Translations under genes and position numbers: made by a program
The notes under the pieces: model-generated
Database searches by the model: none
Seen by the model: the letters and a program-made list of their open reading frames with translations, nothing else
Told to the model about the DNA's origin: nothing
Shown: piece after piece, positions 1 to 64,000 of the stretch
Position numbering within the stretch: the first letter of the stretch is position 1
How the letters are laid out: each line of letters starts with the position of its first letter
Assembly (NCBI RefSeq): GCF_058153355.1
Contig: NZ_CM177019.1
DNA: 64,000 nucleotides
Reading direction: 5' to 3' (one strand)

Positions 1-140
1 GTGTCGAACTGAAGCTGAACGCGGAAGCTGTCGAGGCACTGAACGAGCTGGCAGAATCGCGCAATATGAGCCGTAGCGAACTGATCGAAGAGATGTTAAT
101 GCAGCAACTGGCGGCGCTGCGTAGTCAGGGCATCGTTTAA
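1..140 (+). CDS. ybfE: 3' end of ybfE (CopG-like DNA-binding protein), partial; 5' end lies outside the window
   Basis: Frame starting at position 3 reads ...[45 protein letters not shown], stop at 138-140; position upstream of fldA matches K-12 synteny. Confidence 0.6.
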
Positions 141-279
141 ATTTCCACTTTCATGTAGCACAGTGTGCAGTCCTGCTCGTTTGCTGATTCCGCAAGACTG
201 CCTGTTCTGCTATGATTGCCTTTATCCGTGGGCAATTTTCCACCCCCATTTCAATAAGTTTCAAGAGGTTATTTCACTC

Positions 280-810
280 ATGGCTATCACTGGCATCTTT
301 TTCGGCAGCGACACCGGTAATACCGAAAATATCGCAAAAATGATTCAAAAACAGCTTGGTAAAGACGTTGCCGATGTCCATGACATTGCAAAAAGCAGCA
401 AAGAAGATCTGGAAGCTTATGACATTCTGCTGCTGGGCATCCCAACCTGGTATTACGGCGAAGCGCAGTGTGACTGGGATGACTTCTTCCCGACTCTCGA
501 AGAGATTGATTTCAATGGCAAACTGGTTGCGCTGTTTGGTTGTGGTGACCAGGAAGATTACGCTGAATACTTCTGTGACGCATTGGGCACCATCCGCGAC
601 ATCATTGAACCGCGCGGTGCAACCATCGTTGGTCACTGGCCAACTGCGGGCTACCATTTCGAAGCATCAAAAGGTCTGGCAGATGACGACCACTTTGTCG
701 GTCTGGCTATCGACGAAGACCGTCAGCCGGAACTGACCGCTGAACGTGTAGAAAAATGGGTTAAACAGATTTCTGAAGAATTGCATCTCGACGAAATTCT
801 CAATGCCTGA
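280..810 (+). CDS. fldA: Flavodoxin 1 (176 aa)
   Basis: ORF 163..810; internal ATG at 280 preceded by AGAGG gives [20 protein letters not shown]..., the flavodoxin N-terminus and expected length. Confidence 0.95.
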
Positions 811-1015
811 TGTGATGCGGCGTAGACTCATGTCTACGCCGTATTAATAGATAATGCCAATCAAAATAATTGCTACAAATTTGTAACTTTTGCTGTTGTA
901 CCTGTACAATGTCCCGGTGTTCAAGTGGCCTTGCCGTTGTAAATGTAAGCTGTGCCACGTTTTTATTAACAATATTTGCCAGGGACTTGTGGTTTTCATT
1001 TAGGCGTGGCAATTC

Positions 1016-1034
1016 TATAATGATACGCATTATC
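1016..1034. promoter_or_regulatory. Fur box in the uof-fur promoter/leader region (autoregulation)
   Basis: TATAATGATACGCATTATC closely matches the GATAATGATAATCATTATC Fur consensus and lies immediately upstream of and overlapping the uof start. Confidence 0.55.
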
Positions 1035-1106
1035 TCAAGAGCAAATTCTGTCACTTCTCCTAATGAAGTGAACCGCTTAGTAACAGGACAGATTCCGCAT
1101 GACTGA
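1020..1106 (+). CDS. uof: uof, 28-aa upstream ORF translationally coupled to fur
   Basis: MIRIISRANSVTSPNEVNRLVTGQIPHD in ORF 870..1106; its 3' end overlaps the fur ATG at 1099. Confidence 0.75.
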   Translation: MIRIISRANSVTSPNEVNRLVTGQIPHD

Positions 1107-1545
1107 TAACAATACCGCCCTAAAGAAAGCTGGCCTGAAAGTAACGCTTCCTCGTTTAAAAATCCTGGAAGTTCTTCAGGAGCCGGACAACCATCACGTC
1201 AGTGCGGAAGATTTATACAAACGTCTGATCGATATGGGTGAAGAAATTGGTCTGGCTACGGTATATCGCGTACTGAACCAGTTTGACGATGCTGGTATCG
1301 TCACCCGCCACAATTTTGAAGGCGGTAAATCCGTATTTGAACTGACACAGCAACATCACCACGATCACCTGATCTGCCTCGACTGCGGCAAGGTTATCGA
1401 ATTTAGTGATGATTCCATCGAAGCGCGTCAGCGTGAAATTGCCGCCAAACATGGCATTCGCCTGACTAACCACAGTCTCTATCTTTACGGTCACTGTGCC
1501 GAAGGCGATTGCCGCGAAGATGAGCACGCGCACGAAGGCAAATAA
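1099..1545 (+). CDS. fur: Ferric uptake regulator Fur (148 aa)
   Basis: MTDNNTALKKAGLKVTLPRLKILEVL...; C-terminal HHHDHLICLDCGKV metal-binding region; correct length. Confidence 0.97.
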   Translation: MTDNNTALKKAGLKVTLPRLKILEVLQEPDNHHVSAEDLYKRLIDMGEEIGLATVYRVLNQFDDAGIVTRHNFEGGKSVFELTQQHHHDHLICLDCGKVIEFSDDSIEARQREIAAKHGIRLTNHSLYLYGHCAEGDCREDEHAHEGK

Positions 1546-1560
1546 GCCAGCCTGAACGAG

Positions 1561-1588
1561 AAAAGCCAACCTGCGGGTTGGCTTTTTT
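1561..1588. terminator. Bidirectional rho-independent terminator between fur (+) and chiQ (-)
   Basis: AAAAGCCAACCTGCGGGTTGGCTTTTTT: GC-rich hairpin flanked by an A-run on one side and a T-run on the other. Confidence 0.6.
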
Positions 1589-1628
1589 ATGCAAGGGAAA
1601 TAAGAAAAGCGAGAGTTACAGCTCTCAC

Positions 1629-1955
1629 TTATTTGTTATTACTGCGAATTTCCTGCCAGACTTTATCACAATCGGCTTTCACCGCCTGATCATTTCCGGT
1701 TTGCGTTGCACGCAGACACTGCTGATAATCCAGTACGCGTACACTTTCCTGCTCGGCAAACTGCTGATGTTGTTTCTCTTTCTTCAGCACGTTTAACACG
1801 CTCTGACAGGCTTCAATTTTTTCCGGCGAACCTTGCGCGGTGTTGATACAGGCGCTGTAAGCTTCTTTCAGATGGCTGTCTTCCTGTGGCGCGGTGGATT
1901 GTGCACAAGCCACCAGCCCCGATGCCATCATGGCGATGAGAATCAGTTTTTTCAT
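1629..1955 (-). CDS. chiQ: Lipoprotein ChiQ/YbfN (108 aa), chiPQ operon
   Basis: MKKLILIAMMASGLVAC... lipobox-type signal peptide; directly downstream of chiP on the same strand. Confidence 0.85.
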   Translation of the reverse strand: MKKLILIAMMASGLVACAQSTAPQEDSHLKEAYSACINTAQGSPEKIEACQSVLNVLKKEKQHQQFAEQESVRVLDYQQCLRATQTGNDQAVKADCDKVWQEIRSNNK

Positions 1956-2004
1956 TGCAAATTCCTCAAACGTGCGGCAGGCACAAAACCTGCCGCGTCG
2001 GGCA

Positions 2005-3411
2005 TCAGAAGATGGTGAATGGTGCGATTACCATAAATTTCACGTCACGCTCATCCTGGAAGATGTTGCCGTAACCACCGCCCCAGCTTGGGATGTCGGA
2101 GTGGTTGTCGTATTCGGTAAAGTGCAGTTTGAACATCGTGCCTTTGGCGCGACCGTCCTGAATGGTGTAGACCGCATCCAGGCTGTACGCAGACTCTTCA
2201 ATAGTCCGGTTCTTGTCGTAGTATGCATCCGGATTGCTCTGCCAGGTAGCGGGTTTAGCATCCCATGCGTAAACGTAGGAAGCGCCGATGGCGAAGCCTG
2301 GAAGATTCCAGTTTTTCAGGTCATACATCGCACCGAAGAAGACCGCTTTTTCGCCGTTGGCGTTGAAGTCAGAACGGTTATCCCACCAGATATCCAGGCG
2401 ACCGTTCGAGGAAGCATAGGTTGGAGTCATACGTTGCAGGAAGTATCCCTGCTGACCGTCGGCTTTAACCCAGGTGCCTTCCAGACGCAAATCCACTACG
2501 TCAGCCGCCCGGTAACCAAAGGTCAACGCTTGCAGCCAGGCAGTGCCGTCGTAAAGGTCGTTGACGCTGCGATCGTCAACTTTATCGCGCGTACCGTAGA
2601 ACTGGTAGCTGGTGGTTAACGGGCTACCGGCGATATCAAATTTATAGCTGGCTTTGGCAAAATACTGATCAATATACCCTTCCGCCTGACCAAACGCCGC
2701 TTCCAGTACGAAGTTATTTTTGAAGTCGTACTTCGCCCCAAGGGAGTGTAGATAATCAACTTTGGTGGTTTTATCGTTCTGATAAAACTCATCCATTTCC
2801 AGATGCCACGGCGCTTTATATTCGTTGGTCCACATGTAGGAGAAACTCAACGCACCAGCATCGCCGTAATCAAAATTCGCCCCCGCTTCCGCCCCCTGAT
2901 AAGTACCCGGCATAAAGCTCCAGTGCGGCGCTAACAGCGTCTGACCGGTTGGCTGAATATAACCTGCCCGCGCCCACACCGGACCGTATTTAAATTTGGC
3001 CGCTGCTTTATACAGGCTTATACCGCTTTTATCGCCGGACCAGTCTTCGTCATAGGCTTTATTGCTTTTTGAAAACGCGATTTCGTTCGGGTGAGAACTG
3101 TCGCCGTTTTCCGCCATTTCAATCGCCGTAAACGCCGCAATATCAAGGCCGAACATATCAGCAGCATAACCAGACTGAAAATCGAGGTTGGCGTTCCAGG
3201 TGGAATGAGAAAGGTTGGTTTTGTATTTGTCGCCGTCGGTAACGTCTTTACGGTCGCGTTCACGCTGCCAGTAATAGATACCGCCGGTTAAGGTTGAATC
3301 GTCGATGAATCCTTCGGCGCGAGCCTCCGGCATTGCCATAAAGCCCGACATTGCTGTAACACCGGCGATAGCCAGCGCCAGCGTACTACGTTTGCCACTA
3401 AACGTACGCAT
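2005..3411 (-). CDS. chiP: Chitoporin ChiP/YbfM (468 aa), OprD-family outer-membrane porin
   Basis: 468-aa ORF with signal peptide (...AMPEARAEG) and C-terminal beta-barrel signature ending ...IAPFTIF. Confidence 0.93.
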
Positions 3412-3417
3412 GGGTTA

Positions 3418-3430
3418 ATCCTCTTTGACG
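3418..3430 (-). promoter_or_regulatory. ChiX sRNA pairing site overlapping the chiP Shine-Dalgarno
   Basis: chiP mRNA reads GUCAAAGAGGAUUAACCCAUG here; GUCAAAGAGGA is complementary to the ChiX seed UCCUCUUUGAC as I recall it. Confidence 0.55.
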
Positions 3431-3764
3431 TATAAATTGCTGCACCAAAGGTGAACAGCGAAAAAAATAAAAATTAAAAAAGTAGCGTTGAGAAAAGTCT
3501 CGCTGACTACAGGAACAGACTATTTTTCGCGACGCGAATTATCAATCTCTTTCTGTAACCAGAATGTAAGAACATGAGCAACCGCACATATTTTGATGAT
3601 TTTTGTTACAAGGCTTAAGTTTGCAGTTGAAAGGCTTGCAGAAGAATAAAAGCGTGAATTTCCAGCAAGATGAAAACGGTTACATTTTATTTAATTATGG
3701 TTTGTGATTTTAAATTTGTTTTATGGATAAATTGCGAAGCGGAATTAATTCGCGAAGAAAAGCA

Positions 3765-3790
3765 GAAAAAAACGCCGCGGAGCGCGGCGT
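3765..3790 (-). terminator. Rho-independent terminator downstream of glnS
   Basis: Minus strand forms CGCCGCGCUCCGCGGCG hairpin followed by a U-run (plus-strand A-run at 3765-3772). Confidence 0.55.
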
Positions 3791-3812
3791 TTGGGTTTGT
3801 TTGCTATTTCTT

Positions 3813-3848
3813 GCCGGATGCGACGTAAACGCCTCACCCGGCCTGGTA
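3813..3848. repeat. REP (repetitive extragenic palindrome) element
   Basis: GCCGGATGCGACGTAAACGCCTCACCCGGCC resembles the REP consensus. Confidence 0.5.
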
Positions 3849-3858
3849 GAACTTAAAA

Positions 3859-5523
3859 TTACTCGCCTACTTTCGCCCAGGTATCACGCAGCCCAACGGT
3901 GCGGTTAAATACCGGTTTTTCCGCCGTAGAATGGCGGCTGTCGAGGCAGAAATAACCTTCACGCTCAAACTGGAATGCTTTGCCCGCTACCGCGTCTTTC
4001 AGCGACGGTTCAGCAAAGCCCTGTTTGATCACCAGCGATTCCGGGTTAATCACCGACAGGAAATCATCCGCAGCACCTGGGTTCGGCACGCTGAACAGAC
4101 GATCATACAGACGAATTTCTACCGGCAACGCATGTGCCGCGCTCACCCAGTGAATAACACCTTTTACTTTACGACCATCTGCCGGATCTTTGCTTAAGGT
4201 GTCAGCATCATAAGTACAGAAGATAGTGGTGATATTGCCTTCGGCATCTTTCTCCACGCGCTCTGCCTTAATAACGTAAGCATTACGCAGACGCACTTCT
4301 TTACCCAGCACCAGACGCTTGTACTGCTTGTTAGCTTCTTCGCGGAAATCAGCGCGATCGATCCAAATCTCACCGCTGAATGGCACCTGACGGCTGCCCA
4401 TTTCCGGTTTGTTCGGATGGTTCGGCATGGTGACCATTTCGCCTTCGCCCTGATAGTTTTCGATAACCAGTTTCACCGGATCGATAACCGCCATTGCGCG
4501 CGGGGCGTTTTCGTTGAGATCTTCACGAATGCAGGATTCCAGCGACGCCATCTCAATGGTGTTGTCCTGCTTGGTCACGCCAATGCGTTTGCAGAACTCA
4601 CGAATAGAAGCCGCCGTGTAACCACGACGACGCAGACCGGAAATAGTCGGCATACGCGGATCATCCCAGCCTTCAACGTGCTTGTCGGTCACCAGCAGGT
4701 TCAGCTTACGCTTGGACATCACGGTGTATTCCAGATTCAGGCGCGAGAATTCGTACTGGCGCGGGTGAACAGGAATGGTGATGTTGTCCAGTACCCAGTC
4801 GTACAGACGACGGTTGTCCTGGAACTCAAGCGTACACAGAGAGTGCGTAATACCTTCCAGCGCATCGCTGATGCAGTGTGTGAAGTCGTACATCGGGTAG
4901 ATGCACCACTTGTTGCCAGTCTGGTGGTGTTCAGCAAATTTAATGCGGTACAGCACCGGATCGCGCATTACGATAAATGGCGACGCCATGTCGATTTTCG
5001 CACGCAGGCAGGCTTTACCTTCTTCAAAACCGCCGGTACGCATTTTTTCGAACAGCGCCAGGTTCTCTTCAACGCTACGGTCGCGGTACGGGCTGTTTTT
5101 ACCCGGCTGAGTCAGGGTGCCGCGGTATTCGCGGATCTGTTCCGGTGTCAGTTCATCAACGTACGCCAGGCCTTTATTGATCAGTTCGATCGCATAGGCG
5201 TGGAGCTGATCAAAATAATCGGAGGAGTAACGGACGTTACCAGACCAGTGAAAACCTAACCACTCAACGTCGTTTTTGATCGACTCAACATACTCGATAT
5301 CTTCTTTTACCGGGTTAGTGTCGTCGAAACGCAGGTTGCACTGGCCTTTATAGTCCTGGGCGATCCCGAAGTTCAGGCAGATAGATTTCGCATGCCCAAT
5401 ATGCAGATAGCCATTCGGCTCCGGCGGGAAACGGGTGTGTACTGTGGTGTGCTTACCACTGGCCAGATCTTCATCGATGATCTGACGAATAAAGTTAGTC
5501 GGGCGGGCTTCTGCCTCACTCAT
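3859..5523 (-). CDS. glnS: Glutaminyl-tRNA synthetase (554 aa)
   Basis: [24 protein letters not shown]...; class I HIGH motif ([14 protein letters not shown]) and VMSKR (KMSKS-type) motif. Confidence 0.97.
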
Positions 5524-5689
5524 CGCGGATTCCTCAAAGCGTAAACAACGTATAACGGCGTATGATCTTATAAGCGGGACAGGCTGACAACTGTTAGTTA
5601 GTGAAAATCGAAAATCTCACTGAGATTATGGGGATGATTGATGAAAAAAAAAGCGGCAGAGAAGATCTCCACCGCTTCTGCCAGTCCTG

Positions 5690-5785
5690 CGTCATTGTTG
5701 GATGCGACGCTTAAGCGTCTTATCCAACCTGGACTGAGCTTTTGTAGGCCTGATAAGACGCGTCATGCGTCGCATCAGGCATGAA
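5690..5785. repeat. Pair of REP elements (BIME) in the glnS-nagE intergenic region
   Basis: GGATGCGACGCTTAAGCGTCTTATCCAACC and GTAGGCCTGATAAGACGCGTCATGCGTCGCATCAGGC palindromes. Confidence 0.55.
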
Positions 5786-5790
5786 GCAGA

Positions 5791-7737
5791 TTACTTTTTG
5801 ATTTCATACAGCGGCGTTTGACCCGCCACAACATGACCCTGAGCTTTAATGATAAGGCCGCTGAAATCGTCGATATTGCTGCAAACCACCGGGCTAATCA
5901 TCGAACGGGCGTTAGCGTTCAGGTAATCCAGATCCATTTCCAGAATCGGTTGCCCTGCGCTTACTTGCGCCCCCTCTTCCACCAGACGTTTAAAGCCTTT
6001 GCCTTCCAGCGCTACGGTGTCGATACCCATATGGACGACAATCTCAGCGCCTTTTTCGGTTTCCAGGCAGAACGCGTGATTGGTGTTGAAGATTTTCACG
6101 ATTGTCCCTGCGGCTGGCGATACGACGATTTTATCCGTCGGTTTCACCGCCACACCGTCACCCACCGCTTTGCTGGCAAATGCTTCGTCAGGAACCTGAT
6201 CCAGCGCCACAACATCACCGGTAATCGGCGATACCAGCTCCGCGACAGACACCGCGTTTGGTACAGCCTGCGGTTTTGCTACAGGCGCGGCAGTTACAGG
6301 CGCAGTTTCAGCTGACGCAGCGGCTACCGGACCACGGGCAACAACTTTCTTCATTGCATCGCCAATGGATTCCGCTTTCGCGCCAACAATCACCTGAATA
6401 GTCTGTTTGTTCAGTTTCACTACCCCAGAAGCACCCAGACGTTTACACATCGTATCGTTAACGCGGGCAGAGTCAGCCACGGTCAGACGCAGACGGGTGA
6501 TACAGGCGTCAATCGCTTTCAGGTTGTCAGTACCGCCAACCGCAGCAATATAGTTGGTCGCCAGTTGAGTCAGGCCTTCCTCGGTATTGCTGTTGGCTTC
6601 TTCAGTAACGATCTCGTCTTCTTTATCTTCGCGACCCGGCGTTTTCAGATTGAACATGCGGATAACCACACTGAACACCACGAAGTAGATAGCGAAGAAC
6701 ACAACCCCCATCACCAGCAGCATCCAGACGTTCTGGCTGGCGGCCGGCAGGTTATACATCAACGCGTAGTCGATAGCCCCCGCAGAGAAGGAGAAGCCAG
6801 CATGGATACCCAGCAGCGTTGCCACAAACAGGCTGATACCCGTCAGCAGTGCGTGCAGGAGGTACAGCAGCGGTGCAAGGAACATGAACAGGAATTCCAG
6901 CGGCTCAGTCACACCGGTCAGGAACGCAGTAACAGCAACAGAAAGCAGCATACCGCCAACCATCGGACGACGCTCTTTCGGTGCTGCGAAGTACATCGCC
7001 AGCGCCGCGCCCGGCAGACCGAACATCATAATCGGGAAGAAGCCGGACATGAACATCCCCGCGGTGCCGTCACCGGCATAGAAGCGGTTAATGTCGCCGT
7101 GGAAAACCGTACCCGCCGCGTTGGTGAATTCACCAATCTGGAACCAGGCGATGGTGTTCAGCACCTGATGCAGACCGGTTGGGATCAGCAGACGGTTGAT
7201 GAAACCAAAGATACCGGAACCCAGCGCGCCCGCAGAAACGATCCATTCGCCGCCTGCATGGATAGCGTGCTGTACCGGTGGCCAGACGTAACCAAAAATG
7301 GCCGCCAGCACCAGGCAGAAGAAGCCGGTGGCGATCGGCACAAAACGTTTGCCGCCGAAGAAGCTCAGGAAGTCCGGCAGTTTAATATCGGACCAACGGT
7401 TATAGGCAGCACCACCGACCAGACCGGTAATGATACCCGCCAGTACACCCATGTTAATTTCTGGGTTGATGGTCACCATCGCTTTGGTTAACACAAAGTA
7501 ACCGACCGCACCCGCCAGCGCCGCCGCACCTGCGCTGTCTTTCGACCAGCTGGATGCCACACCGATGGCGAAGATTAATGCGAGGTTATCAAAAATCGCA
7601 CCGCCCGCCTGGGCAATAAACGCAACGTTAAGTAAATCTGGCTGACCGAATCGCAGCAACAGTGCCGCCACCGGCAGCACCGCGATAGGGAGCTGTAACG
7701 CCCTACCGAGTCGCTGGAAAAAACCTAAAATATTCAT
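5791..7737 (-). CDS. nagE: PTS N-acetylglucosamine-specific EIICBA component (648 aa)
   Basis: N-terminal polytopic EIIC domain, central EIIB (...NLKAIDACITRLRLTV...) and C-terminal EIIA domain; divergent from nagB. Confidence 0.95.
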   Translation of the reverse strand: MNILGFFQRLGRALQLPIAVLPVAALLLRFGQPDLLNVAFIAQAGGAIFDNLALIFAIGVASSWSKDSAGAAALAGAVGYFVLTKAMVTINPEINMGVLAGIITGLVGGAAYNRWSDIKLPDFLSFFGGKRFVPIATGFFCLVLAAIFGYVWPPVQHAIHAGGEWIVSAGALGSGIFGFINRLLIPTGLHQVLNTIAWFQIGEFTNAAGTVFHGDINRFYAGDGTAGMFMSGFFPIMMFGLPGAALAMYFAAPKERRPMVGGMLLSVAVTAFLTGVTEPLEFLFMFLAPLLYLLHALLTGISLFVATLLGIHAGFSFSAGAIDYALMYNLPAASQNVWMLLVMGVVFFAIYFVVFSVVIRMFNLKTPGREDKEDEIVTEEANSNTEEGLTQLATNYIAAVGGTDNLKAIDACITRLRLTVADSARVNDTMCKRLGASGVVKLNKQTIQVIVGAKAESIGDAMKKVVARGPVAAASAETAPVTAAPVAKPQAVPNAVSVAELVSPITGDVVALDQVPDEAFASKAVGDGVAVKPTDKIVVSPAAGTIVKIFNTNHAFCLETEKGAEIVVHMGIDTVALEGKGFKRLVEEGAQVSAGQPILEMDLDYLNANARSMISPVVCSNIDDFSGLIIKAQGHVVAGQTPLYEIKK

Positions 7738-7856
7738 CTTATTCCCCCTACGAGAACCCTATTTGGCTCGTTTAAAGCCGTATTTTTATTTTGCTGCAAA
7801 TTGTACTGCCGATGTTCTGTAATCAGATTGTTAGATCATCTGCTACAGAGTGTGTG

Positions 7857-7885
7857 AAAATTTAATTCGTATCGCAAATTAAACG
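7857..7885. promoter_or_regulatory. Putative NagC operator, nagE-proximal
   Basis: AT-rich dyad AAATTTAATTCGTATCGCAAATTAAACG in the nagE-nagB divergent control region; about 94 bp from the second candidate, consistent with the known two-operator loop. Confidence 0.45.
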
Positions 7886-7894
7886 CGTGTCTTT

Positions 7895-7910
7895 TGTGAG
7901 TTTTGTCACC
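7895..7910. promoter_or_regulatory. CRP binding site between the nagE and nagB promoters
   Basis: TGTGAGTTTTGTCACC matches TGTGA-N6-TCACA. Confidence 0.6.
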
Positions 7911-7953
7911 AAATATCGTTATCATCACTCCCTTTTACTGGCTAAACCAGAAA

Positions 7954-7979
7954 ACTTATTTTATCATTCAAAAAATCAG
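7954..7979. promoter_or_regulatory. Putative NagC operator, nagB-proximal
   Basis: CTTATTTTATCATTCAAAAAATCAGG, AT-rich dyad at the expected spacing from the nagE-proximal site. Confidence 0.4.
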
Positions 7980-8069
7980 GTCGGATTGACGCCTGTCTGC
8001 GCAAATCCAGGTTACGCTTAAAGATGCCTAATCCGCCAACGGCTTACATTTTACTTACTGAGGTGAATA

Positions 8070-10078
<2,009 letters not shown>

Positions 10079-10086
10079 GAGAAAGT

Positions 10087-11307
10087 ATGACACCAGGCGG
10101 ACAAGCTCAGATAGGTAATGTTGATCTCGTAAAACAGCTTAACAGCGCGGCGGTTTATCGCCTGATTGACCAGTATGGGCCAATCTCGCGGATTCAGATT
10201 GCCGAGCAAAGCCAGCTTGCCCCCGCCAGCGTAACAAAAATTACGCGTCAGCTTATCGAACGCGGGCTGATTAAAGAAGTTGATCAGCAGGCCTCCACCG
10301 GGGGCCGCCGCGCTATCTCTATCGTCACCGAAACCCGCAATTTCCACGCAATCGGCGTACGGCTTGGTCGTCACGACGCCACCATCACCCTGTTTGATCT
10401 CAGCAGCAAAGTGCTGGCAGAAGAACATTACCCGCTGCCAGAACGTACCCAGCAGACGCTGGAACATGCCCTGCTGAATGCCATTGCTCAGTTTATTGAT
10501 AGCTACCAGCGCAAACTGCGCGAGCTGATCGCCATTTCCGTGATCCTGCCAGGGCTTGTTGACCCGGACAGCGGCAAAATTCATTACATGCCGCATATTC
10601 AGGTGGAAAACTGGGGACTGGTAGAAGCACTGGAAGAGCGTTTTAAAGTGACCTGTTTCGTCGGTCACGATATCCGTAGTCTGGCACTGGCAGAGCACTA
10701 CTTCGGTGCAAGTCAGGATTGCGAAGATTCCATTCTGGTGCGTGTCCATCGCGGGACCGGGGCCGGGATTATCTCTAATGGGCGCATTTTTATCGGCCGC
10801 AACGGCAACGTCGGTGAAATTGGCCATATTCAGGTCGAACCGCTGGGTGAACGCTGCCACTGCGGCAACTTTGGCTGCCTGGAAACTATCGCCGCCAACG
10901 CTGCCATTGAACAACGGGTGTTGAATCTGTTAAAGCAGGGCTACCAGAGCCGTGTGCCACTGGACGACTGCACCATCAAAACTATCTGCAAAGCCGCGAA
11001 CAAAGGCGATAGCCTGGCGTCGGAAGTGATTGAGTATGTCGGTCGTCATCTGGGCAAAACCATCGCCATTGCTATCAACTTATTTAATCCGCAAAAAATT
11101 GTTATTGCCGGTGAAATCACCGAAGCCGATAAAGTGCTGCTCCCTGCTATTGAAAGCTGCATTAATACCCAGGCGCTGAAGGCGTTTCGTACTAATCTGC
11201 CGGTGGTACGTTCTGAGCTGGATCACCGCTCGGCAATCGGCGCTTTTGCGCTGGTAAAACGCGCCATGCTCAACGGTATTTTGCTCCAGCATTTGCTGGA
11301 AAATTAA
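10087..11307 (+). CDS. nagC: NagC, ROK-family transcriptional repressor (406 aa)
   Basis: N-terminal HTH followed by ROK sugar-kinase-like domain with CHCGNFGCLE zinc motif. Confidence 0.95.
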   Translation: MTPGGQAQIGNVDLVKQLNSAAVYRLIDQYGPISRIQIAEQSQLAPASVTKITRQLIERGLIKEVDQQASTGGRRAISIVTETRNFHAIGVRLGRHDATITLFDLSSKVLAEEHYPLPERTQQTLEHALLNAIAQFIDSYQRKLRELIAISVILPGLVDPDSGKIHYMPHIQVENWGLVEALEERFKVTCFVGHDIRSLALAEHYFGASQDCEDSILVRVHRGTGAGIISNGRIFIGRNGNVGEIGHIQVEPLGERCHCGNFGCLETIAANAAIEQRVLNLLKQGYQSRVPLDDCTIKTICKAANKGDSLASEVIEYVGRHLGKTIAIAINLFNPQKIVIAGEITEADKVLLPAIESCINTQALKAFRTNLPVVRSELDHRSAIGAFALVKRAMLNGILLQHLLEN

Positions 11308-11354
11308 TGTGCTTTTATAGTGGCGCTTATTGTTGTCAATATTCTGGGTAGTCC

Positions 11355-12107
11355 ATGACCATTAAAAATGTAATTTGCGATATCGACGGCGTGCTGATGC
11401 ACGATAACGTCGCCGTACCGGGTGCAGCGGAATTTTTGCACGGGATTATGGATAAAGGCCTGCCGCTGGTGTTGCTGACCAACTATCCTTCGCAGACCGG
11501 GCAAGATCTGGCGAACCGCTTTGCCACTGCGGGTGTCGATGTGCCGGACAGCGTGTTTTATACCTCCGCGATGGCGACCGCCGATTTCCTGCGTCGCCAG
11601 GAAGGTAAGAAAGCGTATGTGGTGGGCGAAGGCGCACTGATTCATGAACTGTACAAAGCCGGTTTCACTATTACCGATGTGAACCCTGATTTTGTGATTG
11701 TTGGCGAAACGCGTTCCTACAACTGGGACATGATGCATAAAGCAGCCTATTTCGTCGCTAACGGTGCACGCTTTATCGCCACCAACCCGGACACCCACGG
11801 GCGCGGTTTTTATCCGGCCTGTGGCGCGCTATGCGCGGGGATCGAAAAAATCTCCGGACGTAAACCGTTCTATGTTGGTAAGCCGAGTCCGTGGATCATC
11901 CGCGCAGCATTAAACAAAATGCAGGCGCATTCGGAAGAAACGGTGATTGTCGGCGATAACTTGCGCACCGACATTCTGGCGGGCTTCCAGGCCGGTCTGG
12001 AGACGATTCTGGTGCTTTCTGGTGTTTCATCGCTCGACGATATCGACAGTATGCCGTTCCGCCCAAGCTGGATTTACCCGTCAGTCGCTGAAATCGACGT
12101 TATCTGA
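11355..12107 (+). CDS. nagD: UMP phosphatase NagD/UmpH (250 aa), HAD superfamily
   Basis: MTIKNVICDIDGVLMHDN... HAD motif I (DIDGV); correct length. Confidence 0.93.
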   Translation: MTIKNVICDIDGVLMHDNVAVPGAAEFLHGIMDKGLPLVLLTNYPSQTGQDLANRFATAGVDVPDSVFYTSAMATADFLRRQEGKKAYVVGEGALIHELYKAGFTITDVNPDFVIVGETRSYNWDMMHKAAYFVANGARFIATNPDTHGRGFYPACGALCAGIEKISGRKPFYVGKPSPWIIRAALNKMQAHSEETVIVGDNLRTDILAGFQAGLETILVLSGVSSLDDIDSMPFRPSWIYPSVAEIDVI

Positions 12108-12159
12108 ATACCACCCACGTCTGCGGACGTGGTTGGCTCTGATGACAAACGCCAAACTG

Positions 12160-13407
<1,248 letters not shown>

Positions 13408-13502
13408 CATGCCTGCAATCTGGGAAACCGGGGTAGAAAAAAACTTGCAGGCCATAACAGTATCTACGCAGCTCCTGCAATATATTGAATTTTCATGCTT
13501 TT

Positions 13503-13539
13503 GTAGGCAGGATAAGGCGTTCACGCCGCATCCGGCATG
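13503..13539. repeat. REP element downstream of the IS
   Basis: GTAGGCAGGATAAGGCGTTCACGCCGCATCCGGCATG. Confidence 0.5.
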
Positions 13540-13783
13540 AACAAATCGCACTTTGTCAGCAATTTGGCCCCCGTAAAATATAACCATTTAATAAAACCCG
13601 CTAAAAATTATCGATTCATCAATAAATACATCCTCACACCAGACCTTTTTTCACCAATCGACAATCACCATTACGTTTTTTATTCCCCCCCTGCCAAATC
13701 GCTTGCGCACAGTGCTGCTTTGCGGCATTTTTTTAAACAAGCAAACACAACAAGCAACAAATACCAGGTTAACGGAGAAGGTT

Positions 13784-15448
13784 ATGTGTTCAATTTTTGG
13801 CGTATTCGATATCAAAACAGACGCAGTTGAGCTGCGTAAGAAAGCACTCGAGCTGTCACGCCTGATGCGTCATCGTGGCCCGGACTGGTCCGGTATTTAT
13901 GCCAGCGATAACGCCATTCTCGCCCACGAACGTCTGTCCATTGTTGACGTTAACGCGGGGGCGCAACCTCTCTACAACCAACAAAAAACGCATGTGCTGG
14001 CGGTAAACGGTGAAATCTACAACCACCAGGCATTGCGCGCTGAATATGGCGATCGTTACCAGTTCCAGACCGGGTCTGACTGTGAAGTGATCCTCGCGCT
14101 GTATCAGGAAAAAGGGCCGGAATTTCTCGACGATTTGCAGGGCATGTTCGCTTTTGCCCTGTACGACAGCGAAAAAGATGCGTATCTGATTGGTCGCGAC
14201 CATCTGGGGATCATCCCACTGTATATGGGCTATGACGAACATGGTCAGCTGTATGTGGCCTCAGAAATGAAAGCCCTGGTGCCGGTATGCCGCACGATTA
14301 AAGAGTTCCCGGCGGGGAGCTATTTGTGGAGTCAGGACGGCGAAATCCGTTCTTATTATCACCGCGACTGGTTCGACTACGATGCGGTGAAAGATAACGT
14401 GACCGACAAAAACGAGCTGCGTCAGGCGCTGGAAGATTCCGTTAAAAGCCATCTGATGTCTGACGTGCCTTACGGTGTGCTGCTTTCTGGTGGTCTGGAT
14501 TCCTCAATTATTTCCGCGATCACCAAGAAATACGCCGCCCGTCGCGTGGAAGATCAGGAACGCTCTGAAGCCTGGTGGCCGCAGCTGCACTCCTTTGCTG
14601 TAGGTCTGCCGGGTTCACCGGATCTGAAGGCAGCCCAGGAAGTGGCAAACCATCTGGGCACTGTGCATCATGAAATTCACTTCACTGTACAGGAAGGTCT
14701 GGATGCCATCCGCGATGTTATTTACCACATCGAAACCTATGACGTGACGACTATCCGCGCTTCAACGCCGATGTATTTAATGTCGCGTAAGATCAAGGCG
14801 ATGGGCATTAAAATGGTGCTGTCCGGTGAAGGTTCTGATGAAGTGTTTGGCGGTTATCTCTACTTCCACAAAGCACCAAACGCCAAAGAGCTACATGAAG
14901 AGACGGTGCGTAAACTGCTGGCCCTGCATATGTATGATTGCGCGCGTGCCAACAAAGCGATGTCAGCCTGGGGCGTGGAAGCGCGCGTTCCGTTCCTCGA
15001 CAAGAAATTCCTCGACGTGGCAATGCGTATTAACCCACAGGATAAAATGTGCGGTAACGGCAAAATGGAAAAACACATCCTGCGTGAATGTTTTGAAGCG
15101 TATCTGCCTGCAAGCGTGGCCTGGCGGCAGAAAGAGCAGTTTTCCGATGGCGTCGGTTACAGTTGGATAGACACTCTGAAAGAAGTGGCGGCGCAGCAGG
15201 TTTCTGATCAACAACTGGAAACTGCCCGTTTCCGCTTCCCGTACAACACGCCGACCTCAAAAGAAGCGTATCTGTACCGGGAGATCTTTGAAGAACTGTT
15301 CCCGCTACCGAGCGCCGCTGAGTGTGTACCGGGCGGCCCGTCCGTCGCGTGTTCTTCCGCTAAAGCGATTGAATGGGATGAGGCGTTCAAGAAAATGGAC
15401 GATCCGTCTGGTCGTGCGGTTGGCGTTCACCAGTCGGCCTATAAGTAA
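13784..15448 (+). CDS. asnB: Asparagine synthetase B, glutamine-hydrolysing (554 aa)
   Basis: ATG at 13784 after AACGGAGAAGG gives MCSIFGVFDIKTDAVELRKK... (N-terminal Cys nucleophile); correct length. Confidence 0.96.
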   Translation: MCSIFGVFDIKTDAVELRKKALELSRLMRHRGPDWSGIYASDNAILAHERLSIVDVNAGAQPLYNQQKTHVLAVNGEIYNHQALRAEYGDRYQFQTGSDCEVILALYQEKGPEFLDDLQGMFAFALYDSEKDAYLIGRDHLGIIPLYMGYDEHGQLYVASEMKALVPVCRTIKEFPAGSYLWSQDGEIRSYYHRDWFDYDAVKDNVTDKNELRQALEDSVKSHLMSDVPYGVLLSGGLDSSIISAITKKYAARRVEDQERSEAWWPQLHSFAVGLPGSPDLKAAQEVANHLGTVHHEIHFTVQEGLDAIRDVIYHIETYDVTTIRASTPMYLMSRKIKAMGIKMVLSGEGSDEVFGGYLYFHKAPNAKELHEETVRKLLALHMYDCARANKAMSAWGVEARVPFLDKKFLDVAMRINPQDKMCGNGKMEKHILRECFEAYLPASVAWRQKEQFSDGVGYSWIDTLKEVAAQQVSDQQLETARFRFPYNTPTSKEAYLYREIFEELFPLPSAAECVPGGPSVACSSAKAIEWDEAFKKMDDPSGRAVGVHQSAYK

Positions 15449-15462
15449 GAAAGGCGGTACTG

Positions 15463-15490
15463 CCCCGGAGAAATCCGGGGCTGTTTCAGT
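15463..15490 (+). terminator. Candidate terminator downstream of asnB
   Basis: CCCCGGAGAAATCCGGGG hairpin followed by CTGTTTCAGTT (weak T-tract). Confidence 0.45.
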
Positions 15491-15759
15491 TATTGAGCTG
15501 CTTGTTGATTCTCATATGCAGTAAGGAAATGTTCCGGGTTTGCCACATCACTGTTTGACAACTCATCACTGTAGGCCAGTACTTCATAGATTAATTTCCT
15601 ACCACTATTGTTGAATTCCGAATTTCATCCTGTATGACAAAAGAATGGCTGTAGGGTGGGGAAAAAACACAAAGTAAACAATAATTGACGAATATAGCGC
15701 CACGCTGTTCGCAACCTAACCAAACAGTCACTTTCGAGCAATTTTCCTTGAAAAAGAGG

Positions 15760-15788
15760 TTGACGCTGCAAGGCTCTATACGCATAAT
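15760..15788 (+). promoter_or_regulatory. Sigma-70 promoter of the seven-tRNA operon
   Basis: TTGACG (15760-15765), 17-bp spacer, CATAAT (15783-15788), then GC-rich discriminator GCGCCCCGC; AT-rich UP-like stretch upstream. Confidence 0.5.
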
Positions 15789-15827
15789 GCGCCCCGCAAC
15801 GCCGATAAGGTATCGCGAAAAAAAGAT

Positions 15828-15904
15828 GGCTACGTAGCTCAGTTGGTTAGAGCACATCACTCATAATGATGGGGTCACAGGTTCGAATCCCGTCGTAGCC
15901 ACCA
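15828..15904 (+). tRNA. metT: tRNA-Met (elongator, anticodon CAU)
   Basis: GGCTACGTAGCTCAGTTGGTTAGAGCACATCACTCATAATGATGGGG...GTAGCCACCA; CAT in anticodon loop, CCA end. Confidence 0.95.
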
Positions 15905-15912
15905 TCTTTTTT

Positions 15913-15997
15913 GCGGGAGTGGCGAAATTGGTAGACGCACCAGATTTAGGTTCTGGCGCCGCAAGGTGTGCGAGTTCAAGTCTCGCCTCCCGCACCA
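15913..15997 (+). tRNA. leuW: tRNA-Leu (anticodon UAG)
   Basis: GCGGGAGTGGCGAAATTGGTAGACGCACCAGATTTAGGTTCTGG...CCCGCACCA; long variable arm. Confidence 0.95.
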
Positions 15998-16020
15998 TTC
16001 ACCAGAAAGCGTTGTACGGA

Positions 16021-16095
16021 TGGGGTATCGCCAAGCGGTAAGGCACCGGTTTTTGATACCGGCATTCCCTGGTTCGAATCCAGGTACCCCAGCCA
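16021..16095 (+). tRNA. glnU: tRNA-Gln (anticodon UUG)
   Basis: TGGGGTATCGCCAAGCGGTAAGGCACCGGTTTTTGATACCGG...CCCCAGCCA. Confidence 0.95.
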
Positions 16096-16129
16096 TCTTC
16101 TTCGAATAAGCGGTTCACCGCCCGGTTAT

Positions 16130-16204
16130 TGGGGTATCGCCAAGCGGTAAGGCACCGGTTTTTGATACCGGCATTCCCTGGTTCGAATCCAGGTACCCCA
16201 GCCA
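16130..16204 (+). tRNA. glnW: tRNA-Gln (anticodon UUG), second copy
   Basis: Identical to the preceding tRNA-Gln(UUG). Confidence 0.95.
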
Positions 16205-16219
16205 TCGAAGAAACAATCT

Positions 16220-16296
16220 GGCTACGTAGCTCAGTTGGTTAGAGCACATCACTCATAATGATGGGGTCACAGGTTCGAATCCCGTCGTAGCCACCA
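16220..16296 (+). tRNA. metU: tRNA-Met (elongator, anticodon CAU), second copy
   Basis: Identical to the copy at 15828-15904. Confidence 0.95.
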
Positions 16297-16344
16297 AATT
16301 CTGAATGTGTCGAATGCGTTCGGCAAATTCACAAACCAATTTGT

Positions 16345-16419
16345 TGGGGTATCGCCAAGCGGTAAGGCACCGGATTCTGATTCCGGCATTCCGAGGTTCG
16401 AATCCTCGTACCCCAGCCA
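16345..16419 (+). tRNA. glnV: tRNA-Gln (anticodon CUG)
   Basis: TGGGGTATCGCCAAGCGGTAAGGCACCGGATTCTGATTCCGG...; anticodon is wild-type CUG, not the CUA of supE. Confidence 0.95.
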
Positions 16420-16456
16420 ATTTATTCAAGACGCTTATATTGTAAGTGCACCCAGT

Positions 16457-16531
16457 TGGGGTATCGCCAAGCGGTAAGGCACCGGATTCTGATTCCGGCA
16501 TTCCGAGGTTCGAATCCTCGTACCCCAGCCA
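16457..16531 (+). tRNA. glnX: tRNA-Gln (anticodon CUG), second copy
   Basis: Identical to the copy at 16345-16419. Confidence 0.95.
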
Positions 16532-16535
16532 CATT

Positions 16536-16566
16536 AAAAAAACTCGCTTCGGCGAGCTTTTTGCTT
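16536..16566 (+). terminator. Rho-independent terminator of the tRNA operon
   Basis: AAAAAAACTCGCTTCGGCGAGCTTTTTGC: hairpin plus T-run. Confidence 0.7.
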
Positions 16567-16619
16567 TTCTGCGTATATTCAATGTCGAATGCGATGTTGA
16601 CACGTCTTATTCTTCAAAG

Positions 16620-16655
16620 TCGGATGCGACGCTGATGCGTCTTATCCGACCTACA
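16620..16655. repeat. REP element
   Basis: GTCGGATGCGACGCTGATGCGTCTTATCCGACCTAC. Confidence 0.5.
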
Positions 16656-16684
16656 GTTGGCATGCATCCGTCAATGTTGTAAGG

Positions 16685-17860
16685 CTACAACCCTAACGCA
16701 TATTTCAGCGCCTGCCGTTTCAATACGCCAGCACGCTCCGCCGCCATTAACCCGAGATTACGCATAAAACGCAGTGGCGGCAGATTATTGCTGAATCCGG
16801 CATAAAACAGATCCATACCGCTTTGCATAATGAAGTTATCCGCCATACGCCGCATCTGGTAACGCTTGAGGACAGGATAACTGGCCCACGCTTCACCGTA
16901 GCTGCGGGCATTCACCAGAACGTCAATCAGCGCATCAACATCGCGATAACCGAGGTTAACCCCCTGCCCCGCCAACGGATGAATGGTGTGCGCGGCATCG
17001 CCCACCAGCGCAAGCCCTGGTTGCACATACTGCAACGCATGGCGGCGCGTCAGCGGAAACGCACCAGCGGCGAGTGGCATCACGTACCCAAGACGCGACG
17101 GGAAATGCTTCGCGATTTCCGCCTGTAACTGCGCCATATTCATATTCTGCAACTGGCGAATGCGTGCCGGAGAGTCATACCACACCAGCGATGCCCAGTT
17201 ATCAAACAGCGGCAGAAACGCACGAGGTCCATCCGGGGTAAATTGCTGCCAGGTGCTGTCGCCGGGATCGTTCTCACACTGTACGCTAATCAACATACAC
17301 GACTGTGCATACTGCCAGGCATGAACGCCAATTCCCGCCATCTGCCGCACCTGCGAATTTGCGCCGTCGGCACCAATCACCAGCTTCGCGCGGATCGTTT
17401 CACCGCCCTTCAGTTCCAGCTCCTGAAGATCATTATGGCGATGCAGCGCAATCAGCGAGCCTGGCACACGTAACGTTACTTTCGGATGCGCTTCCAGCGC
17501 CTGCCACAGCGCCTGTTGCAGGACAGTGTTTTCCACCATATAGCCAAGCAACGGCAGCTTCAATTCGGCTGCATCAAACACCACATGCGCCGTTTCCCAC
17601 TCCCACGTTTCCAGTCTGCGATAAGGATGGCAACGCATGGCCTGTACCGCGTCCCAGACGCCTAAACCTTTAAGCAATGATACCGAAGCCGCACTAATCG
17701 CCGAGATCCGCACGTCAGGCTGGCTGTCAGCGACAAACGGTGCAGGTTGGGCATGTTCGATAACCGTTACCGAAAATCCGTGCTGAGCCAGTCCCAGCGC
17801 CAGTGCGCCGCCGACCATTCCTCCGCCGACAATGGCAATTTCCGTTGGTTGATTTGTCAT
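16685..17860 (-). CDS. ubiF: UbiF, ubiquinone-biosynthesis FAD-dependent hydroxylase (391 aa)
   Basis: MTNQPTEIAIVGGGMVGGALALGL... (FAD-binding GxGxxG); ATG at 17860 with AGGA RBS (ORF track uses upstream TTG). Confidence 0.93.
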   Translation of the reverse strand: MTNQPTEIAIVGGGMVGGALALGLAQHGFSVTVIEHAQPAPFVADSQPDVRISAISAASVSLLKGLGVWDAVQAMRCHPYRRLETWEWETAHVVFDAAELKLPLLGYMVENTVLQQALWQALEAHPKVTLRVPGSLIALHRHNDLQELELKGGETIRAKLVIGADGANSQVRQMAGIGVHAWQYAQSCMLISVQCENDPGDSTWQQFTPDGPRAFLPLFDNWASLVWYDSPARIRQLQNMNMAQLQAEIAKHFPSRLGYVMPLAAGAFPLTRRHALQYVQPGLALVGDAAHTIHPLAGQGVNLGYRDVDALIDVLVNARSYGEAWASYPVLKRYQMRRMADNFIMQSGMDLFYAGFSNNLPPLRFMRNLGLMAAERAGVLKRQALKYALGL

Positions 17861-18005
17861 GGTCAATCATCCTGTTAGCAATATGCTTTAAGTTTACAGG
17901 ATTTTTACCCCCAAGGGCTGATAACGCTCATACTGGTCACAACGGCAGCAAAGCATTACACTATGCGCCCTGCATTCCTGGCTACTATTTCGCAAGAGCA
18001 AGTCG

Positions 18006-19430
18006 ATGACCAAAAAACTCCATATTAAAACCTGGGGCTGTCAGATGAATGAGTACGATTCATCGAAGATGGCCGATCTGCTGGATGCCACCCACGGCTA
18101 TCAACTGACCGACGTGGCGGAAGAAGCGGATGTGCTGCTGCTGAACACCTGCTCAATCCGCGAGAAGGCTCAGGAAAAAGTCTTCCATCAGTTGGGTCGC
18201 TGGAAACTGTTAAAAGAGAAGAATCCAGACCTGATTATCGGCGTCGGCGGCTGCGTGGCATCGCAAGAAGGCGAGCACATTCGCCAGCGCGCCCACTATG
18301 TTGATATTATTTTTGGGCCGCAAACGCTGCACCGTCTGCCGGAGATGATCAACTCCGTGCGCGGCGATCGCAGCCCGGTTGTAGATATCAGCTTCCCGGA
18401 AATCGAGAAGTTTGACCGTCTGCCGGAACCGCGTGCCGAAGGACCAACCGCGTTTGTCTCCATCATGGAAGGCTGCAATAAATATTGCACCTACTGTGTG
18501 GTGCCTTACACCCGTGGTGAAGAGGTAAGCCGTCCTTCCGACGATATTCTGTTTGAGATTGCCCAGCTTGCGGCTCAGGGCGTGCGTGAAGTCAACCTGC
18601 TCGGTCAGAACGTGAACGCCTGGCGTGGTGAGAACTACGACGGCACCACCGGATCGTTTGCCGATCTGCTGCGTCTGGTTGCGGCGATCGACGGGATCGA
18701 TCGTATTCGCTTTACCACCAGCCATCCGATCGAATTCACCGACGATATAATCGAGGTGTACCGCGACACGCCGGAGCTGGTGAGCTTCCTGCATCTGCCG
18801 GTTCAGAGCGGTTCCGATCGCATTCTAAACCTGATGGGACGTACCCACACGGCGCTGGAGTACAAAGCGATCATCCGTAAATTGCGTGCGGCGCGTCCTG
18901 ATATTCAGATCAGTTCTGACTTCATTGTCGGCTTCCCGGGCGAAACCACCGAAGACTTCGAAAAAACGATGAAGCTGATTGCCGACGTCAATTTCGACAT
19001 GAGCTACAGCTTTATCTTCTCCGCTCGTCCAGGAACGCCTGCCGCCGATATGGTTGATGATGTTCCGGAAGAAGAGAAGAAGCAGCGTCTGTATATTCTG
19101 CAAGAGCGCATTAATCAGCAAGCGATGGCATGGAGCCGCCGTATGCTCGGCACCACCCAGCGTATTCTGGTAGAAGGTACATCGCGTAAGAGCATCATGG
19201 AGCTTTCCGGTCGTACTGAAAATAACCGCGTGGTCAACTTCGAAGGTACGCCGGATATGATCGGTAAATTCGTCGATGTAGAAATTACCGACGTCTACCC
19301 GAACTCTCTGCGCGGTAAAGTGGTGCGTACTGAAGATGAAATGGGTCTGCGCGTGGCAGAAACACCGGAATCGGTGATTGCCCGTACCCGCAAAGAAAAT
19401 GACCTGGGCGTGGGTTATTATCAGCCGTAA
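18006..19430 (+). CDS. miaB: tRNA-i6A37 methylthiotransferase MiaB (474 aa)
   Basis: Radical-SAM CxxxCxxC ([11 protein letters not shown]) and N-terminal MTTase cysteines; correct length. Confidence 0.97.
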
Positions 19431-19434
19431 TTCT

Positions 19435-19467
19435 CAGGCCCGCCGTTCCGGTGGGCCTTGTTTTTTC
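19435..19467 (+). terminator. Candidate terminator/attenuator after miaB
   Basis: AGGCCCGCCGTTCCGGTGGGCCT hairpin followed by TGTTTTTTCT. Confidence 0.5.
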
Positions 19468-19582
19468 TCTCTTTATCCCCATCTTTATCGCAATGCTTGC
19501 GCCTTTTTCCTGTGGCGTGAATAATTTCCTTATAGGCCGGTGAATGTTCAGCTTCCGGCGGCATACAGATAAGAGGAACGGT

Positions 19583-20623
19583 TTGAACATAGACACTCGC
19601 GAAATCACTCTGGAGCCAGCAAACAACGCACGTCTGTTGAGCCTGTGCGGCCCGTTTGATGACAACATCAAACAACTCGAACGCCGTCTCGGCATCGAAA
19701 TCAATCGCCGCGATAACCACTTTAAACTGACCGGCCGTCCGATTTGCGTCACCGCTGCGGCAGACATTCTGCGTAGCCTGTATGTCGATACTGCCCCGAT
19801 GCGCGGTCAGATTCAGGATATCGAGCCGGAACAGATCCACCTGGCGATTAAAGAAGCGCGCGTGCTGGAACAAAGTGCGGAGAGCGTGCCGGAGTATGGC
19901 AAAGCGGTCAATATCAAGACCAAACGAGGTGTAATTAAACCGCGCACGCCAAACCAGGCGCAGTACATCGCCAATATTCTCGACCATGATATTACCTTCG
20001 GCGTTGGCCCGGCGGGTACGGGTAAAACCTACCTGGCAGTGGCTGCGGCAGTTGATGCCCTGGAGCGTCAGGAAATTCGCCGTATTCTGCTGACTCGTCC
20101 GGCGGTAGAAGCCGGTGAGAAACTGGGCTTCCTGCCTGGCGATTTAAGCCAGAAAGTGGACCCGTATCTGCGCCCGCTGTATGACGCGCTGTTTGAAATG
20201 TTGGGCTTTGAGAAAGTCGAGAAGCTGATTGAGCGCAACGTTATTGAAGTCGCGCCACTGGCCTATATGCGTGGTCGTACGCTGAACGACGCGTTTATCA
20301 TTCTTGATGAGAGCCAGAACACCACCATCGAACAGATGAAGATGTTCCTGACTCGTATCGGTTTTAACTCAAAAGCGGTTATTACCGGCGATGTCACGCA
20401 GATCGACTTACCGCGTAATACTAAATCAGGTTTACGTCACGCTATCGAAGTGTTAGCCGATGTCGAAGAGATCAGCTTTAACTTCTTCCACAGCGAAGAC
20501 GTGGTTCGTCACCCGGTGGTAGCGCGTATCGTTAACGCTTATGAAGCCTGGGAAGAAGCCGAACAAAAACGAAAAGCGGCGCTGGCAGCAGAACGCAAGC
20601 GCGAAGAACAGGAACAAAAATGA
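19583..20623 (+). CDS. ybeZ: PhoH-like ATPase YbeZ (346 aa)
   Basis: Walker A GPAGTGKT; TTG start at 19583 after AAGAGGAACGG gives the 346-aa form; ORF track extends to 19544. Confidence 0.9.
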
Positions 20624-21087
20624 GTCAGGTGATCCTCGATTTACAACTGGCATGTGAAGATAATTCCGGGTTACCGGAAGAGAGCCAGTTTCAGACATGG
20701 CTGAATGCGGTGATCCCGCAGTTTCAGGAAGAATCGGAAGTGACGATTCGCGTGGTCGATACCGCCGAAAGCCACAGTCTCAATCTGACCTATCGCGGTA
20801 AGGATAAGCCGACCAACGTGCTCTCCTTCCCGTTTGAAGTACCGCCTGGCATGGAGATGTCGCTGCTGGGCGATCTGGTTATCTGCCGTCAGGTCGTTGA
20901 GAAGGAAGCACAAGAGCAAGGCAAACCACTGGAAGCGCACTGGGCGCATATGGTGGTGCACGGCAGTCTGCATTTGTTAGGTTACGATCACATCGAAGAC
21001 GACGAAGCAGAAGAAATGGAAGCCCTCGAAACAGAGATTATGCTTGCTCTGGGCTATGAGGATCCGTACATTGCCGAGAAAGAATAA
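20620..21087 (+). CDS. ybeY: Endoribonuclease YbeY (155 aa)
   Basis: [14 protein letters not shown]...; [11 protein letters not shown] zinc motif; 4-bp overlap with ybeZ stop. Confidence 0.95.
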
Positions 21088-21176
21088 TTTGCCAGGCATT
21101 TGACTGGCAGACATCCCCGCCGTTGGTGATTAACGACGGCGTTTTGATTAACCAACATGAGAACCCATACGACGCC

Positions 21177-22055
21177 ATGAGCGACGACAATTCACACAGT
21201 AGTGACACGATAAGCAACAAGAAGGGATTTTTCTCCCTGTTACTCAGCCAACTTTTCCACGGTGAACCGAAAAACCGTGACGAACTGCTGGCGCTGATCC
21301 GTGATTCCGGGCAGAACGACCTTATCGACGAAGATACGCGCGATATGCTCGAAGGGGTGATGGACATCGCAGACCAACGCGTTCGCGACATCATGATCCC
21401 CCGCTCCCAGATGATTACCCTGAAACGCAACCAGACGCTGGACGAATGCCTTGATGTCATCATCGAGTCCGCCCACTCACGTTTCCCGGTGATTAGCGAA
21501 GACAAAGATCACATTGAAGGGATTCTGATGGCGAAAGACTTGCTGCCGTTTATGCGCAGCGATGCAGAAGCCTTCAGCATGGACAAAGTGTTACGTCAGG
21601 CGGTTGTCGTTCCTGAAAGTAAGCGCGTAGACCGGATGCTGAAAGAGTTTCGCTCTCAGCGTTACCACATGGCGATCGTCATTGACGAATTCGGTGGGGT
21701 TTCCGGTCTGGTGACCATTGAAGATATCCTGGAACTGATTGTTGGTGAGATTGAAGACGAGTATGACGAAGAAGATGATATCGACTTCCGTCAGCTGAGT
21801 CGTCATACCTGGACCGTGCGCGCACTGGCTTCCATCGAAGATTTCAACGAAGCCTTCGGCACCCACTTTAGCGATGAAGAAGTCGACACCATCGGAGGTC
21901 TGGTGATGCAGGCATTTGGGCATCTCCCGGCGCGTGGCGAAACCATCGACATCGACGGTTACCAGTTCAAAGTGGCGATGGCCGACAGTCGGCGTATTAT
22001 TCAGGTTCATGTCAAAATCCCGGATGACTCACCCCAGCCAAAGCTGGATGAATAA
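21177..22055 (+). CDS. corC: CorC/YbeX, CBS-domain Mg/Co efflux-associated protein (292 aa)
   Basis: [23 protein letters not shown]... from internal ATG at 21177; CBS pair plus CorC_HlyC C-terminal domain. Confidence 0.93.
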
Positions 22056-22079
22056 AACCGAAACTGGATAGATAACTAC

Positions 22080-23618
22080 ATGGCTTTTGCCTCATTAATT
22101 GAACGCCAGCGCATTCGCCTGCTGCTGGCGTTATTATTCGGTGCCTGCGGAACGCTGGCCTTCTCTCCTTACGATGTCTGGCCTGCGGCGATTATTTCGC
22201 TGATGGGACTTCAGGCGCTCACCTTTAACCGCCGTCCACTCCAGTCTGCCTCTATTGGCTTTTGCTGGGGATTTGGCCTGTTTGGCAGCGGTATTAACTG
22301 GGTCTATGTCAGCATCGCGACCTTTGGCGGAATGCCTGGCCCGGTTAACATCTTCCTGGTGGTGCTGCTGGCGGCGTATTTGTCGCTGTATACCGGACTG
22401 TTTGCTGGCGTGCTGTCGCGTCTGTGGCCGAAAACCACCTGGCTGCGCGTGGCGATTGCCGCCCCTGCTCTCTGGCAAGTGACCGAGTTTCTGCGCGGTT
22501 GGGTGCTGACTGGCTTCCCGTGGTTGCAGTTCGGCTATAGCCAGATTGACGGTCCGTTAAAAGGACTGGCACCGATAATGGGCGTGGAAGCCATTAACTT
22601 CCTGCTGATGATGGTAAGCGGCCTGCTGGCACTGGCGTTGGTCAAACGCAACTGGCGTCCGCTGGTGGTGGCCGTCGTGCTGTTTGCCCTTCCCTTCCCG
22701 CTACGTTACATCCAGTGGTTTACCCCGCAACCGGAGAAAACCATTCAGGTTTCGATGGTTCAGGGCGACATTCCGCAATCGCTGAAGTGGGATGAAGGCC
22801 AGCTTCTCAATACGCTGAAGATTTACTACAACGCAACGGCACCGCTGATGGGCAAGTCATCGCTGATTATCTGGCCTGAATCGGCGATAACCGACCTGGA
22901 AATTAATCAGCAGCCGTTCCTCAAAGCACTGGACGGTGAGTTGCGTGATAAAGGTAGCTCGCTGGTCACCGGGATTGTCGACGCGCGTCTCAATAAGCAG
23001 AATCGCTACGATACCTACAACACCATCATCACGCTGGGTAAAGGTGCACCGTATAGCTACGAATCAGCCGATCGCTATAACAAAAACCATCTGGTACCGT
23101 TTGGCGAGTTTGTCCCGCTGGAGTCGATTCTGCGTCCGTTAGCACCGTTCTTTGATCTGCCGATGTCGTCATTCAGCCGTGGACCATATATCCAACCACC
23201 GCTGTCGGTAAATGGTATTGAGCTTACTGCGGCTATTTGCTACGAGATCATTCTCGGCGAGCAAGTGCGCGATAACTTCCGCCCGGATACCGACTATCTG
23301 CTGACTATCTCCAACGATGCGTGGTTTGGTAAGTCTATTGGCCCATGGCAGCACTTTCAGATGGCGCGAATGCGTGCGCTGGAGCTGGCGCGCCCGCTGC
23401 TGCGTAGCACCAACAACGGCATTACGGCGGTGATTGGCCCGCAGGGTGAGATTCAGGCGATGATCCCGCAATTCACCCGCGAGGTGTTGACCACTAATGT
23501 GACGCCGACTACCGGACTCACACCGTACGCACGTACCGGCAACTGGCCGCTGTGGGTACTGACGGCACTGTTTGGTTTTGCCGCTGTGTTGATGAGACTG
23601 CGAGCACGTCAACGTTAA
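22080..23618 (+). CDS. lnt: Apolipoprotein N-acyltransferase Lnt (512 aa)
   Basis: Polytopic N-terminal region plus nitrilase-like domain; correct length. Confidence 0.96.
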
Positions 23619-23722
23619 TGTGAATGATGCACTGGCCAGCAAAATCGCATCATTTTTGCAGGCCAGATAAACTGTTCACACCACATCCGGTATCAACAAA
23701 ACGTACTTTCTCATTGAGCTGT

Positions 23723-23750
23723 GGGGCGTGATTATCATGCCCCTTTTTTT
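23723..23750. terminator. Bidirectional terminator at the convergent 3' ends of lnt and the rhomboid gene
   Basis: GGGGCGTGATTATCATGCCCC hairpin followed by TTTTTTT; overlaps the rhomboid gene stop codon. Confidence 0.6.
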
Positions 23751-25626
23751 ACGGTTCAGGGATACAAGCCACATCGCCATATTGGGGATGCCGAATAATT
23801 GCCTGCGGATCAAGCGAGCGCGTCCTGTCCATTTGGATTAACCCGTTCTTCGCCATAACAAATATCTTTCTACCATCCGCTGAAAAACGAAGATGATTAA
23901 CGTAGCTGGCAGGATAAACGCCAATAATCTGCCCGGCATTAATATTGAGCAGGATGACATAACCTTGCAGGCCATATGACACCAACGCTAAATACTGACC
24001 GTCCGGGCTAATACCCTCAACAGAATAAACGCTCCTGCTACACCATTGCGTCATAATGCTGGCTTGTTGATCCCCTGTGCTTATACGTGAAATCCCCTGA
24101 CTATCGGCAAAAATAACCTCACCATTTTTTGGTCGGAATCCCATCGCAGAAACGACACCACGCGCATCACCTGCGGGAAAGTCTTCTTTCTGATGCGTGA
24201 TGGTATTGATCCGCACGATGTTACCTCTGCCTGCTCCTGGAACCAGTAATGTTTTTTCATCCGGGGAAAGTGCCATAACCCAGGCGCCTGGTTTACCGCT
24301 CGTCCCCGTCCCGTCGTATTTCTCCAGTGCGATATCCGCCACATGCTGATAAGTCACCAGATCAATCGCTGACACACTATTACTGGTGCGATTCATCACC
24401 CAGGCTTTTGTGCCATCACGCGAGAGGATAAGGCTGTCAGGATGGGCGCCGGTGGTAATCGACTGAATAATCTCCCCCGTCGCCACGTTAACGACCGATA
24501 ATGCATTCGCTTCAAATGAAGTCGCATACAGCAACTTTTCATCGGGGCTTAACACCAGCGATCTGACGCCCTGATCTTTACAGCCACCACAATGTTTGAC
24601 TGACTTTTCTTTCGCTATGGGCGCTGTAAAGGTATGCAGGATTTTCTTTTGTCCGAGGTCGAAAACAACAATACTGTTCGTGTTTTCAATTGCGGCATAT
24701 AACGTATTACCATCCCGATTGATCGCCATATCATGGATATCGGCAATCTCAGCGAGCAAATCACCACTGGCCTGTTCACGACTTACCGGAGCGGATAATG
24801 TTTCCCTGAGGGCATTGCGTTCCTCCGCTAACTGCTGCTTTTTATGCCGTCGCTCTTGTTCAATCTCCTGCGGATAAAACTCTTCACGCAGGCTTTGCCT
24901 GACCTGCAAAACTGATTCATCAATCTGCTGCTGCACAAGCCAGATAGCCCCGGTCAGTAGAAGACTACCCGCAACAATAATCCCACCTTCCGTAACGAGC
25001 CGGTTTTGCCCAGATAAACGCGCACTCAGCCAACCCAACGCTCCACCTGCCATCAGGCCGCCAATGTGGCAAGCGTTATCTATTCCTGCTTGCCGGGCAC
25101 CATACAACAGTGTCAGCGCCACCATACCCAACAGAGAAAATACTCGCCGCTGGTTTTTATGGTGTGTACCCGCACCTGAAGAAAGCTGTGTTGCTATCGC
25201 AGCGCCAGCTATTCCCATAATTGCCCCGGATGCCCCAACGCTGATGACTATCTGCTCACTTTCGCGTAACGCATAACAGGCGCTGATGAGCCCACCAAAG
25301 ATGCCGGAGAATAACCAGATAATCAGGAGTCGCCATTTCCCCAGTATCCGTTCCGCCACTGTCCCCACCACCAGGAGTGCAAACATATTCATCAGCAAAT
25401 GGGAAAAACTACTGTGCAGAAAAACACTGCTCAATAAGCGCCAGGGTTCACCCGACAACGTGAGAGAGGCAACGTTAGCGCCGAGATGGATGAGTGCGGA
25501 TTGATCGACTTCTTCATAACTCATCCATTGTGCGAGGTAACAAAATATCCCAACACATAGCGCAAAAAGGATCAGGGTTATTGCGGGTAATTGAACATTT
25601 AACGGCTTAACCGAAGATGCAGACAT
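23749..25626 (-). CDS. Rhomboid-family intramembrane serine protease fused to a C-terminal YVTN-type beta-propeller domain (about 625 aa)
   Basis: ATG at 25626 after AAGGAAG gives MSASSVKPLNV...; rhomboid motifs WRLLSSVFLHSSFSHLLMNM, GASGAIMG (Ser) and ACHIGGLMAG (His); 7th TM helix, coiled-coil linker, then repeated ...LYAAIENTNSIVVFDL / LYATSFEANALSVVNVATG / AWVMNRTSNSVSAIDL blades. Confidence 0.8.
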   Translation of the reverse strand: MSASSVKPLNVQLPAITLILFALCVGIFCYLAQWMSYEEVDQSALIHLGANVASLTLSGEPWRLLSSVFLHSSFSHLLMNMFALLVVGTVAERILGKWRLLIIWLFSGIFGGLISACYALRESEQIVISVGASGAIMGIAGAAIATQLSSGAGTHHKNQRRVFSLLGMVALTLLYGARQAGIDNACHIGGLMAGGALGWLSARLSGQNRLVTEGGIIVAGSLLLTGAIWLVQQQIDESVLQVRQSLREEFYPQEIEQERRHKKQQLAEERNALRETLSAPVSREQASGDLLAEIADIHDMAINRDGNTLYAAIENTNSIVVFDLGQKKILHTFTAPIAKEKSVKHCGGCKDQGVRSLVLSPDEKLLYATSFEANALSVVNVATGEIIQSITTGAHPDSLILSRDGTKAWVMNRTSNSVSAIDLVTYQHVADIALEKYDGTGTSGKPGAWVMALSPDEKTLLVPGAGRGNIVRINTITHQKEDFPAGDARGVVSAMGFRPKNGEVIFADSQGISRISTGDQQASIMTQWCSRSVYSVEGISPDGQYLALVSYGLQGYVILLNINAGQIIGVYPASYVNHLRFSADGRKIFVMAKNGLIQMDRTRSLDPQAIIRHPQYGDVACIPEP

Positions 25627-26081
25627 AAGGTGATTCTTCCTTGAAAAGACAGGTAAAAAAGCATTTTTCCCGTGTGCAGTTATCATCCCGGCAAACGTCC
25701 CATACCGAAAAGTTAACTCTGTCCGAAATATGACTTTTTCAGCCTGAAATTACAATCGTAATTAATTCACCCCTAAGTATTTTTTGGCATGTAAGTTGCT
25801 TTATTTACTGTGTAAGCAATGAAATCAGCCGCAACGCAACCGGGTTGCACCAACACAAATCAGCGGTAGCACCAAAAAGGTGCGGTTTAAGAGTTTTGCT
25901 TCGGAATGGTGCGGCGCATCTCGCAAAAACAAACAATAAAACATCAATATCTTTACATTTAACCAAACTAAATGTTACCTAACAAACACAACACTGCACA
26001 ATAAAGTTGCAGATGATAACAACACAAACACTCACAACGGGTATCCATGCGTTCTTAACGCAGAAGATAAAGGAGTTGGAT

Positions 26082-26990
26082 ATGCAATTACGTAAACCTG
26101 CCACAGCAATCCTGGCCCTGGCGCTTTCCGCAGGACTGGCACAGGCAGATGACGCCGCCCCGGCAGCAGGCAGTACGCTGGACAAAATCGCCAAAAACGG
26201 TGTGATTGTCGTCGGTCACCGTGAATCTTCAGTACCTTTCTCTTATTACGACAATCAGCAAAAAGTGGTGGGTTACTCGCAGGATTACTCCAACGCCATT
26301 GTTGAAGCAGTGAAAAAGAAACTCAACAAACCGGACTTGCAGGTGAAATTGATTCCGATCACCTCACAAAACCGTATTCCGCTGCTGCAAAACGGCACTT
26401 TCGATTTTGAATGTGGTTCTACCACCAACAACGTCGAACGCCAGAAACAGGCGGCTTTCTCCGACACTATTTTCGTGGTCGGTACGCGCCTGCTGACAAA
26501 AAAAGGCGGCGATATTAAAGATTTTGCCGATCTGAAAGACAAAGCCGTCGTAGTCACTTCCGGCACCACCTCTGAAGTTTTGCTCAACAAACTGAATGAA
26601 GAGCAAAAAATGAACATGCGCATCATCAGCGCCAAAGATCACGGTGACTCTTTCCGCACCCTGGAAAGCGGTCGTGCCGTTGCCTTTATGATGGATGACG
26701 CTCTGTTAGCCGGTGAGCGAGCGAAAGCGAAGAAACCAGACAACTGGGAAATCGTCGGCAAGCCGCAGTCTCAGGAAGCCTACGGTTGCATGTTGCGTAA
26801 AGACGATCCGCAGTTCAAAAAGCTGATGGATGACACTATCGCTCAGGTGCAGACCTCCGGTGAAGCGGAAAAATGGTTTGATAAGTGGTTCAAAAATCCA
26901 ATTCCGCCGAAAAACCTGAACATGAATTTCGAACTGTCGGACGAAATGAAAGCACTGTTCAAAGAACCGAATGACAAGGCACTGAACTAA
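26082..26990 (+). CDS. gltI: Glutamate/aspartate periplasmic binding protein GltI (302 aa)
   Basis: ATG at 26082 after AAGGAG gives MQLRKPATAILALALSAGLAQA signal peptide; correct length. Confidence 0.95.
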   Translation: MQLRKPATAILALALSAGLAQADDAAPAAGSTLDKIAKNGVIVVGHRESSVPFSYYDNQQKVVGYSQDYSNAIVEAVKKKLNKPDLQVKLIPITSQNRIPLLQNGTFDFECGSTTNNVERQKQAAFSDTIFVVGTRLLTKKGGDIKDFADLKDKAVVVTSGTTSEVLLNKLNEEQKMNMRIISAKDHGDSFRTLESGRAVAFMMDDALLAGERAKAKKPDNWEIVGKPQSQEAYGCMLRKDDPQFKKLMDDTIAQVQTSGEAEKWFDKWFKNPIPPKNLNMNFELSDEMKALFKEPNDKALN

Positions 26991-27146
26991 TTACAAGAAC
27001 CAGGGGCGGAAATTCCAGCCCTCTCGATTGTTACGTAGCACGGACAGACTATACGCCTGATGGTCGTTCCCCATCGGGCCTGAAAACCGCAATACGCTGG
27101 GTAACAATCTTCGAGGGTAGCAGTTAACGCTGCTACCCTTTTTTTT
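26991..27146 (+). ncRNA. sroC: SroC sRNA region (processed from the gltI-gltJ intergenic part of the gltIJKL mRNA)
   Basis: Location only: intergenic segment ending at the intrinsic terminator; SroC is known to derive from this position; sequence identity not verified from memory. Confidence 0.45.
27115..27146 (+). terminator. Intra-operon rho-independent terminator between gltI and gltJ
   Basis: GGGTAGCAGTTAACGCTGCTACCC hairpin followed by TTTTTTTT. Confidence 0.7.
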
Positions 27147-27159
27147 CTGGAGTAGATTT

Positions 27160-27900
27160 ATGTCTATAGACTGGAACTGGGGTATTTTTTTACAACAAGC
27201 CCCGTTCGGCAACACCACCTATCTTGGTTGGATCTGGAGTGGTTTTCAGGTGACGATTGCTTTGTCGATCTGCGCCTGGATTATCGCTTTCCTCGTCGGT
27301 TCATTTTTCGGCATTTTACGTACCGTTCCAAACCGTTTTCTCTCCGGTCTGGGTACGTTGTATGTCGAACTGTTCCGCAACGTGCCGTTGATTGTGCAAT
27401 TCTTTACCTGGTATCTGGTTATCCCTGAACTGTTGCCGGAAAAAATCGGCATATGGTTTAAGGCAGAACTAGACCCAAATATTCAGTTTTTCCTCTCCTC
27501 CATGCTCTGTCTGGGACTGTTTACTGCAGCTCGTGTTTGCGAACAAGTACGCGCCGCGATTCAGTCGCTGCCGCGTGGGCAAAAAAATGCCGCGCTGGCG
27601 ATGGGTCTGACGCTTCCGCAGGCTTACCGCTACGTACTGTTGCCTAACGCTTATCGCGTTATCGTCCCGCCAATGACCTCTGAGATGATGAACCTGGTAA
27701 AAAACTCCGCCATCGCCTCGACCATCGGTCTGGTAGATATGGCGGCGCAGGCCGGTAAATTGCTCGATTACTCAGCCCACGCCTGGGAGTCATTTACCGC
27801 CATTACGTTGGCGTATGTGTTGATTAACGCTTTTATCATGCTGGTGATGACGCTGGTTGAACGTAAAGTTCGCCTGCCCGGCAACATGGGGGGCAAATAA
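27160..27900 (+). CDS. gltJ: Glutamate/aspartate ABC transporter permease GltJ (246 aa)
   Basis: Polar amino-acid ABC permease with EAA-type loop; gene order gltIJKL. Confidence 0.95.
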
Positions 27901-28573
27901 TGTACGAGTTTGACTGGAGTTCCATTGTTCCTTCCCTGCCATATCTGCTCGACGGGCTGGTGATCACCCTGAAAATCACCATCACGGCGGTGGTCATTGG
28001 TATTTTGTGGGGTACGTTGCTGGCAGTAATGCGCTTGTCCAGCTTTGCGCCGATTGCCTGGTTTGCCAAAGCCTACGTTAACGTGTTCCGTTCGATCCCG
28101 TTAGTCATGGTTTTGCTATGGTTTTACCTGATTGTGCCGGGTTTTCTGCAAAACGTGCTGGGATTATCGCCAAAAAATGATATCCGTTTAATTTCGGCGA
28201 TGGTGGCGTTTTCGATGTTTGAAGCGGCCTACTATTCAGAGATTATCCGTGCCGGTATTCAAAGTATTTCCCGTGGTCAGTCGAGCGCCGCGCTGGCGTT
28301 GGGGATGACTCACTGGCAGTCGATGAAACTGATTATTCTGCCGCAGGCGTTCCGCGCGATGGTGCCGCTGCTGCTCACTCAGGGCATCGTACTGTTCCAG
28401 GATACCTCGCTGGTGTATGTGTTATCTCTGGCCGATTTCTTCCGTACCGCCTCAACCATTGGTGAGCGTGATGGTACGCAGGTTGAGATGATCCTGTTTG
28501 CCGGATTTGTTTATTTCGTTATTAGCCTTAGCGCATCGTTGTTGGTCAGCTACTTGAAAAGAAGGACAGCTTA

Positions 28574-28574
<1 letters not shown>
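27900..28574 (+). CDS. gltK: Glutamate/aspartate ABC transporter permease GltK (224 aa)
   Basis: Second permease; start overlaps gltJ stop (TAATG). Confidence 0.95.
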
Positions 28575-29299
<725 letters not shown>

Positions 29300-29416
29300 T
29301 CACTCTGGCGCGCATACCCAAGTGCGCGCCATCTCACGCTTTATCGTTTCGCTCCTCGTATCTGTTACATCCTGGCGGTACCCTTGTCGCAAAGAAGCAC
29401 ACAACAAGGAGCAACA

Positions 29417-30352
29417 ATGGCACTGCCAATTCTGTTAGATTGCGACCCAGGTCATGACGACGCTATCGCAATAGTTCTTGCCCTCGCCTCACCAGAGCTT
29501 GATGTCAAAGCAATTACGTCTTCCGCCGGAAACCAGACTCCAGAAAAAACCTTACGCAATGTTCTGCGTATGCTGACCTTGCTCAATCGCACCGATATTC
29601 CGGTAGCAGGCGGCGCGGTAAAACCGTTAATGCGTGAGTTGATTATCGCGGACAATGTGCACGGCGAAAGCGGTCTCGACGGCCCGGCATTACCGGAACC
29701 AACGTTCGCACCGCAAAACTGCACGGCGGTGGAGTTGATGGCGAAAACGCTGCGTGAAAGTGCGGAACCTGTCACGATTGTTTCTACCGGGCCGCAAACT
29801 AACGTTGCCTTGCTGCTCAATAGCCATCCGGAACTGCATAGCAAAATGGCCCGTATCGTGATTATGGGCGGCGCAATGGGGCTTGGTAACTGGACGCCAG
29901 CGGCAGAATTTAATATTTACGTTGACCCAGAAGCGGCAGAAATTGTCTTCCAGTCAGGGATACCGGTGGTGATGGCCGGTCTGGATGTTACTCACAAAGC
30001 GCAAATTCACGTTGAGGACACCGAGCGTTTCCGCACCATTGGTAACCCGGTTTCTACCATTGTTGCCGAACTGCTGGATTTCTTCCTCGAATATCACAAA
30101 GACGAAAAATGGGGCTTTGTGGGCGCACCGCTGCATGACCCATGCACCATCGCCTGGCTGTTGAAACCCGAGTTGTTTACCACTGTTGAGCGCTGGGTTG
30201 GCGTGGAAACACAGGGGAAATATACTCAGGGCATGACGGTTGTTGATTATTATTATCTGACGGGCAATAAACCGAATGCCACTGTAATGGTCGACGTTGA
30301 TCGTCAGGGCTTTGTTGATTTACTGGCTGAGCGTCTGAAATTTTACGCTTAA
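29417..30352 (+). CDS. rihA: Pyrimidine-specific ribonucleoside hydrolase RihA (311 aa)
   Basis: [19 protein letters not shown]... (DxDxxxDD nucleoside-hydrolase motif) from ATG at 29417. Confidence 0.94.
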
Positions 30353-30435
30353 CACACGTCATTGATTAAGATCACCACGCGTTACCTGGGTGGTCTTAAT
30401 CTGTTTATCTCTTTTTCCTTTAAGATATAAATGCA

Positions 30436-32106
30436 ATGGATAATGCAGAACTCGCCATTGGTATCTATCTCGGTACTACCAATAGTTTAATTGCCGTCTG
30501 GAAAGACGGTGCCGCGCAATTAATTCCAAATAAGTTCGGTGAATATTTAACACCATCCATAATTAGCATGGATGAAAATAATCATATTTTAGTCGGAAAA
30601 CCGGCTGTATCACGGCGCACTTCGCATCCGGATAAAACCGCCGCATTATTTAAACGCTCAATGGGCAGTAATACCAACTGGCGGTTAGGCAGCGACACAT
30701 TTAACGCACCAGAACTGTCCTCTTTGGTCTTACGTTCATTAAAAGAAGATGCCGAAGAATTTCTGCAACGTTCTATTAAAAATGTGGTGATCTCCGTTCC
30801 GGCTTATTTCAGCGATGAACAACGCAAGCATACCCGTTTAGCAGCGGAGTTAGCCGGGTTAAATGCGGTACGCTTAATTAATGAACCCACAGCAGCTGCA
30901 ATGGCGTATGGCCTGCATACCCAACAAAATACCCGTTCGCTGGTGTTTGATCTCGGTGGCGGCACGTTTGACGTTACGGTGCTTGAGTACGCCACGCCGG
31001 TGATTGAAGTTCACGCCTCCGCTGGCGACAACTTTCTTGGCGGCGAAGATTTTACTCATATGCTGGTGGATGAAGTTTTAAAACGCGCCGCAGTGGCTAA
31101 AAACATGCTCAACGAAAGTGAGCTGGCAGCCCTGTACACCAGCGTGGAAGCGGCAAAATGCAGCAATCAATTACCGCTACAAATTAGCTGGCAGTATCAG
31201 GAAGAAACGCGTGAGTGCGAATTTTACGAGAACGAACTGGAAGATTTGTGGTTGCCGCTGCTCAATCGCTTGCGAGTGCCGATTGAACAGGCGTTGCGCG
31301 ATGCGCGTCTGAAACCGAGTCAAATCGACAGTCTGGTGCTGGTTGGCGGCGCGTCACAAATGCCGCTAGTGCAACGAATCGCCGTGCGTCTGTTTGGCAA
31401 ATTGCCATATCAAAGTTACGACCCGAGCACCATTGTCGCGCTGGGCGCAGCGATCCAGGCCGCCTGCCGCTTACGCAGCGAAGACATTGAAGAAGTGATC
31501 CTCACCGATATTTGCCCCTACTCCTTAGGTGTTGAAGTTAACCGCCAGGGCGTTTCCGGCATTTTCTCACCGATTATTGAACGAAACACCACTGTACCGG
31601 TGTCGCGTGTAGAAACTTACTCGACCATGCACCCGGAACAGGATTCAATTACGGTTAACGTCTATCAGGGAGAAAACCACAAAGTTAAAAATAACATTCT
31701 GGTGGAATCCTTCGATGTGCCGTTGAAGAAAACCGGGGCTTATCAGTCGATTGATATTCGCTTTAGTTATGATATCAACGGGTTGCTTGAAGTTGACGTG
31801 CTTCTGGAAGACGGCAGCGTTAAGTCCAGAGTCATTAATCACAGTCCTGTAACATTGAGCGCACAGCAGATTGAAGAGAGTCGGACGCGGTTATCCGCAT
31901 TGAAAATTTATCCACGCGATATGCTCATCAACCGCACCTTTAAGGCCAAACTGGAAGAGTTGTGGGCGCGGGCGCTGGGTGACGAGCGAGAAGAGATCGG
32001 CCGGGTGATCACCGATTTTGATGCGGCGTTGCAGCCAAACGATATGGCCCGCGTCGATGAAGTTCGGCGACGGGCGAGCGATTATTTGGCTATTGAGATC
32101 CCTTAA
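30436..32106 (+). CDS. hscC: Hsp70-family chaperone HscC/Hsc62 (556 aa)
   Basis: Hsp70 signatures IGIYLGTTNS, DLGGGTFD, LVGGASQMP; correct length. Confidence 0.95.
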   Translation: MDNAELAIGIYLGTTNSLIAVWKDGAAQLIPNKFGEYLTPSIISMDENNHILVGKPAVSRRTSHPDKTAALFKRSMGSNTNWRLGSDTFNAPELSSLVLRSLKEDAEEFLQRSIKNVVISVPAYFSDEQRKHTRLAAELAGLNAVRLINEPTAAAMAYGLHTQQNTRSLVFDLGGGTFDVTVLEYATPVIEVHASAGDNFLGGEDFTHMLVDEVLKRAAVAKNMLNESELAALYTSVEAAKCSNQLPLQISWQYQEETRECEFYENELEDLWLPLLNRLRVPIEQALRDARLKPSQIDSLVLVGGASQMPLVQRIAVRLFGKLPYQSYDPSTIVALGAAIQAACRLRSEDIEEVILTDICPYSLGVEVNRQGVSGIFSPIIERNTTVPVSRVETYSTMHPEQDSITVNVYQGENHKVKNNILVESFDVPLKKTGAYQSIDIRFSYDINGLLEVDVLLEDGSVKSRVINHSPVTLSAQQIEESRTRLSALKIYPRDMLINRTFKAKLEELWARALGDEREEIGRVITDFDAALQPNDMARVDEVRRRASDYLAIEIP

Positions 32107-32114
32107 ACACGGCT

Positions 32115-32212
32115 GCCGGATGCGGCATAAACGCCTTATCCTGCCTACTCGTAGGTCGGATAAGATGCGTTAGCATCGCATCCGACGTTGAAGGATAAGA
32201 TGCGTTAGCCTC
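32115..32212. repeat. Cluster of REP elements (BIME) between hscC and djlC
   Basis: GCCGGATGCGGCATAAACGCCTTATCCTGCCTAC and GTAGGTCGGATAAGATGCGTTAGCATCGCATCCGAC. Confidence 0.55.
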
Positions 32213-32216
32213 ACAT

Positions 32217-33669
32217 CTAACTGAACAACATCGCGATTTTACCGAGCGCGTAACCTATCACCAGAACCGTTAAGCTGATTTTGATAATACTGGCAATGCT
32301 CTGTGGTTTTTCACTCTCATTATTCTTCTCTTCGTGTTCTTCAGGTGCTGGCTCGTCGATATCTTCTTCCACCGGCTCGAGCTTCACTTTCGTCAACAGC
32401 ATGTGAGTAATAATGGCTTCTAACGGATGTGCTTCTCCTCGTTCCAGTCGCGCATTCAGGCGGGCCAGCATCTCTTGTTTCGGGAACGCTTCCAGCACAA
32501 CCTGTTCCGCTACCCGATACAAATCCAGTAACGGTGAATCTTGTTCTGTCTCGCTACCGACTCTCGATTTCCACCATGCCCATGCTTTGCGCTTGAAGAA
32601 TAACGACTCAATAAACGATTGACCTAACGGCGATAATTTTCCGCTATGTAAAATTTCCGCCCATAACAGCCGCGTCCGGGCGCTCTCACCAGGAACATAT
32701 TTCAACGGTTGACCTTGAGCATCTATCATGCTTCGCGCTTCGATAACCATCACTAATAACGCGAAATAATCCGGGCAATGACGCTTGCTCCACTGCAACA
32801 ACAAATTATCAGCTTGTGTAGATGGGTAACTCTCCCGGTATGCGCAGAGATCGGCAAGCAGGCTTTCCCCCTCGCCACAGTACAACCGTTGCGCACACTG
32901 GTAATAACGGGCATCTTCGCTTTCTGGTTCTTCCGTTTGCCACTGTTGCGCTACAGAAATGAGTTCCGCCATACCTGTTTGCACCGAGCTATACCAGCGC
33001 AACAATTTGCGATGCAACTTCGCATCATCGGGAATGAACCACGGACCTTCCATCGCCAAAAACGCAGTGACATAGTCAGGGTGATAACGGCAGCAGCGTT
33101 CCAATGCGAAGTAATACTCAACAGTCTGGTTCTGCAACGCGACGGGATATTCCAGAAGGCTTAGAAAATCGAAACAATCCCCGGCCTGAATGGCCTCAAG
33201 AAAAGCCTCCCGTTCTTCCTCGTCCATGCCTTCACTTTCATTAAACGAATGCCAGTTCAAACGCTCTGCCAGCAAAGAAGCACAATTTAATGAAAGATAT
33301 CGCGCTTCTGTAGCGATTGCACACAGCGGCCAGCGTAATTGATCGACATCCTCCATGTTCCATGGTATTTAATTGCTGAATAAATTTCTGCCAGGCGGAG
33401 GGCTGAAAACGATCGCTTTCCGAAGCCAGTAAGGTTCTGAACGCTTTCAGTGCTTCGTGCTCTTCTGCAAGATTTTTCTCGTCATCAGCATTTTTTTCGT
33501 CCGGATTGACAGCCAGTCGCAGCGCCTCTTCATAGGCCTGGCGTAATGCTTTAAACCCCTGCGGATCGGTTTCGGGATGACACAACGGTAAGCGAGCAAG
33601 ATAAGCCTGGCGGATAATGTCTATTTGCGTCGTGCTTTCAATTTCGAGGATTTGCCAACATGTTTTCAT
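32217..33669 (-). pseudogene. djlC: djlC (J-domain co-chaperone of HscC), split by a frameshift into 142-aa and 379-aa overlapping ORFs
   Basis: ORF 33241..33669 ([15 protein letters not shown]...[10 protein letters not shown] then out of frame) and ORF 32217..33356 ([15 protein letters not shown]...) are collinear with intact paralog DjlB (...[24 protein letters not shown]...). Confidence 0.65.
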
Positions 33670-34373
33670 AGGTCGCTTACATCCTTAAGCGTTACCGGGC
33701 ATTCAGGCTGGACAATTAATGGCTGCCAGGGAAGCGTGGCATAGAAACGGTCGCTTCCCGCTGCCAGCTCTTCGAACATCCGACTCCCGGCGTTATCGTA
33801 TTTGTACAGGGTTAGCGCCTCGCGTAGCGAAGCGTTGTCTTCACACTGGGAAGATTGCCAGTAGAGACGTCCTAATGAATAGGCGGCAAAATAGTGAATC
33901 CAGCTGTGATAATAATGGTGAGCTCGTACATAAACGCGCGATTGCAGCCATAAACTCTCTTCTTCCGTCAGCCAATTGTTGAGCACACCGACCCGCGATA
34001 AAAACCCCATCCGCACATAATCCCAGGCTTTGATTCCCCCTTCCCCACAACACATAGCGGTTTGGGCAACGAATTGGGTATAAATCAACCCTCTCTCCGA
34101 GCCGCCAGCAATTAATGTTTTCCACTCTTCAGGGGAAGAGCGATGCCATGTCAGATATAAGCCAGCTAAATCATTGGCATGACCATCATCGGTCATCTGA
34201 TAAATAGTCTGAATTAAATCATCACGATTATTTATTCCCCAGGATGATGAGAGATCGAATTCTTTTATCCCAGTATACATTTTTGGCGAGTCATGCGCTG
34301 GCTTGCAACCCTGATTAAGTATTTCCATGGGTGCAGAAAGCGCAAAAAGAAGATATTGTTCTTCCTTATTCAT
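33666..34373 (-). CDS. ybeU: YbeU, DUF1266-family protein (235 aa)
   Basis: [23 protein letters not shown]...; paralog of YbeR; stop overlaps djlC start (ATGA). Confidence 0.9.
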
Positions 34374-34473
34374 TTGTTAATAATCCCTTAAGTGCATTAA
34401 CTGACTACTTTTTTATTATCGATGAGTATAAACTTGACGTTTTCAAAATAAAAGAAAATAGAAGTATTCATGC

Positions 34474-35028
34474 ATGAATAAAAAATTAATATATATATTC
34501 GCAATATTTATAGTTGCGGCAATTACCTGTATTAGCCAACCCAACAAAACGACCCTGCGCGATAAAGCTATGGCGAATTATGTCTTTGATTATTTAAGCT
34601 CACCGGGCAGTCTTCCGTTTACCACGGCAGCAACAGAGCTTTCCGCCATTCATGGTCACTCAACGTCGCAATATAGACTTGGCGAATTTTATCTTCATGG
34701 TAGCGATGGTAAGCCTCTGGATTATACAAAGGCGAGATACTGGTATGAGCAATCAGCGGAACAGGAAAATCCACGCGCGCAAAGTCAACTGGGATGGATC
34801 TACCTGAAAGGTTTGGGAGTCAATCCCGATACCCGTAAAGCAATTCTCTGGTATAAGGAAGCAGCTGAACAAGGGCATGTTCATGCACAATACACGTTGG
34901 GTTTGATCTACAGAAACGGCACGGGCATTAGCACCAACAATTATGAAGCTCGCAAATGGTTAGAACTGGCGGCAGAGCAACATTATAAAAATGCGGAAAG
35001 ATTACTTGCAGAGCTTCCCGCACATTAA
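34474..35028 (+). CDS. ybeT: YbeT, Sel1-repeat protein (184 aa)
   Basis: N-terminal hydrophobic segment then Sel1 repeats ([15 protein letters not shown]..., [15 protein letters not shown]...). Confidence 0.9.
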
Positions 35029-35037
35029 CGTCGACTG

Positions 35038-36465
35038 TCACCCGAACAGATGGAGTATTTTCCCTATCAAACCGGCAAAGATAAAAATGTAGAAAATAAT
35101 TTTGATGACGCCCAGGCAGCCCGGCCCACCATCGTCAACGGGCATCGACTGCGGTTGCGGCTCCGGTTCGACGGTTTGCTTCTCGGTAAAATTTGCCGCC
35201 TGAATTAATAATCGACGAATCATTAATGCTTCCAGTGGACAACGATCTTCTGCATCAAGGCGGCTGACGATCGGCATTAATGATTCTTCTGTCGGTTGGC
35301 TGGCCTGAACTAATTGTTTAGCAACTAAATATAATGGCCATAAGGGATGTTCTGTATCACGCGTGAGTGAGATCCGCGGCTTACGTCCTTTGTGCAAAAC
35401 CATCTCGACCAGAGAACGCCCCAGCGCAGAGAGTTTTTCATCACTGAGTATTTCGTATAAATGAAAACGCGTACGAGCGCTGTCACCAGGGACATAAAGT
35501 AGCGGTTTTCCCTGATCGTTAACCAGATCACGCGCTTCAATCATCATCACCACTAACGGGTAATAATCGACCCGATGCTGACGGCACCATTGCAACATTA
35601 AAGCATCCGCCTGGGTGGAGGGATACTCGCGCCAGTAGTCACAAAGTTCTGCCAGCAGGCTTTCGCCTTCTCCACAATAGACGCGTTGCGCGTATTCATA
35701 ATAACGCGCATCTTCATTATCAGGTTCAGCTTCCCGCCACGATCGGGCGTAATCCAGAAGTTCGGGGATATCCAGACGGCTTGTGCTATACCAGCGGAGT
35801 AAATTTTTGTGCAAATTTGCATCATCGGGGATAATCACTGCGCGATGTTGCGCTAAATACAATGTCAGCCATTCTGGATGCGATGACCAAATCCGAGCGA
35901 ACATTTGGTAAAAATCAATGGTGTCATTTTGTACGGCAACGGGCAGATGCAGAATGGTCTGGAAGTTAAAAACATTCCCCTTCGCAATGGCATATAAAAA
36001 GGATTCCAGTTCTTCTTCGTCTATTTCCCCGACGTTTTCCTCCTGCAACCACCGCAATCTTTCTGCTAATAACACCACGCACTCGAAGGATAAATGGGCA
36101 GTGTTCATAGCTATTGTGCACAGCGACCAGCGTAATTCATCAATATCTTCCATCGAGCAATAATTTAATTGCTGAATGAATCGCTGCCAGGCAGAGGGCA
36201 GAAAACGTTCGCTATCAGAGGCGAGTAACGCACGAAAGGCGAGCAGAATTTCATGTTCTGCAACTTCATGTTCTTCTGGTTGCCAAACAGATTTAGCAGG
36301 CGACTGCGCAATCCGTAGCGCGTCCTCATACGCCTGACGAAGTTGTTTAAAACCCTGCGGTTCGGTTTCTGGATGAAAGGACGGTAACAGCGCCAGATAA
36401 GCGCGGCGGATAATATCGACGTCAGTCGTTTCCTCTATTTCGAGAATATTCCAGCAATTTTTCAT
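35038..36465 (-). CDS. djlB: DjlB, tail-anchored J-domain co-chaperone (475 aa)
   Basis: N-terminal J-like domain (HPE in place of canonical HPD) and C-terminal hydrophobic tail [23 protein letters not shown]. Confidence 0.9.
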
Positions 36466-37178
36466 AGGTCGCTCATATCCTTAAGCGTTTCCGGACATGT
36501 GGGGTAGTCAGCCAGTGGTTGCCAGGGTAAGGTCGCGTAATATGCATCGTCACTGGCAATTAATTGATAAAACATATCATTGCCGGAATCGTCGTATTCT
36601 TTGCGTGCCAATGTTTCCCGCAATAACGGTAAATTGTCATCATCAGGAGACTGCCAGTATTGCCGGCCAAAGGTATAACCGGCGAAATACTGCCGCCAGC
36701 TGGTATAATAACGTAGCGCCCGCAGATGAAGACGCGATTGGATCCACAGGCTTTCTTCTTCGCTGAGCCAGTTATTAAGTACGCCCATCCGGCTTAAAAA
36801 ACCCATACGGACATAATCCCAGGCTTTTATACCGCCTTCGCCACAACATTCAGCAGTGCTGGCGGCAAACTGCGCGTAAGCCTGGCCTGACTCATTTAAC
36901 TCACTGGTATAGTTACGCCATTCACATGGTGAATAACGAAACCAGCGGTGATAAAAACCAACCAACCGCGCAGCATGACCGTTATCCATCATTCGGTGAA
37001 TTGTGCGCAGCAGGTCATCACGGTCATCAATTCCCCAGGAGGAAGAAAGGTCAAAAAAGCGTGTACCTAAATACATTTTGGGCGATGAATGCGAAGGTAA
37101 ACAGCATTCATTGCGTATTTCCATCGGAGTGGAAAGTGCAAACAATATTTTTTGCGACTCCATGTCCATATAATCCAT
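36462..37178 (-). CDS. ybeR: YbeR, DUF1266-family protein (235-238 aa; start at 37178 or 37169)
   Basis: [26 protein letters not shown]...; paralog of YbeU; stop overlaps djlB start (ATGA). Confidence 0.88.
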
Positions 37179-37332
37179 CCTTAAATATTCATTTAATGAA
37201 TATAAACTACATTGCGAGGCTCATTTATTTATACTTTTCTGACGCGACATAATACGCATAAAATAAGACTTGCGCAAAAATGGAATACATAAAAATATAA
37301 TATATTTTCTCCGTAACCATAAGGAAATGATA

Positions 37333-38310
37333 ATGATTTTTACATCAAGTTGCTGCGATAATTTATCAATAGATGAGATTATCGAACGTGCTGAAAAAGG
37401 AGATAGTGAAGCACAATATATTGTTGGGTTTTATTATAATCGCGATAGCGCAATTGACTCTCCGGACGACGAAAAAGCCTTCTACTGGCTGAAGCTTGCC
37501 GCTGAACAAGGCCATTGTGAAGCACAATATTCCTTAGGGCGGAAATACTCCGAGGATAAAAGCCGTCATAAAGATAATGAGCAAGCCATCTTTTGGCTGA
37601 AAAAAGCTGCCCTACAAGGCCATACTTTCGCTTCCAACGCCCTTGGCTGGATACTGGATCGTGGAGAAGACCCCAACTATAAAGAAGCGGTTGCCTGGTA
37701 TCAGATAGCCGCGGAGAGCGGAATGCCTTATGCGCAAAATAATCTTGGGTGGATGTACAGAAATGGCAACGGAGTCACACAAGATTATGCGCTGGCATTT
37801 TTCTGGTACAAACAAGCTGCATTGCAAGGCCATAGTTACGCACAAGACAATCTGGCCGATCTTTATGAAGACGGTAAAGGTGTTGCCCAAAACAAAGCTC
37901 TTGCCGCATTCTGGTATTTGAAAAGCGCACAGCAAGGTAATCGGCACGCTCAATTTCAAATTGCGTGGGATTATAACGCTGGCGAAGGGGTTGACCAGGA
38001 CTATAAGCAAGCAATGTACTGGTATCTGAAGGCTGCCGCTCAGGAAAGCGTCGGCGCTTACGTTAACATCGGCTATATGTATAAACACGGTCAAGGCGTT
38101 GAGAAGGATTATCAGGCAGCCTTTGAATGGTTTACGAAAGCCGCTGAATGCGATAATGCCACTGCCTAGTATAACCTTGCCATTATGTATCATTACGGAG
38201 AAGGAAGACCTGTCGATCTCCGACAGGCTCTCGATCTGTATCGTAAAGCTCAGTCATCCGGTACCAAGGATGTCAGTCAAAAAATCCGTGAGATTGAAGA
38301 TTTACTGTAG
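37333..38310 (+). pseudogene. ybeQ: ybeQ (Sel1-repeat protein) with in-frame amber stop at 38167-38169; would be 325 aa if read through
   Basis: Sel1 repeats continue uninterrupted across the TAG (...KAAECDNATA*YNLAIMYHYGEGRPVDLRQALDLYRKAQ...); the stop sits where other repeats have Gln (AQxxLG). Confidence 0.6.
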
Positions 38311-38311
38311 A

Positions 38312-38360
38312 GATAAAAACAAGGGCCGGGGAATTTTATTCGGCCCATATTCTCTTTATT
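38312..38360. terminator. Candidate bidirectional terminator between ybeQ and ybeL
   Basis: GGGCCGGGGAATTTTATTCGGCCC hairpin flanked by A- and T-rich runs. Confidence 0.45.
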
Positions 38361-38379
38361 GCTGTTTGAAATCGGACCA

Positions 38380-38862
38380 TTAAGGCTCGAACGGGCGTCT
38401 CTGGAACTGATCATGACCACATTTCGGGCATAGCGTCAGCACTTCCGGTGTGTAGATTGGGAGATGGAAGTGACATTTCTCGCAGACCAGATTCCCCAGA
38501 CCTACGACTTCCCCGCTGTGATAAACCCCGTGATGATTGAGGTCCTGGAAAACTTCGCGCCATTCAAGCTGCGTTTTATCGGTGATGTCTGCCAGTTCCT
38601 GCCACAAGCTTTCTTTAATCACCCGCATAAAGACGCTGTCAGACTCTTCTTTCAGGCTCTCTTCATAGCTCATGGCGAACTCTTCCAGGTCACGTCTGAC
38701 AGCTCGCGTCAGCTCATCGACCTCGGTTCGCGTTAACTCCCCTGTTTTTATTACGCGCTCGCGCGCCTGTTCCACCAGTGCGTCGATATCACGTTCGCCA
38801 TTACGCAGGCGTTCGCTCAGTGACGCGACCAGTTCACGGTAATATTGAGCAACCTTGTTCAT
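38380..38862 (-). CDS. ybeL: YbeL, DUF1451 zinc-ribbon protein (160 aa)
   Basis: C-terminal CEKCH...CPKCGH zinc-ribbon motif; correct length and position upstream of leuS. Confidence 0.92.
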   Translation of the reverse strand: MNKVAQYYRELVASLSERLRNGERDIDALVEQARERVIKTGELTRTEVDELTRAVRRDLEEFAMSYEESLKEESDSVFMRVIKESLWQELADITDKTQLEWREVFQDLNHHGVYHSGEVVGLGNLVCEKCHFHLPIYTPEVLTLCPKCGHDQFQRRPFEP

Positions 38863-39097
38863 CGTTTCATCTCCCGGGTCGTTAACTGACTATAATAATA
38901 GACGTTCTTTGTTCCTTGCTTTGCTATTACGCCCACAAACTCTGTAAATTAATGTATGAATAATCCGGGCATCATTTCAACGTCGAGTGCGCGAAAGGCT
39001 GTTTTGACGCGGACGTTTGGGCTATGCTATGCGGATCTGAAAAACCACCTCTAACGCTACTTTTGTAGCCGTATTGAAAACAGGACCACTGGCTGCC

Positions 39098-41680
39098 ATG
39101 CAAGAGCAATACCGCCCGGAAGAGATAGAATCCAAAGTACAGCTTCATTGGGATGAGAAGCGCACATTTGAAGTAACAGAAGACGAGAGCAAAGAGAAGT
39201 ATTACTGCCTGTCTATGCTTCCCTATCCTTCTGGTCGACTACACATGGGCCACGTACGTAACTACACCATCGGTGACGTGATCGCCCGTTACCAGCGCAT
39301 GCTGGGCAAAAACGTTCTGCAGCCGATCGGCTGGGACGCGTTTGGTCTGCCTGCGGAAGGCGCAGCGGTGAAAAATAACACCGCGCCAGCACCGTGGACG
39401 TACGACAACATCGCGTACATGAAAAACCAGCTCAAAATGCTGGGCTTTGGTTATGACTGGAGCCGCGAGCTGGCAACCTGTACACCGGAATACTACCGTT
39501 GGGAACAGAAATTCTTCACCGAGCTGTATAAAAAAGGCCTGGTATATAAGAAGACTTCTGCGGTCAACTGGTGCCCGAACGACCAGACCGTACTGGCGAA
39601 CGAACAGGTTATCGACGGCTGCTGCTGGCGCTGCGATACCAAAGTTGAGCGTAAAGAGATCCCGCAGTGGTTTATCAAAATCACCGCTTACGCTGACGAG
39701 CTGCTCAACGATCTGGATAAACTGGATCACTGGCCAGACACCGTTAAAACCATGCAGCGTAACTGGATCGGTCGTTCCGAAGGCGTGGAAATCACCTTCA
39801 ACGTTAACGACTATGACAACACGCTGACCGTTTACACTACCCGCCCGGACACCCTTATGGGTTGTACCTACCTGGCGGTAGCGGCAGGTCATCCGCTGGC
39901 ACAAAAAGCGGCGGAAAATAATCCTGAACTGGCGGCCTTTATTGACGAATGCCGTAACACCAAAGTTGCCGAAGCTGAAATGGCAACGATGGAGAAAAAA
40001 GGCGTCGATACTGGCTTTAAAGCGGTTCACCCATTAACGGGCGAAGAAATTCCCGTTTGGGCAGCAAACTTCGTATTGATGGAATACGGCACGGGCGCAG
40101 TTATGGCGGTTCCGGGTCACGACCAGCGCGACTACGAGTTTGCCTCTAAATACGGCCTGAATATCAAACCGGTTATCCTGGCAGCTGACGGTTCTGAGCC
40201 AGATCTTTCTCAGCAAGCCCTGACCGAAAAAGGCGTGCTGTTCAACTCTGGCGAGTTCAACGGCCTTGATCATGAAGCAGCCTTCAACGCCATTGCCGAT
40301 AAACTGACTGCGATGGGTGTTGGCGAGCGTAAAGTGAACTATCGCCTGCGCGACTGGGGTGTTTCCCGTCAACGTTACTGGGGCGCGCCGATTCCGATGG
40401 TGACGCTGGAAGACGGTACTGTAATGCCGACCCCGGACGACCAACTGCCGGTGATCCTGCCGGAAGATGTGGTGATGGACGGCATTACCAGCCCAATCAA
40501 AGCTGATCCTGAGTGGGCGAAAACCACCGTTAACGGTATGCCAGCGCTGCGTGAAACCGACACTTTCGACACCTTTATGGAGTCCTCCTGGTACTATGCG
40601 CGCTACACTTGCCCTGAGTACAAAGAAGGTATGCTGGATTCCGAAGCGGCCAACTACTGGCTGCCGGTGGATATCTACATTGGTGGTATCGAACACGCCA
40701 TTATGCACCTGCTCTACTTCCGCTTCTTCCATAAACTGATGCGTGATGCAGGCATGGTGAACTCTGACGAACCAGCAAAACAGTTGCTGTGTCAGGGTAT
40801 GGTGCTGGCGGATGCCTTCTACTATGTTGGCGAAAACGGCGAGCGTAACTGGGTTTCCCCAGTTGATGCTATCGTTGAACGTGACGAGAAAGGCCGTATC
40901 GTGAAAGCGAAAGATGCGGCAGGCCATGAACTGGTTTATACCGGCATGAGCAAAATGTCCAAGTCGAAGAACAACGGTATCGACCCACAGGTGATGGTTG
41001 AACGTTACGGCGCGGACACCGTTCGTCTGTTTATGATGTTTGCTTCTCCGGCGGATATGACTCTCGAATGGCAGGAGTCTGGCGTGGAAGGGGCTAACCG
41101 CTTCCTGAAACGTGTCTGGAAACTGGTTTACGAGCACACTGCAAAAGGTGATGTTGCAGCACTGAATGTCGACGCGTTGACTGAAGATCAGAAAGCACTG
41201 CGTCGCGATGTTCATAAAACTATCGCTAAAGTGACCGATGATATCGGCCGTCGTCAGACCTTCAACACCGCGATTGCGGCAATTATGGAGCTGATGAACA
41301 AACTGGCGAAAGCACCGACCGATGGCGAGCAGGATCGCGCCCTGATGCAGGAAGCGCTGCTGGCGGTAGTCCGTATGCTTAACCCGTTCACCCCGCACAT
41401 CTGCTTCACGCTGTGGCAGGAACTGAAAGGCGAAGGCGATATCGACAACGCGCCGTGGCCGGTTGCTGACGAAAAAGCGATGGTGGAAGACTCCACCCTG
41501 GTGGTGGTGCAGGTTAACGGTAAAGTCCGTGCCAAAATCACTGTTCCGGTGGACGCAACGGAAGAACAGGTTCGCGAACGTGCTGGCCAGGAACATCTGG
41601 TAGCAAAATATCTCGATGGCGTTACTGTGCGTAAAGTGATTTACGTACCAGGTAAACTCCTCAATCTGGTCGTTGGCTAA
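39098..41680 (+). CDS. leuS: Leucyl-tRNA synthetase (860 aa)
   Basis: [21 protein letters not shown]... from ATG at 39098; HMGH and KMSKS class I motifs. Confidence 0.97.
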
Positions 41681-41694
41681 GCGCGGGAGGAAGC

Positions 41695-42276
41695 GTGCGA
41701 TATCTGGTAACATTGTTGTTATCTCTGGCGGTGTTAATCACCGCCGGGTGTGGCTGGCATCTGCGTGACACCACGCAGGTTCCTTCCACTATGAAGGTCA
41801 TGATCCTGGACTCAGGCGATCCGAACGGGCCATTAAGCCGTGCGGTACGTAACCAGTTACGTCTGAATGGTGTCGAGTTGCTTGATAAAGAAACCACGCG
41901 TAAGGACGTTCCATCCCTGCGTTTGGGTAAAGTGAGCATCGCGAAAGATACCGCATCGGTATTCCGTAACGGTCAAACAGCAGAGTATCAGATGATCATG
42001 ACGGTCAATGCGACCGTGTTGATCCCCGGCCGTGACATCTACCCGATTAGCGCCAAAGTCTTCCGTTCGTTCTTCGATAACCCGCAAATGGCGTTAGCGA
42101 AAGATAACGAACAAGACATGATCGTAAAAGAGATGTACGACCGTGCTGCCGAACAGCTGATTCGTAAGCTGCCAAGCATCCGTGCTGCGGATATTCGTTC
42201 CGACGAAGAACAGACGTCGACCACAACGGATACTCCGGCAACGCCTGCACGCGTCTCTACCACGCTGGGTAACTGA
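41695..42276 (+). CDS. lptE: LPS-assembly lipoprotein LptE/RlpB (193 aa)
   Basis: [24 protein letters not shown] lipobox. Confidence 0.95.
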
Positions 42277-43307
42277 TGATTCGGTTGTACCCGGAACAAC
42301 TTCGCGCGCAGCTCAATGAAGGGCTGCGCGCGGCGTATCTTTTACTTGGTAACGATCCTCTGTTATTGCAGGAAAGCCAGGACGCTATTCGTCAGGTCGC
42401 TGCGGCACAAGGATTCGAAGAACACCACACTTTTTCCATTGATCCCAACACTGACTGGAATGCGGTCTTTTCGTTATGCCAGGCCATGAGTCTGTTTGCC
42501 AGTCGACAAACGCTATTGCTGTTGTTACCAGAAAACGGACCGAATGCGGCGATCAATGAACAACTTCTCACACTCACTGGACTTCTGCATGACGACCTGC
42601 TGTTGATCGTCCGCGGTAATAAATTAAGCAAAGCGCAAGAAAATGCTGCCTGGTTTACTGCTCTTGCGAATCGCAGCGTGCAGGTGACCTGTCAGACGCC
42701 GGAGCAGGCTCAGCTTCCCCGCTGGGTTGCTGCGCGTGCAAAACAGCTCAACTTAGAACTGGATGACGCCGCAAATCAGGTGCTCTGCTACTGTTATGAA
42801 GGTAACCTGCTGGCACTGGCCCAGGCACTGGAGCGTTTATCGCTGCTCTGGCCGGACGGCAAACTGACCTTACCGCGCGTTGAACAGGCGGTGAATGATG
42901 CCGCGCATTTCACCCCTTTTCATTGGGTTGATGCTTTGTTGATGGGCAAAAGTAAGCGCGCATTGCATATTCTTCAGCAACTGCGTCTGGAAGGCAGCGA
43001 GCCGGTTATTTTGTTGCGCACATTACAACGTGAACTGTTGTTACTGGTTAACCTGAAACGCCAGTCTGCCCATACGCCACTGCGTGCGTTGTTTGATAAG
43101 CATCGGGTATGGCAGAACCGCCGGGGCATGATGGGCGAGGCGTTAAATCGCTTAAGCCAGCCGCAGTTACGTCAGGCCGTGCAACTCCTGACACGAACGG
43201 AACTCACCCTCAAACAAGATTACGGTCAGTCAGTATGGGCAGAGCTGGAAGGATTATCTCTTCTGTTGTGCCATAAACCGCTGGCGGACGTATTTATCGA
43301 CGGTTGA
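42276..43307 (+). CDS. holA: DNA polymerase III delta subunit HolA (343 aa)
   Basis: [30 protein letters not shown]...; overlaps lptE stop. Confidence 0.95.
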
Positions 43308-43308
43308 T

Positions 43309-43950
43309 ATGAAATCTTTACAGGCTCTGTTTGGTGGCACCTTTGATCCGGTGCACTATGGTCATCTTAAGCCCGTGGAAACGCTGGCGAACTTGATTGG
43401 TCTGACGCGAGTCACCATCATCCCTAATAATGTTCCTCCGCATCGTCCCCAGCCGGAAGCAACCAGCGTGCAGCGTAGACACATGCTTGAACTGGCGATT
43501 GCCGACAAGCCACTGTTTACCCTTGATGAACGCGAGCTAAAGCGCAATTCTCCCTCTTACACTGCACAAACACTGAAAGAATGGCGGCAGGAACAAGGGC
43601 CAGATGTGCCGCTGGCATTTATTATTGGCCAGGATTCACTGCTCACCTTTCCAACCTGGTACGAATACGAAACGATACTCGACAATGCACATTTGATCGT
43701 CTGTCGGCGTCCCGGTTACCCACTAGAAATGGCGCAACCGCAATACCAGCAATGGCTGGAAGATCATTTGACACATAACCCGGAAGATCTCCATCTTCAG
43801 CCTGCCGGTAAAATTTATCTGGCTGAAACGCCATGGTTTAACATCTCGGCGACCATCATCCGCGAACGGTTGCAAAAGGGTGAATCGTGTGAGGATTTAT
43901 TGCCGGAACCGGTACTGACTTACATAAACCAACAAGGCTTGTATCGCTGA
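43309..43950 (+). CDS. nadD: Nicotinate-nucleotide adenylyltransferase NadD (213 aa)
   Basis: [11 protein letters not shown] nucleotidyltransferase motif. Confidence 0.95.
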
Positions 43951-43973
43951 TACCTGTCGTTACGGAGGGCATG

Positions 43974-44585
43974 ATGCGACTGTGGTTAATTCGTCATGGC
44001 GAAACGCAAGCGAATGTCGATGGTCTGTACAGCGGTCATGCGCCCACGCCCCTGACCGCACGCGGTATTGAGCAAGCGCAAAATCTACATACACTGCTAC
44101 ATGATGTTTCCTTTGACCTGGTTTTATGCAGTGAACTGGAACGGGCACAGCATACCGCGCGACGGGTTCTCAGTGACCGCCAGATCCCCGTGCAAATCAT
44201 CCCTGAACTCAACGAAATGTTTTTTGGCGACTGGGAGATGCGACATCATCGCGACCTCATGCAAGAAGATGCCGAAAACTATAGCGCGTGGTGCAATGAC
44301 TGGCAGCATGCTATCCCCACGAACGGTGAAGGATTTCAGGCATTTTCACAACGTGTGGAACGGTTTATCGCCAAGCTTAGTGAATTTCAGCACTATCAGA
44401 ATATTTTAGTCGTCAGCCATCAGGGTGTACTGAGTCTGTTAATCGCTCGTTTAATTGGCATGCCTGCCGAGGCTATGTGGCATTTTCGCGTTGACCAGGG
44501 GTGTTGGAGCGCCATTGATATCAACCAAAAATTCGCGACGCTACGCGTCCTCAATAGCCGTGCCATCGGGGTCGAGAATACATGA
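43974..44585 (+). CDS. cobC: Alpha-ribazole phosphatase CobC/PhpB (203 aa), histidine phosphatase family
   Basis: MRLWLIRHGETQAN (RHG catalytic motif). Confidence 0.9.
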   Translation: MRLWLIRHGETQANVDGLYSGHAPTPLTARGIEQAQNLHTLLHDVSFDLVLCSELERAQHTARRVLSDRQIPVQIIPELNEMFFGDWEMRHHRDLMQEDAENYSAWCNDWQHAIPTNGEGFQAFSQRVERFIAKLSEFQHYQNILVVSHQGVLSLLIARLIGMPAEAMWHFRVDQGCWSAIDINQKFATLRVLNSRAIGVENT

Positions 44586-44826
44586 CTTTTCTGTTTTTTT
44601 ACGGGTAAGCCGCAACGACCATTGACAGCCCCGGGCAGGCTGATATTCTCCGCAGCCAGACTTTTTTCGCCAGACACGACTTTGTAGAAATTGTTTTACA
44701 AAAATGGCGATGCAATCTGCGGCGCGGGGTGGGATGATAGCCCACTTTCGAAAGCCGATTCGGCGACAATTGTCCCGAAATCGCCTCTGGTTCAGGTATA
44801 CTGACAGACCATTTTTATCTATTTGA

Positions 44827-45162
<336 letters not shown>

Positions 45163-45165
45163 TGC

Positions 45166-45633
45166 GTGAAGCTGCAACTTGTCGCCGTGGGAACGAAAAT
45201 GCCGGACTGGGTACAAACCGGTTTTACCGAGTACCTGCGCCGTTTTCCGAAAGATATGCCCTTCGAGCTAATTGAAATTCCGGCCGGAAAACGCGGCAAG
45301 AATGCGGACATCAAGCGCATACTCGACAAAGAGGGTGAGCAGATGCTGGCAGCCGCAGGCAAAAACCGCATTGTCACCCTCGATATTCCAGGCAAGCCCT
45401 GGGATACGCCGCAGTTAGCCGCTGAACTGGAACGCTGGAAGCTGGATGGTCGCGACGTCAGTCTGCTGATTGGCGGGCCTGAAGGGTTGTCGCCTGCCTG
45501 CAAAGCGGCGGCGGAACAAAGCTGGTCGCTGTCGGCGCTTACCCTTCCCCATCCGCTGGTTCGCGTGCTGGTCGCAGAGAGCCTGTACCGGGCGTGGAGC
45601 ATCACCACCAACCATCCTTATCACCGTGAGTGA
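45166..45633 (+). CDS. rlmH: 23S rRNA m3Psi1915 methyltransferase RlmH (155 aa)
   Basis: SPOUT-class fold; [16 protein letters not shown]... Confidence 0.95.
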
Positions 45634-45663
45634 TAAGGGAGCTTTGAGTAGAAAACGCAGCGG

Positions 45664-47565
45664 ATGAAACTACAGAACTCTTTTCGCGACTATACGGCAG
45701 AGTCCGCGCTGTTTGTGCGCCGGGCGCTGGTCGCCTTTTTGGGGATTTTGCTGCTGACCGGCGTGCTTATCGCCAATCTGTATAATCTGCAAATTGTTCG
45801 CTTTACCGATTACCAGACCCGCTCTAATGAAAACCGCATTAAGCTGGTGCCTATCGCGCCAAGCCGCGGCATTATCTACGACCGCAACGGTATTCCTCTG
45901 GCACTCAACCGCACTATCTACCAGATAGAAATGATGCCGGAGAAAGTCGATAATGTGCAGCAAACGCTGGATGCTTTGCGCAGCGTGGTCGACCTAACCG
46001 ATGACGATATCGCTGCATTCCGAAAAGAGCGCGCTCGTTCACATCGTTTCACCTCTATCCCGGTGAAAACTAACCTGACCGAAGTACAAGTGGCGCGCTT
46101 TGCCGTTAACCAGTACCGTTTTCCGGGTGTCGAAGTTAAAGGCTATAAACGTCGTTACTATCCTTACGGTTCAGCGTTGACCCACGTCATCGGCTATGTG
46201 TCGAAAATCAACGATAAAGACGTCGAACGCCTGAATAATGACGGCAAACTGGCTAACTATGCGGCAACGCATGATATCGGTAAGCTGGGAATTGAACGTT
46301 ACTATGAAGACGTGCTGCACGGCCAGACAGGTTATGAAGAGGTTGAAGTTAACAACCGTGGGCGTGTTATCCGCCAGTTAAAAGAAGTGCCACCGCAAGC
46401 CGGACACGATATTTACCTGACGCTGGATCTCAAACTGCAGCAATATATTGAAACGCTGCTGGCGGGTAGCCGCGCAGCGGTGGTAGTCACCGATCCGCGT
46501 ACAGGTGGGGTGCTGGCGCTGGTTTCCACGCCTAGTTATGACCCAAACCTGTTTGTTGACGGTATCTCCAGCAAAGATTATTCCGCCTTGCTGAACGACC
46601 CAAATACACCGCTGGTGAACCGCGCCACACAGGGGGTTTATCCTCCCGCGTCTACAGTTAAACCCTATGTAGCGGTTTCGGCATTGAGCGCAGGAGTGAT
46701 CACGCGTAATACGACGCTGTTTGACCCAGGCTGGTGGCAACTGCCAGGTTCAGAAAAACGTTATCGTGACTGGAAAAAATGGGGCCACGGGCGTCTGAAT
46801 GTCACAAGATCGCTGGAAGAATCTGCGGATACCTTCTTCTATCAGGTGGCCTACGATATGGGAATCGATCGCCTCTCCGAATGGATGGGTAAATTCGGTT
46901 ATGGTCATTACACCGGTATCGACCTGGCGGAAGAACGTTCCGGCAACATGCCTACCCGCGAATGGAAACAGAAACGCTTTAAAAAACCGTGGTATCAGGG
47001 TGACACCATTCCGGTTGGTATCGGTCAGGGTTACTGGACAGCGACCCCAATCCAGATGAGTAAGGCACTGATGATCCTGATTAATGACGGTATCGTGAAA
47101 GTTCCACATTTGCTGATGAGCACCGCTGAAGACGGCAAACAGGTGCCATGGGTACAACCGCATGAACCGCCCGTCGGCGATATTCATTCCGGTTACTGGG
47201 AGCTGGCAAAAGACGGTATGTACGGTGTTGCTAACCGCCCTAACGGTACGGCGCATAAATACTTTGCCAGCGCACCGTACAAAATTGCAGCAAAATCCGG
47301 TACGGCTCAGGTCTTCGGCCTGAAAGCGAACGAAACCTATAATGCGCACAAAATTGCCGAGCGTTTACGTGACCACAAACTGATGACCGCCTTTGCGCCA
47401 TACAACAATCCGCAAGTCGCTGTCGCCATGATTCTGGAGAACGGCGGTGCGGGTCCGGCGGTTGGTACGCTGATGCGCCAGATCCTCGACCACATTATGT
47501 TGGGTGATAACAACACCGATCTGCCTGCGGAAAATCCAGCGGTTGCCGCAGCGGAGGACCATTAA
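45664..47565 (+). CDS. mrdA: Penicillin-binding protein 2 (633 aa)
   Basis: Transpeptidase motifs STVK, SGT/KSGT; N-terminal membrane anchor. Confidence 0.97.
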
Positions 47566-47567
47566 TC

Positions 47568-48680
47568 ATGACGGATAATCCGAATAAAAAAACATTCTGG
47601 GATAAAGTCCATCTCGATCCCACAATGCTGCTGATCTTACTGGCATTGCTGGTTTACAGCGCCCTGGTTATCTGGAGCGCCAGCGGTCAGGATATTGGCA
47701 TGATGGAGCGTAAAATAGGCCAAATCGCGATGGGCCTGGTCATCATGGTGGTGATGGCGCAAATTCCTCCACGCGTTTATGAAGGCTGGGCTCCCTATCT
47801 CTACATCATCTGTATTATTTTGCTGGTGGCGGTAGATGCTTTTGGTGCCATCTCTAAAGGCGCTCAACGCTGGCTGGACCTCGGTATCGTTCGTTTTCAG
47901 CCGTCGGAAATTGCCAAAATAGCCGTACCACTGATGGTAGCGCGCTTTATCAACCGCGACGTTTGCCCGCCGTCGTTGAAGAACACAGGCATCGCGCTGG
48001 TGCTGATATTTATGCCCACGCTGCTGGTGGCTGCGCAGCCTGACCTGGGGACATCAATCCTCGTTGCGCTTTCCGGTCTGTTTGTACTGTTCCTCTCTGG
48101 CCTTAGCTGGCGTCTGATTGGCGTCGCAGTAGTGCTGGTGGCGGCGTTCATTCCTATTCTGTGGTTCTTCCTGATGCATGATTACCAGCGCCAGCGCGTA
48201 ATGATGCTCCTGGACCCGGAATCAGACCCACTCGGCGCGGGCTATCATATTATTCAGTCTAAAATTGCTATTGGCTCCGGCGGATTACGCGGCAAAGGCT
48301 GGCTGCACGGTACTCAGTCACAGCTTGAATTTCTCCCCGAACGCCATACTGACTTTATTTTCGCGGTACTGGCGGAAGAGCTGGGATTAGTGGGCATTTT
48401 GATTCTGCTCGCCCTCTACATTCTGCTGATCATGCGCGGGCTGTGGATAGCCGCCAGAGCGCAAACCACCTTTGGTCGCGTCATGGCTGGCGGCTTAATG
48501 CTGATATTATTCGTTTATGTCTTCGTAAATATTGGTATGGTAAGCGGTATTCTGCCGGTTGTAGGGGTTCCGCTCCCACTGGTCAGTTATGGAGGATCGG
48601 CGCTAATTGTGCTGATGGCTGGGTTCGGGATTGTAATGTCAATCCACACCCACAGGAAAATGTTGTCGAAAAGCGTGTAA
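47568..48680 (+). CDS. mrdB: RodA, SEDS-family peptidoglycan polymerase (370 aa)
   Basis: Polytopic SEDS protein immediately downstream of mrdA. Confidence 0.96.
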
Positions 48681-48690
48681 GAGGTGCGCA

Positions 48691-49779
48691 ATGCGTAAGC
48701 AGTGGCTCGGGATCTGCATCGCGGCAGGAATGCTCGCGGCATGTACAAGCGATGATGGTCAGCAACAGACGGTAAGTGTACCGCAGCCTGCGGTATGTAA
48801 CGGCCCCATAGTTGAAATTAGCGGGGCGGACCCGCGTTTCGAACCACTGAACGCGACGGCAAATCAGGATTACCAGCGCGACGGTAAAAGCTACAAAATT
48901 GTGCAGGATCCGTCTCGATTTAGCCAGGCGGGACTGGCGGCAATCTATGATGCCGAACCCGGCAGTAACCTGACGGCCTCTGGCGAAGCTTTCGATCCGA
49001 CACAGCTGACGGCGGCCCATCCAACGCTTCCGATCCCCAGCTACGCCAGAATCACTAACCTGGCTAACGGGCGAATGATCGTGGTGCGCATTAATGATCG
49101 CGGTCCTTACGGCAACGACCGCGTTATTTCGCTTTCTCGCGCAGCAGCTGACCGTCTTAACACGTCAAACAACACCAAAGTTCGTATCGATCCGATTATT
49201 GTCGCCCAGGATGGTTCGCTTTCTGGTCCTGGTATGGCTTGTACCACAGTCGCCAAACAGACTTACGCCCTGCCTGCACCTCCCGATTTAAGCGGCGGCG
49301 CAGGAACAAGTTCAGTGTCTGGCCCGCAGGGTGACATTCTTCCGGTCAGTAATTCGACGCTAAAAAGCGAAGATCCGACTGGCGCGCCGGTAACCAGCAG
49401 CGGTTTTCTGGGCGCACCAACGACCTTAGCGCCTGGTGTACTGGAAGGCAGCGAACCGACACCTGCGCCACAGCCCGTTGTTACAGCTCCGGCGACAACG
49501 CCTGCAACCTCGCCTGCAATGGTGACACCGCAAGCCGCCTCGCAAAGCGCTAGCGGCAACTTTATGGTGCAAGTTGGGGCCGTAAGCGATCAGGCGCGTG
49601 CGCAACAGTACCAACAGCAACTGGGACAGAAGTTCGGCGTCCCCGGTCGCGTAACTCAAAATGGCGCGGTCTGGCGGATCCAGCTTGGCCCATTCGCCAG
49701 CAAAGCCGAAGCCAGTACCTTGCAGCAACGTTTGCAAACCGAAGCCCAATTACAGTCATTTATTACCACCGCGCAGTAG
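48691..49779 (+). CDS. rlpA: RlpA, septal lipoprotein with DPBB and C-terminal SPOR domain (362 aa)
   Basis: MRKQWLGICIAAGMLAACT lipobox; Pro/Thr-rich linker; C-terminal SPOR-like region. Confidence 0.95.
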   Translation: MRKQWLGICIAAGMLAACTSDDGQQQTVSVPQPAVCNGPIVEISGADPRFEPLNATANQDYQRDGKSYKIVQDPSRFSQAGLAAIYDAEPGSNLTASGEAFDPTQLTAAHPTLPIPSYARITNLANGRMIVVRINDRGPYGNDRVISLSRAAADRLNTSNNTKVRIDPIIVAQDGSLSGPGMACTTVAKQTYALPAPPDLSGGAGTSSVSGPQGDILPVSNSTLKSEDPTGAPVTSSGFLGAPTTLAPGVLEGSEPTPAPQPVVTAPATTPATSPAMVTPQAASQSASGNFMVQVGAVSDQARAQQYQQQLGQKFGVPGRVTQNGAVWRIQLGPFASKAEASTLQQRLQTEAQLQSFITTAQ

Positions 49780-49785
49780 CGTAAA

Positions 49786-49853
49786 GCAGGCATCTGATGT
49801 GTCAATTTCTGTAAATGACGTTAACAAAGTCACGCGGAAAGTCAGATGCCTGC
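49786..49853. repeat. 12-bp perfect inverted repeat separated by 44 bp in the rlpA-dacA intergenic region
   Basis: GCAGGCATCTGA (49786-49797) and TCAGATGCCTGC (49842-49853). Confidence 0.4.
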
Positions 49854-49918
49854 CGGTAGTGCATTTGCTATAGTAGGGCACTTTTTTTAATTCCATCACG
49901 GATGTCGTAGTTCAGACC

Positions 49919-51130
49919 ATGAATACCATTTTTTCCGCTCGTATCATGAAGCGCCTGGCGCTCACCACGGCTCTTTGCACAGCCTTTATCTCTGCTGCAC
50001 ATGCCGATGACCTGAATATCAAAACTATGATCCCGGGTGTACCGCAGATCGATGCGGAGTCCTACATCCTGATTGACTATAACTCGGGCAAAGTGCTCGC
50101 CGAACAGAACGCAGATGTCCGCCGCGATCCTGCCAGTCTGACCAAAATGATGACCAGTTACGTTATCGGCCAGGCAATGAAAGCCGGTAAATTTAAAGAA
50201 ACTGATTTAGTCACCATCGGCAACGACGCATGGGCCACCGGTAACCCGGTATTTAAAGGTTCTTCGCTGATGTTCCTCAAACCGGGCATGCAGGTTCCGG
50301 TTTCTCAGCTGATCCGCGGTATTAACCTGCAATCGGGTAACGATGCTTGCGTCGCCATGGCCGATTTTGCCGCTGGTAGCCAGGACGCTTTTGTTGGCTT
50401 GATGAACAGCTACGTTAACGCACTGGGCCTGAAAAACACTCACTTCCAGACCGTGCACGGTCTCGACGCTGACGGTCAGTACAGCTCCGCGCGAGATATG
50501 GCGCTGATCGGCCAGGCGTTGATCCGTGACGTACCGAATGAATACTCGATCTATAAAGAAAAAGAATTTACGTTTAACGGTATTCGCCAGCTGAACCGTA
50601 ACGGCCTGTTATGGGATAACAGCCTGAATGTCGACGGCATCAAAACCGGACACACTGACAAAGCAGGTTACAACCTTGTTGCTTCTGCGACTGAAGGCCA
50701 GATGCGCTTGATCTCTGCGGTGATGGGCGGACGTACTTTTAAAGGCCGTGAAGCCGAAAGTAAAAAACTGCTAACCTGGGGCTTCCGTTTCTTCGAAACC
50801 GTTAACCCACTGAAAGTAGGTAAAGAGTTCGCCTCTGAACCGGTTTGGTTTGGTGATTCTGATCGCGCTTCGTTAGGTGTTGATAAAGACGTGTACCTGA
50901 CCATTCCGCGTGGCCGCATGAAAGATCTGAAAGCCAGCTATGTGCTGAACAGCAGTGAATTGCATGCGCCGCTGCAAAAGAATCAGGTCGTCGGTACTAT
51001 CAACTTCCAGCTTGATGGCAAAACGATCGAACAACGCCCGCTGGTTGTGCTGCAAGAAATCCCGGAAGGCAACTTCTTCGGCAAAATCATTGATTACATT
51101 AAGTTAATGTTCCATCACTGGTTTGGTTAA
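49919..51130 (+). CDS. dacA: D-alanyl-D-alanine carboxypeptidase PBP5 (403 aa)
   Basis: Signal peptide, SLTK active-site motif, SGN and KTG motifs, C-terminal amphipathic anchor. Confidence 0.96.
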
Positions 51131-51182
51131 AAATCGAACACTTGAAAGTGTGATTTCCGCCCCCATATACTAAGCATCAGTA

Positions 51183-51216
51183 AAAAACTCCCGCCTTCTG
51201 GCGGGAGTTGCTATTT
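51183..51216 (+). terminator. Candidate terminator downstream of dacA
   Basis: CTCCCGCCTTCTGGCGGGAG hairpin followed by TTGCTATTT. Confidence 0.5.
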
Positions 51217-51239
51217 AATTACGTTACGCCGGAGCTGAC

Positions 51240-51503
51240 ATGAAAACCAAACTTAACGAACTGCTTGAATTCCCTACTCCTTTTACTTACAAAGTTATGG
51301 GGCAGGCGTTACCTGAGCTGGTTGATCAGGTGGTTGAAGTGGTACAGCGCCATGCGCCAGGTGACTACACCCCAACGGTAAAACCAAGCAGCAAAGGCAA
51401 CTACCACTCGGTATCTATCACTATCAACGCCACTCATATTGAGCAGGTTGAAACACTGTATGAAGAACTGGGCAAAATCGATATTGTCCGCATGGTTCTG
51501 TAA
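51240..51503 (+). CDS. ybeD: YbeD, UPF0250 protein (87 aa)
   Basis: [31 protein letters not shown]...; upstream of lipB. Confidence 0.93.
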
Positions 51504-51603
51504 CTCGCGTATTCTTTACCCGGCCCCTGGTCGGGTAACTCCCCTCTCCTCGCTGTGATATACTTTTCCCCCACTTTTACTCATTCTCCACGGAGATGCC
51601 GTT

Positions 51604-52245
51604 TTGTATCAGGATAAAATTCTTGTCCGCCAGCTCGGTCTTCAGCCTTACGAGCCAATCTCCCAGGCTATGCATGAATTCACCGATACCCGCGATGAAA
51701 GTACTCTTGATGAAATCTGGCTGGTCGAGCACTATCCGGTATTCACCCAAGGGCAGGCAGGAAAAGCGGAGCACATTTTAATGCCGGGCGATATTCCGGT
51801 GATCCAAAGCGATCGCGGTGGGCAGGTGACTTATCACGGGCCGGGGCAACAGGTGATGTATGTGTTGCTTAACCTGAAACGCCGTAAACTCGGTGTGCGT
51901 GAACTGGTGACCTTGCTCGAGCAAACAGTGGTGAATACCCTGGCTGAACTGGGTATAGAAGCGCATCCTCGGGCTGACGCGCCTGGTGTCTATGTCGGGG
52001 AAAAGAAAATTTGCTCACTGGGTTTACGTATTCGGCGCGGTTGTTCATTCCACGGTCTGGCATTAAACGTCAATATGGATCTTTCGCCATTTTTACGTAT
52101 TAATCCTTGTGGGTATGCCGGAATGGAAATGGCTAAAATATCACAATGGAGACCCGAAGCGACAACTAATAATATTGCACCGCGTTTGCTAGAAAATATT
52201 TTAGTGCTACTAAACAATCCCGACTTCGAATATATTACCGCTTAA
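51604..52245 (+). CDS. lipB: Octanoyltransferase LipB (213 aa)
   Basis: TTG start; (M)[25 protein letters not shown]...; catalytic Cys region KKICSLG. Confidence 0.93.
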
Positions 52246-52504
52246 TTATATACATCAATGGCCCAAATTACACTGGGTCATTACTCATAATACCTGCTAA
52301 TGCTTTACTTCTCCTTCGCGTTTGTATATTTTCTTTATCACTTGCAGAAATGCGATGCAATGCTTCGCTCCGTAACTCACCCCATTGATTAACTTATTGA
52401 AATAGTTGACTATGGTGAGCAAAAGCGTTCCATTCAAATTAGATATAAGATTATTGTAATTTTTTTAAATATTATTTTTCCATGAATAAAATTGGAGTAA
52501 GTGC

Positions 52505-53458
52505 GTGGATAGTAATAATCAAATTGAACCCTGTTTAAGCAGAAAGTCGTCAGAAGGTAAACCACAAATATTTACAACCTTACGAAATATTGATCTTAAC
52601 CTTCTAACTATTTTTGAAGCTGTATATGTACATAAAGGGATCGTTAATGCAGCGAAAGTGCTTAATCTGACCCCCTCGGCAATCAGTCAGTCTATTCAGA
52701 AACTGCGCGTTATATTCCCTGACCCATTGTTTATTCGCAAAGGCCAGGGGGTCACTCCTACCGCATTTGCGATGCATCTACATGAGTATATCAGTCAGGG
52801 CCTTGAATCCATTCTCGGCGCGCTGGATATCGAAGGAACCTATGATAAGCAACGAACGATAACTATCGCGACCACCCCCTCGGTCGGAGCCCTGGTCCTT
52901 CCAGTCATCTATCGCGCGATTAAAACTCATTATCCGCAGCTTTTACTGCGCAACCCCCCTATCAGCGACGCGGAAAGCCAACTCAGTCAGTTTCAAACCG
53001 ATCTCATCATTGATAACATGTTCTGCACCAATCGTACGGTACAACATCATGTTCTGTTCACCGACAATATGGTGTTAATTTGCCGCGAGGGAAATTCGCT
53101 ACTCTCCTTAGAAGATGACAGAGAGACTATCGAAAACGCTGCGCATATACTCCTGTTACCGGAAGGGCAAAATTTCAGCGGTCTGCGGCAGAGAGTTCAA
53201 GAGATGTTTCCGGACCGGCAAATCAGTTTCACCAGCTACAACATTTTGACAATCGCTGCACTGGTTGCCAACAGTGACATGTTAGCGATTATTCCCAGCC
53301 GTTTTTATAACCTGTTTAGCCGTTGCTGGCCGCTGGAAAAACTGCCTTTTCCGTCCTTAAATGAGGAGCAAGTAGATTTCTCTATCCACTACAACAAATT
53401 CAGCCTGCGAGATCCCATCCTGCACGGGGTAATAGATGTTATCCGTAATGCATTTTGA
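52505..53458 (+). CDS. ybeF: YbeF, LysR-type transcriptional regulator (317 aa)
   Basis: GTG start; N-terminal HTH (LNLLTIFEAVYVHKGIVNAAKVLNLTPSAISQSIQKLR). Confidence 0.88.
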   Translation: MDSNNQIEPCLSRKSSEGKPQIFTTLRNIDLNLLTIFEAVYVHKGIVNAAKVLNLTPSAISQSIQKLRVIFPDPLFIRKGQGVTPTAFAMHLHEYISQGLESILGALDIEGTYDKQRTITIATTPSVGALVLPVIYRAIKTHYPQLLLRNPPISDAESQLSQFQTDLIIDNMFCTNRTVQHHVLFTDNMVLICREGNSLLSLEDDRETIENAAHILLLPEGQNFSGLRQRVQEMFPDRQISFTSYNILTIAALVANSDMLAIIPSRFYNLFSRCWPLEKLPFPSLNEEQVDFSIHYNKFSLRDPILHGVIDVIRNAF

Positions 53459-53666
53459 AAAAGTATTGTTACAGCCAGATCACAGCGAAGAACGAAAAAA
53501 TGGCACAATCCAACAACAATTTTACATTTTCGCGACCGCTTTGGCTGCTTTCAGGTCCGTTTCAATGATATACTGCCAGTCGTTAATTCAAAAATAGTTG
53601 ATAATTACAACAATCTATTGAATTGAAACGCTTTCCTTCGTAATTCGCAACTGGAACACGCACGCT

Positions 53667-54632
53667 ATGAGTAAACCCATTGTGATGGAACGCGGTGTTA
53701 AATACCGCGATGCCGATAAGATGGCCCTTATCCCGGTTAAAAACGTGGCAACAGAGCGCGAAGCCCTGCTGCGCAAGCCGGAATGGATGAAAATCAAGCT
53801 TCCAGCGGACTCTACACGTATCCAGGGCATCAAAGCCGCAATGCGCAAAAATGGCCTGCATTCTGTCTGCGAGGAAGCCTCCTGCCCTAACCTGGCGGAA
53901 TGCTTCAACCACGGCACAGCAACGTTTATGATCCTCGGCGCTATTTGTACCCGCCGTTGTCCGTTCTGTGACGTTGCCCACGGTCGCCCGGTAGCTCCGG
54001 ATGCCAATGAACCAGTGAAACTGGCGCAGACCATTGCCGATATGGCGCTGCGTTATGTGGTTATCACCTCCGTTGACCGTGATGACCTGCGCGATGGCGG
54101 TGCCCAGCACTTTGCGGATTGCATTACTGCCATTCGGGAAAAAAGCCCGCAAATCAAAATTGAAACTCTGGTGCCGGATTTCCGCGGTCGTATGGATCGT
54201 GCTCTGGATATTCTGACCGCCACACCACCAGATGTGTTCAACCATAACCTGGAAAACGTACCGCGTATTTACCGTCAGGTACGGCCTGGTGCAGATTACA
54301 ACTGGTCGCTGAAGCTGCTGGAACGCTTTAAAGAAGCGCATCCGGAAATCCCGACCAAGTCTGGTCTGATGGTGGGTCTGGGTGAAACCAATGAAGAAAT
54401 TATTGAGGTAATGCGCGACCTGCGCCGTCATGGTGTGACGATGCTAACGCTGGGGCAATATTTGCAGCCAAGCCGCCATCACCTGCCGGTTCAACGTTAC
54501 GTTAGCCCGGATGAGTTCGACGAAATGAAAGCCGAAGCGCTGGCGATGGGCTTTACCCATGCTGCATGCGGTCCGTTTGTCCGCTCGTCTTACCACGCCG
54601 ATTTGCAGGCGAAAGGGATGGAAGTTAAGTAA
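53667..54632 (+). CDS. lipA: Lipoyl synthase LipA (321 aa)
   Basis: Radical-SAM CPFCDV plus auxiliary cluster cysteines ([12 protein letters not shown]). Confidence 0.97.
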
Positions 54633-54663
54633 TCCTGTAATAATTACTTACATCTGTCTGATA

Positions 54664-54694
54664 AAAAACCCGCTTTTTGAAGCGGGTTTTTTGT
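54664..54694. terminator. Bidirectional rho-independent terminator between lipA and tatE
   Basis: AAAAAACCCGCTTTTTGAAGCGGGTTTTTTG. Confidence 0.7.
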
Positions 54695-54732
54695 ATCGAA
54701 CAAGATATTGAGGGAGCGTCCTGCTCGCCACG

Positions 54733-54936
54733 TCACTCTTTATGAGAGAGCTTTTCAGCCTGAAGATCAACGTCTGCGCCTTTTTTCGCCGCAGCATCGT
54801 CATCATTCATCGCCTTCTTGAACCCTTTAATGGCCGCTCCAAGGTCTCCGCCCAGCGTACGTAACTTCTTAGTCCCAAACAGCAGAACGACCAGCGCCGC
54901 AACTACCAGCAGTTTGGTAATACTAATCTCCCCCAT
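54733..54936 (-). CDS. tatE: Twin-arginine translocase subunit TatE (67 aa)
   Basis: [33 protein letters not shown]... Confidence 0.93.
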
Positions 54937-55064
54937 AGATACCTTCTTGACATATAACCGGCAACAGAACGCGCCTTAAAAACCAGAGAATATTAACGGT
55001 CATTCGACGCGCGCACACAATAGCAATCTGTAACAAGGTGAATCAAGCACCGAGTAAAAAAACA

Positions 55065-55853
55065 TCATAATAATTGTGGCGGCGCAAAACGACGGTTGTT
55101 TAAGACGGGCAGTTGCGCGCGCACCTGACGCACACGTTCGGGCGTCACTTCCGCCATAATGAGTGCAGGCATTTCTGACGCTGCCGCAATGGTGACGCCA
55201 AAGGGATCTATAATCCGGCTTTGCCCGATATTTTTGTTCCCGCACTCCCCCGCCGCCACCATATAACAGGTGGTATCCAGCGCACGAGCGGCAAGCAACG
55301 TTGACCAGTGATGCTCTTTGAGCGGCCCGCGAACCCAGGCGGCAGGAAGTACCAGGATTTCAGCTCCCTGTAATGCCTGTGCCAGCGCCAGCTCTGGAAA
55401 GCGTAAGTCATAACAGGTCATCAGACCGACCTTCATCCCTTCCACCTCCAGTAACGGAGCTATTTCATTACCAGCATCAACATGGCGTGATTCCTGAATG
55501 GCAAATGCATCATAGAGATGCAGTTTGGCATAACGGGCGACGATGTTTCCTGCCTGTAGCGCCACCAGCATATTCCATGCGCGCCCCGGCGTTGAAGGAA
55601 CATGAATCGTCAGAATTGTCGTCATCATGTTACGTTTACTTTCTCGCCGTAAACGTCCGAGGAATTCGCCTTCCAGCAGCTGTGCTGATTTAACCGATAG
55701 ATCTGCATCATGATCATCACGCGCCAACAATGCTTCCGGCAGGACAAACAGCGAAACGTCGTTTTCCGCCGCCTGCGCCATCAACGAGGCACAAATCTCA
55801 GCGTTCTTTTCCCACACAGATGTAACAGCAAACTGTCCTGCGGCAACCAGCAT
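55065..55853 (-). CDS. ybeM: YbeM, nitrilase-superfamily (C-N hydrolase) protein, apparently intact (262 aa)
   Basis: ATG at 55853 after AGGAGGAGGTG gives [10 protein letters not shown]...; uninterrupted nitrilase-like ORF with catalytic-Cys region ([12 protein letters not shown]). Confidence 0.85.
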
Positions 55854-55948
55854 TGCCACCTCCTCCTGTCAGAGTCGTAAAATTCGCCAACGGCGATTAT
55901 TCGGCGTTACACTTATCACTCATACAAATCAAATAGCAGGATTTTGCA

Positions 55949-56332
55949 GTGTTACAACTTCTTTTAGCAGTTTTTATTGGCGGTGGTACGGGAAGCGTGG
56001 CGAGATGGCTGTTAAGTATGCGATTTAACCCGCTGCATCAGGCGATTCCGATGGGGACGCTGGCTGCAAACCTGATTGGGGCATTCATCATAGGAATGGG
56101 ATTCGCCTGTTTTAGCAGGATGACGAACATTGATCCAGTGTGGAAAGTATTAATCACCACCGGATTTTGTGGCGGTCTAACAACCTTCTCAACATTTTCG
56201 GCAGAAGTGGTGTTTTTGTTACAAGAGGGCCGCTTTGGCTGGGCATTACTGAACGTTTTCGTCAACCTTCTGGGGTCTTTTGCCATGACCGCACTGGCTT
56301 TCTGGCTGTTTTCGGCCTCAACCGCACACTAA
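55949..56332 (+). CDS. crcB: Fluoride channel CrcB/FluC (127 aa)
   Basis: GTG start; four-TM protein [20 protein letters not shown]... Confidence 0.92.
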
Positions 56333-56337
56333 AGACC

Positions 56338-56367
56338 AAAAAAAACCCGCTGATTAAGCGGGTTTTG
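56338..56367. terminator. Bidirectional terminator between crcB and cspE
   Basis: AAAAAAACCCGCTGATTAAGCGGGTTTTGAATT. Confidence 0.7.
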
Positions 56368-56385
56368 AATTCTTGCTGACGTATC

Positions 56386-56595
56386 TTACAGAGCGATTAC
56401 GTTTGCAGCAGAAGGGCCTTTGGCACCGTTAGTGATTTCGAACTCTACGCGCTGACCTTCAGCAAGAGTTTTAAAACCATTAGTCTGGATTGCAGAGAAG
56501 TGTACGAACACGTCTTTGCTGCCGTCTTCCGGAGTAATGAAACCGAATCCTTTGGACTCATTAAACCACTTAACGTTACCTTTAATCTTAGACAT
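56386..56595 (-). CDS. cspE: Cold-shock-domain protein CspE (69 aa)
   Basis: [37 protein letters not shown]... (RNP1/RNP2 motifs). Confidence 0.95.
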
Positions 56596-56769
56596 CAAAA
56601 TTACCTTTACATGAAAAATAGACACAAATGCTGTGTCGGTTACCAGTACACCAATTGTGGTACGCTTTGTCCAGTGCAACTTTACTAAAAAGTGATAAAA
56701 GTCGCGTTATTTTTGATGTTAATTATTTTACTCATTGATTTTAAAGAAGTTACTAAAATTTCATTTGTC

Positions 56770-57330
56770 TCAAAACTGAAAGCGCATCCAGGCAAAGTAC
56801 ACATTGCCATTGTTATAGGTACCCGGAATGTAGGTCATCTGAAAAGTCACTGGACCATAACCCACAGAGGCCAATGGCAGTAGAACCGGGAGAGGGATGT
56901 AATTCCAGTTATCGCGTGCCGTTACGCCAGCGGTGAATCCCAGTCCTAAATGAAAATTTTCATCCGCCAGCGGTCGCCAGGTACTTTCCCATCCGTATCC
57001 GGCAATCGGTTCCCATTTGTTCCACGAGTCCTTAAATGCCATGGCATACAGGCCATGCCAGTTTCCTTTTTCATCCCAACGCGACTGACCAAAACCGCCC
57101 CCCCACGGTCGCTCGTTATAGCGATCGGTTTTTTCTTTGTCGTAAGCGAAACGAGCATGCCAGGTGATGGCAGGAATATATAAATCATAATGTTCAGGCT
57201 GTTGCCAGGTTTGTGTAATATTTTCTCCAAACGTTGTCATCCACTCATCTGCGTTAGCTAAAACTTTACCAACGCTGATTAACTGAATAAAAACAAAGGA
57301 AAATATAGAGACATATTTACTCACGTTCAT
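56770..57330 (-). CDS. pagP: Lipid A palmitoyltransferase PagP/CrcA (186 aa)
   Basis: [30 protein letters not shown]... signal peptide and outer-membrane beta-barrel. Confidence 0.93.
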
Positions 57331-57919
57331 TTGTGACCATAAAACATTTATCAAAAATCTACTATTAGCATAGCAAAGCTACAATTAACATAACCTTAAT
57401 AGCCCCAACATAAAGAATAATCTGAATAGCTGCTCTATTTATTTCCGCTTGTTTAAGTTAAATATTTCCGCGCATCGATTAAAGATGATGCGTCGTTTTC
57501 TGCGATGGGAATAGTCAAAAAAGAAAAACCAAGTCTTTTTTGATGACAAAATGCAATCAAGGAAAAATTATTTTATTTTTTAACTAGATACAACAATCAT
57601 CTTAACGAAGTATATAATATATATCGTCAACCCATGCTCATGGTAGATTATTTTATGAGCACACAACCGCAGCTAACACCATTGCAATTAACAAATTTGC
57701 ATCAATCCACCATCAATTTACACACATTATTATGTGATAATTGCCAACCGCTAAATATGCGTTTTGTTATCTATGTATAAAAACAGCAACTTCAATGTCT
57801 TAATGGCAGTTTTTCTTGATTTTAATCAGCATTCACCGCCAATTTATTGGGCATATTTTTTTCCTTAAGCTTTAGGAATTTTTTATTATTTACTTTGGGG
57901 CCTGGAGACAGGAAAAATT

Positions 57920-59305
57920 ATGCTGACATTCATTGAACTCCTTATTGGGGTTGTGGTTATTGTGGGTGTAGCTCGCTACATCATTAAAGGGTATTCCGCC
58001 ACTGGCGTGTTATTTGTCGGTGGCCTGTTATTGCTGATTATCAGTGCCATTATGGGGCACAAAGTGTTACCGTCCAGCCAGGCTTCAACAGGCTACAGCG
58101 CCACGGATATCGTTGAATACGTTAAAATATTGCTAATGAGCCGCGGCGGCGACCTCGGCATGATGATTATGATGCTGTGTGGCTTTGCCGCTTACATGAC
58201 CCATATCGGCGCGAATGATATGGTGGTCAAGCTGGCGTCAAAACCATTGCAGTATATTAACTCCCCTTACCTGCTGATGATTGCCGCCTATTTTGTCGCC
58301 TGTCTGATGTCTCTGGCCGTCTCTTCCGCAACCGGTCTGGGTGTTTTGCTGATGGCAACCCTGTTTCCGGTGATGGTAAACGTTGGTATCAGCCGTGGTG
58401 CAGCTGCTGCTATTTGTGCCTCCCCGGCGGCGATTATTCTCGCACCGACTTCAGGGGATGTGGTGCTGGCGGCGCAGGCTTCCGAAATGTCGCTGATTGA
58501 CTTCGCCTTCAAAACGACGCTGCCTATCTCAATTGCTGCAATTATCGGCATGGCGATCGCCCACTTCTTCTGGCAACGTTATCTGGATAAAAAAGAGCAC
58601 ATCTCTCATGAAATGTTAGATGTCAGTGAAATCACCACCACTGCTCCTGCGTTTTATGCCATTTTGCCGTTCACGCCGATCATCGGAGTGCTGATTTTTG
58701 ACGGCAAATGGGGGCCGCAATTACACATCATCACTATTCTGGTGATTTGTATGCTGATTGCCTCCATTCTGGAGTTCATCCGCAGCTTTAATACCCAGAA
58801 AGTGTTCTCGGGCCTGGAAGTGGCTTATCGCGGGATGGCAGATGCGTTTGCTAACGTGGTGATGCTGCTGGTTGCCGCTGGGGTATTCGCTCAGGGGCTT
58901 AGCACCATCGGCTTTATTCAAAGTCTGATTTCTATCGCCACTTCGTTTGGTTCGGCGAGTATCATCCTGATGCTGGTATTGGTGATCCTGACAATGCTGG
59001 CGGCAGTCACGACCGGTTCAGGCAATGCGCCGTTTTATGCGTTTGTTGAGATGATCCCGAAACTGGCGCACTCTTCCGGCATTAACCCGGCGTATTTGAC
59101 TATCCCAATGCTGCAGGCGTCAAACCTCGGTCGTACCCTGTCACCCGTTTCTGGCGTAGTCGTTGCGGTTGCCGGGATGGCGAAAATCTCACCATTTGAA
59201 GTCGTAAAACGCACCTCGGTGCCGGTGCTTGTTGGGCTGGTGATTGTTATCGTTGCTACAGAGCTGATGGTGCCAGGAACGGCAGCCGCGGTCACAGGCA
59301 AGTAA
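57920..59305 (+). CDS. dcuC: Anaerobic C4-dicarboxylate transporter DcuC (461 aa)
   Basis: Polytopic DcuC-family protein of correct length. Confidence 0.93.
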   Translation: MLTFIELLIGVVVIVGVARYIIKGYSATGVLFVGGLLLLIISAIMGHKVLPSSQASTGYSATDIVEYVKILLMSRGGDLGMMIMMLCGFAAYMTHIGANDMVVKLASKPLQYINSPYLLMIAAYFVACLMSLAVSSATGLGVLLMATLFPVMVNVGISRGAAAAICASPAAIILAPTSGDVVLAAQASEMSLIDFAFKTTLPISIAAIIGMAIAHFFWQRYLDKKEHISHEMLDVSEITTTAPAFYAILPFTPIIGVLIFDGKWGPQLHIITILVICMLIASILEFIRSFNTQKVFSGLEVAYRGMADAFANVVMLLVAAGVFAQGLSTIGFIQSLISIATSFGSASIILMLVLVILTMLAAVTTGSGNAPFYAFVEMIPKLAHSSGINPAYLTIPMLQASNLGRTLSPVSGVVVAVAGMAKISPFEVVKRTSVPVLVGLVIVIVATELMVPGTAAAVTGK

Positions 59306-59313
59306 ATAGTCAT

Positions 59314-59340
59314 GCCGGAGGCAAGCTTCCTCCGGCTTTA
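59314..59340. terminator. Bidirectional terminator between dcuC and dpiA
   Basis: GCCGGAGGCAAGCTTCCTCCGGC hairpin followed by TTTATC. Confidence 0.55.
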
Positions 59341-59345
59341 TCATG

Positions 59346-60026
59346 TCACCCACTGTGGTATATGCGTTGCGGTCTGCCAACTTTGCCGTGAACAATTTCA
59401 GCAATAATCAGATGGCGGCTGGCGCAATATTCAAGATAACGTCTGGCAGTGGTGCGGCTGATAGTCAGTGCCTGCGCCACCGTTTCTGCCGTATGTTGCA
59501 CACCAGGCTCTTTAAACAGTTTTCGCACCGCGTTTAGCGTCAAGGGGTCAATGCCGGTCGGCAGTTCGTCTTTGGGTTCACCGCGAGCATAGGCATTAAA
59601 CATCTCATCGATTTGCTTCTGGCTGGCGCTATCAATACTTTCCAGCATATGTTTACGCTGGCGGAAACGGGTTAGCGTTTGCCCCAGCCGTTCATAGGCA
59701 ATTGGCTTAATGAGATAATCAAATACACCACAACGTACGGCTTCAGACACCGTTTCCATATCACTGGCTGCAGTGGTAAACACCACGTCGCCGGGATAAT
59801 GCGCCTGCACCAGTTCATGCAGTAAATTAATCCCTCTACCGTCAGGAAGATAGTTATCGAGCAAGATTAGCCCCGGCTTAAAACGCTCGATCATCATTCG
59901 GGCCTGCGCCAGGTTTCCCGCCAGTAATATCTGACTGAATCCGGGAATGTGACGAATATATTCCGCATGCATCTCTGCCAGCGGCGTTTCGTCCTCAACG
60001 ATCAATAGGGTTAATGGAGCTGTCAT
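59346..60026 (-). CDS. dpiA: DpiA/CitB response regulator (226 aa)
   Basis: Receiver domain (LIVEDETPLAEMH..., conserved Asp) plus C-terminal HTH. Confidence 0.92.
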   Translation of the reverse strand: MTAPLTLLIVEDETPLAEMHAEYIRHIPGFSQILLAGNLAQARMMIERFKPGLILLDNYLPDGRGINLLHELVQAHYPGDVVFTTAASDMETVSEAVRCGVFDYLIKPIAYERLGQTLTRFRQRKHMLESIDSASQKQIDEMFNAYARGEPKDELPTGIDPLTLNAVRKLFKEPGVQHTAETVAQALTISRTTARRYLEYCASRHLIIAEIVHGKVGRPQRIYHSG

Positions 60027-61653
60027 TAGGTTTCACTTTCGGAATATAGATTGAAAATAAGGTACCGCAGGGATCATTATCTTCGAGAGTGATAACACCA
60101 CCGCAGCGCGTTACGTAGCTGGCAATCAAGTACAACCCAATGCCATGTTCGCCGGGCTCGTCAGCACGCGTACTGACACCCTGCTCAAATATTTTGTCTC
60201 GTAGAGACTCTGGAACGCCGCAGCCCTGATCGGCGACTTCAATCACCACATCATCGCCTTCATCGCTGAGGAATAATTCAACGATCTTGTTTCCTTCATC
60301 GCTACGCAGGCTGGCTTCGAAGGCGTTATCAAGTAAATTGCCAATAATGGCTGCAAACTCGGTGCTGTCCAGTCCTGGCGGCAGTTGCGAAAGCTGACTT
60401 CCGGGGACGATGACCATTTTTAGCCCCAGTTCGCGGGCGCGCTGCACTTTACCAAAAAGCAGCCCCGCCACCTGGCGATCGGCAAACGCCTCGCGCAGGC
60501 TATCAATAAGCTGTTGCTGGGCCTGAGACTCCCCCTGCACCATCGCCAACACGCGATCATACTCTTTCATCTGCAACAGACCATTGAGCGTCGACATCCA
60601 ATTGAGATGCTCGTGTCGCAATGTGCGCAGGCTCTCGACGTATTGTTTAATTTGCGTCAGTTGTGCATTGAGGGTGGATATTTCGTCTTTACTACGAAAG
60701 CTGATAATGGCCCCCAGCAAATCATCACCAGAACGAATAGCTTCCCGGTTGGCAATAACGCTCAGACCGTTAAAGTTCGCCACCACATCCTGACGTTTTT
60801 CATCAATCTGTTCGGTAAAGAAATCGGCGGGCCTGACCACTTCAGCAATGGGTTTACCCAACCATTGCCGTCCGGGGGAACTTAGCCCCAGCATCTTTCT
60901 TGCGTTACGATTGATGGCGGTAATGTAACCGTGCGGATCCACCGCAATCAGCCCTTCATAAACCGAACTAAACAGCGCCTCTTGCTGACGGACCACGCGT
61001 GCGATTTGCTTTGGCTCCATGCCCATCATTTGCCGACGGATATGCGCGGCCAGGAACCACGACAGCAACATCAGAATCCCTAACAGCACGACAAACACGC
61101 CAGCCATCGGTAATAAAAACTCAGCCCGCCAGCTATCGATTTTACTCACCAGGTAGCCAATCGACACCACGCCGATGACTTTTCCATCGTCATCAAAGAT
61201 TGGCGTTTTGGCACGCATCGCCATGCCAATTGACCCTTTCCCGGTGATAAAGTAGCTCTCCCCTTTCTCCAGCGCGCCCGGTTTGGTGAACTGCATAGGA
61301 TAACCAATTTTCTCCGGATTAGGATGGTAAAGACGAATCGAGTGCCGATCGCCAATCACCACATAATCGAAATCAGTATCTCTTTGTAATTTGTCAGCGA
61401 TGGTCGCCAACCTCTTGTAGTCACGCGTTTTCACTGCGCTGATGATACTGTCATTAGAAGCAATAATTTTTGCCTGATTCATTGCCATGTCGCGCACATG
61501 AAGCGTTAAATAGTCCTCAAAACTGGCCGTAAAATATTGCGCCAGGGCTGCAATGACAAATATTGAGAACACCAGAATCAGCAAAAAGATACGCAGCGGA
61601 AATGCCAGTCTTTGGAAAAATGCAAACTGTTTATTCTCGTTAAGCTGCAACAT
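59995..61653 (-). CDS. dpiB: DpiB/CitA citrate-sensing histidine kinase (552 aa)
   Basis: ATG at 61653 after AAGGAAAAC gives MLQLNENKQFAFFQRL...; periplasmic PAS, H-box (LRHEHLNW) and HATPase; 3' end overlaps dpiA by 32 nt. Confidence 0.9.
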   Translation of the reverse strand: MLQLNENKQFAFFQRLAFPLRIFLLILVFSIFVIAALAQYFTASFEDYLTLHVRDMAMNQAKIIASNDSIISAVKTRDYKRLATIADKLQRDTDFDYVVIGDRHSIRLYHPNPEKIGYPMQFTKPGALEKGESYFITGKGSIGMAMRAKTPIFDDDGKVIGVVSIGYLVSKIDSWRAEFLLPMAGVFVVLLGILMLLSWFLAAHIRRQMMGMEPKQIARVVRQQEALFSSVYEGLIAVDPHGYITAINRNARKMLGLSSPGRQWLGKPIAEVVRPADFFTEQIDEKRQDVVANFNGLSVIANREAIRSGDDLLGAIISFRSKDEISTLNAQLTQIKQYVESLRTLRHEHLNWMSTLNGLLQMKEYDRVLAMVQGESQAQQQLIDSLREAFADRQVAGLLFGKVQRARELGLKMVIVPGSQLSQLPPGLDSTEFAAIIGNLLDNAFEASLRSDEGNKIVELFLSDEGDDVVIEVADQGCGVPESLRDKIFEQGVSTRADEPGEHGIGLYLIASYVTRCGGVITLEDNDPCGTLFSIYIPKVKPNDSSINPIDR

Positions 61654-61754
61654 TGTTTTCCTTGCGGGTTGTCCCGAGCCTCTTTGACGGATGTAATTAA
61701 AATGTTGAATCAAAATACATAGATATTAAATATAATCGTGGCAAATTTTATTCA

Positions 61755-61787
61755 TTAAATCAATTAAATCAATTAAATCACTTAAAC
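61755..61787. repeat. Tandem AT-rich decamer repeats in the dpiB-citC control region
   Basis: TTAAATCAATTAAATCAATTAAATCACTTAAA, about three copies of TTAAATCAAT. Confidence 0.5.
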
Positions 61788-62041
61788 CTGCGGGTCATTT
61801 CGTAATTACATTAATTAAAAAACTTAAAACCATTAAATAAATAAAAAACCACTAACTCTATGTGAAATAAATCAAAATTTCACGCTGCAATACTCCTTAG
61901 GATGTATAGCGAAAGGAGAAAAAGATATACCTCGATCGCCCCCCTTTCTCCCAAGTGAAAATAAAAGGTTATCAATTTGCAACATCGAACAACATTCGTT
62001 GCAAATCGATAACAACATGCACCTTCAGGATACTATTTATT

Positions 62042-63100
62042 ATGTTCGGCAATGATATTTTCACCCGTGTAAAACGTTCAGAAAATAAAAAAATGGCGGA
62101 AATCGCCCAATTCCTGCATGAAAATGATTTGAGCGTTGACACCACAGTCGAAGTATTTATTACCGTAACCCGCGATGAAAAGCTTATCGCGTGCGGTGGA
62201 ATTGCCGGAAATATTATTAAATGCGTTGCTATCAGTGAATCCGTTCGCGGTGAAGGACTGGCGCTGACATTAGCCACTGAATTGATAAACCTCGCCTATG
62301 AGCGGCACAGCACGCATCTGTTTATTTATACCAAAACCGAATACGAGGCGCTGTTCCGCCAGTGCGGTTTTTCCACGCTGACCAGTGTACCCGGCGTGAT
62401 GGTGCTGATGGAAAACAGCGCCACGCGACTGAAACGCTATGCCGAATCGCTGAAAAAATTTCGTCATCCAGGGAACAAGATTGGCTGCATTGTGATGAAC
62501 GCCAATCCCTTTACGAATGGTCACCGTTATCTGATTCAACAGGCTGCAGCACAGTGCGACTGGTTGCACCTGTTTTTAGTTAAAGAAGATTCTTCACGCT
62601 TTCCCTATGAAGACCGGCTGGATCTGGTGTTAAAAGGCACCGCCGATATTCCACGCCTGACTGTGCATCGCGGCTCCGAATACATCATCTCCCGCGCTAC
62701 GTTCCCTTGCTACTTCATTAAAGAACAGAGCGTCATTAACCATTGTTACACCGAAATTGATCTGAAGATTTTCCGTCAGTACCTCGCTCCCGCGCTGGGT
62801 GTAACTCACCGCTTTGTCGGTACTGAACCCTTTTGTCGCGTTACCGCCCAGTACAACCAGGATATGCGCTACTGGCTGGAAACGCCGACTATCTCCGCAC
62901 CGCCCATCGAACTGGTTGAAATTGAGCGGCTGCGTTACCAGGAGATGCCGATATCCGCTTCCCGGGTACGTCAACTGCTGGCGAAAAACGATCTCACGGC
63001 TATCGCGCCGCTGGTCCCTGCAGTCACGCTGCATTATTTGCAGAACCTGCTTGAGCACTCCCGCCAGGACGCGGCAGCTCGTCAAAAGACCCCCGCATGA
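62042..63100 (+). CDS. citC: [Citrate (pro-3S)-lyase] ligase CitC (352 aa)
   Basis: MFGNDIFTRVKRSENKKMAEIAQFLHENDL... from ATG at 62042; GNAT-like N-terminus and nucleotidyltransferase region. Confidence 0.9.
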   Translation: MFGNDIFTRVKRSENKKMAEIAQFLHENDLSVDTTVEVFITVTRDEKLIACGGIAGNIIKCVAISESVRGEGLALTLATELINLAYERHSTHLFIYTKTEYEALFRQCGFSTLTSVPGVMVLMENSATRLKRYAESLKKFRHPGNKIGCIVMNANPFTNGHRYLIQQAAAQCDWLHLFLVKEDSSRFPYEDRLDLVLKGTADIPRLTVHRGSEYIISRATFPCYFIKEQSVINHCYTEIDLKIFRQYLAPALGVTHRFVGTEPFCRVTAQYNQDMRYWLETPTISAPPIELVEIERLRYQEMPISASRVRQLLAKNDLTAIAPLVPAVTLHYLQNLLEHSRQDAAARQKTPA

Positions 63101-63114
63101 GAAACAGGTGAAAA

Positions 63115-63411
63115 ATGAAAATAAACCAGCCCGCCGTTGCAGGCACCCTTGAGTCTGGGGATGTGATGATACGCATCGCCCCACTCGATACGCAGGATAT
63201 CGACCTGCAAATCAACAGCAGCGTTGAAAAACAGTTTGGTGATGCCATTCGCACCACCATTCTGGACGTTCTCGCCCGCTACAACGTGCGCGGCGTACAG
63301 CTGAATGTCGATGACAAAGGCGCACTGGACTGCATTTTACGTGCACGACTGGAAGCCCTGCTGGCACGCGCCAGCGGTATCCCGGCTCTGCCATGGGAGG
63401 ATTGCCAATGA
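63115..63411 (+). CDS. citD: Citrate lyase acyl carrier protein (gamma subunit) CitD (98 aa)
   Basis: [25 protein letters not shown]...; Ser in ESGDV region is the prosthetic-group attachment site. Confidence 0.93.
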
Positions 63412-64000
63412 TTTCCGCTTCGCTGCAACAACGTAAAACTCGCACCCGCCGCAGCATGTTGTTTGTGCCTGGTGCCAATGCCGCGATGGTCAGCAACTCA
63501 TTCATCTACCCGGCTGATGCCCTGATGTTTGACCTCGAAGACTCCGTAGCATTACGTGAAAAAGACACCGCCCGCCGCATGGTTTACCACGCGCTGCAAC
63601 ATCCGCTGTATCGCGATATTGAAACCATTGTGCGTGTAAACGCGCTGGATTCCGAATGGGGTGTCAACGACCTGGAAGCCGTCGTTCGCGGTGGTGCGGA
63701 CGTTGTGCGTCTGCCGAAAACCGATACCGCTCAGGATGTTCTGGATATCGAAAAAGAGATCCTGCGTATCGAAAAAGCCTGTGGTCGTGAACCCGGCAGT
63801 ACCGGCTTGCTGGCGGCGATTGAATCTCCGCTGGGCATTACCCGCGCAGTGGAAATCGCTCACGCTTCCGAGCGTTTGATCGGTATCGCCCTCGGTGCAG
63901 AAGACTATGTGCGCAACCTGCGTACAGAACGCTCCCCGGAAGGAACTGAACTGCTGTTCGCTCGCTGCTCCATTTTGCAGGCCGCGCGATCTGCGGGTAT
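63408..64000 (+). CDS. citE: Citrate lyase beta subunit CitE, 5' part (3' end outside window)
   Basis: ATG overlaps citD stop (ATGA); [47 protein letters not shown]... (HpcH/HpaI aldolase-like); frame remains open to the window end. Confidence 0.9.

Follow-up and report, generated by a model that had tools for sequence, protein, structure and literature searches.

The regulatory leader of Escherichia coli fur and the conservation of its uof reading frame and hairpin in Enterobacterales

The fur leader and its K-12 counterpart

Fur is the master iron regulator of enterobacteria. The leader of its gene offers a textbook example of layered feedback, in which Fur autorepression, an OxyR/SoxS input, RyhB and an upstream open reading frame (uORF) come together. 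According to Vecerek et al. 2007, as reviewed in PMC7534054, PMC12683245 and PMC6191717, translation of fur is linked to that of the 28-amino-acid uORF uof, and RyhB blocks initiation at uof, with less Fur as the outcome. Owing to a UCA codon, translation of uof depends on the Fe-S enzyme MiaB (PMC11448259). At the level of transcription, ybfE, fldA, uof and fur are co-transcribed in an operon fed by three promoters (PMC4161252). Puof is located just as upstream of the uof ORF (PMC7867234, PMC6191717), and the Fur box has been stated to lie on the -10 element of Pfura (PMC7867234). In Yersinia enterocolitica, uof is absent, and a related element, TATAATGAGACGCAATTGA, lies over the -10 of fur (PMC7867234). 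A comparable arrangement, cited beside uof in PMC7534054, is the action of GcvB on thrL: here, too, a short uORF sets the downstream gene and an sRNA acts on initiation at the uORF. Unlike leader peptides such as thrL, however, the uof leader has no attenuator terminator, and coupling is by the stop/start overlap AUGACUGA (fur AUG 1099-1101, uof UGA 1104-1106) rather than by transcription attenuation.

The interval analyzed here, in a window of 64 kb (the whole stretch of DNA under study), is the regulatory leader of E. coli fur; it is already annotated and offers nothing new on E. coli. The window carries the end of ybfE, fldA, uof, fur and, on the minus strand, chiQ and chiP, which is the K-12 order reversed. 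A preliminary description of this DNA had placed a 28-amino-acid uof with its end 8 nt inside fur (1099-1106) and had named the K-12 annotation as a check. Reading of the ORFs returned exactly these coordinates, and the aligned position in the K-12 RefSeq record is occupied by uof (b4637), annotated as 'RyhB-regulated fur leader peptide'. The K-12 uof/fur (b0683) locus has the same synteny (ybfE-fldA-uof-fur-chiQ-chiP), ORF length, 8-nt overlap and Fur box. The uof frame, which reads MIRIISRANSVTSPNEVNRLVTGQIPHD (28 codons), reaches 81.3 bits with NCBIfam NF011344 'fur leader peptide' (equivalog; cut-off 71) and is covered from residue 1 to 28 of 28; peptides of the Enterobacter type (55.6) and Kluyvera type (34.5) fall below this cut-off. 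The Fur protein scores 309 bits against NCBIfam NF006999 (cut-off 146) and is 100% identical to the Fur proteins of E. coli and E. albertii. Of 5426 complete E. coli genomes, 5424 contain the region (95-100% identity), and uof carries an annotation in all E. coli genomes among the matches listed. The coordinates of the features are collected in Table 1.

Table 1. Features of the fldA-fur region, in window coordinates.
Feature	Position	Strand	Description
fldA (flavodoxin 1)	280-810	+	ORF; annotated fldA at the aligned position in K-12 and in strain MEI003
GC-rich hairpin after fldA	817-841	+	GCGGCGTAGAC-TCAT-GTCTACGCCG; no T-run behind
Distal sigma-70-like promoter, Puof candidate	881-910	+	TTGTAA-18 nt-TACAAT; 9/12 in promoter scan
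Proximal fur promoter	993-1021	+	-35 TTTTCA 993-998, 17-nt spacer, -10 TATAAT 1016-1021
Fur box	1016-1034	.	TATAATGATACGCATTATC; 16/19 against consensus
uof	1020-1106	+	28-codon upstream ORF; ATG 1020-1022, TGA 1104-1106
GAGCAA	1039-1044	+	Complementary to RyhB U42-C47, including G44 and C45
Conserved RNA hairpin	1051-1071	+	UCACUUC, loop UCCUAAU, GAAGUGA; minimum-free-energy folds
fur Shine-Dalgarno AGGA	1085-1088	+	In block AACAGGACAGATTCCGCATGACTGA, invariant or nearly so; anti-SD duplex -4.0 kcal/mol
fur	1099-1545	+	148 aa; ATG at 1099
Terminator-like hairpin after fur	1565-1588	+	GCCAACC-TGCG-GGTTGGC, then TTTTTT; read from sequence

Across positions 811-1110, the sole difference from K-12 MG1655 is a T-to-C change at 1059, which turns codon 14 of uof from TCT (Ser) in K-12 into CCT (Pro) here. 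The stretch with the Pro codon (1030-1089) occurs exactly in 393 of the 5424 E. coli genomes. We considered this substitution as a disruption of uof and ruled it out: the reading frame stays open, and the changed base is a loop nucleotide of the leader hairpin. One difference in the 300 positions of the fldA-fur region, set against only 95.8-97.7% identity to K-12 in the aligned blocks of the whole window, points to strong constraint on 811-1110.

Two other intervals of the window depart from K-12 more visibly. Between umpH (nagD) and asnB, an insertion of approximately 1.28 kb (12186-13463) encodes a 326-amino-acid transposase of the IS110 family (Pfam DEDD_Tnp_IS110, Transposase_20); its size and length recall those of IS621. 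Between lnt and gltI, where K-12 has IS5D, approximately 2.4 kb (23603-25977) do not align to K-12 and encode a protein of 645 amino acids that combines a rhomboid domain at the N-terminus with beta-propeller repeats.

Fur box, promoters and transcript classes

The preliminary description had also reported a near-consensus Fur box across the uof start codon, to be checked by motif scoring. The box lies exactly at 1016-1034, with the ATG of uof inside it, and shares 16 of 19 positions with the consensus GATAATGATAATCATTATC. No other site on either strand of the 64 kb has three or fewer mismatches; the shuffle expectation is 0.02 (any such site in 2 of 100 shuffles). Among all 19-mers of the window, the box also scores highest, with 16 matches on the plus strand and 15 on the minus strand; the next best score elsewhere is 15. 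The consensus itself has ATG at positions 5-7, and the coincidence of the box with a start codon is therefore in part a consequence of the motif.

The promoter that this box covers is the strongest sigma-70 match of the intergenic region (10/12 in the promoter scan), and its GTTTTCA and CTATAATGA elements vary little or not at all among 31 species. The box overlaps the -10 TATAAT of this promoter, and thus Fur repression of the proximal promoter is expected: iron-loaded Fur on 1016-1034 would repress it, in an autoregulatory manner. Autoregulation of fur has been reported (cited in PMC12683245). In this respect, the locus resembles the Fur boxes over the -10/-35 elements of iron-repressed genes, as a palindromic 16/19 box lies over a -10 hexamer. 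It differs from them in two ways: the target is the regulator's own gene, and the box holds the start codon of a uORF, usable only by transcripts initiated upstream.

This last point follows from the geometry of the site. The final two bases of the -10 hexamer double as the first two of the uof ATG (TATAAT-G), and the predicted proximal transcription start, at approximately 1027-1030, lies downstream of the uof AUG; published Pfur starts have likewise been placed inside the uof ORF (PMC7867234, PMC6191717). The start codon of uof is therefore a physical component of the -10 element as well as of the Fur box. A transcript begun at the proximal promoter would lack this codon and could not encode uof, and fur on it would need direct initiation. 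Coupling, in turn, could operate only on longer transcripts, from Puof or by read-through from fldA/ybfE. We thus infer two classes of fur mRNA: a long class that contains uof and can couple, and a short class without uof that would initiate at the fur Shine-Dalgarno sequence. The coupling through uof would then be confined to one of the two classes. The overlap matters for the use of uof as a model, since start-codon mutations at A1020 or T1021 would strike the promoter and the operator too.

The candidate source of long transcripts, the distal promoter, sits in a block (GCTACAAATTTGTAACTTT ... CTGTACAAT) that is near-invariant across 14 Enterobacteriaceae, and may be the published Puof. The near-invariant block as a whole (842-911) contains, besides this promoter, AT-rich repeats (ATAG...CAAT...ATTG) that resemble an OxyR-type site; judged by its sequence, it is probably the published Puof/OxyR-activated promoter. 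A weaker Fur-box-like 19-mer, GATAATGCCAATCAAAATA, lies inside the same block at 850-868 (14/19); scores of 14/19 occur at four sites in the window, and this one is not significant alone.

The ends of the flanking genes carry hairpins of their own. The arms of the hairpin at 817-841 change together across genera (alignment A7), and it may act as a partial terminator. Behind fur, the hairpin with its T-run has the form of a terminator, and it is absent from the output of the consensus scan.

Together, these features very probably describe a leader that acts on two levels, with the Fur box on the proximal promoter operating on DNA, and uof coupling and RyhB operating on RNA, on the transcripts that start upstream. 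What the two levels do is drawn from the literature and not from the sequence, and this applies to Fur binding, to uof-fur coupling and to the RyhB effect alike.

Coupling of uof to fur and pairing with RyhB

On the two-level reading, transcripts started upstream, at the distal promoter (approximately 881-910) or by read-through from fldA/ybfE, would carry uof. Ribosomes translating uof would pass the hairpin at 1051-1071 and the ribosome-binding region of fur, and would end at a UGA just five nt past the fur AUG, which would promote initiation at fur. RyhB, made when Fur is inactive, would pair near the 5' end of uof and so lower the translation of uof and hence of fur. The relay of RyhB control from uof to fur, which the preliminary description had proposed, is the published mechanism as set out in PMC7534054, PMC12683245 and PMC6191717; as its interpretation coincides with the published model, the finding was already known.

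The match of uof to a Shine-Dalgarno sequence is weak (-3.6 kcal/mol). Predicted structure near the fur Shine-Dalgarno sequence and AUG is weak as well, with GGA 1086-1088 pairing with UCC 1094-1096 in the fold, and the fold of the short leader is not more stable than that of shuffled sequences (z = -0.96). The UCA codon in the window is codon 6 of uof (1035-1037). By collinearity with K-12 (blast map and annotation), miaB, whose product is a tRNA methylthiolase said to render the decoding of this codon iron-dependent, would lie at approximately 18000-19430, some 17 kb from uof. In a fold of the longer interval 990-1130 (z = -2.2), UUUAGGCG (999-1006) pairs with CGCCCUAAA (1116-1124, fur codons 6-9) and closes the uof leader; most other genera have GCATTAAAG at the 3' site, and conservation of this pairing is therefore doubtful.

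We evaluated RyhB complementarity with 25-nt target windows paired against RyhB nucleotides 30-69, with a background drawn from the whole window. The RyhB sequence used as the query has matches of 100% identity in E. coli genomes, and the K-12 record places ryhB at approximately the same locus. Locally, the leader pairs best with RyhB through GAGCAA and U42-C47 (-12.1 kcal/mol). When UGAUAC 1021-1026 with G60-A65 and UGUC 1049-1052 with G38-A41 are included, the composite duplex has an energy of -14.9 kcal/mol. For comparison, random 25-nt windows taken from the 64 kb average -9.0 +/- 3.5 kcal/mol, and their 5th percentile is at -15.1. The predicted complementarity is thus weak and lies within the range of this background, and RyhB control rests on published experiments. 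The pairing register is also not kept across genera. We discarded RNAduplex runs of RyhB against targets of 100-230 nt, which returned -27 to -51 kcal/mol in the form of meaningless end-to-end duplexes. Prediction tools have likewise failed to reproduce the published RyhB-uof model (PMC3018821).

Inversion of RyhB G44/C45 abolishes repression of both uof and fur (Vecerek 2007, as cited in PMC6191717), and these two bases fall within the segment complementary to GAGCAA. RyhB also lowered the short fur mRNA and not the uof-fur mRNA (PMC6191717), which indicates that RyhB may act by more than one route. RyhB might accordingly pair mainly with the part of the leader that both transcript classes share (approximately 1039-1052), and bring about decay, or a translational block, of the short fur mRNA that lacks uof, instead of working through translation of uof. 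The position of the GAGCAA core, downstream of the predicted proximal transcription start, fits this proposal. We nevertheless regard it as less likely: the best composite duplex uses 1021-1026, beside the uof AUG and expected to be missing from the short transcript, and the G44/C45 mutant of RyhB is reported to lose repression of uof translation itself (PMC6191717, PMC7534054). Moreover, mRNA level and translation are different read-outs, so that both routes can coexist.

The leader hairpin and the uof frame across Enterobacterales

Within uof, minimum-free-energy folds give a 7-bp stem (1051-1057 with 1065-1071) around a loop at 1058-1064. As an attenuator terminator this hairpin was ruled out, since no T-run follows it. 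The arms differ among genera in a way that maintains the stem: CACUUC/GAAGUG in Escherichia, Citrobacter and Enterobacter, ACUUCC/GGAAGU in Kosakonia, Pluralibacter and Klebsiella, GCUCC/GGAGC in Atlantibacter, and CGCUCA/UGAGCG in Cedecea. We built a covariance model, R1, from 12 sequences in register, and searched with it at E<=0.02; at E<=1, the search took in minus-strand matches to the palindromic stem. R1 matches 53 loci, with pairing in 89.9% of cells and compensatory change at 5 of 8 pairs, counts that lean towards structure because the alignment is fitted to the model. In the controls, 0 of 500 shuffles reach these values, and pairing with a slid partner falls to 33-53%. RNAalifold returned zero pairs from an ungapped 42-nt alignment of 28 species, because the 5' arms are misaligned when the loops differ in length. 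When 780-1650 was compared with Rfam at E<=10, no family came close to its gathering score over the leader.

We assessed the conservation of uof itself in 80 Enterobacterales loci, obtained by scanning species-representative genomes with the Fur protein. The sequence TATAATG is present in 72 of the 80 species, most of which also have TATAATGA-ACGCATT. From its ATG, 36 species have an ORF of 28-30 codons with the 8-nt overlap; these include Escherichia, most Citrobacter, Enterobacter, Leclercia, Kosakonia, Phytobacter, Kluyvera, Pluralibacter gergoviae, Pseudescherichia and Siccibacter. In 24 species, the ORF stops 18-76 nt upstream of fur, and in 12 it overlaps fur by ATGA, reads into fur or runs without the usual stop. 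The preliminary description had made its interpretation depend on the conservation of uof. That expectation stands for the 36 species, and does not hold for the Salmonella-type loci, Klebsiella and others, in which the ORF is broken. Therefore, the result is neither conservation throughout nor a clean loss, and uof is a lineage-restricted uORF.

In Salmonella-type loci, some Citrobacter, Klebsiella/Raoultella, Atlantibacter and others, the frame is shifted by leader-length changes of a single nucleotide. The leader is 1 nt shorter in S. enterica subsp. arizonae and also in four loci with a 150-amino-acid Fur; we take a Fur of this length to be that of Salmonella enterica, and the four loci are thus presumably Salmonella. 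The missing nucleotide falls in the hairpin loop, as does the difference from K-12 at 1059. With the loop of the Salmonella type, the same ATG opens an ORF of 16 codons that stops 27 nt before fur. The hairpin, in turn, is kept in species with a broken uof.

These observations bear on whether uof is under selection as a coupled reading frame or is largely a by-product, open wherever loop length allows, with most Fur made from short Pfur transcripts and coupling a minor, lineage-specific addition. On the by-product view, the ATG exists because the -10 hexamer and the Fur-box consensus spell TATAATG, which is indeed kept twice as widely as the coupled ORF (72 against 36 of 80). The frame-shifting length changes in several genera agree with it, as do the Pfur starts that both papers cited above place within uof. 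In addition, the block from the fur Shine-Dalgarno sequence to the AUG is invariant also in species without uof, and conservation of the peptide is limited to its overlaps with the Fur box (MIRII / MRRII) and with the ribosome-binding region of fur (EVNRLATGQIPHD). The middle of the peptide varies freely, and the UCA codon is CCA, CTN or TCG in many genera. However, published fusion and mutation experiments have found that fur translation depends on uof (PMC6191717, PMC12683245, PMC7534054). The ATG frame is also far poorer in stops than its two alternatives: in Enterobacteriaceae, a leader has on average 0.38 stops in the ATG frame, whereas the other two frames average 3.0 and 1.04. Similarly, 32 of 34 distinct leaders in the uof register are open, compared with approximately 54% after the middle was shuffled, a difference that shared ancestry inflates. 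Finally, leader lengths of 79, 82 and 85 nt (28, 29 and 30 codons) keep the register across genera. Given this evidence, we consider a by-product origin improbable, and favor a coupled uof in the lineages that have kept it.

A further possibility, which we advance tentatively, is that the ancestral, selected core consists of the two-promoter architecture and the covarying hairpin, and that uof is a labile overlay, with the RyhB-uof-fur relay being lineage-specific. If this is true, then 1-nt changes in loop length would make or break uof, for example between E. coli and Salmonella-type loci. The hairpin would then be an RNA element, without a family entry, that regulates the fur mRNA in cis, and would possibly act on stability, on presentation to Hfq/RyhB or on ribosome stand-by. 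The contrast between a leader hairpin that is general in Enterobacterales and a coupled ORF that is not bears on the reach that is assumed for the RyhB-uof-fur relay.

In some genera, the ATG of TATAATG is in frame with fur and could give rise to an N-terminally extended Fur, and in others it opens a frame with a 4-nt ATGA overlap with the fur start. The loci behind these cases are L057, L058, L060 and L063 (Buttiauxella, Dryocola and relatives), and L022, L054 and L065. Taken with the coupled cases, they indicate that the same promoter-embedded ATG occurs in all three registers relative to fur.

Follow-up and report, generated by a model that had tools for sequence, protein, structure and literature searches.

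What controls chiP, and where do the controlling elements lie in the DNA that separates it from glnS? The window, the 64,000-nucleotide stretch analyzed here, carries every element of the chiP regulatory region on its minus strand (Table 1). The original prediction read the DNA between the glnS terminator and the chiP start as one long mRNA leader with two control elements: a pairing site for the seed of the small RNA ChiX (synonyms MicM, RybC and SroB; Rfam RF00368) immediately 5' of the AUG, and an imperfect dyad at about 3733-3758 that might bind NagC. ChiX and chiP are a textbook case of constitutive silencing by an sRNA; decoy RNAs (the chbBC spacer and ChiZ) lift this silencing, which is also tied to Rho-dependent polarity. 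The interval is very likely the chiP regulatory region, with NagC acting at the promoter and ChiX at the leader. The finding is a correct re-identification of a well-characterized, already known system and contains no new biology. For annotation, it fixes the positions of the ChiX site, the promoter, the 99-nt leader (ChiZ) and the actual NagC operator, and it puts right two errors, the supposed long leader and the misplaced NagC operator.

The placement of chiP downstream of glnS is borne out by the annotation of matching genomes. Of 5,426 complete E. coli genomes, 5,424 match the 601-nt segment that surrounds the interval, and they annotate its flanking genes as "glnS: glutamine--tRNA ligase" and "chiP: chitoporin ChiP"; the closest of these genomes is 98.8% identical. 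GTDB representatives with identical ChiP segments, E. whittamii among them, share only 92-94% of the DNA sequence, which places the window in E. coli or a very close relative. A terminator scan and a perfect inverted repeat both mark the glnS terminator, and its stem is kept in the alignment across Enterobacteriaceae. From the end of its T-run (~3764) to the AUG is ~352 bp, so the spacing of ~350 bp in the original prediction is real. A REP-like palindrome, GCCGGATGCGACGTAAACGCCTCACCCGGCC, lies between the glnS stop codon and the terminator (3800-3858). This element is unconserved outside Escherichia, and its glnS-proximal part differs from MG1655.

Table 1. Positions of the chiP regulatory elements and of other features in the window.
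Feature	Position	Strand	Sequence	Details and basis
chiP CDS	3411..2005	minus		468 aa, ATG 3411..3409; ORF list and RefSeq name 'chiP: chitoporin ChiP'
ChiX pairing site	3430..3419	minus	CGUCAAAGAGGA	complementary to ChiX nt 45-56; includes Shine-Dalgarno AGAGGA 3424..3419
chiP 5' UTR (ChiZ sRNA region)	3510..3412	minus		99 nt; orthology to MG1655 chiZ b4808
U/A-rich tract	3481..3461	minus	UUUUUUAAUUUUUAUUUUUUU	predicted unpaired; candidate Hfq rim-binding site
Putative sigma-70 promoter	3545..3517	minus		-35 TTGATA 3545..3540, 17-bp spacer, -10 TAGTCT 3522..3517
Proximal NagC operator	3543..3521	minus	GATAATTCGCGTCGCGAAAAATA	-33..-11 relative to TSS; exact match to published site
Conserved block	3612..3572	minus	TTGTAACAAAAATCATCAAAATATGTGCGGTTGCTCATG	conservation 8-9 out of 9 across 79 species; CRP-like half-sites at ~-92.5 and ~-70.5
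Conserved block	3686..3669	minus	AATGTAACCGTTTTCATC	CRP-like TGTAA-N6-TCATC by our own reading; conservation profile and alignment
Candidate distal NagC operator	3766..3744	minus	TCTGCTTTTCTTCGCGAATTAAT	TT-N9-AA; center ~-245 from TSS, 223 bp from proximal operator
glnS intrinsic terminator	3792..3764	minus		hairpin 3792..3770, 10-bp G+C stem, 3-nt loop, then T-run
glnS	5523..3859	minus		ORF list
nagE	7737..5791	minus		ORF list
Two nagE-nagB NagC operators	7861-7883 and 7955-7977			matrix matches, below chiP proximal site
Cluster of seven tRNA genes	15828-16528			Rfam matches
sroC	26986-27148	plus		Rfam gathering-threshold match
cspA-type thermoregulator leader	56338-56751	minus		Rfam match; probably leader of a cspA-family cold-shock gene
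Second ChiX complement	61690..61679	minus	CCGUCAAAGAGG	perfect 12-nt match to ChiX nt 46-57, -22.0 kcal/mol

The ChiX pairing site at the chiP Shine-Dalgarno

A ChiX sequence was used as the query for complementarity to the glnS-chiP region. The query was verified by 100% identity to the DNA between ybaK and ybaP in E. coli genomes and by a score of 82.1 bits against the Rfam sroB model RF00368 (gathering score 44). Within the region, no Watson-Crick match to ChiX is longer than the 12-mer CGTCAAAGAGGA at 3430..3419, in which 12 of 12 positions pair with ChiX nt 45-56; the 11-mer of the original prediction, GUCAAAGAGGA, occupies 3429..3419. Seven nucleotides (UUAACCC) separate the end of the site from the chiP ATG. 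The ChiX segment complementary to the Shine-Dalgarno is the single-stranded seed UCCUCUUUGACG, and the pairing is contiguous. Sliding windows against the single-stranded ChiX linker give the ChiX-chiP duplex an energy of -21.0 kcal/mol, compared with -12.5 kcal/mol for the next best intergenic site. Opening the two partners costs little (2.5 kcal/mol on the mRNA side, 0.9 kcal/mol for ChiX), which leaves a net energy of about -17.6 kcal/mol; predicted accessibility of the chiP site is only moderate, at a mean unpaired probability of 0.39. Among 500 dinucleotide-shuffled leaders, none reaches -21.0 kcal/mol (mean -10.6, sd 2.3), and no exact 12-mer ChiX complement is expected by chance in the 64-kb window. 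A strong duplex is thus predicted exactly where the original prediction had placed seed complementarity. RNAduplex applied to the whole 507-nt region and full-length ChiX returned a meaningless 130-nt "duplex" and was replaced by the linker windows and opening energies.

The ChiX site is nearly invariant across the 79 species in the alignment. The 11-mer GTCAAAGAGGA is retained in 74 of 80 enterobacterial chiP loci from different species, and neighboring positions of the leader vary. According to Adams et al. 2021 (PMC7815308), the ChiX-chiP pairing is documented by compensatory mutations.

A search of the 64-kb window returned no Rfam match to the ChiX gene (sroB). In E. coli this gene lies ~200 kb from the chiP locus. 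It is carried by 5,422 of 5,426 complete E. coli genomes, and from this near-universal presence we infer that the source genome has it too.

The window contains a second perfect ChiX complement, a one-mismatch copy of the chiP site. It precedes, by 26-38 nt, the ATG (61652) of an ORF beginning MLQLNENKQFAFF. This ORF is dpiB/citA, and dpiBA was reportedly identified as a ChiX/RybC target by Mandin and Gottesman in 2009. The window would then carry both known ChiX targets, chiP and dpiB. Like the chiP leader, the dpiB (citA) leader offers the same ChiX seed a 12-bp perfect duplex; it differs from chiP in that the Shine-Dalgarno is not covered.

The chiP promoter, leader and proximal NagC operator

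The position of the chiP 5' end distinguishes a long leader from a short one. In the RefSeq record of MG1655, "small regulatory RNA ChiZ" (b4808) occupies 708236..708333 and runs directly up to the chiP CDS, which begins at 708334. From promoter to CDS, the window and MG1655 differ by a single T, which the window has in addition in the leader U-run (~3466-3470). Because the window aligns with MG1655 chiZ apart from this T, the chiP leader corresponds to 3510..3412 and is 99 nt long, versus 98 nt in MG1655. The cloning primers in PMC7815308 begin GTAGTCAGCGAGAC / TAGTCAGCG, corresponding to window positions 3510/3509, and the Term-seq 3' end reported there (708334) is the A of the chiP start codon. 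The same paper shows that ChiZ, a ~90-nt RNA, is a product of Rho-dependent termination, builds up in the absence of chiX and acts as a sponge for ChiX. The defining features of ChiZ, an RNA running from the chiP 5' end to a 3' end at the start codon with the ChiX site inside, are assigned to the window by homology to MG1655. In Salmonella, the chiP 5' UTR spans +1..+89 within a regulatory region of -253..+89 (PMC4052769). The aligned Salmonella position would give a leader of ~95 nt versus +89 in Salmonella numbering, and the chiP transcription start site (TSS) therefore carries an uncertainty of a few nucleotides. The "long leader" of ~350 nt is accordingly replaced by one of 99 nt, and the remainder of the interval is promoter and upstream regulatory DNA. 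A gathering-threshold search of 3412-3860 returned no Rfam match, ChiZ included.

ChiX belongs to the Class II sRNAs, and its targets make contact with the rim of Hfq (bioRxiv 10.1101/2021.08.13.456236). The U/A-rich tract in the leader is a candidate for the Hfq rim contact of the chiP mRNA.

Relative to the 5' end at 3510, the TTGATA and TAGTCT hexamers, spaced by 17 bp, read as the putative chiP promoter. Only 3 of the 6 bases in the -10 hexamer are those of the consensus, and a consensus promoter scan did not call TTGATA-17-TAGTCT. The sole match of that scan, at 3713..3684, was set aside because matches were no more numerous than in shuffled sequence.

NagC operators of the nag regulon (nagE-nagB, chbB, glmU, manX, fimB and galP) are 23-bp TT-N9-AA elements that are usually paired and act through DNA looping. 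The operator overlapping the putative chiP promoter is a listed member of this set: Tables 1-2 of the FITBAR paper (PMC3098098) give it as the NagC site 'ybfM proximal' / chiP, upstream of chiP at MG1655 707425, and the published sequence is identical to 3543..3521 at 23 of 23 positions. A symmetrized matrix was built from the other nine sites listed in PMC3098098, with the chiP site left out. The operator scores 22.7 bits with this leave-one-out matrix, ranking first of the 64,000 positions, and the two nagE-nagB operators of the window score alongside but below it. Across 79 species, it has 0-2 mismatches and the surrounding block 3552..3517 is nearly invariant. Repression of chiP by NagC is stated in PMC4098024 and bioRxiv 10.64898/2026.05.02.722398.

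A distal NagC-like box and conserved upstream DNA

The string that the original prediction read as an imperfect dyad, AAATTGCGAAGCGGAATTAATTCGCGAAG, is present on the plus strand at 3729-3757. A repeat search finds in it only the direct repeat TAAATTGCGAAG / TAATTCGCGAAG, and 3700-3800 holds no inverted repeat besides the glnS terminator; by eye, the palindromic part is confined to the 10-bp core GAATTAATTC. The dyad is thus a direct repeat. Its TT-N9-AA register, 3749..3727, scores -9.0 bits on the NagC matrix, and 2,296 positions of the window score as well. The right (promoter-proximal) half of the element is unconserved in the alignment. Its promoter-distal end, TTCGCGAATTAAT, is the strongly conserved half of the NagC-like box at 3766..3744. 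The NagC assignment thus fails in its own register and against the published operator, and it survives in the overlap with this box, which makes an upstream NagC operator near the predicted position plausible. Set against the mapped start and the NagC data, the original prediction loses both the long leader, to the 5' end at 3510, and the dyad, to the published operator.

The box is probably the distal NagC operator of chiP, a candidate that rests on conservation and matrix scores. Most of the 79 species keep its right half, GCGAATTAAT, together with the TT at 3761/3760. In most genera, the box reads (A/T)TTCGCG-N-GCGAATTAAT, with nearly the same core as the proximal operator, and the orthologues in Klebsiella, Kluyvera, Kosakonia and Salmonella are good sites on the NagC matrix. 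The Escherichia box departs from the nag-regulon operators in its degenerate left half, and 31 positions of the window reach its score of 7.06 bits. Orthologous boxes elsewhere score 13-17 bits, and only the three true NagC operators of the window reach that range or exceed it. By naming its site 'ybfM proximal', PMC3098098 implies that by 2010 a distal one was known as well. The pairing resembles that of the nag regulon in that chiP likewise has a second box upstream, ~21 helical turns away, and looping between the two is putative. Center-to-center distances across genera cluster near 212, 223, 235 and 245 bp, with 223 bp here. Helical phasing of the spacing is a hint, as a Rayleigh test leaves periods from 10.5 to 12 indistinguishable and the species do not count as independent observations.

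Two further blocks, conserved across ~79 enterobacterial species, lie between the operators. Together they hold TGTAAC and CRP-like TGTnn-N6-TCATn motifs, centered near -70.5, -92.5 and -166.5. The blocks may bind an activator hitherto unassigned to chiP. Together with the distal box, they could guide dissection of the promoter.

Probable two-layer control of chiP and competing readings

The elements fit a model in which chiP is controlled at two layers. A weak sigma-70 promoter would fire at 3510, and without chitosugars NagC bound to the proximal operator would occlude it. NagC would probably also occupy the weaker operator by the glnS terminator, with the DNA between the two looped. GlcNAc-6-P derived from chitosugars would free the promoter of NagC. 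On transcripts that escape repression, constitutive, Hfq-dependent ChiX would pair through nt 45-56 over the Shine-Dalgarno and block 30S binding, and the untranslated chiP mRNA would undergo Rho-dependent termination and decay. A Rho-dependent region is reported ~290 nt into chiP, which corresponds to ~3121 in the window. A leader terminated at the start codon would be released as ~90-100-nt ChiZ and sponge ChiX. With chitosugars present, the chbBC decoy and ChiZ would titrate ChiX, as described in PMC4098024 and PMC7815308. The sequence features, energetics, conservation and MG1655 orthology behind this model were observed here; in vivo repression, NagC binding and the parts played by Rho and Hfq come from the literature.

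The ChiX match might be fortuitous and without regulatory function, a purine-rich Shine-Dalgarno meeting pyrimidine-rich sequence in an sRNA. The AGAGGA half is the ribosome-binding site, which would be conserved in any case, and a one-mismatch copy occurs elsewhere in the window; but the non-Shine-Dalgarno half, CGUCAA, is equally conserved and the duplex energy is beyond the reach of shuffled leaders. The other copy falls in the dpiB leader, the leader of a second ChiX target. With the compensatory-mutation proof reported in PMC7815308, coincidence is effectively refuted and its probability is negligible. It is also highly improbable, if less so, that the whole ~350 nt is transcribed as leader from a promoter just after the glnS terminator with 3729-3757 as its NagC operator. 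The distance from terminator to AUG is real, a NagC-like half-site is present there and the scan's only promoter-like match, 3713..3684, falls in this stretch, though at a count equal to that in shuffles. Against such a transcript stand a 5' end that mapping and annotation both place at 3510, the published operator at 3543..3521, the absence of any Rfam match in the interval, and the direct repeat with its score of -9 bits in place of a dyad. Moreover, upstream conservation is confined to short blocks parted by unconserved DNA with indels, a pattern typical of protein-binding sites and unlike structured RNA. The 99-nt leader with ChiX at its Shine-Dalgarno and NagC at the promoter is the preferred reading.

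The identity of the distal box is less secure, and there is perhaps one chance in a few that it is the site of another regulator or the conserved 3' flank of the glnS terminator. Such an identity would suit the degenerate left half and 7-bit score in Escherichia, as well as the Enterobacter cloacae complex and Lelliottia, which have the proximal operator without the box. It fits poorly with the ATTCGCG-N-GCGAATTAAT of most genera, whose 13-17 bits are matched in the window by true NagC operators only, and with the known distal site that the 'ybfM proximal' label in PMC3098098 implies. The spacing clusters near 212, 223, 235 and 245 bp also fit helical phasing of two NagC operators, with weak statistics. 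A distal NagC operator thus remains the favored assignment. If it is correct, the operator is strong in most Enterobacteriaceae, decayed in Escherichia and missing from the Enterobacter cloacae complex, which would point to lineage-specific tuning of loop-dependent repression of chiP.

It is conceivable, if rather unlikely, that the upstream 250 bp hold undescribed regulation, comprising the decayed distal operator, the two blocks binding an activator and a change in the ChiX site of Kosakonia. Much of such upstream regulation may already be covered in Plumbridge et al. 2014. Five loci from Kosakonia and a related MAG carry the ChiX site as GUCCAGAAGGA or GUCUAGAAGGA, ~19 nt 5' of the chiP ATG and with three changes. 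With an E. coli-type ChiX, the Kosakonia-type site gives only -13 to -14 kcal/mol. These substitutions could mean either a co-evolved ChiX seed or lost ChiX control. A Kosakonia ChiX seed reading UCCUUCUGGAC would be the natural compensatory change, and an unchanged seed would predict weak control by ChiX. In a search of metagenome contigs for the compensatory seed GAAATTCCTTYTGGACG, none of the best-aligning matches listed was ChiX-like (best local score 19 of a possible 84).

The closest known system is the E. coli K-12 chiP (ybfM) 5' UTR with ChiZ, which has the same glnS-chiP locus, 12-nt ChiX site, Shine-Dalgarno and start codon. The window shows no functional difference from it; in sequence it differs in the extra T of the U-tract and in the glnS-proximal REP region. 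Other lineages vary in the arrangement of the operators. In eight loci from the Enterobacter cloacae complex, Lelliottia and a Leclercia MAG, the distal GCGAATTAAT box is absent, and the proximal operator and ChiX site are kept. The distance from the proximal NagC operator to the chiP ATG is ~240 nt rather than ~120 nt in six loci from the Citrobacter freundii group and its relatives, which implies that ~120 bp are inserted within their leaders.

Follow-up and report, generated by a model that had tools for sequence, protein, structure and literature searches.

Is the promoter of IS621 complete only when the element has left the chromosome? The question is raised by a copy lodged in an E. coli chromosome, whose right end carries a −35-like hexamer and whose left end carries a −10-like hexamer. 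The DNA that we analysed, here called the window, is a stretch of 64,000 nucleotides (contig NZ_CM177019.1 of RefSeq assembly GCF_058153355.1). It belongs to the ordinary core chromosome of E. coli and runs fldA-fur-chiP-glnS-nagE-nagBACD-asnB, then through a cluster of seven tRNAs, and on from ubiF. A 1280-bp insertion (12186-13465) sits in a REP element between nagD (11355-12107, plus strand) and asnB. The gene nagD is co-oriented with it, and the element begins 78 nt past the nagD stop codon. The insertion is an intact IS621, a member of the IS110 family and the E. coli mobile element from which bridge RNAs first became known. It is 97.6-99.6% identical to the copies annotated ‘IS110-like element IS621 family transposase’, which are present in 2244 of 5426 complete E. 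coli genomes. The features on which the following argument depends are collected in table 1.

Table 1. Features of the IS621 copy and of its insertion site, in window coordinates (LE and RE, left and right non-coding ends).
Feature	Position	Strand	Remarks
IS621 element	12186-13465	+	1278 bp plus one CT core copy, counted at the right end
TGCGCT, integrated-state −35 position	12165-12170	+	poor match, 2/6
Left target half	12177-12185	+	LT ATCAGGC plus core CT (core copy 12184-12185), in REP element
LE	12186-12377	+	192 nt; aligned end to end with the published 191-nt LE
−10 hexamer TATTAT	12188-12193	+	left end
Bridge RNA	12200-12377	+	178 nt; inferred transcription start A12200, on the basis of published RNA-seq
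Bridge RNA 5′ stem-loop	12200-12232	+
Target-binding loop guides	LTG 12249-12257; RTG 12277-12280	+
Donor-binding loop guides	LDG 12323-12330; RDG 12362-12365	+
IS621 recombinase gene	12378-13358	+	326 aa, intact ORF
RE	13359-13463	+	105 nt; aligned end to end with the published RE
GC-rich hairpin	13382-13401		just past the recombinase stop; reads like a terminator only on the minus strand, where its T-run lies
−35 hexamer TTGCAG	13445-13450	+	right end
Left donor half	13457-13465	+	LD ACAGTAT plus core CT
Right target half	13466-13470	+	RT ACGCA, in REP element; complementary to bridge RNA TGCGTAG (RTG region)

How firmly are the ends of the element fixed? When the two flanks are joined via a single CT they form one contiguous match, of 99.4% identity, in other E. 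coli genomes. Because this empty nagD-asnB site is contiguous in other strains, the boundaries of the element and its CT core are fixed. The CT occurs on both sides of the integrated element and once in the empty site, which corresponds to a scarless insertion at a 2-nt core. The window target is the published 11-nt wild-type IS621 target, ATCAGGCCTAC. The same site is filled in 123 of the 5426 genomes; the window copy has therefore been inherited. A repeat search found no terminal inverted repeats of the element, and the search for internal direct and inverted repeats returned nothing apart from the known hairpins. The neighbourhood varies among strains that share the insertion: relative to window 15449-15827, strain 2017-02-2CC (NZ_AP027764.1, 15449-16258) is about 431 bases longer between asnB and the first tRNA-Met, and the additional stretch carries a minus-strand ORF for a 146-aa hypothetical protein that the window lacks.

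How does this copy differ from those already described? Compared with the copy of E. coli O26:H11 it shows 97.6% nucleotide identity across 1280/1279 nt, with 31 differences. The recombinases of the two copies differ by four amino acids (S45R, A86V, A90S, M251L), and at these four positions the O26:H11 residues agree with the published IS621 protein, as far as that protein was compared. The window recombinase has the two expected Pfam domains, DEDD_Tnp_IS110 at residues 8-152 (E = 2.2e-24) and, in its C-terminal part, Transposase_20 (PF02371) at residues 196-280 (E = 7.5e-26), and it keeps the catalytic residues D11, E60, D102 and D105 together with the conserved serine S241. The LE departs from the published LE by two substitutions and a 1-nt insertion, confined to 12259-12266 in the apical hairpin of the target-binding loop; the RE departs from the published RE by five substitutions, every one of them upstream of the −35. 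Promoter, guides and catalytic residues are untouched by the differences of this variant copy. Constancy of the hexamers within IS621 must be read with care: at 2.4% divergence some 1.2 changes are expected per 50 nt, and the finding of zero changes in the 50-nt junction is uninformative for that reason. The variant hairpin of 12259-12266, minus its extra T, is also seen in published orthologue rows. The hairpin just past the recombinase stop (13382-13401) looks like a terminator directed against antisense transcription from the asnB side, not one that would end the recombinase transcript, because its T-run lies on the minus strand only.

Where does the bridge RNA begin? The published bridge RNA starts AGTGCAGAGAAAATCGG. 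In the window, A12200 opens AGTGCAGAG (in its longer form AGTGCAGAGAAAATCGG), so that the published start falls at the base equivalent to 12200. The bridge RNA is one nucleotide longer than the 177 nt of the reference because of the 1-nt LE insertion, and its guide segments are unchanged. The predicted fold has an energy of −65.7 kcal/mol (z = −4.5). The guides fit this site and this element: eight of the nine LTG bases (ATCGGGCCT) agree with the left flank ATCAGGCCT; the RTG region, TGCGTAG, can pair with CTACGCA of the right flank; the LDG, ACAGTATC, equals the RE end, and the RDG CAAG is complementary to CTTG. A search of 11800-13900 against Rfam 15 (E ≤ 1) matched no bridge RNA family. It matched only weak REP-related sRNA models (naRNA4, ES036), located in the right flank and all below gathering score. 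Elsewhere in the window two ordinary Rfam matches exceed the gathering score: an sroC sRNA at 26986-27148, on the plus strand in the gltIJKL region, and, at 56338-56751 on the minus strand, a thermoregulator 5′ UTR of the cspA type. The copy at the same site in NZ_AP027764.1 has T, not A, at the inferred start base 12200, and G, not T, at 12377, the last base before the ATG.

What is formed when the two ends meet? The preliminary description had placed TTGCAG near the right terminus and TATTAT at the left one, with transcription starting at A12200 once they were joined, and had assigned a poor TGCGCT to the −35 position of the integrated copy. Re-reading the bases bears out each of these statements. 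At the right end TTGCAG is followed by GCCATAACAGTAT (13451-13463) and the core CT (13464-13465). The left end begins with TG (12186-12187), then TATTAT, CCCTCC and A12200. Joined, the ends read TTGCAG, a 17-bp spacer GCCATAACAGTATCTTG, TATTAT, 6 nt, and A12200, the first base of the bridge RNA. In the integrated state TGCGCT, with only two of the six consensus bases, occupies the place of TTGCAG. Base for base, the rebuilt 50-nt junction (13441-13465 plus 12186-12210) is the IS621 donor that Durrant et al. list in their Supplementary Table 1. The 11-nt programmable donor ACAGTATCTTG, made of 13457-13465 plus 12186-12187, lies wholly within the 17-bp promoter spacer. The published donor-library oligo, GCCATA-N11-TATTAT, varies exactly these 11 bases while TATTAT is kept constant and the natural promoter is relied on (Durrant et al., PMC11208160). 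A reading of TGTATTAT as an extended −10 was discarded: its TG falls at −14/−13, one base too close compared with the canonical −15/−14 (TGnTATAAT).

The feature is, very probably, the known hybrid junction promoter of IS621, Pjunc. Durrant et al. (Nature 2024, PMC11208160) reported a reconstituted IS621 promoter, and their small-RNA-seq covers about 177 nt of the LE starting at a predicted sigma-70-like promoter. That signal came from a plasmid carrying only RE-LE (PMC11208160). Later papers name the promoter Pjunc, and PMC12288879 describes Pjunc for IS621. A 2026 preprint (10.64898/2026.03.19.712850) placed the IS621 leader, taken from Pjunc up to the start codon, in front of sfGFP; according to the same preprint the 5′ stem-loop, window 12200-12232, damps downstream expression.

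How good a promoter is it on paper? TTGCAG has three of the six bases of TTGACA and TATTAT five of the six of TATAAT; TATTAT is in the top 0.12% of the window's hexamers. With a simple sigma-70 weight matrix, an approximation of our own in which the consensus scores 18.3 bits, the junction site scores 11.25 bits and is the best in a 200-nt junction; its integrated equivalent scores 6.85 bits. Sites that score as well turn up about once in 8 kb on each strand of the window, and in 3.4% of 200-nt tiles. Taken alone, the junction hexamer pair is a modest match, and it would fail a standard 9-of-12 consensus filter. On the plus strand, between the end of nagD and the start of the recombinase, the matrix found no site above 8.3 bits in its scan. 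A consensus scan of 11900-13800 returned 0 promoter-like sites, under criteria that the junction site itself would also miss. The best internal candidate is TTGTAT (12185-12190, the T of the core included), 17 bp, and GAAAAT (12208-12213), at 8.3-8.8 bits. This weak TTGTAT/GAAAAT site exists in the integrated and the circular states alike, and transcription from it would begin within the bridge RNA's 5′ stem-loop.

Is the arrangement shared with relatives? We examined 45 reconstructed 50-nt donor (circle junction) sequences of diverse IS110 orthologues, which Durrant et al. give in their Supplementary Data 1. In 34 of these 45 junctions the best sigma-70-like site straddles the nominal core. 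The commonest register, with the −35 at position 5, a 17-bp spacer and the −10 at position 28, is that of IS621 itself, and TTGAC is carried by 18 of the 45. A second alignment was anchored solely on the left donor arm AGT/GGT, independently of the promoter hexamers, and comprised 38 rows. In the columns aligned to the IS621 TTG the counts were T24, T26 and G23 of 38; in the −10 columns they were T37, A30 and T27, with T26 for the final T, and weakly conserved columns lay between. The TTG and TAT..T columns thus stand above their neighbours. About one quarter of the sampled orthologues have no recognisable −35 at that place. Part of the −10 conservation may not concern transcription, because the −10 overlaps the right donor (TGTATT), which is conserved for recombination. 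We conclude that the junction site rises above chance because it is placed across the core, its start coincides with the 5′ end of the bridge RNA, its integrated context is poorer, and it is conserved in orthologues.

Could the left end nevertheless suffice by itself? TATTAT is a strong −10 with a TG just before it. On such a reading it would fire without any −35, integrated copies would make similar bridge RNA, and TTGCAG would be incidental or kept for another reason, for example protein binding at the donor. Excision from the chromosome does need bridge RNA and recombinase before any circle exists. Moreover, a 22-bp donor truncation of RE-LE, described as eliminating the −35 box and accompanied by a loss of recombination (PMC11208160), is not a clean −35 test, because it removed the bridge RNA gene too. 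Yet the TG lies at −14/−13 and not at the −15/−14 of an extended −10. The TTG(AC) of orthologues is conserved at a fixed 17-bp distance and outside the 11-bp donor that the RNA recognises, as expected of a −35, and measurements on ISPpu10 put its junction far above its native promoter in strength (PMC12288879). The RNA-seq signal from the plasmid with RE-LE only (PMC11208160) speaks against this reading as well. We therefore regard a −35-independent left-end promoter as very unlikely.

Still less credible, to our minds extremely improbable, is that the hexamer pair arose by chance and that bridge RNA and recombinase are transcribed mainly by read-through from nagD on the same strand. The co-orientation of nagD, the 78 nt that separate its stop from the element, and the 3.4% of tiles with a site of such score would all allow it. 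But a hairpin follows the nagD stop, and at the left junction the REP hairpin precedes CUUGUAUUAU; both would be expected to impede read-through. Chance would also leave unexplained the conservation among orthologues and the RNA-seq signal from the plasmid with RE-LE only (PMC11208160). The preliminary description's model of a split promoter, which is also the published model for IS621, is supported: the junction 50-mer is the published IS621 donor, sequence scans find no comparable site in the integrated state, and orthologues conserve the arrangement.

How would the split promoter operate through the cycle of the element? In the integrated copy about 1.25 kb lies between the −35 of the right end and the −10 of the left end, which moreover stand in the wrong order, and for that reason neither hexamer would work as a promoter. 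The recombinase, according to the literature, would excise a circle at the CT core and so join 13465 to 12186. The abutted ends would then form TTGCAG-17 bp-TATTAT, from which sigma-70 RNA polymerase would start at A12200. The transcript would be the bridge RNA, and recombinase mRNA would arise by read-through past the 5′ stem-loop. The recombinase would bind the bridge RNA, again as described in the literature. Because the 11-bp donor is part of the promoter spacer, a single event would create both the promoter and the recombination substrate. Integration at a further REP site would split promoter and donor once more: REP TGCGCT would replace the −35 and expression would go down. Every IS621 insertion falls at one and the same place in the REP consensus, so that a TGCGCT-type REP sequence would always fill the −35 position. 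The off state would seem, from the bases of target and element, to be built into the choice of target.

Two additions to this scheme are possible, and we think them rather unlikely. One is that the recombination complex, once assembled on the circle, might exclude RNA polymerase, since the donor forms the junction promoter's spacer and shares bases with the −10 through its right arm. If this were true it would amount to negative feedback, in which the circle expresses bridge RNA and recombinase until enough complex has formed and then silences itself just before integration. The other concerns the left junction. In window 12159-12195 the REP hairpin (about 12159-12183; GCCUGAUG...UAUCAGGC) directly abuts the U-rich start of the element, CUUGUAUUAU, an arrangement that is missing from the empty site. 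It is terminator-like, and could insulate the integrated copy from nagD read-through. It resembles ISPpu10, for which a hairpin terminator contributed by the target has been reported at the left junction of the integrated element (preprint 10.64898/2026.03.19.712850); that terminator was tested, whereas the one in the window is suggested by sequence.

A copy outside the window presents the left junction in another form. In E. coli O26:H11 str. 11368 (NC_013361.1), IS621 lies between rsmS and mscK (locus 2486-2520), with the left flank ...GCCTGATGCGCTACGCTTA-ACAGTAT-CT/TGTATTATCC. The 7 nt before its core are the element's own left-donor bases, where REP ATCAGGC is expected. The full 11-nt donor ACAGTATCTTG thus stands in the chromosome at the left end, without the −35, and the right junction is normal. 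The 81-nt left-flank pattern is common to all of the best 12 matches listed, most of them O26-type strains. Heteroduplex repair or a displaced crossover during recombination could have left the donor bases in this flank.

How widespread is the principle? Among elements with DDE transposases that form circles or dimers (IS911, IS30, IS21, IS2), an outward-facing −35 at one end and an inward-facing −10 at the other are joined when the circle or tandem dimer forms. These elements differ from IS621 in that their DDE transposases are unrelated, they have terminal inverted repeats and a few host bases between the joined ends, and they use no guide RNA. The closest comparison is of course the published IS621 (PMC11208160), which shares with the window copy the element, the 50-nt junction, the −35, the spacer, the −10, the 5′ end of the bridge RNA and the REP target; the window copy differs as a 97.6% variant, in the apical hairpin of the LE, in the RE upstream of the −35 and at 4 aa. 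ISPpu10 of Pseudomonas putida, also of the IS110 family, has a Pjunc of the same construction, with a right-end −35 and a left-end −10 across a CT core (PMC12288879, 10.64898/2026.03.19.712850). It too has a REP target and a bridge RNA that starts at the reconstituted promoter. In ISPpu10, unlike IS621, a strong junction promoter was measured with lacZ against a weak native promoter, and the bridge RNA is without the 5′ stem-loop that IS621 has. ISEc11 also has a Pjunc (Prosseda et al. 2006), but, so far as the papers citing that work describe it, it is of the IS1111 family, with subterminal inverted repeats and a non-coding RNA (seekRNA) region downstream of tnp. ISPpu9 shares with IS621 the IS110 family, the REP target and the formation of circles; at its minicircle junction, however, no hybrid promoter arises, and a native promoter serves tnp (PMC12288879). 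Because ISPpu9 has none, the junction promoter is frequent without being universal, which agrees with the roughly 25% of orthologue junctions in which no −35 is recognisable.

Is the promoter, then, active only in the circle? The preliminary description had said so, and on this point its wording was stronger than the evidence for IS621. ‘Only’ is too strong because an integrated copy must supply some bridge RNA and recombinase before the first excision can occur. We found in the literature no published reporter comparison of the IS621 junction with the integrated left end. We infer that the window copy is active and that, while integrated, it is expressed at a low level and not silent. Circle formation is reported for the family (PMC11208160). 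Among the 5426 complete E. coli genomes we found no contiguous RE-LE junction, in tandem copies or in assembled circles; this is expected because the circle is transient, and the genomes therefore offer no independent sequence evidence of circles here.

What does the locus contribute? The junction promoter is real, was correctly read, and has already been published for IS621; there is nothing conceptually new in it, and the window adds one more natural variant of IS621. That the native promoter contains the donor site is relevant to the engineering of bridge recombinases. For the biology of the family, the split promoter explains how IS110-family elements tie the expression of guide RNA and recombinase to the transposition-competent circle.

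Follow-up and report, generated by a model that had tools for sequence, protein, structure and literature searches.

Our analysis of the window, i.e. the whole stretch of 64 kb under study, makes it almost certain (probability about 0.96) that positions 15760-16566 contain the known metT operon of Escherichia coli, a unit of seven tRNA genes with a single promoter of the stringent type and a single terminator. The interval has the first base of the -35 hexamer as its left limit and the last base of the terminator T-run as its right limit. Its assignment to the metT operon follows from the gene order, the lack of any difference from E. coli K-12 in the tRNA genes, and the location between asnB and ubiF. 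The classical suppressors supE and supB belong to this operon, which decades of work have sequenced, annotated and characterized; finding it in one more E. coli-like genome is not a novelty. Here it serves as a landmark that identifies the window as a segment of an Escherichia coli-type chromosome, the asnB-ubiF region, and the minor by-products of the analysis are a cross-species footprint of the promoter and a strain-private change in the terminator. The features are as follows.

15707-15721, + strand: candidate Fis site GTTCGCAACCTAACC, centred at about -82 from the predicted start and fitting the degenerate pattern GNNYRNNWNNYRNNC
15751-15755, + strand: A5 tract resembling a proximal UP element, just 5' of the -35 hexamer
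15760-15765, + strand: -35 hexamer TTGACG (promoter scan), identical in K-12; TTGAC[G/T/C] in 113 of 115 related loci
15783-15788, + strand: -10 hexamer CATAAT (promoter scan), after a 17-nt spacer (15766-15782)
15789-15795, + strand: GC-rich discriminator GCGCCCC, at least 98% invariant across related loci
15796-15827, + strand: predicted start, G at 15796 (by analogy with tyrT), and 32-nt 5' leader GCAACGCCGATAAGGTATCGCGAAAAAAAGAT
15828-15904, + strand: metT, elongator tRNA-Met (CAU), anticodon CAT at 15862-15864 (ARAGORN, Rfam; 100% identity to K-12 b0673)
15913-15997, + strand: leuW, tRNA-Leu (UAG), anticodon TAG at 15947-15949 (ARAGORN, Rfam; identical to K-12 b0672)
16021-16095, + strand: glnU, tRNA-Gln (UUG), anticodon TTG at 16053-16055 (ARAGORN, Rfam; identical to K-12 b0670 and to glnW)
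16130-16204, + strand: glnW, tRNA-Gln (UUG), anticodon TTG at 16162-16164 (ARAGORN, Rfam, K-12 comparison)
16220-16296, + strand: metU, elongator tRNA-Met (CAU), anticodon CAT at 16254-16256 (ARAGORN, Rfam; sequence identical to metT)
16345-16419, + strand: glnV, tRNA-Gln (CUG), wild-type anticodon CTG at 16377-16379 (ARAGORN, Rfam, K-12 comparison)
16457-16531, + strand: glnX, tRNA-Gln (CUG), wild-type anticodon CTG at 16489-16491 (ARAGORN, Rfam, K-12 comparison)
16536-16566, + strand: Rho-independent terminator, consisting of an A-run, stem CTCGC, loop TTCG and stem GCGAG (16543-16556), then CTTTTTGCTT
16583-16651, strand not assigned: palindromic repeats of the REP type, next to the operon and outside it, lying after the terminator and before the convergent ubiF

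The first-pass annotation had placed seven tRNA genes (Met, Leu-UAG, two Gln-UUG, Met, two Gln-CUG) within 0.7 kb, and ARAGORN and Rfam agree with it on content, order and anticodons. Across the 64-kb window ARAGORN found seven tRNA genes and no more, all of them at 15828-16531 on the + strand, and each was hit by the Rfam model RF00005 at 57.6-71.1 bits (gathering score 29). The array spans 704 bp, with spacers of 8, 23, 34, 15, 48 and 37 nt in order; the CCA end is genome-encoded in all seven genes, and leuW, 85 nt in length, has a long variable arm. No credible open reading frame was found over the operon on either strand, only mechanical ORFs overlapping the tRNA genes, and a search of 14500-18000 for other RNA families at permissive thresholds yielded only sub-threshold matches (plastid ycf2 antisense to the tRNAs, and the REP-derived naRNA4). 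Wild-type anticodons had also been claimed for both Gln-CUG copies, and CTG is indeed present in glnV and glnX alike; the replacement of CUG by CUA in a tRNA-Gln2 gene, by which supE (glnV44-type) is recognized, occurs in neither. In the control with the same tool, the distal Gln-CUG copy (the glnX position) of XL1-Blue, a known supE44 strain, gave CTA.

The window is collinear with K-12 at 649.9-711.7 kb, with 96-98% identity, and the K-12 annotation shows these seven genes, in unchanged order, flanked by asnB and ubiF. Between 15400 and 16900 there are 38 differences from K-12, none of them in the tRNA genes or in the -35 and -10 hexamers; they fall in the end of asnB, the spacer between asnB and the promoter, the leader, the tRNA spacers, the terminator and the downstream sequence. 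Of the 5424 complete E. coli genomes with a match to 15700-16600, 5350 contain at least 80% of it. The K-12 operon carries every elongator tRNA-Met gene, the complete set of four tRNA-Gln genes and the sole gene for tRNA-Leu(UAG), and is for that reason essential. Extrapolating from K-12, the genes described here in one 64-kb window would likewise be the only elongator Met, Gln and Leu-UAG genes of this genome.

The scan of 15400-16900 found one promoter-like site, which ends 39 nt upstream of the first tRNA, and no second one with at least 9 of 12 matches. Its hexamers match the sigma-70 consensus at 10 of 12 positions, and their 17-nt spacing lies within the 16-17 nt of stringently controlled stable-RNA promoters. 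Shuffled sequences average 2.3 such sites, so the count is not above that of shuffles and the promoter call leans on position and comparative conservation. The promoter with its discriminator (GCGCCCCG) was recognized at 113 of 115 loci from Enterobacterales. Among 113 distinct related sequences, both hexamers are fixed while the spacer columns drift between species, and the -10 hexamer, the discriminator and positions +1 to +11 are all at least 96% invariant. The earlier claim of a single promoter fits the scan, the cross-species conservation and northern blots in K-12 (PMC2241853).

The proposed GC-rich discriminator was also found: GCGCCCC, of the GCGCC type, lies between the -10 hexamer and +1, the bases GCGCCCCGC after the metT -10 hexamer are the first nine after the -10 hexamer of K-12 tyrT, and the discriminator resembles that of rrnB P1, GCGCCACC (GCGCCAC). 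A GC-rich discriminator is a hallmark of stable-RNA promoters with short-lived open complexes; promoters of this type are shut off by ppGpp/DksA in amino-acid starvation, and their activity tracks the growth rate. The tyrT promoter, whose start site is known, is the classic stringently controlled tRNA promoter, with regulation shown experimentally. By analogy with it, the G at 15796 is predicted to be the transcription start. "Stringent-type" is used here as a sequence-level label for the metT promoter, and it suggests control by ppGpp. A published table lists Fis as a positive regulator of the operon and Lrp and ppGpp as negative ones (PMC10100675); this secondary listing was all we found in the searchable literature, with no primary paper mapping the metT start or testing its ppGpp control. 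We infer that ppGpp, Fis and Lrp would control the operon in this strain.

Conserved blocks are also present upstream of the promoter, among them the candidate Fis site, and were recognized as pattern matches. Among 113 distinct upstream sequences from related loci, the A5 tract is conserved at 99-100% and its adjacent columns vary; it could work as an UP element. Chance alone would give the pattern GNNYRNNWNNYRNNC about once in every 512 positions of each strand; at 15707-15721 its outer G (97%), outer C (96%) and internal A (91%) are conserved in the 113 distinct sequences, and we tentatively list the site as a candidate for Fis binding. Downstream of the promoter, the first 11 bases of the leader are at least 96% invariant across species, and the block GCGCCCCGCAACGCCGAT(G)AAGG, which spans -7 to about +18, hardly varies among more than 100 species of Enterobacterales, in contrast to the drifting promoter spacer and remaining leader. 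A part of this block, CCGATAAGG, recurs in the tyrT leader. Conserved RNA structure was rejected as the cause of the leader conservation, since RNAalifold on 46 distinct leaders gave just a 3-bp hairpin (GCC/GGU) of -2.8 kcal/mol with one compensatory change. That the block from +1 to about +18 is a distinct uncharacterised regulatory element common to some tRNA promoters, and not neutral leader, seems doubtful; if it were such an element, the early transcribed block could act on promoter escape, on pausing or on sensitivity to DksA/ppGpp, or serve as the binding site of a protein.

For the single terminator of the first-pass annotation, scan, folding and related loci agree, with the small qualification that the stem is weakened by a G-to-A change at 16542. 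Both scan and folding gave the GC-rich hairpin CTCGC-TTCG-GCGAG at 16543-16556, followed by the T-run (CTTTTTGC). The scan returned four terminator-like sites against a shuffle expectation of 1.4, which is mildly above it, and the fold of the 45-nt terminator region is not significant relative to shuffles (z = -1.25); the terminator function is therefore argued from comparative conservation. In 77 of 100 related loci a hairpin with a T-run lies at most 13 nt past the last tRNA, and the stems differ in sequence yet are complementary. At 16542 the stem has A where other E. coli have G. This change was unseen in 5394 E. coli genomes, and no complete E. coli genome identical across 16510-16578 was found. 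With it the stem loses its basal G-C pair, and the energy predicted over 45 nt is -11.2 kcal/mol here versus -17.9 kcal/mol in K-12. Owing to the weakened stem, this strain may terminate transcription less efficiently than K-12 does, and the change might raise read-through toward ubiF as well as alter RNase P processing. The convergent ubiF is on the - strand, with its stop near 16685. The REP-type repeats in front of it gave a sub-threshold match to naRNA4, a REP-derived family (32.7 bits vs the gathering score of 59.5), and "REP60ab" is listed after the operon (PMC10100675).

In K-12, northern blots revealed a full-length transcript that extends from the 5' leader through the seven tRNAs to the terminator; the terminator is taken off by RNase E, and the tRNAs are cut apart by RNase P (PMC2241853). 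The transcription unit is essential (PMC11480407), and metT and metU are the sole elongator tRNA-Met genes (PMC6265465). By analogy, the transcript structure, processing and essentiality would hold in this strain too, and signals identical to those of K-12 suggest a single seven-tRNA precursor. Sigma-70 RNA polymerase would start at the single strong promoter (TTGACG-17-CATAAT with GCGCCCC), at the predicted G at 15796, and copy the 32-nt leader and the seven tRNAs as one precursor of approximately 0.77 kb by coordinates, ending at the Rho-independent hairpin and T-run 11 nt past glnX. RNase E would then cut off the terminator and split the distal glnV and glnX units, as in K-12; RNase P would cut every mature 5' end, which takes away the 32-nt leader and separates the upstream five tRNAs, and the 3' exonucleases RNase T, PH and D would trim the products to the genome-encoded CCA.

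Several other explanations were weighed. The genes might not form one unit, if internal promoters before glnV and glnX or read-through from asnB added substantially to the tRNA output: the 48- and 37-nt spacers, with 62-65% A+T, could hold part of a promoter, and asnB (13703-15448) is on the same strand, its terminator-like hairpin (15462-15481) having a modest T-run. However, the promoter scan gave no internal site, and the precursors that accumulate in K-12 begin at metT and retain the 5' leader; the species starting at metU is an RNase P product, with no hybridisation to a probe upstream of metU (PMC2241853). A metT species of approximately 125 nt that keeps the 5' leader, seen in rnpA49 cells in the same study, fits a start about 33 nt upstream, and read-through from asnB does not fit it. 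A substantial contribution of either kind is very improbable, and a single unit is the preferred reading. It is also conceivable that the promoter looks stringent but is outside ppGpp/DksA control, the GC block being kept for supercoiling sensing, promoter escape or a leader-RNA function. Conservation does pass the normal discriminator and reaches about +18 (GCAACGCCGAT(G)AAGG), and GC-rich discriminators also give ppGpp-independent supercoiling sensitivity (PMC8422995). A direct ppGpp experiment on the metT promoter was not found in the searchable literature. On the other hand, the discriminator is that of tyrT, a stringently controlled promoter, and the weak 3-bp leader fold makes an RNA structure an improbable reason for the conservation. 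The tabulated negative regulation by ppGpp (PMC10100675) points the same way, and a promoter free of ppGpp/DksA control appears unlikely to us.

The identity and the origin of the genes were considered as well. The anticodon CAT cannot distinguish elongator tRNA-Met from initiator tRNA-fMet or from tRNA-Ile2, in which C34 is converted to lysidine, and ARAGORN calls all three classes Met. Initiators are marked by a C1xA72 mismatch and by a run of three G-C pairs in the anticodon stem. Neither occurs in metT and metU, where G1 pairs with C72 and the anticodon stem reads CAUCA/UGAUG, without GGG/CCC. Moreover, both are 100% identical to K-12 metT and metU, experimentally defined elongators (PMC6265465), so an initiator or Ile2 identity is refuted at the level of sequence identity and is extremely improbable. 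Phages do carry compact multi-tRNA arrays, and mobile DNA is present nearby (an IS621 copy 2.3 kb upstream of the array), which could suggest a horizontally acquired tRNA island of a phage or integrative element instead of a core operon. However, no integrase or phage genes flank the array, and its asnB-ubiF position is the same in K-12, EC42405 and ETEC4079. Among 5426 complete E. coli genomes, 5424 carry the array, and it occurs with the same promoter in many genera of Enterobacterales. Given this synteny and distribution, an island origin was rejected, its probability being next to nil.

The seven-gene operon described here is best compared with that of K-12, with which it shares tRNAs of 100% identity, the hexamers, the discriminator, and the hairpin and loop of the terminator. 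The two show 11 differences in the leader, the spacers and the terminator: the A-run of the leader and the T-run between metT and leuW are each one base shorter here, and the metU-glnV spacer is one base longer. The tyrT promoter shares the nine bases GCGCCCCGC directly after the -10 hexamer and CCGATAAGG in the early transcribed region, but its hexamers are TTTACA and TATGAT, not TTGACG and CATAAT, metT has one base more between GCGCCCCGC and CCGATAAGG, and the downstream genes differ. In maturation logic, the K-12 metT operon resembles secG-leuU, whose precursors are efficiently processed by RNase P only after RNase E or G has removed the terminator (PMC2241853); secG-leuU, however, is an mRNA-tRNA hybrid with one tRNA on which RNase G also acts, whereas terminator removal in the metT operon appeared RNase G-independent in the same study. 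Among the orthologous operons of Enterobacterales, 120 loci were recovered, including 92 complete clusters. The exact seven-gene order was the commonest arrangement (34 of the 92); a single Gln-CUG gene was found in 27 clusters, a single Gln-UUG gene in 8, three Gln-CUG genes in 3, and rarer forms also occurred. The operons of Yersinia, Photorhabdus, Pantoea, Dickeya, Proteus, Edwardsiella and others have the same Met-Leu-Gln start, promoter and discriminator and, as here, a terminator right behind the last tRNA, while the copy number of the duplicated units varies.

The seven-tRNA array is the already known metT operon of E. coli; what the first-pass annotation described was confirmed, and its interpretation is supported. 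ARAGORN, run on the whole 64-kb window, found seven tRNA genes, all on the + strand within 15828-16531, and no others there. Their anticodons, read by ARAGORN and by script, are as follows.

15862-15864, + strand: anticodon CAT, tRNA-Met (metT)
15947-15949, + strand: anticodon TAG, tRNA-Leu (leuW)
16053-16055, + strand: anticodon TTG, tRNA-Gln (glnU)
16162-16164, + strand: anticodon TTG, tRNA-Gln (glnW)
16254-16256, + strand: anticodon CAT, tRNA-Met (metU)
16377-16379, + strand: anticodon CTG, tRNA-Gln (glnV)
16489-16491, + strand: anticodon CTG, tRNA-Gln (glnX)

The Rfam tRNA model matched all seven (57.6-71.1 bits; gathering score 29). Gene set, order and anticodons are those listed by the first-pass annotation. 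The genes are separated by spacers of 8, 23, 34, 15, 48 and 37 nt, respectively, all seven have a genome-encoded CCA end, and three pairs are identical (metT and metU, glnU and glnW, glnV and glnX). The CAT genes have the G1-C72 pair and lack the initiator-type GGG/CCC anticodon stem; as judged from their sequences, both are elongator tRNA-Met genes, and their assignment to initiator tRNA or tRNA-Ile2 is refuted by sequence identity to metT/metU.

Both Gln-CUG copies had been described as carrying the wild-type anticodon. CTG was read twice in the window, and in the positive control, XL1-Blue, a supE44 strain, ARAGORN detected CTA in one of the two Gln-CUG copies; therefore, the remark is both correct and meaningful. 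The CTA amber-suppressor anticodon of XL1-Blue lies in the distal of two identical Gln-CUG genes (859-933 of its locus, L005), a position occupied by glnX, not glnV, in the K-12 annotation; the gene is unnamed in RefSeq and is without tRNA annotation there.

Global alignment of 15400-16900 with K-12 revealed 38 differences, situated in the asnB end, upstream intergenic region, leader, spacers, terminator, and downstream sequence, and none within the tRNA genes or the -35 and -10 hexamers. The whole window is collinear, in reverse orientation, with 649.9-711.7 kb of K-12 (96-98% identity). Of the 5424 matching complete E. coli genomes, 5350 contain 80% or more of 15700-16600, the nearest being EC42405 (99.3-99.6% identity over the operon region). 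The window therefore comes from an E. coli-type chromosome that is absent from this genome set; a phage or island origin of the array is refuted by synteny and distribution. On the K-12 map, translation-related genes surround the operon in a known gene order: glnS (Gln-tRNA ligase) at about 9 kb, leuS at about 22 kb, and miaB (tRNA-modifying enzyme) and ybeY (RNase) within 4 kb.

Several other features were observed in the window. A complete element of IS621, a bridge-RNA-guided IS110-family recombinase, occupies 12186-13463 on the + strand; its ORF (12378-13358, 326 aa) contains both IS110 Pfam domains and is identical at 322 of 326 positions to PDB 8wt6, 'IS621 transposase'. The 1279-bp insert, not found in K-12 at the same site, lies in a REP sequence between umpH and asnB, with junctions GCCTGATGCGCTACGCTTATCAGGCCT on the left and ACG on the right, and the interrupted site is ATCAGGCCTAC, the target that IS621 uses naturally, with the cut 3' of the CT core (PMC11208160). 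The bridge RNA is predicted to lie within the left end (12186-12377). A gene remnant at 15493-15579 (- strand) retains the last 29 codons, at 93% identity, of a 145-aa protein with a hydrophobic, signal-peptide-like N-terminus and no Pfam match. Intact copies of the gene occur between asnB and metT not only in E. coli EC42405 and SCPM-O-B-8794 but also in Superficieibacter and Pseudocitrobacter; the same deletion of about 427 bp is common to the window and K-12. Between lnt and gltI, a 645-aa ORF (23749-25686, - strand) combines an N-terminal rhomboid protease domain with C-terminal beta-propeller repeats; K-12 has IS5D in its place. The Rfam gathering-threshold scan also reported two elements, the second roughly at the cspE position by K-12 alignment.

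26986-27148, + strand: sRNA sroC (173.9 bits)
56338-56751, - strand: cspA thermoregulator model match (123.8 bits)

Gene content of the array varies among relatives. Over 92 complete clusters of other species, the arrangements were counted as follows.

Exact seven-gene order: 34 of 92 clusters
Second Gln-CUG missing: 27 of 92
Second Gln-UUG missing: 8 of 92
Three Gln-CUG copies: 3 of 92
Rarer forms: 20 of 92

E. coli ETEC4079 has six tRNA genes, with one Gln-CUG. Recombinational gain and loss of identical tandem copies would produce such a pattern.

The proposed single terminator was recovered directly after glnX: 11 nt 3' of this gene, a hairpin CTCGC-TTCG-GCGAG (16543-16556) with a flanking A-run is followed by the T-run CTTTTTGC. 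Of 100 related loci, 77 have a hairpin with a T-run no more than 13 nt beyond the last tRNA, and the stems vary by species with pairing kept (GCTCGC/GCGAGC, GCCCGC/GCGGGC, GCCCAC/GTGGGC, CCCTACT/AGTAGGG). Position 16542, at the stem base, is A in the window and G in the five Escherichia genomes compared (K-12, EC42405, XL1-Blue, ETEC4079, and E. albertii); the change costs one G-C pair, and for a 45-nt piece the predicted stability drops to -11.2 kcal/mol, compared with -17.9 kcal/mol with G. Over 16510-16578, no exact match to the window occurs among 5394 complete E. coli genomes, the closest having one mismatched base, and the A is either a mutation private to this strain or a base-calling error in sequencing. 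Further downstream, before the convergent ubiF, REP-type palindromes (16583-16651) gave a sub-threshold match to the REP-derived naRNA4 (32.7 bits; gathering score 59.5).

A consensus scan of 15400-16900 found one promoter-like site, TTGACG-17 nt-CATAAT (15760-15788), so that the interval first proposed for the operon, 15760-16566, runs exactly from the first -35 base to the last base of the terminator T-run. Shuffled sequence yielded a mean of 2.3 sites, that is, there was no excess, and the promoter was therefore tested comparatively. A search for sites where the metT 3' end meets the leuW 5' end, one genome per species, yielded 120 Enterobacterales loci; TTGAC[G/T/C]-17 nt-[C/G]ATAAT-GCGCCCCG was present 37-41 nt 5' of the first tRNA in 113 of the 115 with sufficient upstream sequence, in agreement with a single promoter. 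Among the 113 distinct sequences, with TTGAC and ATAAT imposed by the anchor and other columns free, most columns of the 17-nt spacer had a majority base at 41-74%, the discriminator and first 11 transcribed bases (GCGCCCCGCAACGCCGAT) were at least 96% invariant, and the A5 tract adjoining the -35 hexamer upstream (15751-15755) was 99-100% invariant. Such a pattern is the clear phylogenetic footprint of a functional promoter. Another conserved block (15707-15721, centre about -82) fits the degenerate Fis pattern, a match at pattern level only.

The predicted +1 is G 15796, placed by analogy with the tyrT start site, and hence the leader would be 32 nt long. Such a leader fits the metT species of about 125 nt, still carrying its 5' leader, in K-12 cells deficient in RNase P (PMC2241853). 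Internal promoters or read-through from asnB might also feed the array; however, the scan of 15400-16900 found no second promoter-like site, and K-12 precursors begin at the leader (PMC2241853). In K-12 northern blots, the full-length transcript of the metT operon comprises the leader, seven tRNAs, and terminator; terminator removal and separation of the distal glnV and glnX units are performed mainly by RNase E, the upstream five tRNAs are released by RNase P cuts at mature 5' ends, a process inhibited by a retained terminator, and 3' ends are completed by RNases T, PH, and D (PMC2241853). Deletion of the unit requires a complementing plasmid, as all copies of metTU, leuW, glnUW, and glnVX reside in it (PMC11480407); PMC6265465 likewise describes this unit.

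Conservation extends to about +18 (GCAACGCCGAT(G)AAGG), far past a discriminator: the block 15789-15813, GCGCCCCGCAACGCCGAT(G)AAGG, is nearly invariant in more than 100 Enterobacterales species. A conserved leader RNA structure was rejected as the reason, the consensus fold being a 3-bp hairpin (-2.8 kcal/mol) with one compensatory change. The K-12 tyrT leader shares CCGATAAGG with metT.

G/C-rich discriminators are in general tied to stringent control and supercoiling sensitivity (PMC8422995). The metT promoter could look stringent without responding to ppGpp, which is the less probable reading. Support for ppGpp control itself comes from one regulatory table, where Fis appears as an activator of the operon and both Lrp and ppGpp appear as repressors (PMC10100675). 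The metT promoter in the window reads CATAAT-GCGCCCCGC-AACGCCGATAAGG, compared with TATGAT-GCGCCCCGC-TTCCCGATAAGG in K-12 tyrT and TATAAT-GCGCCACC in K-12 rrnB P1, the latter two being the classic stringently controlled promoters. The GC-rich discriminator noted in the first-pass annotation is thus borne out, the first nine bases after the -10 hexamer being identical to those of tyrT.

Follow-up and report, generated by a model that had tools for sequence, protein, structure and literature searches.

An Escherichia ortholog of the rhomboid protease Rhom7 with a predicted C-terminal beta-propeller

Rhom7 of Shigella sonnei (SSON_0610, UniProt Q3Z4D6) is an active rhomboid protease for which Phobius predicts seven transmembrane domains (TMDs) (Liu et al., EMBO J 2020, PMC7232013). 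The enzyme cuts a reporter carrying the TatA TMD, and each of the mutations S133A and H187A removes cleavage. When over-expressed, Rhom7 cuts the transmembrane (TM) anchors of HybA, HybO, and orphan FdnH; HybA and HybO are also substrates of GlpG in S. sonnei. Cleavage needs a helix-destabilizing proline in the substrate TMD, and the cut licenses further degradation, so that the enzyme acts in the quality control of orphan respiratory-complex subunits. TM7 and the C-terminal domain are not needed by Rhom7 to cut an artificial model substrate (PMC7232013).

At native levels of Rhom7 in S. sonnei, no cleavage of HybA or FdnH was detectable, which the authors ascribe to low expression, and the double mutant has no phenotype (PMC7232013). 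Because of these two observations, the physiological substrates of Rhom7 are uncertain. The fold of the C-terminal domain is unnamed in that paper, in which the word “propeller” occurs 0 times.

The window analyzed here, a stretch of DNA of 64,000 nucleotides, carries the Escherichia ortholog of Rhom7, which is distinct from GlpG. A first-pass annotation had taken the gene as unrecognized, but it is already characterized as S. sonnei Rhom7, and its RefSeq label is rhomboid protease. The gene, its protease activity, the catalytic mutants, and candidate substrates are already known (Liu et al., EMBO J 2020, PMC7232013). What is added here is a prediction of how the C-terminal domain folds and that it lies in the periplasm, a population survey, and a comparison of synteny. 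The main value of the analysis lies in the identification of an “unusual” gene as the published Rhom7, and the additions are modest.

The rhom7 gene and its flanks

The rhom7 coding sequence occupies positions 23749–25626 on the minus strand and consists of 625 codons plus the stop at 23749–23751. These coordinates correspond exactly to the ORF of ~625 amino acids that had been noticed between lnt and gltI. Both flanking genes, lnt (22080–23618) and gltI (26082–26990), are located on the opposite (plus) strand. The ORF as a whole extends over 23749–25686 and yields 645 amino acids from its first ATG or 625 amino acids from the ATG at 25626. The sequence AAGGAAG precedes the latter, and the same start, which gives a CDS of 1878 nt, is chosen in RefSeq/PGAP, in all orthologs, and in the published Rhom7 sequence. 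A start at the first ATG (25686) was ruled out, since the Shine-Dalgarno-like sequence, PGAP, the N termini of orthologs, and the published sequence all favor 25626.

Over 100% of its length, the protein encoded in the window shares 94% identity with S. sonnei proteins. The printed Rhom7_Ss sequence is collinear with it from MSASSVKPLNVQ to VACIPEP, with 625 amino acids and the same start and end, and the numbering of Ser133 and His187 is identical in the two proteins. The window allele is an exact match to one protein (P0121), which is named E. fergusonii and E. coli. As judged from the sequence, an ORF of 625 codons with the profile scores given below is far beyond chance, and the gene in the window is confirmed to be real and intact.

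Positions 25627–26081 form the intergenic region from which rhom7 and gltI diverge. Its rhom7-proximal part (~25627–25782) belongs to the presence/absence segment described below, and it contains the in-frame upstream ATG (25686), which is not used as the start in the annotation. A consensus scan of this region revealed no sigma-70-like site on the minus strand upstream of rhom7, in agreement with the report of low native expression in S. sonnei (PMC7232013). Between the convergent genes lnt and rhom7, the consensus scan and the sequence point to a putative lnt terminator (23723–23743, plus strand), which is a pattern match to a G+C-rich hairpin followed by T7.

Rhomboid core and predicted C-terminal propeller

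The rhomboid core, comprising TM1–TM6 (aa 15–203; 25018–25584, minus strand), is delimited by Pfam, by the alignment with GlpG, and by the helices of an AlphaFold2 model (15–34, 62–95, 97–122, 132–149, 152–178, and 184–203). The Pfam profile Rhomboid (PF01694; MEROPS family S54) matches aa 59–201 with E = 1.1e-28 (100.7 bits). All the motifs that had been quoted for a complete core are present: WRLLSSVFLHSSFSHLLMNM with W62/R63, H76, and N80; GASGAIMG with S133; and ACHIGGLMAG with H187. The WR motif (W62/R63, 25438–25443) lies in the L1 loop.

The catalytic Ser and His had been expected to align with S201 and H254 of GlpG. BLASTP against E. coli GlpG (E = 6e-9), whose sequence was checked against PDB chains, indeed pairs S133 with S201 and H187 with H254, and also H76 with H150 and N80 with N154. 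The GlpG of H. influenzae (2nr9) gives the same Ser/His pairing with the Rhom7 core. The codons of the catalytic residues Ser133 (GASGA, 25228–25230) and His187 (ACHIGG, 25066–25068) were both checked and are located on the minus strand, as are the codons for His76–Asn80 (HLLMN in TM2, 25387–25401). W62, R63, H76, N80, G131-A-S-G134, and H187 are invariant in 18 homologs with identity down to about 24%. In GlpG, H150 and N154 form the oxyanion hole. By analogy with the S. sonnei ortholog, which is ~94% identical, the window protein is probably proteolytically active.

The core is followed by a seventh TM helix (aa 209–232; 24931–25002, minus strand), which appears both as a hydrophobic segment (210–235) and as an AlphaFold2 helix (209–232), and which would take the chain to the predicted periplasmic side. 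The R-rich turn SARLSGQNRLV ahead of TM7 is consistent with the positive-inside rule. The predicted cytoplasmic segments contain nine K+R and one D+E, whereas the predicted periplasmic loops contain two K+R and seven D+E. A charged helical linker (aa 233–288; 24763–24930, minus strand) comes next and is indicated by AlphaFold2 helices at 237–250 and 253–276 and by its composition, with 57% of residues 237–276 being E, R, K, or Q. The linker ends in a conserved A286-x-G288, where A286 and G288 are invariant in the 18 homologs.

Residues 289–600 (23827–24762, minus strand) are predicted to form a seven-bladed YVTN-type beta-propeller with conserved Cys346, Cys349, and Cys529. The profile for the YVTN repeat (TIGR02276) scores 53.2 bits in two stretches, against a cut-off of 27.85, and two canonical YVTN repeats are located at aa 355–440. 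Further Pfam propeller matches of this domain are Lactonase, YNCE, and THOC3, and a phmmer search of the PDB leads to 1l0q (E = 1.9e-25). In the AlphaFold2 model (pLDDT 81.7), the seven TM helices and the helices within 237–276 are followed by ~27 strands that make up seven blades over aa 289–600, and the block pLDDT values are mostly 80–96. With a pTM of just 0.57, the model does not fix how the propeller is placed with respect to the active site. The best Foldseek match of the model is the YVTN propeller 1l0q_A (probability 1.00, E = 1e-16), and the next matches are G-beta and other WD40 seven-bladed propellers. The model and the profile and structure searches are in line with the TM7, charged linker, and ~300-residue YVTN propeller that the first-pass annotation had proposed.

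An exhaustive search with the C-terminal domain retrieved nothing besides orthologs but giant multi-YVTN proteins, in which two blades were matched, and it offered no functional clue. Matches of the domain to other proteins are confined to query residues ~122–250, and the remaining blades are strongly diverged. The C-terminal tail (aa 601–625; 23752–23826, minus strand), as defined by the homolog alignment, includes the conserved Cys621 (VACIPEP). This residue is aligned in 11 of the 18 homologs, and more distant homologs have a Cys near the C terminus. It is conceivable that C621 forms a disulfide with C529, and C346 one with C349. The seven TM helices, the positive-inside pattern, and the four conserved Cys residues of the C-terminal domain predict that this domain is periplasmic. 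A periplasmic propeller had already been suggested from a 6+1 TM topology, with which the modeled helices and the charge distribution agree.

Presence, absence, and selection

Among 5,426 complete E. coli genomes in RefSeq, rhom7 is annotated in 3,237 and absent from 2,189 (~40%), which makes it an accessory gene of the species. Of the 3,237 carriers, 3,232 have 80% or more of the CDS, and the annotation rows inspected bear no pseudogene flag. K-12 lacks rhom7 and has IS5 between lnt and gltI, as the first-pass annotation had stated. However, the IS5 copy is not a stand-in for rhom7, since the rhom7-negative strain AR_0372 has the short intergenic haplotype of K-12 without IS5. The replacement or destruction of rhom7 by IS5 in K-12 is thereby ruled out. 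Because rhom7-negative strains without IS5 share this haplotype, the element must have entered a region that was already devoid of rhom7.

The presence/absence segment is ~2.2 kb in length (23603–25782), as delimited by annotations and by blastn of the K-12 and AR_0372 loci against the window. In its place, the two rhom7-negative strains have ~115–170 bp of unrelated sequence, and the IS5 of K-12 is located further toward gltI. Homology to rhom7-negative strains starts again at 25783–25837. The left edge of the segment coincides with the last codons of lnt, and the Lnt tail reads RLRARQR here, RARKR in rhom7-positive E. coli, and SLRQRRK in K-12.

A position of rhom7 between lnt and gltI is shared by E. 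coli, E. whittamii, Escherichia sp., Klebsiella aerogenes, and a third enterobacterial lineage (L085). Given the orthologs between gltI and lnt in K. aerogenes and another enterobacterium, K-12 most likely lost rhom7, which the first-pass annotation had taken as likely accessory or lost in that strain. The most likely history is that rhom7 is ancestral at the gltI–lnt locus and was deleted in ~40% of E. coli, including K-12. In a scan of species representatives, rhom7 is absent from most representatives of the Enterobacteriaceae, and most matches are rhomboids of a generic kind in Bacillaceae and Bacteroidota. Full-length loci number only four; two of these are E. coli-like contigs in MAGs labeled Collinsella and Proteobacteria and are probably contamination. 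The neighborhoods of distant homologs (Pseudoduganella, metagenomic contigs) revealed no conserved partner gene.

Overall dN/dS values for rhom7 are 0.17–0.34 versus 0.01–0.04 for the neighbors lnt and gltI, a difference of 5–10 times. In the more diverged comparisons, where counts are largest, the core and the propeller each have values of ~0.18. Only one comparison (L003) departs from this, with 0.90 for the propeller, a value that rests on six non-synonymous and two synonymous changes. The gene evolves several-fold faster than its neighbors and remains under purifying selection. A gene under weak selection would also show this pattern, in which dN/dS is raised and 40% of E. coli and most species representatives lack rhom7.

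Possible role of the propeller and comparison with known systems

We consider it quite probable that the gene encodes a Rhom7 ortholog, a dyad protease for orphan-subunit quality control with a putative periplasmic protein-binding propeller, and that it is an accessory gene lost in K-12. The six-helix core, with its Ser133–His187 dyad and H76/N80 pair, would cut the TM anchors of substrates. TM7 would carry the chain across the membrane, and an E/R/K/Q-rich helix of ~40 residues would hold the seven-bladed propeller in the periplasm. There, the propeller may serve as a protein-binding module that holds or selects the periplasmic part of the substrate, or a partner protease, and it would not be needed for catalysis itself. 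Protein binding is suggested because the known substrates are type-I-like with folded periplasmic domains and because the closest cores are of the GluP/YqgP type, with TPR in the same position. As the first-pass annotation had suggested from the domain combination, the propeller could be a substrate recruiter or a regulator of the protease. The gene itself is non-essential and weakly expressed.

A stronger version, to which we give only tentative credence, is that the propeller is a true receptor that sets what Rhom7 cuts, or when, for example by recognizing unassembled Tat-exported Fe-S domains or by recruiting a periplasmic protease. If this hypothesis is true, then no bacterial rhomboid before Rhom7 would have had a defined exosite domain, and the silence of native Rhom7 in standard conditions would be explained.

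It seems unlikely that the propeller is instead a periplasmic sensor or gate, through which the binding of an envelope component or a small ligand turns rhomboid activity on or off, as in regulated intramembrane proteolysis; the physiological substrates might then be others than HybA and FdnH. Ligand binding at the top face is common among YVTN and YncE-type propellers, and Rhom7 is locally similar to YncE and to PQQ-associated propellers, but no ligand-binding motif was identified in it. A sensor would be compatible with a propeller that is constrained like the core (dN/dS ~0.18 in the more diverged comparisons). It would also have a precedent in the nearest architectural relative, YqgP/GluP, which takes part in the quality control of membrane proteins and is regulated by metal binding to its extramembrane domain (JBC 2025 review). 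Likewise, native Rhom7 is without detectable activity on known substrates and could need an activating signal. However, the authors put this low activity down to low expression, and when the C-terminal domain was removed, cleavage of the model substrate was neither switched on nor lost (PMC7232013). Moreover, outside the Enterobacteriaceae there is no conserved neighbor gene that points to a signal pathway.

We regard it as very improbable that rhom7 is a relic in decay that happens to be intact in many strains, no longer contributes to fitness, and is heading for loss. Such a fate would be in keeping with its absence from 2,189 of the 5,426 E. coli genomes and from most Enterobacteriaceae species representatives, with the S. 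sonnei mutant that has no phenotype, with the lack of a sigma-70-like promoter in the upstream scan, and with a dN/dS 5–10 times that of lnt and gltI. Even so, in the more diverged comparisons dN/dS is well under 1 in both domains, the CDS is full-length in 3,232 of 3,237 carriers, and the catalytic and structural motifs are all invariant in homologs down to about 24% identity. The S. sonnei protein is, in addition, enzymatically active.

A quality-control protease with a putative protein-binding propeller is therefore the reading we favor. With a propeller now predicted for the unnamed C-terminal domain of the 2020 paper, there is a concrete target for asking how a bacterial rhomboid might select substrates whose periplasmic domains are folded. 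In addition, rhom7 is a natural presence/absence polymorphism, carried by ~60% of E. coli, so that natural knock-outs are at hand for comparison. Work based on K-12 is blind to rhom7 because that strain lacks the gene.

Among known rhomboids, E. coli GlpG (P09391) shares with Rhom7 the fold family, the catalytic S/H and the H/N residues, and the WR motif in L1, but it is only 26% identical over 159 residues. GlpG has an N-terminal cytoplasmic domain, which Rhom7 lacks; Rhom7 has TM7, the linker, and the predicted periplasmic propeller. Rhom7 is not a GlpG duplicate but a paralog, scoring 41.5 bits versus a cut-off of 250 and 36.7 versus one of 335 for the equivalogs TIGR04239 and NF008155, respectively. 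Assignment as a rhombosortase was likewise ruled out (TIGR03902, 45.9 bits versus a cut-off of 84).

The literature searched yielded no report of a rhomboid linked to a YVTN repeat or propeller. The archaeal S-layer protein 1l0q and E. coli YncE (3vgz) have YVTN repeats and a seven-bladed fold, as predicted for Rhom7, but these are soluble or surface proteins without a protease fusion.

AarA of Providencia stuartii is a 7-TM rhomboid like Rhom7 and cleaves TatA, whose TMD is cut by Rhom7 in the reporter. The two proteins are 30% identical, and the extra helix of AarA is aligned with TM7 of Rhom7 (PMC7232013, Fig EV1). In contrast to Rhom7, AarA comprises 281 amino acids, ends soon after TM7, and has no periplasmic domain.

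The nearest cores outside the family are labeled GluP and/or have C-terminal TPR Pfam domains, with 35–45% core identity. Bacillus subtilis YqgP presumably has a 6+1 TM topology with a TPR domain. YqgP/GluP and Rhom7 follow the same plan, in which the core and TM7 are followed by an extracytoplasmic repeat scaffold. This scaffold is TPR in YqgP/GluP, whereas in Rhom7 it is predicted to be a beta-propeller, and Rhom7 is without the large N-terminal cytosolic domain.

Identity and architecture of the protein

The open reading frame on the minus strand between lnt (22080-23618, plus strand) and gltI (26082-26990, plus strand) extends over 23749..25686 in the ORF listing, with 645 codons counted from the first ATG. 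Starting instead at the ATG at 25626, which has AAGGAAG just 5' of it, the gene (rhom7) has 625 codons. This 1878-nt form is the CDS used by RefSeq/PGAP in E. coli, where the product is named "rhomboid family intramembrane serine protease," and the equivalent methionine is the first residue in all rhom7 orthologues of an 18-sequence alignment. Because these sources agree on the start, the interval 23749-25626 proposed in the first-pass annotation is exactly the CDS. A consensus scan of the coding strand upstream of rhom7 revealed no sigma-70-like promoter.

The encoded protein is already known. Liu et al. (EMBO J 2020, PMC7232013) gave the name Rhom7 to SSON_0610, a second Shigella sonnei rhomboid for which they report seven predicted TMDs. 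The window protein is collinear with the printed Rhom7 sequence (Fig EV1 of that paper; 625 aa, MSASSVKPLNVQ... to ...NVACIPEP), and S. sonnei proteins in a large protein collection are 94% identical to it over the full length. Rhom7 cuts a TatA-TMD reporter, and cleavage is lost with S133A or with H187A (PMC7232013). The GASGA serine and CHIGG histidine of the window protein are residues 133 and 187, matching the published numbers. By sequence, then, it falls in the Rhom7 orthologous group, for which a 2025 JBC review gives UniProt Q3Z4D6, names FdnH, HybA, and HybO as substrates, and states "protein quality control" as the function. A specialist would identify it immediately. What we add is the fold and placement of the C-terminal domain, a 60/40 split between presence and absence within E. 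coli, cross-genus synteny, and selection estimates.

The Pfam Rhomboid profile (PF01694) matches aa 59-201 (E=1.1e-28). BLASTP against E. coli GlpG (E=6e-9), using a GlpG sequence whose residues 87-276 are identical to PDB chains, pairs W62/R63 with W136/R137, H76 with H150, N80 with N154, S133 with S201, and H187 with H254. HMMER against H. influenzae GlpG (2nr9) gives the identical pairing. The Ser/His correspondence with GlpG S201/H254, chosen beforehand as the point at which a rhomboid assignment could fail, is thus found for both residues. W62, R63, H76, N80, S133, and H187 are invariant in the 18-sequence alignment, down to 24% identity, and every motif quoted in the first-pass annotation is present. 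Profile, dyad, TM2 H/N, and WR motif together mark the protein as a rhomboid family member. Its scores fall under the curated NCBIfam cut-offs for GlpG and for rhombosortase, and both of these identities were rejected.

An AlphaFold2 model built from the 18-sequence alignment (mean pLDDT 81.7, pTM 0.57) has seven membrane helices (aa 15-34, 62-95, 97-122, 132-149, 152-178, 184-203, and 209-232), two linker helices (aa 237-250 and 253-276) in a stretch that is 57% E, R, K, or Q, and ∼27 propeller strands in seven blades (aa 289-600). The best Foldseek match in the PDB is the archaeal YVTN propeller 1l0q (E=1e-16), followed by hydrazine synthase beta and then many seven-bladed WD40 proteins. The match to 1l0q is also found by phmmer (E=1.9e-25), the NCBIfam YVTN repeat model scores 53.2 bits versus a cut-off of 27.85, and several beta-propeller Pfam families match weakly over aa 297-609. 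The anatomy first read from the sequence, namely a rhomboid core, TM7, charged linker, and YVTN propeller, was therefore accurate. The word "propeller" is absent from both PMC7232013 and the 2025 JBC review, and our literature search found none that ties rhomboids either to YVTN repeats or to propellers in the periplasm. Thus, published work seems not to have addressed the fold of this domain, and automated domain annotation would reveal it.

Predicted cytoplasmic segments, assigned by analogy with GlpG, carry nine K+R and one D+E, and the short predicted periplasmic loops carry two K+R and seven D+E. Such a charge pattern is consistent with a cytoplasmic N-terminus and, after TM7, an extracytoplasmic C-terminal domain. 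TM7 and the charged helical stalk are predicted to position the seven-bladed propeller in the periplasm. Oxidised periplasmic domains typically have conserved cysteines. In the C-terminal domain, C346 and C349 are each kept in 15 of the 18 aligned sequences, C529 in 16, and C621 in 11, and distant homologues have a cysteine near the C-terminal end. The disulfide pairing proposed among these residues is putative.

Distribution, history, and selection

Megablast with the CDS finds rhom7 in 3,237 of 5,426 complete E. coli genomes (59.7%), in line with the initial suggestion that the gene is likely accessory or lost in K-12; at least 80% of the CDS is covered, at 93.4-99% identity, in 3,232 of these carriers. 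K-12 derivatives are without rhom7 and have IS5 between lnt and gltI, both in line with the first-pass annotation, and an IS5 copy is recorded at "gltI/lnt" in BW25113 (PMC11677980). However, IS5 was rejected as the cause of the absence, since strain AR_0372 has the same short rhom7-less haplotype without IS5, and this haplotype matches the K-12 sequence flanking the insertion point at 95% identity. The record 'Escherichia coli strain DH5alpha' (NZ_CM135829.1, 4.83 Mb) includes a near-full-length rhom7 at 95.2% identity; given the absence of the gene from K-12 derivatives, this points to mislabelling of the strain or assembly.

In blastn comparisons, homology between rhom7-positive and rhom7-negative haplotypes ends at ∼23602, in the final lnt codons, and restarts at ∼25783-25837, 160-210 bp upstream of the rhom7 start. 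Lnt ends with ...LMRLRARQR in the window (lnt 3' end, 23580-23618) and ...RARKR in rhom7-positive E. coli, versus ...LMSLRQRRK in K-12 and AR_0372. The polymorphism therefore extends into the lnt coding sequence. The short replacing sequence contains CCGGATGCGGCATCAGTGCATTATCCGG 3' of lnt (3850-3950 in the K-12 DH1 locus, L001; 3850-4000 in the AR_0372 locus, L002), which we take to resemble a REP-type palindromic element. Strain BS-01 (NZ_CP172816.1) carries a different, rarer rearrangement: The final 143 bp of rhom7 remain, lnt is annotated as a pseudogene without its C-terminus, and ∼2.3 kb of unannotated DNA lies ahead of gltI.

The gltI-rhom7-lnt order recurs in Klebsiella aerogenes (Rhom7 49% identical in amino acids) and in another enterobacterium (L085; 53%), whose flanks are 80-83% identical to those of both Escherichia and K. 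aerogenes. The region is wholly collinear in E. whittamii and Escherichia sp. MOD1-EC7003 (∼93.5-93.8%). Full-length rhom7 occurs among 100,044 species representatives only in those two Escherichia genomes and two E. coli-like MAG contigs, so the family is narrow and patchy. The contigs, labelled 'Proteobacteria bacterium' (2.7 kb) and 'Collinsella sp.' (2.4 kb), have rhom7 copies 94-95% identical to that of the window, and the presence of such an E. coli-like gene in a Collinsella (Actinobacteria) bin most likely reflects contamination during binning. Remote homologues that share this architecture (24-31% identity) are known from Pseudoduganella and metagenomes, and no conserved neighbour genes were found for them. 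Because synteny is common to several genera, an ancestral rhom7 with repeated loss is the simplest history, although movement by flank-homology recombination is possible.

Nei-Gojobori dN/dS for rhom7 is 0.17-0.31 against four Escherichia alleles (UPEC, NRZ, E. whittamii, and Escherichia sp.) and 0.34 against a near-identical allele, L003. The more diverged comparisons give ∼0.18 for both the TM core and the propeller; the value of 0.90 for the propeller against L003 counts just six non-synonymous and two synonymous changes. In the same genomes, lnt and gltI give 0.01-0.04. These estimates indicate purifying selection on both halves of rhom7, with constraint 5-10 times weaker than in its neighbours.

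Lineage and other features of the window

A public-collection protein identical to the window Rhom7 is recorded as E. fergusonii and as E. coli. K-12 matches the rhom7 flanks at 96-97% identity, and a level of ∼99% is attained by just one E. coli-labelled strain, 24A16CRGN010. For these reasons, the lineage may lie at the border of, or just beyond, typical E. coli, and is possibly mislabelled. The sRNA SroC (26986-27148, plus strand; full-length Rfam RF00369 match, 173.9 bits) occupies the gltI-gltJ spacer ∼1.4 kb from the rhom7 start, a position expected for this known sRNA. Seven clustered tRNA genes (15828-16528, plus strand) between asnB-like and ubiF-like ORFs are presumably the K-12 metT-leuW-glnUW-metU-glnVX cluster. 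A match to the cspA thermoregulator family (56338-56751, minus strand; RF01766, 123.8 bits versus a gathering score of 78) presumably corresponds to a cold-shock gene's 5' region.

A possible role for the propeller

Over-expressed Rhom7 cleaves HybA and HybO in their TM anchors and, when FdnI is missing, FdnH as well; a helix-destabilising proline must be present in the TMD of the substrate, and the cut licenses further substrate degradation (PMC7232013). At native levels, cleavage of HybA or FdnH was not detectable, and mutants were without phenotype (PMC7232013). The known substrates have folded periplasmic ferredoxin-type domains (PMC7232013), and the closest rhomboid cores belong to sequences labelled GluP and/or with C-terminal TPR domains after the rhomboid domain. 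From these two observations, we infer that the propeller would be a protein-binding module on the periplasmic side that either provides an exosite for substrates or works as an adaptor to a protease of the periplasm. It would lie outside the catalytic machinery, which agrees with the finding that the C-terminal domain is dispensable for cleavage of a minimal reporter (PMC7232013).

A propeller that serves as a ligand-gated sensor is a less likely alternative. The dN/dS values <1, the invariant motifs, and a CDS that is intact in nearly every carrier make it unlikely that rhom7 is a decaying relic. The predicted general design of the window protein is close to that of 6+1 rhomboids of the GluP/YqgP type. 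Whereas those proteins have an extracytoplasmic TPR domain, the window protein has a YVTN propeller instead.

Follow-up and report, generated by a model that had tools for sequence, protein, structure and literature searches.

The 64,000-nt stretch of DNA analysed here (the window) carries the gltIJKL operon on its plus strand (Table 1). The TAA stop codon of gltI occupies 26988-26990 and the ATG of gltJ lies at 27160, leaving a spacer of 169 bp (26991-27159), which bears out an earlier description of the locus made from the letters alone (the sequence-only reading) as an intra-operon spacer of this length. For gltI, the NF008063 model scored 666.9 bits against a cut-off of 375 and covered residues 26-327 of the mechanically listed ORF, whose TTG start at 26007 was replaced by the true start at 26082. 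RefSeq annotation of near-identical DNA agrees with the assignments of gltI, gltJ, gltK and gltL. The last three are the permease and ATPase genes, and their stop/start overlaps indicate translational coupling; on this layout they should be reached only by read-through past the terminator that closes the spacer. A scan of 25600-29600 found no sigma-70-like promoter; it also missed the gltI promoter and is hence uninformative, so that it provides no evidence that SroC, the small RNA (sRNA) discussed below, is without a promoter of its own.

Over 14 kb, the closest complete E. coli genome shows 98.3% identity to the window. Named representatives of Escherichia species reach 92.0-95.2%, and identity to strain 2017-02-2CC is a mosaic of 98.9% (ybeZ-lnt) and 96.8% (glt-hscC). 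From these comparisons, the window probably derives from an Escherichia lineage that lies near the complete RefSeq E. coli genomes without being represented in them. It is syntenic with E. coli K-12 at ~650-714 kb in reversed orientation, with the approximate order ybfF/fur/chiP/glnS/nag, asnB, tRNA cluster, miaB, lnt, gltIJKL, hscC, leuS, mrdAB, cspE, towards dpiAB/cit; window 19000-33000 was compared, and the outer synteny was inferred, unaligned, from the annotation of the closest genome.

Several other features of the window were recorded. Between lnt and gltI, a minus-strand ORF of 645 aa (23749-25686) has a Rhomboid domain at its N-terminus (PF01694, 100.7 bits) and matches WD40/beta-propeller families weakly towards its C-terminus; it occurs in many E. 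coli genomes, where RefSeq labels it a rhomboid family intramembrane serine protease. At the same site K-12 carries IS5D, the end of which lies 103 bp before gltI, and strain 2017-02-2CC has neither the ORF nor IS5D. Seven tRNA genes at 15828-16528 (+) correspond to the Met-Leu-Gln-Gln-Met-Gln-Gln array annotated in related genomes. The cspA thermoregulator model RF01766 matches 56338-56751 (-) with 123.8 bits against a gathering score of 78, its 5' part aligning poorly; by synteny with strain E500002 this region is expected to hold cspE rather than cspA, and the match probably reflects similarity in cold-shock-protein coding and terminator sequence more than a thermosensor.

Table 1. Features of the gltI-gltJ region and of the SroC copy (window coordinates).
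Feature	Coordinates	Strand	Evidence
C/A-rich stretch TAACAACACAAACACTCACAACGG in the gltI 5' leader, inferred target of the G/U-rich GcvB R1	26017-26040	+	sequence, RNAduplex
gltI, periplasmic glutamate/aspartate-binding protein, 302 aa, SroC parental mRNA	26082-26990	+	NF008063
SroC sRNA, 163 nt; 5' end 5 nt within gltI, 3' end after the terminator U-tract	26986-27148	+	RF00369, K-12 b4763
SroC stem-loop 1	27003-27022	+	MFE and centroid fold; helix 1: 2 of 8 pairs changed on both sides, 81.9% of cells paired
SroC stem-loop 2, long bulged stem, bears both GcvB-binding sites	27026-27109	+	MFE fold
BS1 GGACAGAC, SroC nt 57-64, pairs with GcvB 156-163 GUCUGUCC	27042-27049	+	8 contiguous Watson-Crick pairs, K-12 GcvB
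BS2 UCGUUCC, SroC nt 79-85, pairs with GcvB 13-19 GGAACGA	27064-27070	+	7 contiguous Watson-Crick pairs, K-12 GcvB
Rho-independent terminator hairpin, 12-bp stem, UAAC loop	27113-27140	+	terminator scan, fold; -19.7 kcal/mol; helix 6 98.8% paired
U8 tract, terminator tail and presumed 3' Hfq-binding tail	27139-27146	+	sequence
Sole base unlike K-12 sroC: T here, C in K-12	27140	+	alignment
gltJ Shine-Dalgarno GGAG (27149-27152) and start codon (27160-27162), immediately 3' of the terminator	27149-27162	+	sequence, ORF list
gltJ	27160-27900	+	synteny and RefSeq annotation of near-identical DNA
gltK	27900-28574	+	NF011687, 478.4 bits against a cut-off of 318
gltL	28574-29299	+	synteny and RefSeq annotation of near-identical DNA

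Identity and constraint of the spacer RNA

SroC is a textbook mRNA-derived sponge through which the operon of one amino-acid transporter is connected with the entire GcvB regulon, and the sequence-only reading had assigned the spacer to it. A search of the whole window against Rfam 15, on which that reading had staked the assignment, revealed a match to the sroC family, RF00369, at 26986-27148 (+), scoring 173.9 bits where the gathering score is 45 (E = 1.2e-36) and spanning the full model (1-163/163); the match was seen again when 25600-27400 was rescanned with permissive filters. In K-12 MG1655, the ncRNA sroC (b4763) is annotated at 686681-686843, between gltI and gltJ and overlapping the last 5 nt of gltI. 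The second check proposed there, alignment with K-12 sroC, gave 162 identical bases out of 163 in the same gltI-gltJ position, and the 26 nt upstream of the SroC 5' end and the 27 nt downstream of the RNA are identical to K-12 too. The layout is also that of K-12: SroC lies between gltI and gltJ, all three on the plus strand, and starts in the 3' end of gltI. Both the family match and b4763 thus uphold the spacer as the SroC locus, with the amendment that the RNA is not wholly contained in it. The ends used here (26986 and 27148) are borrowed from the K-12 annotation and the Rfam model, so that the exact 5' end is an inherited one; Salmonella SroC numbering in PMC4474525 is +3 relative to ours.

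We compared the spacer with the genes around it. Identity to K-12 is 96.7% for gltI (one amino-acid difference), 94.9% for gltJ, 95.6% for gltK and 95.9% for gltL; across gltIJKL, 4.2% of all sites and 11.4% of third codon positions differ, with five amino acids changed in total. Within the spacer only one of the 169 bases differs, and the binomial probability of so few differences (one or none) is 0.006 if the overall coding rate is assumed and 3e-8 if the third-position rate is. The spacer is therefore far more constrained than the surrounding silent sites, as would be expected of a functional RNA.

Fold, covariation and terminator

The 163-nt SroC folds at -63.9 kcal/mol, as compared to -40.7 +/- 4.0 kcal/mol in 200 dinucleotide shuffles (z = -5.8), none of which was as stable, and the fold consists of stem-loop 1, a long bulged stem-loop 2 and the terminator hairpin. 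We projected the window's own fold, an origin that favours structure somewhat, onto an alignment of 45 sequences: 43 loci retrieved by an exact-pattern scan with one genome per species, plus the window and K-12, together covering Escherichia, Citrobacter, Kluyvera, Klebsiella, Raoultella and Enterobacter. The retrieval pattern demanded an exact BS2 and GAA.ACCG, and the set is without Salmonella, E. fergusonii, E. marmotae and the usual E. coli reference; the invariance of BS2 and GAA.ACCG within it is therefore uninformative, and the absence of a genus carries no meaning.

Across these 45 sequences, standard pairs occupy 93.1% of cells, as compared to 35.7-52.3% when partners are slid by 1-3 columns. 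Ten pairs have changes on both sides, and cells with both sides changed number 111 against 49.9 +/- 7.7 in shuffles, a count reached by 0 of 500; likewise, 0 of 500 shuffles match the observed covariation score or the percentage of cells paired. The covariation is located in stem-loop 1 and in the outer and apical stems of stem-loop 2, where helix 2 (13 pairs) has four pairs changed on both sides and 93.2% of cells paired, and helix 5 (9 pairs) has three and 99.2%. The SroC fold is thus supported by covariation across six genera. Two 3-bp MFE helices running through part of BS1 display no covariation, helix 3 being invariant and helix 4 paired in 79.1% of cells, in agreement with, though no proof of, the published probing that places BS1 in an accessible internal bulge (PMC4474525).

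The same alignment bears on the possibility that the conservation marks a small protein gene, either the 75-codon GTG ORF that the mechanical list places antisense to the spacer (minus strand, 26991-27218) or a short plus-strand ORF. In or before stem-loop 1 there are indels of 1, 2 and 4 nt, and together with a ~9-nt block in the terminator hairpin they would break any frame; the substitutions are paired and compensatory, without three-base periodicity. The minus-strand ORF moreover extends into gltJ on the opposite strand. Its 75-aa product was excluded as a gene by the frame-breaking indels and compensatory substitutions across genera, and we attach practically no probability to a coding explanation of any kind.

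Three Citrobacter loci in the set (C. braakii ATCC 51113, C. amalonaticus S646 and Citrobacter sp. Res13) carry an insertion of ~127 nt between the gltI stop codon and SroC stem-loop 1 (6462-6588 in locus L032; also in loci L013 and L034), which sets the processing site apart from the structured body of SroC; all three remain Rfam sroC matches, at 147-150 bits. The inserted element is a dispersed intergenic repeat that lies under no annotated feature and has a median copy number of 9 in E. coli genomes; it presumably resembles ERIC/IRU. In the E. albertii comparison locus L005, positions 42-84 (-) match the Rfam sRNA family ES036 (CssrF) with 45.5 bits against a gathering score of 37.6; this match is unrelated to SroC.

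At the 3' end of the RNA, GGGTAGCAGTTAACGCTGCTACCC at 27115-27138 is followed by T8 at 27139-27146, as the sequence-only reading had described. In a terminator scan of 25600-29600 this site ranks first (12 pairs, 6 of them G-C, with a 4-nt loop); the scan returned 10 sites as compared to 5.2 +/- 2.6 in shuffles, an unremarkable count in which the quality of the SroC site is remarkable. A hairpin with a U-tract of at least 6 is present in 45 of 45 aligned sequences, termination itself being predicted here. The terminator hairpin (window 27121-27132 region) is ~9 nt longer in Escherichia and Kluyvera than in Citrobacter, Klebsiella and Raoultella: the long form has a 12-bp stem at -19.7 kcal/mol, the short form a 9-bp stem at -13.1 kcal/mol. 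The Rfam sroC consensus has the short form, with no pairing marked in the hairpin, hence the poor cmscan alignment there.

The sequence-only reading had called the terminator strong; the literature terms it leaky: in Salmonella, a "leaky Rho-independent terminator" gives rise to a monocistronic gltI mRNA and SroC beside the full gltIJKL mRNA, and one promoter serves the whole operon (PMC4474525). With gltJKL downstream and a single operon promoter in Salmonella, the terminator must be leaky. The proposal that it sets expression of the binding protein above that of the permease matches this published account.

The base at position 27140

The single difference from K-12 sroC falls on the second base of the terminator U-tract. 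Where K-12 has a C, a G-C closing pair and the tract UCUUUUUU, the window has a U that turns the closing pair G27113-C into G.U and leaves U8 uninterrupted, with a hairpin energy of -19.7 as compared to -21.3 kcal/mol in K-12. Every one of the 5,421 complete E. coli genomes that gave a match over 27086-27175 agrees with the window at 89 of 90 positions, and T27140 is absent from 5,426 complete RefSeq E. coli genomes searched by megablast with a 53-nt query centred on the base, which by its length can seed only across it. Among 43 distinct rows of the alignment, the pair at this position is G.U in 39 and G-C in 4, U prevailing in Citrobacter, Kluyvera, Klebsiella and Raoultella. T27140 is thus the ancestral state or a reversion to it. 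The change is structure-preserving.

We consider it unlikely that U8 with a G.U closing pair makes a measurably more efficient terminator than the E. coli UCUUUUUU form, or that an undescribed cis element regulates read-through. The idea of such an element was raised by Miyakoshi et al. (PMC4474525), and it could be carried further: the conserved structure may act in cis as a sensor, either like a riboswitch or by binding a protein, and adjust termination to some signal, with GcvB sponging secondary. Runs that are invariant outside BS1 and BS2, such as ATCTTCG and GGGTAG, just before and within the 5' arm of the hairpin (for example ATCTTCGAGGG at 27106-27116), would suit a sensor; GAA.ACCG is invariant too, but as part of the retrieval pattern it says nothing on the matter. 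Nothing specific in support of a sensor was found, and no other Rfam family matched 25600-27400 at E <= 1 except a sub-threshold hit to the Listeria sbrA family at 27101-27145 (26.4 bits against a gathering score of 45), which was rejected, the likeness being confined to the terminator. We know of no ligand or factor that would act on termination in the SroC region, and regard a sensor with secondary sponging as very unlikely; an sRNA released at this terminator remains the preferred reading.

GcvB pairing and the regulatory loop

In Salmonella, two SroC sites of 7-8 nt, 14 nt from each other, pair with GcvB, as established with the compensatory mutants SroC C63G/C87G and GcvB G160C/G14C (PMC4474525). 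Both pairing sites are present in the window at the same 14-nt distance, in agreement with Miyakoshi et al. 2015 (PMC4474525) and with the role of GcvB sponge that had been proposed for the spacer RNA. Allowing for the +3 offset, the C60-G160 and C84-G14 pairs are those of the published mutants C63G/G160C and C87G/G14C, respectively. BS2 is exactly the 7-nt apical loop of stem-loop 2 in the MFE fold. BS1 with its flank, GGACAGACTATA, is invariant in 45 of 45 sequences retrieved by a pattern that did not contain BS1. Pairing was computed against K-12 GcvB and not the source genome's own gcvB, which lies outside the window; no Rfam match to GcvB was found within the 64,000 nt. A whole-molecule RNAduplex of SroC with GcvB gave an unrealistic full-length duplex and was dropped for site-wise tests.

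These sites also bear on a purely local role, in which the spacer would be a cis-acting attenuator only, its hairpin and U-tract setting the GltI:GltJKL ratio while nothing in the 125 nt upstream acts in trans. The terminator does lie directly before the gltJ ribosome-binding site, and a role in stoichiometry is accepted in the literature (PMC4474525). Yet ~35 nt suffice for a terminator, and the upstream 125 nt hardly vary within Escherichia (0 differences from K-12 as compared to 11.4% at third positions), form covarying helices and hold the two GcvB-complementary sites; in Salmonella, deletion and point mutants act on GcvB in trans, and point mutations in BS1 and BS2 alter the stability of GcvB while leaving termination as it was (PMC4474525). 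Attenuation and sponging are compatible rather than exclusive, the former belonging to the accepted model, and it is attenuation as the sole function that we find highly improbable.

For this sequence the match to the family is shown, as are its position, fold and terminator, the two pairing sites and the conservation; with nothing in it that contradicts the reading, the spacer element is almost certainly a SroC ortholog, a known sRNA in its known place.

The gltI leader carries a candidate GcvB R1 target. RNAduplex pairs K-12 GcvB 61-100 with window 26004-26041 at -38.2 kcal/mol, a value that stands without a shuffle baseline, and in Salmonella the C/A-rich site of the gltI leader is both a GcvB target and a translation enhancer (PMC4474525). 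With this site in gltI itself, the GcvB-gltI-SroC loop would be a feed-forward one.

By homology with experiments in Salmonella and E. coli K-12 (PMC4474525, PMC10250213, PMC9438474), we propose that transcription from the gltI promoter would either halt at the leaky terminator (27113-27146) or continue into gltJKL. RNase E, assisted by Hfq, would degrade terminated gltI transcripts starting at their 5' side, and their tightly folded last ~163 nt (26986-27148) would persist as a stable 5'-monophosphate RNA. In Salmonella, RNase E, helped by Hfq and sensing the 5' monophosphate, trims gltI mRNA to SroC, and this processing needs a 20-nt leader upstream of the 5' end (PMC4474525); the equivalent leader falls within the 26 upstream nt that are identical to K-12. 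SroC is Hfq-dependent (PMC4474525) and very stable whatever its 5' phosphorylation state (PMC10250213). The released RNA would then pair with GcvB through two sites in stem-loop 2, BS1 (internal loop) and BS2 (apical loop), leading to cleavage of GcvB by RNase E with SroC itself spared; in the published system, pairing reduces the GcvB half-life from >15 min to 1.7 min via RNase E in an Hfq-dependent manner, and SroC is not consumed (PMC4474525). Loss of GcvB may in turn derepress many amino-acid transport and metabolism mRNAs, gltI included. According to a review (PMC9438474), MgrR too is lowered by SroC, and fliE and flhBAE are repressed by it.

Compared with SroC of K-12 (b4763) and Salmonella Typhimurium (RF00369), the window copy has the same position across the gltI 3' end and spacer, the same strand and 163-nt length, and the same stem-loops, BS1, BS2 and terminator hairpin. 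Like CpxQ, SdhX, NarS and OppZ, which are type II processed 3'-UTR Hfq sRNAs, SroC ends at the terminator of its parental mRNA, owes its release to RNase E, bears a 5' monophosphate and acts in the pathway of the parental operon (PMC4474525, PMC9438474, PMC10250213). Unlike these RNAs, it arises from an operon-internal terminator and not from the operon end, and its main target is another sRNA (with MgrR a further one) rather than an mRNA, without co-degradation with the target. The chbBC spacer, which acts on ChiX, similarly derives from an mRNA and, by base-pairing, brings down the level of an Hfq-dependent sRNA; there, a change in the terminator region exposes ChiX to PNPase, whereas GcvB is cut by RNase E through a 5'-end-independent route (PMC4474525).

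Taken together, this SroC copy is an already known RNA, an ordinary ortholog one base off that of E. coli K-12, and beyond correct annotation it matters little. Flagging it is nonetheless useful, as the non-K-12 genomes examined lack sroC in their automatic NCBI annotation. All that is specific to this lineage is a single terminator base, the effect of which, if any, would be quantitative: were the T27140 terminator indeed stronger, it would yield more monocistronic gltI mRNA and SroC, less gltJKL and lower GcvB in this lineage.
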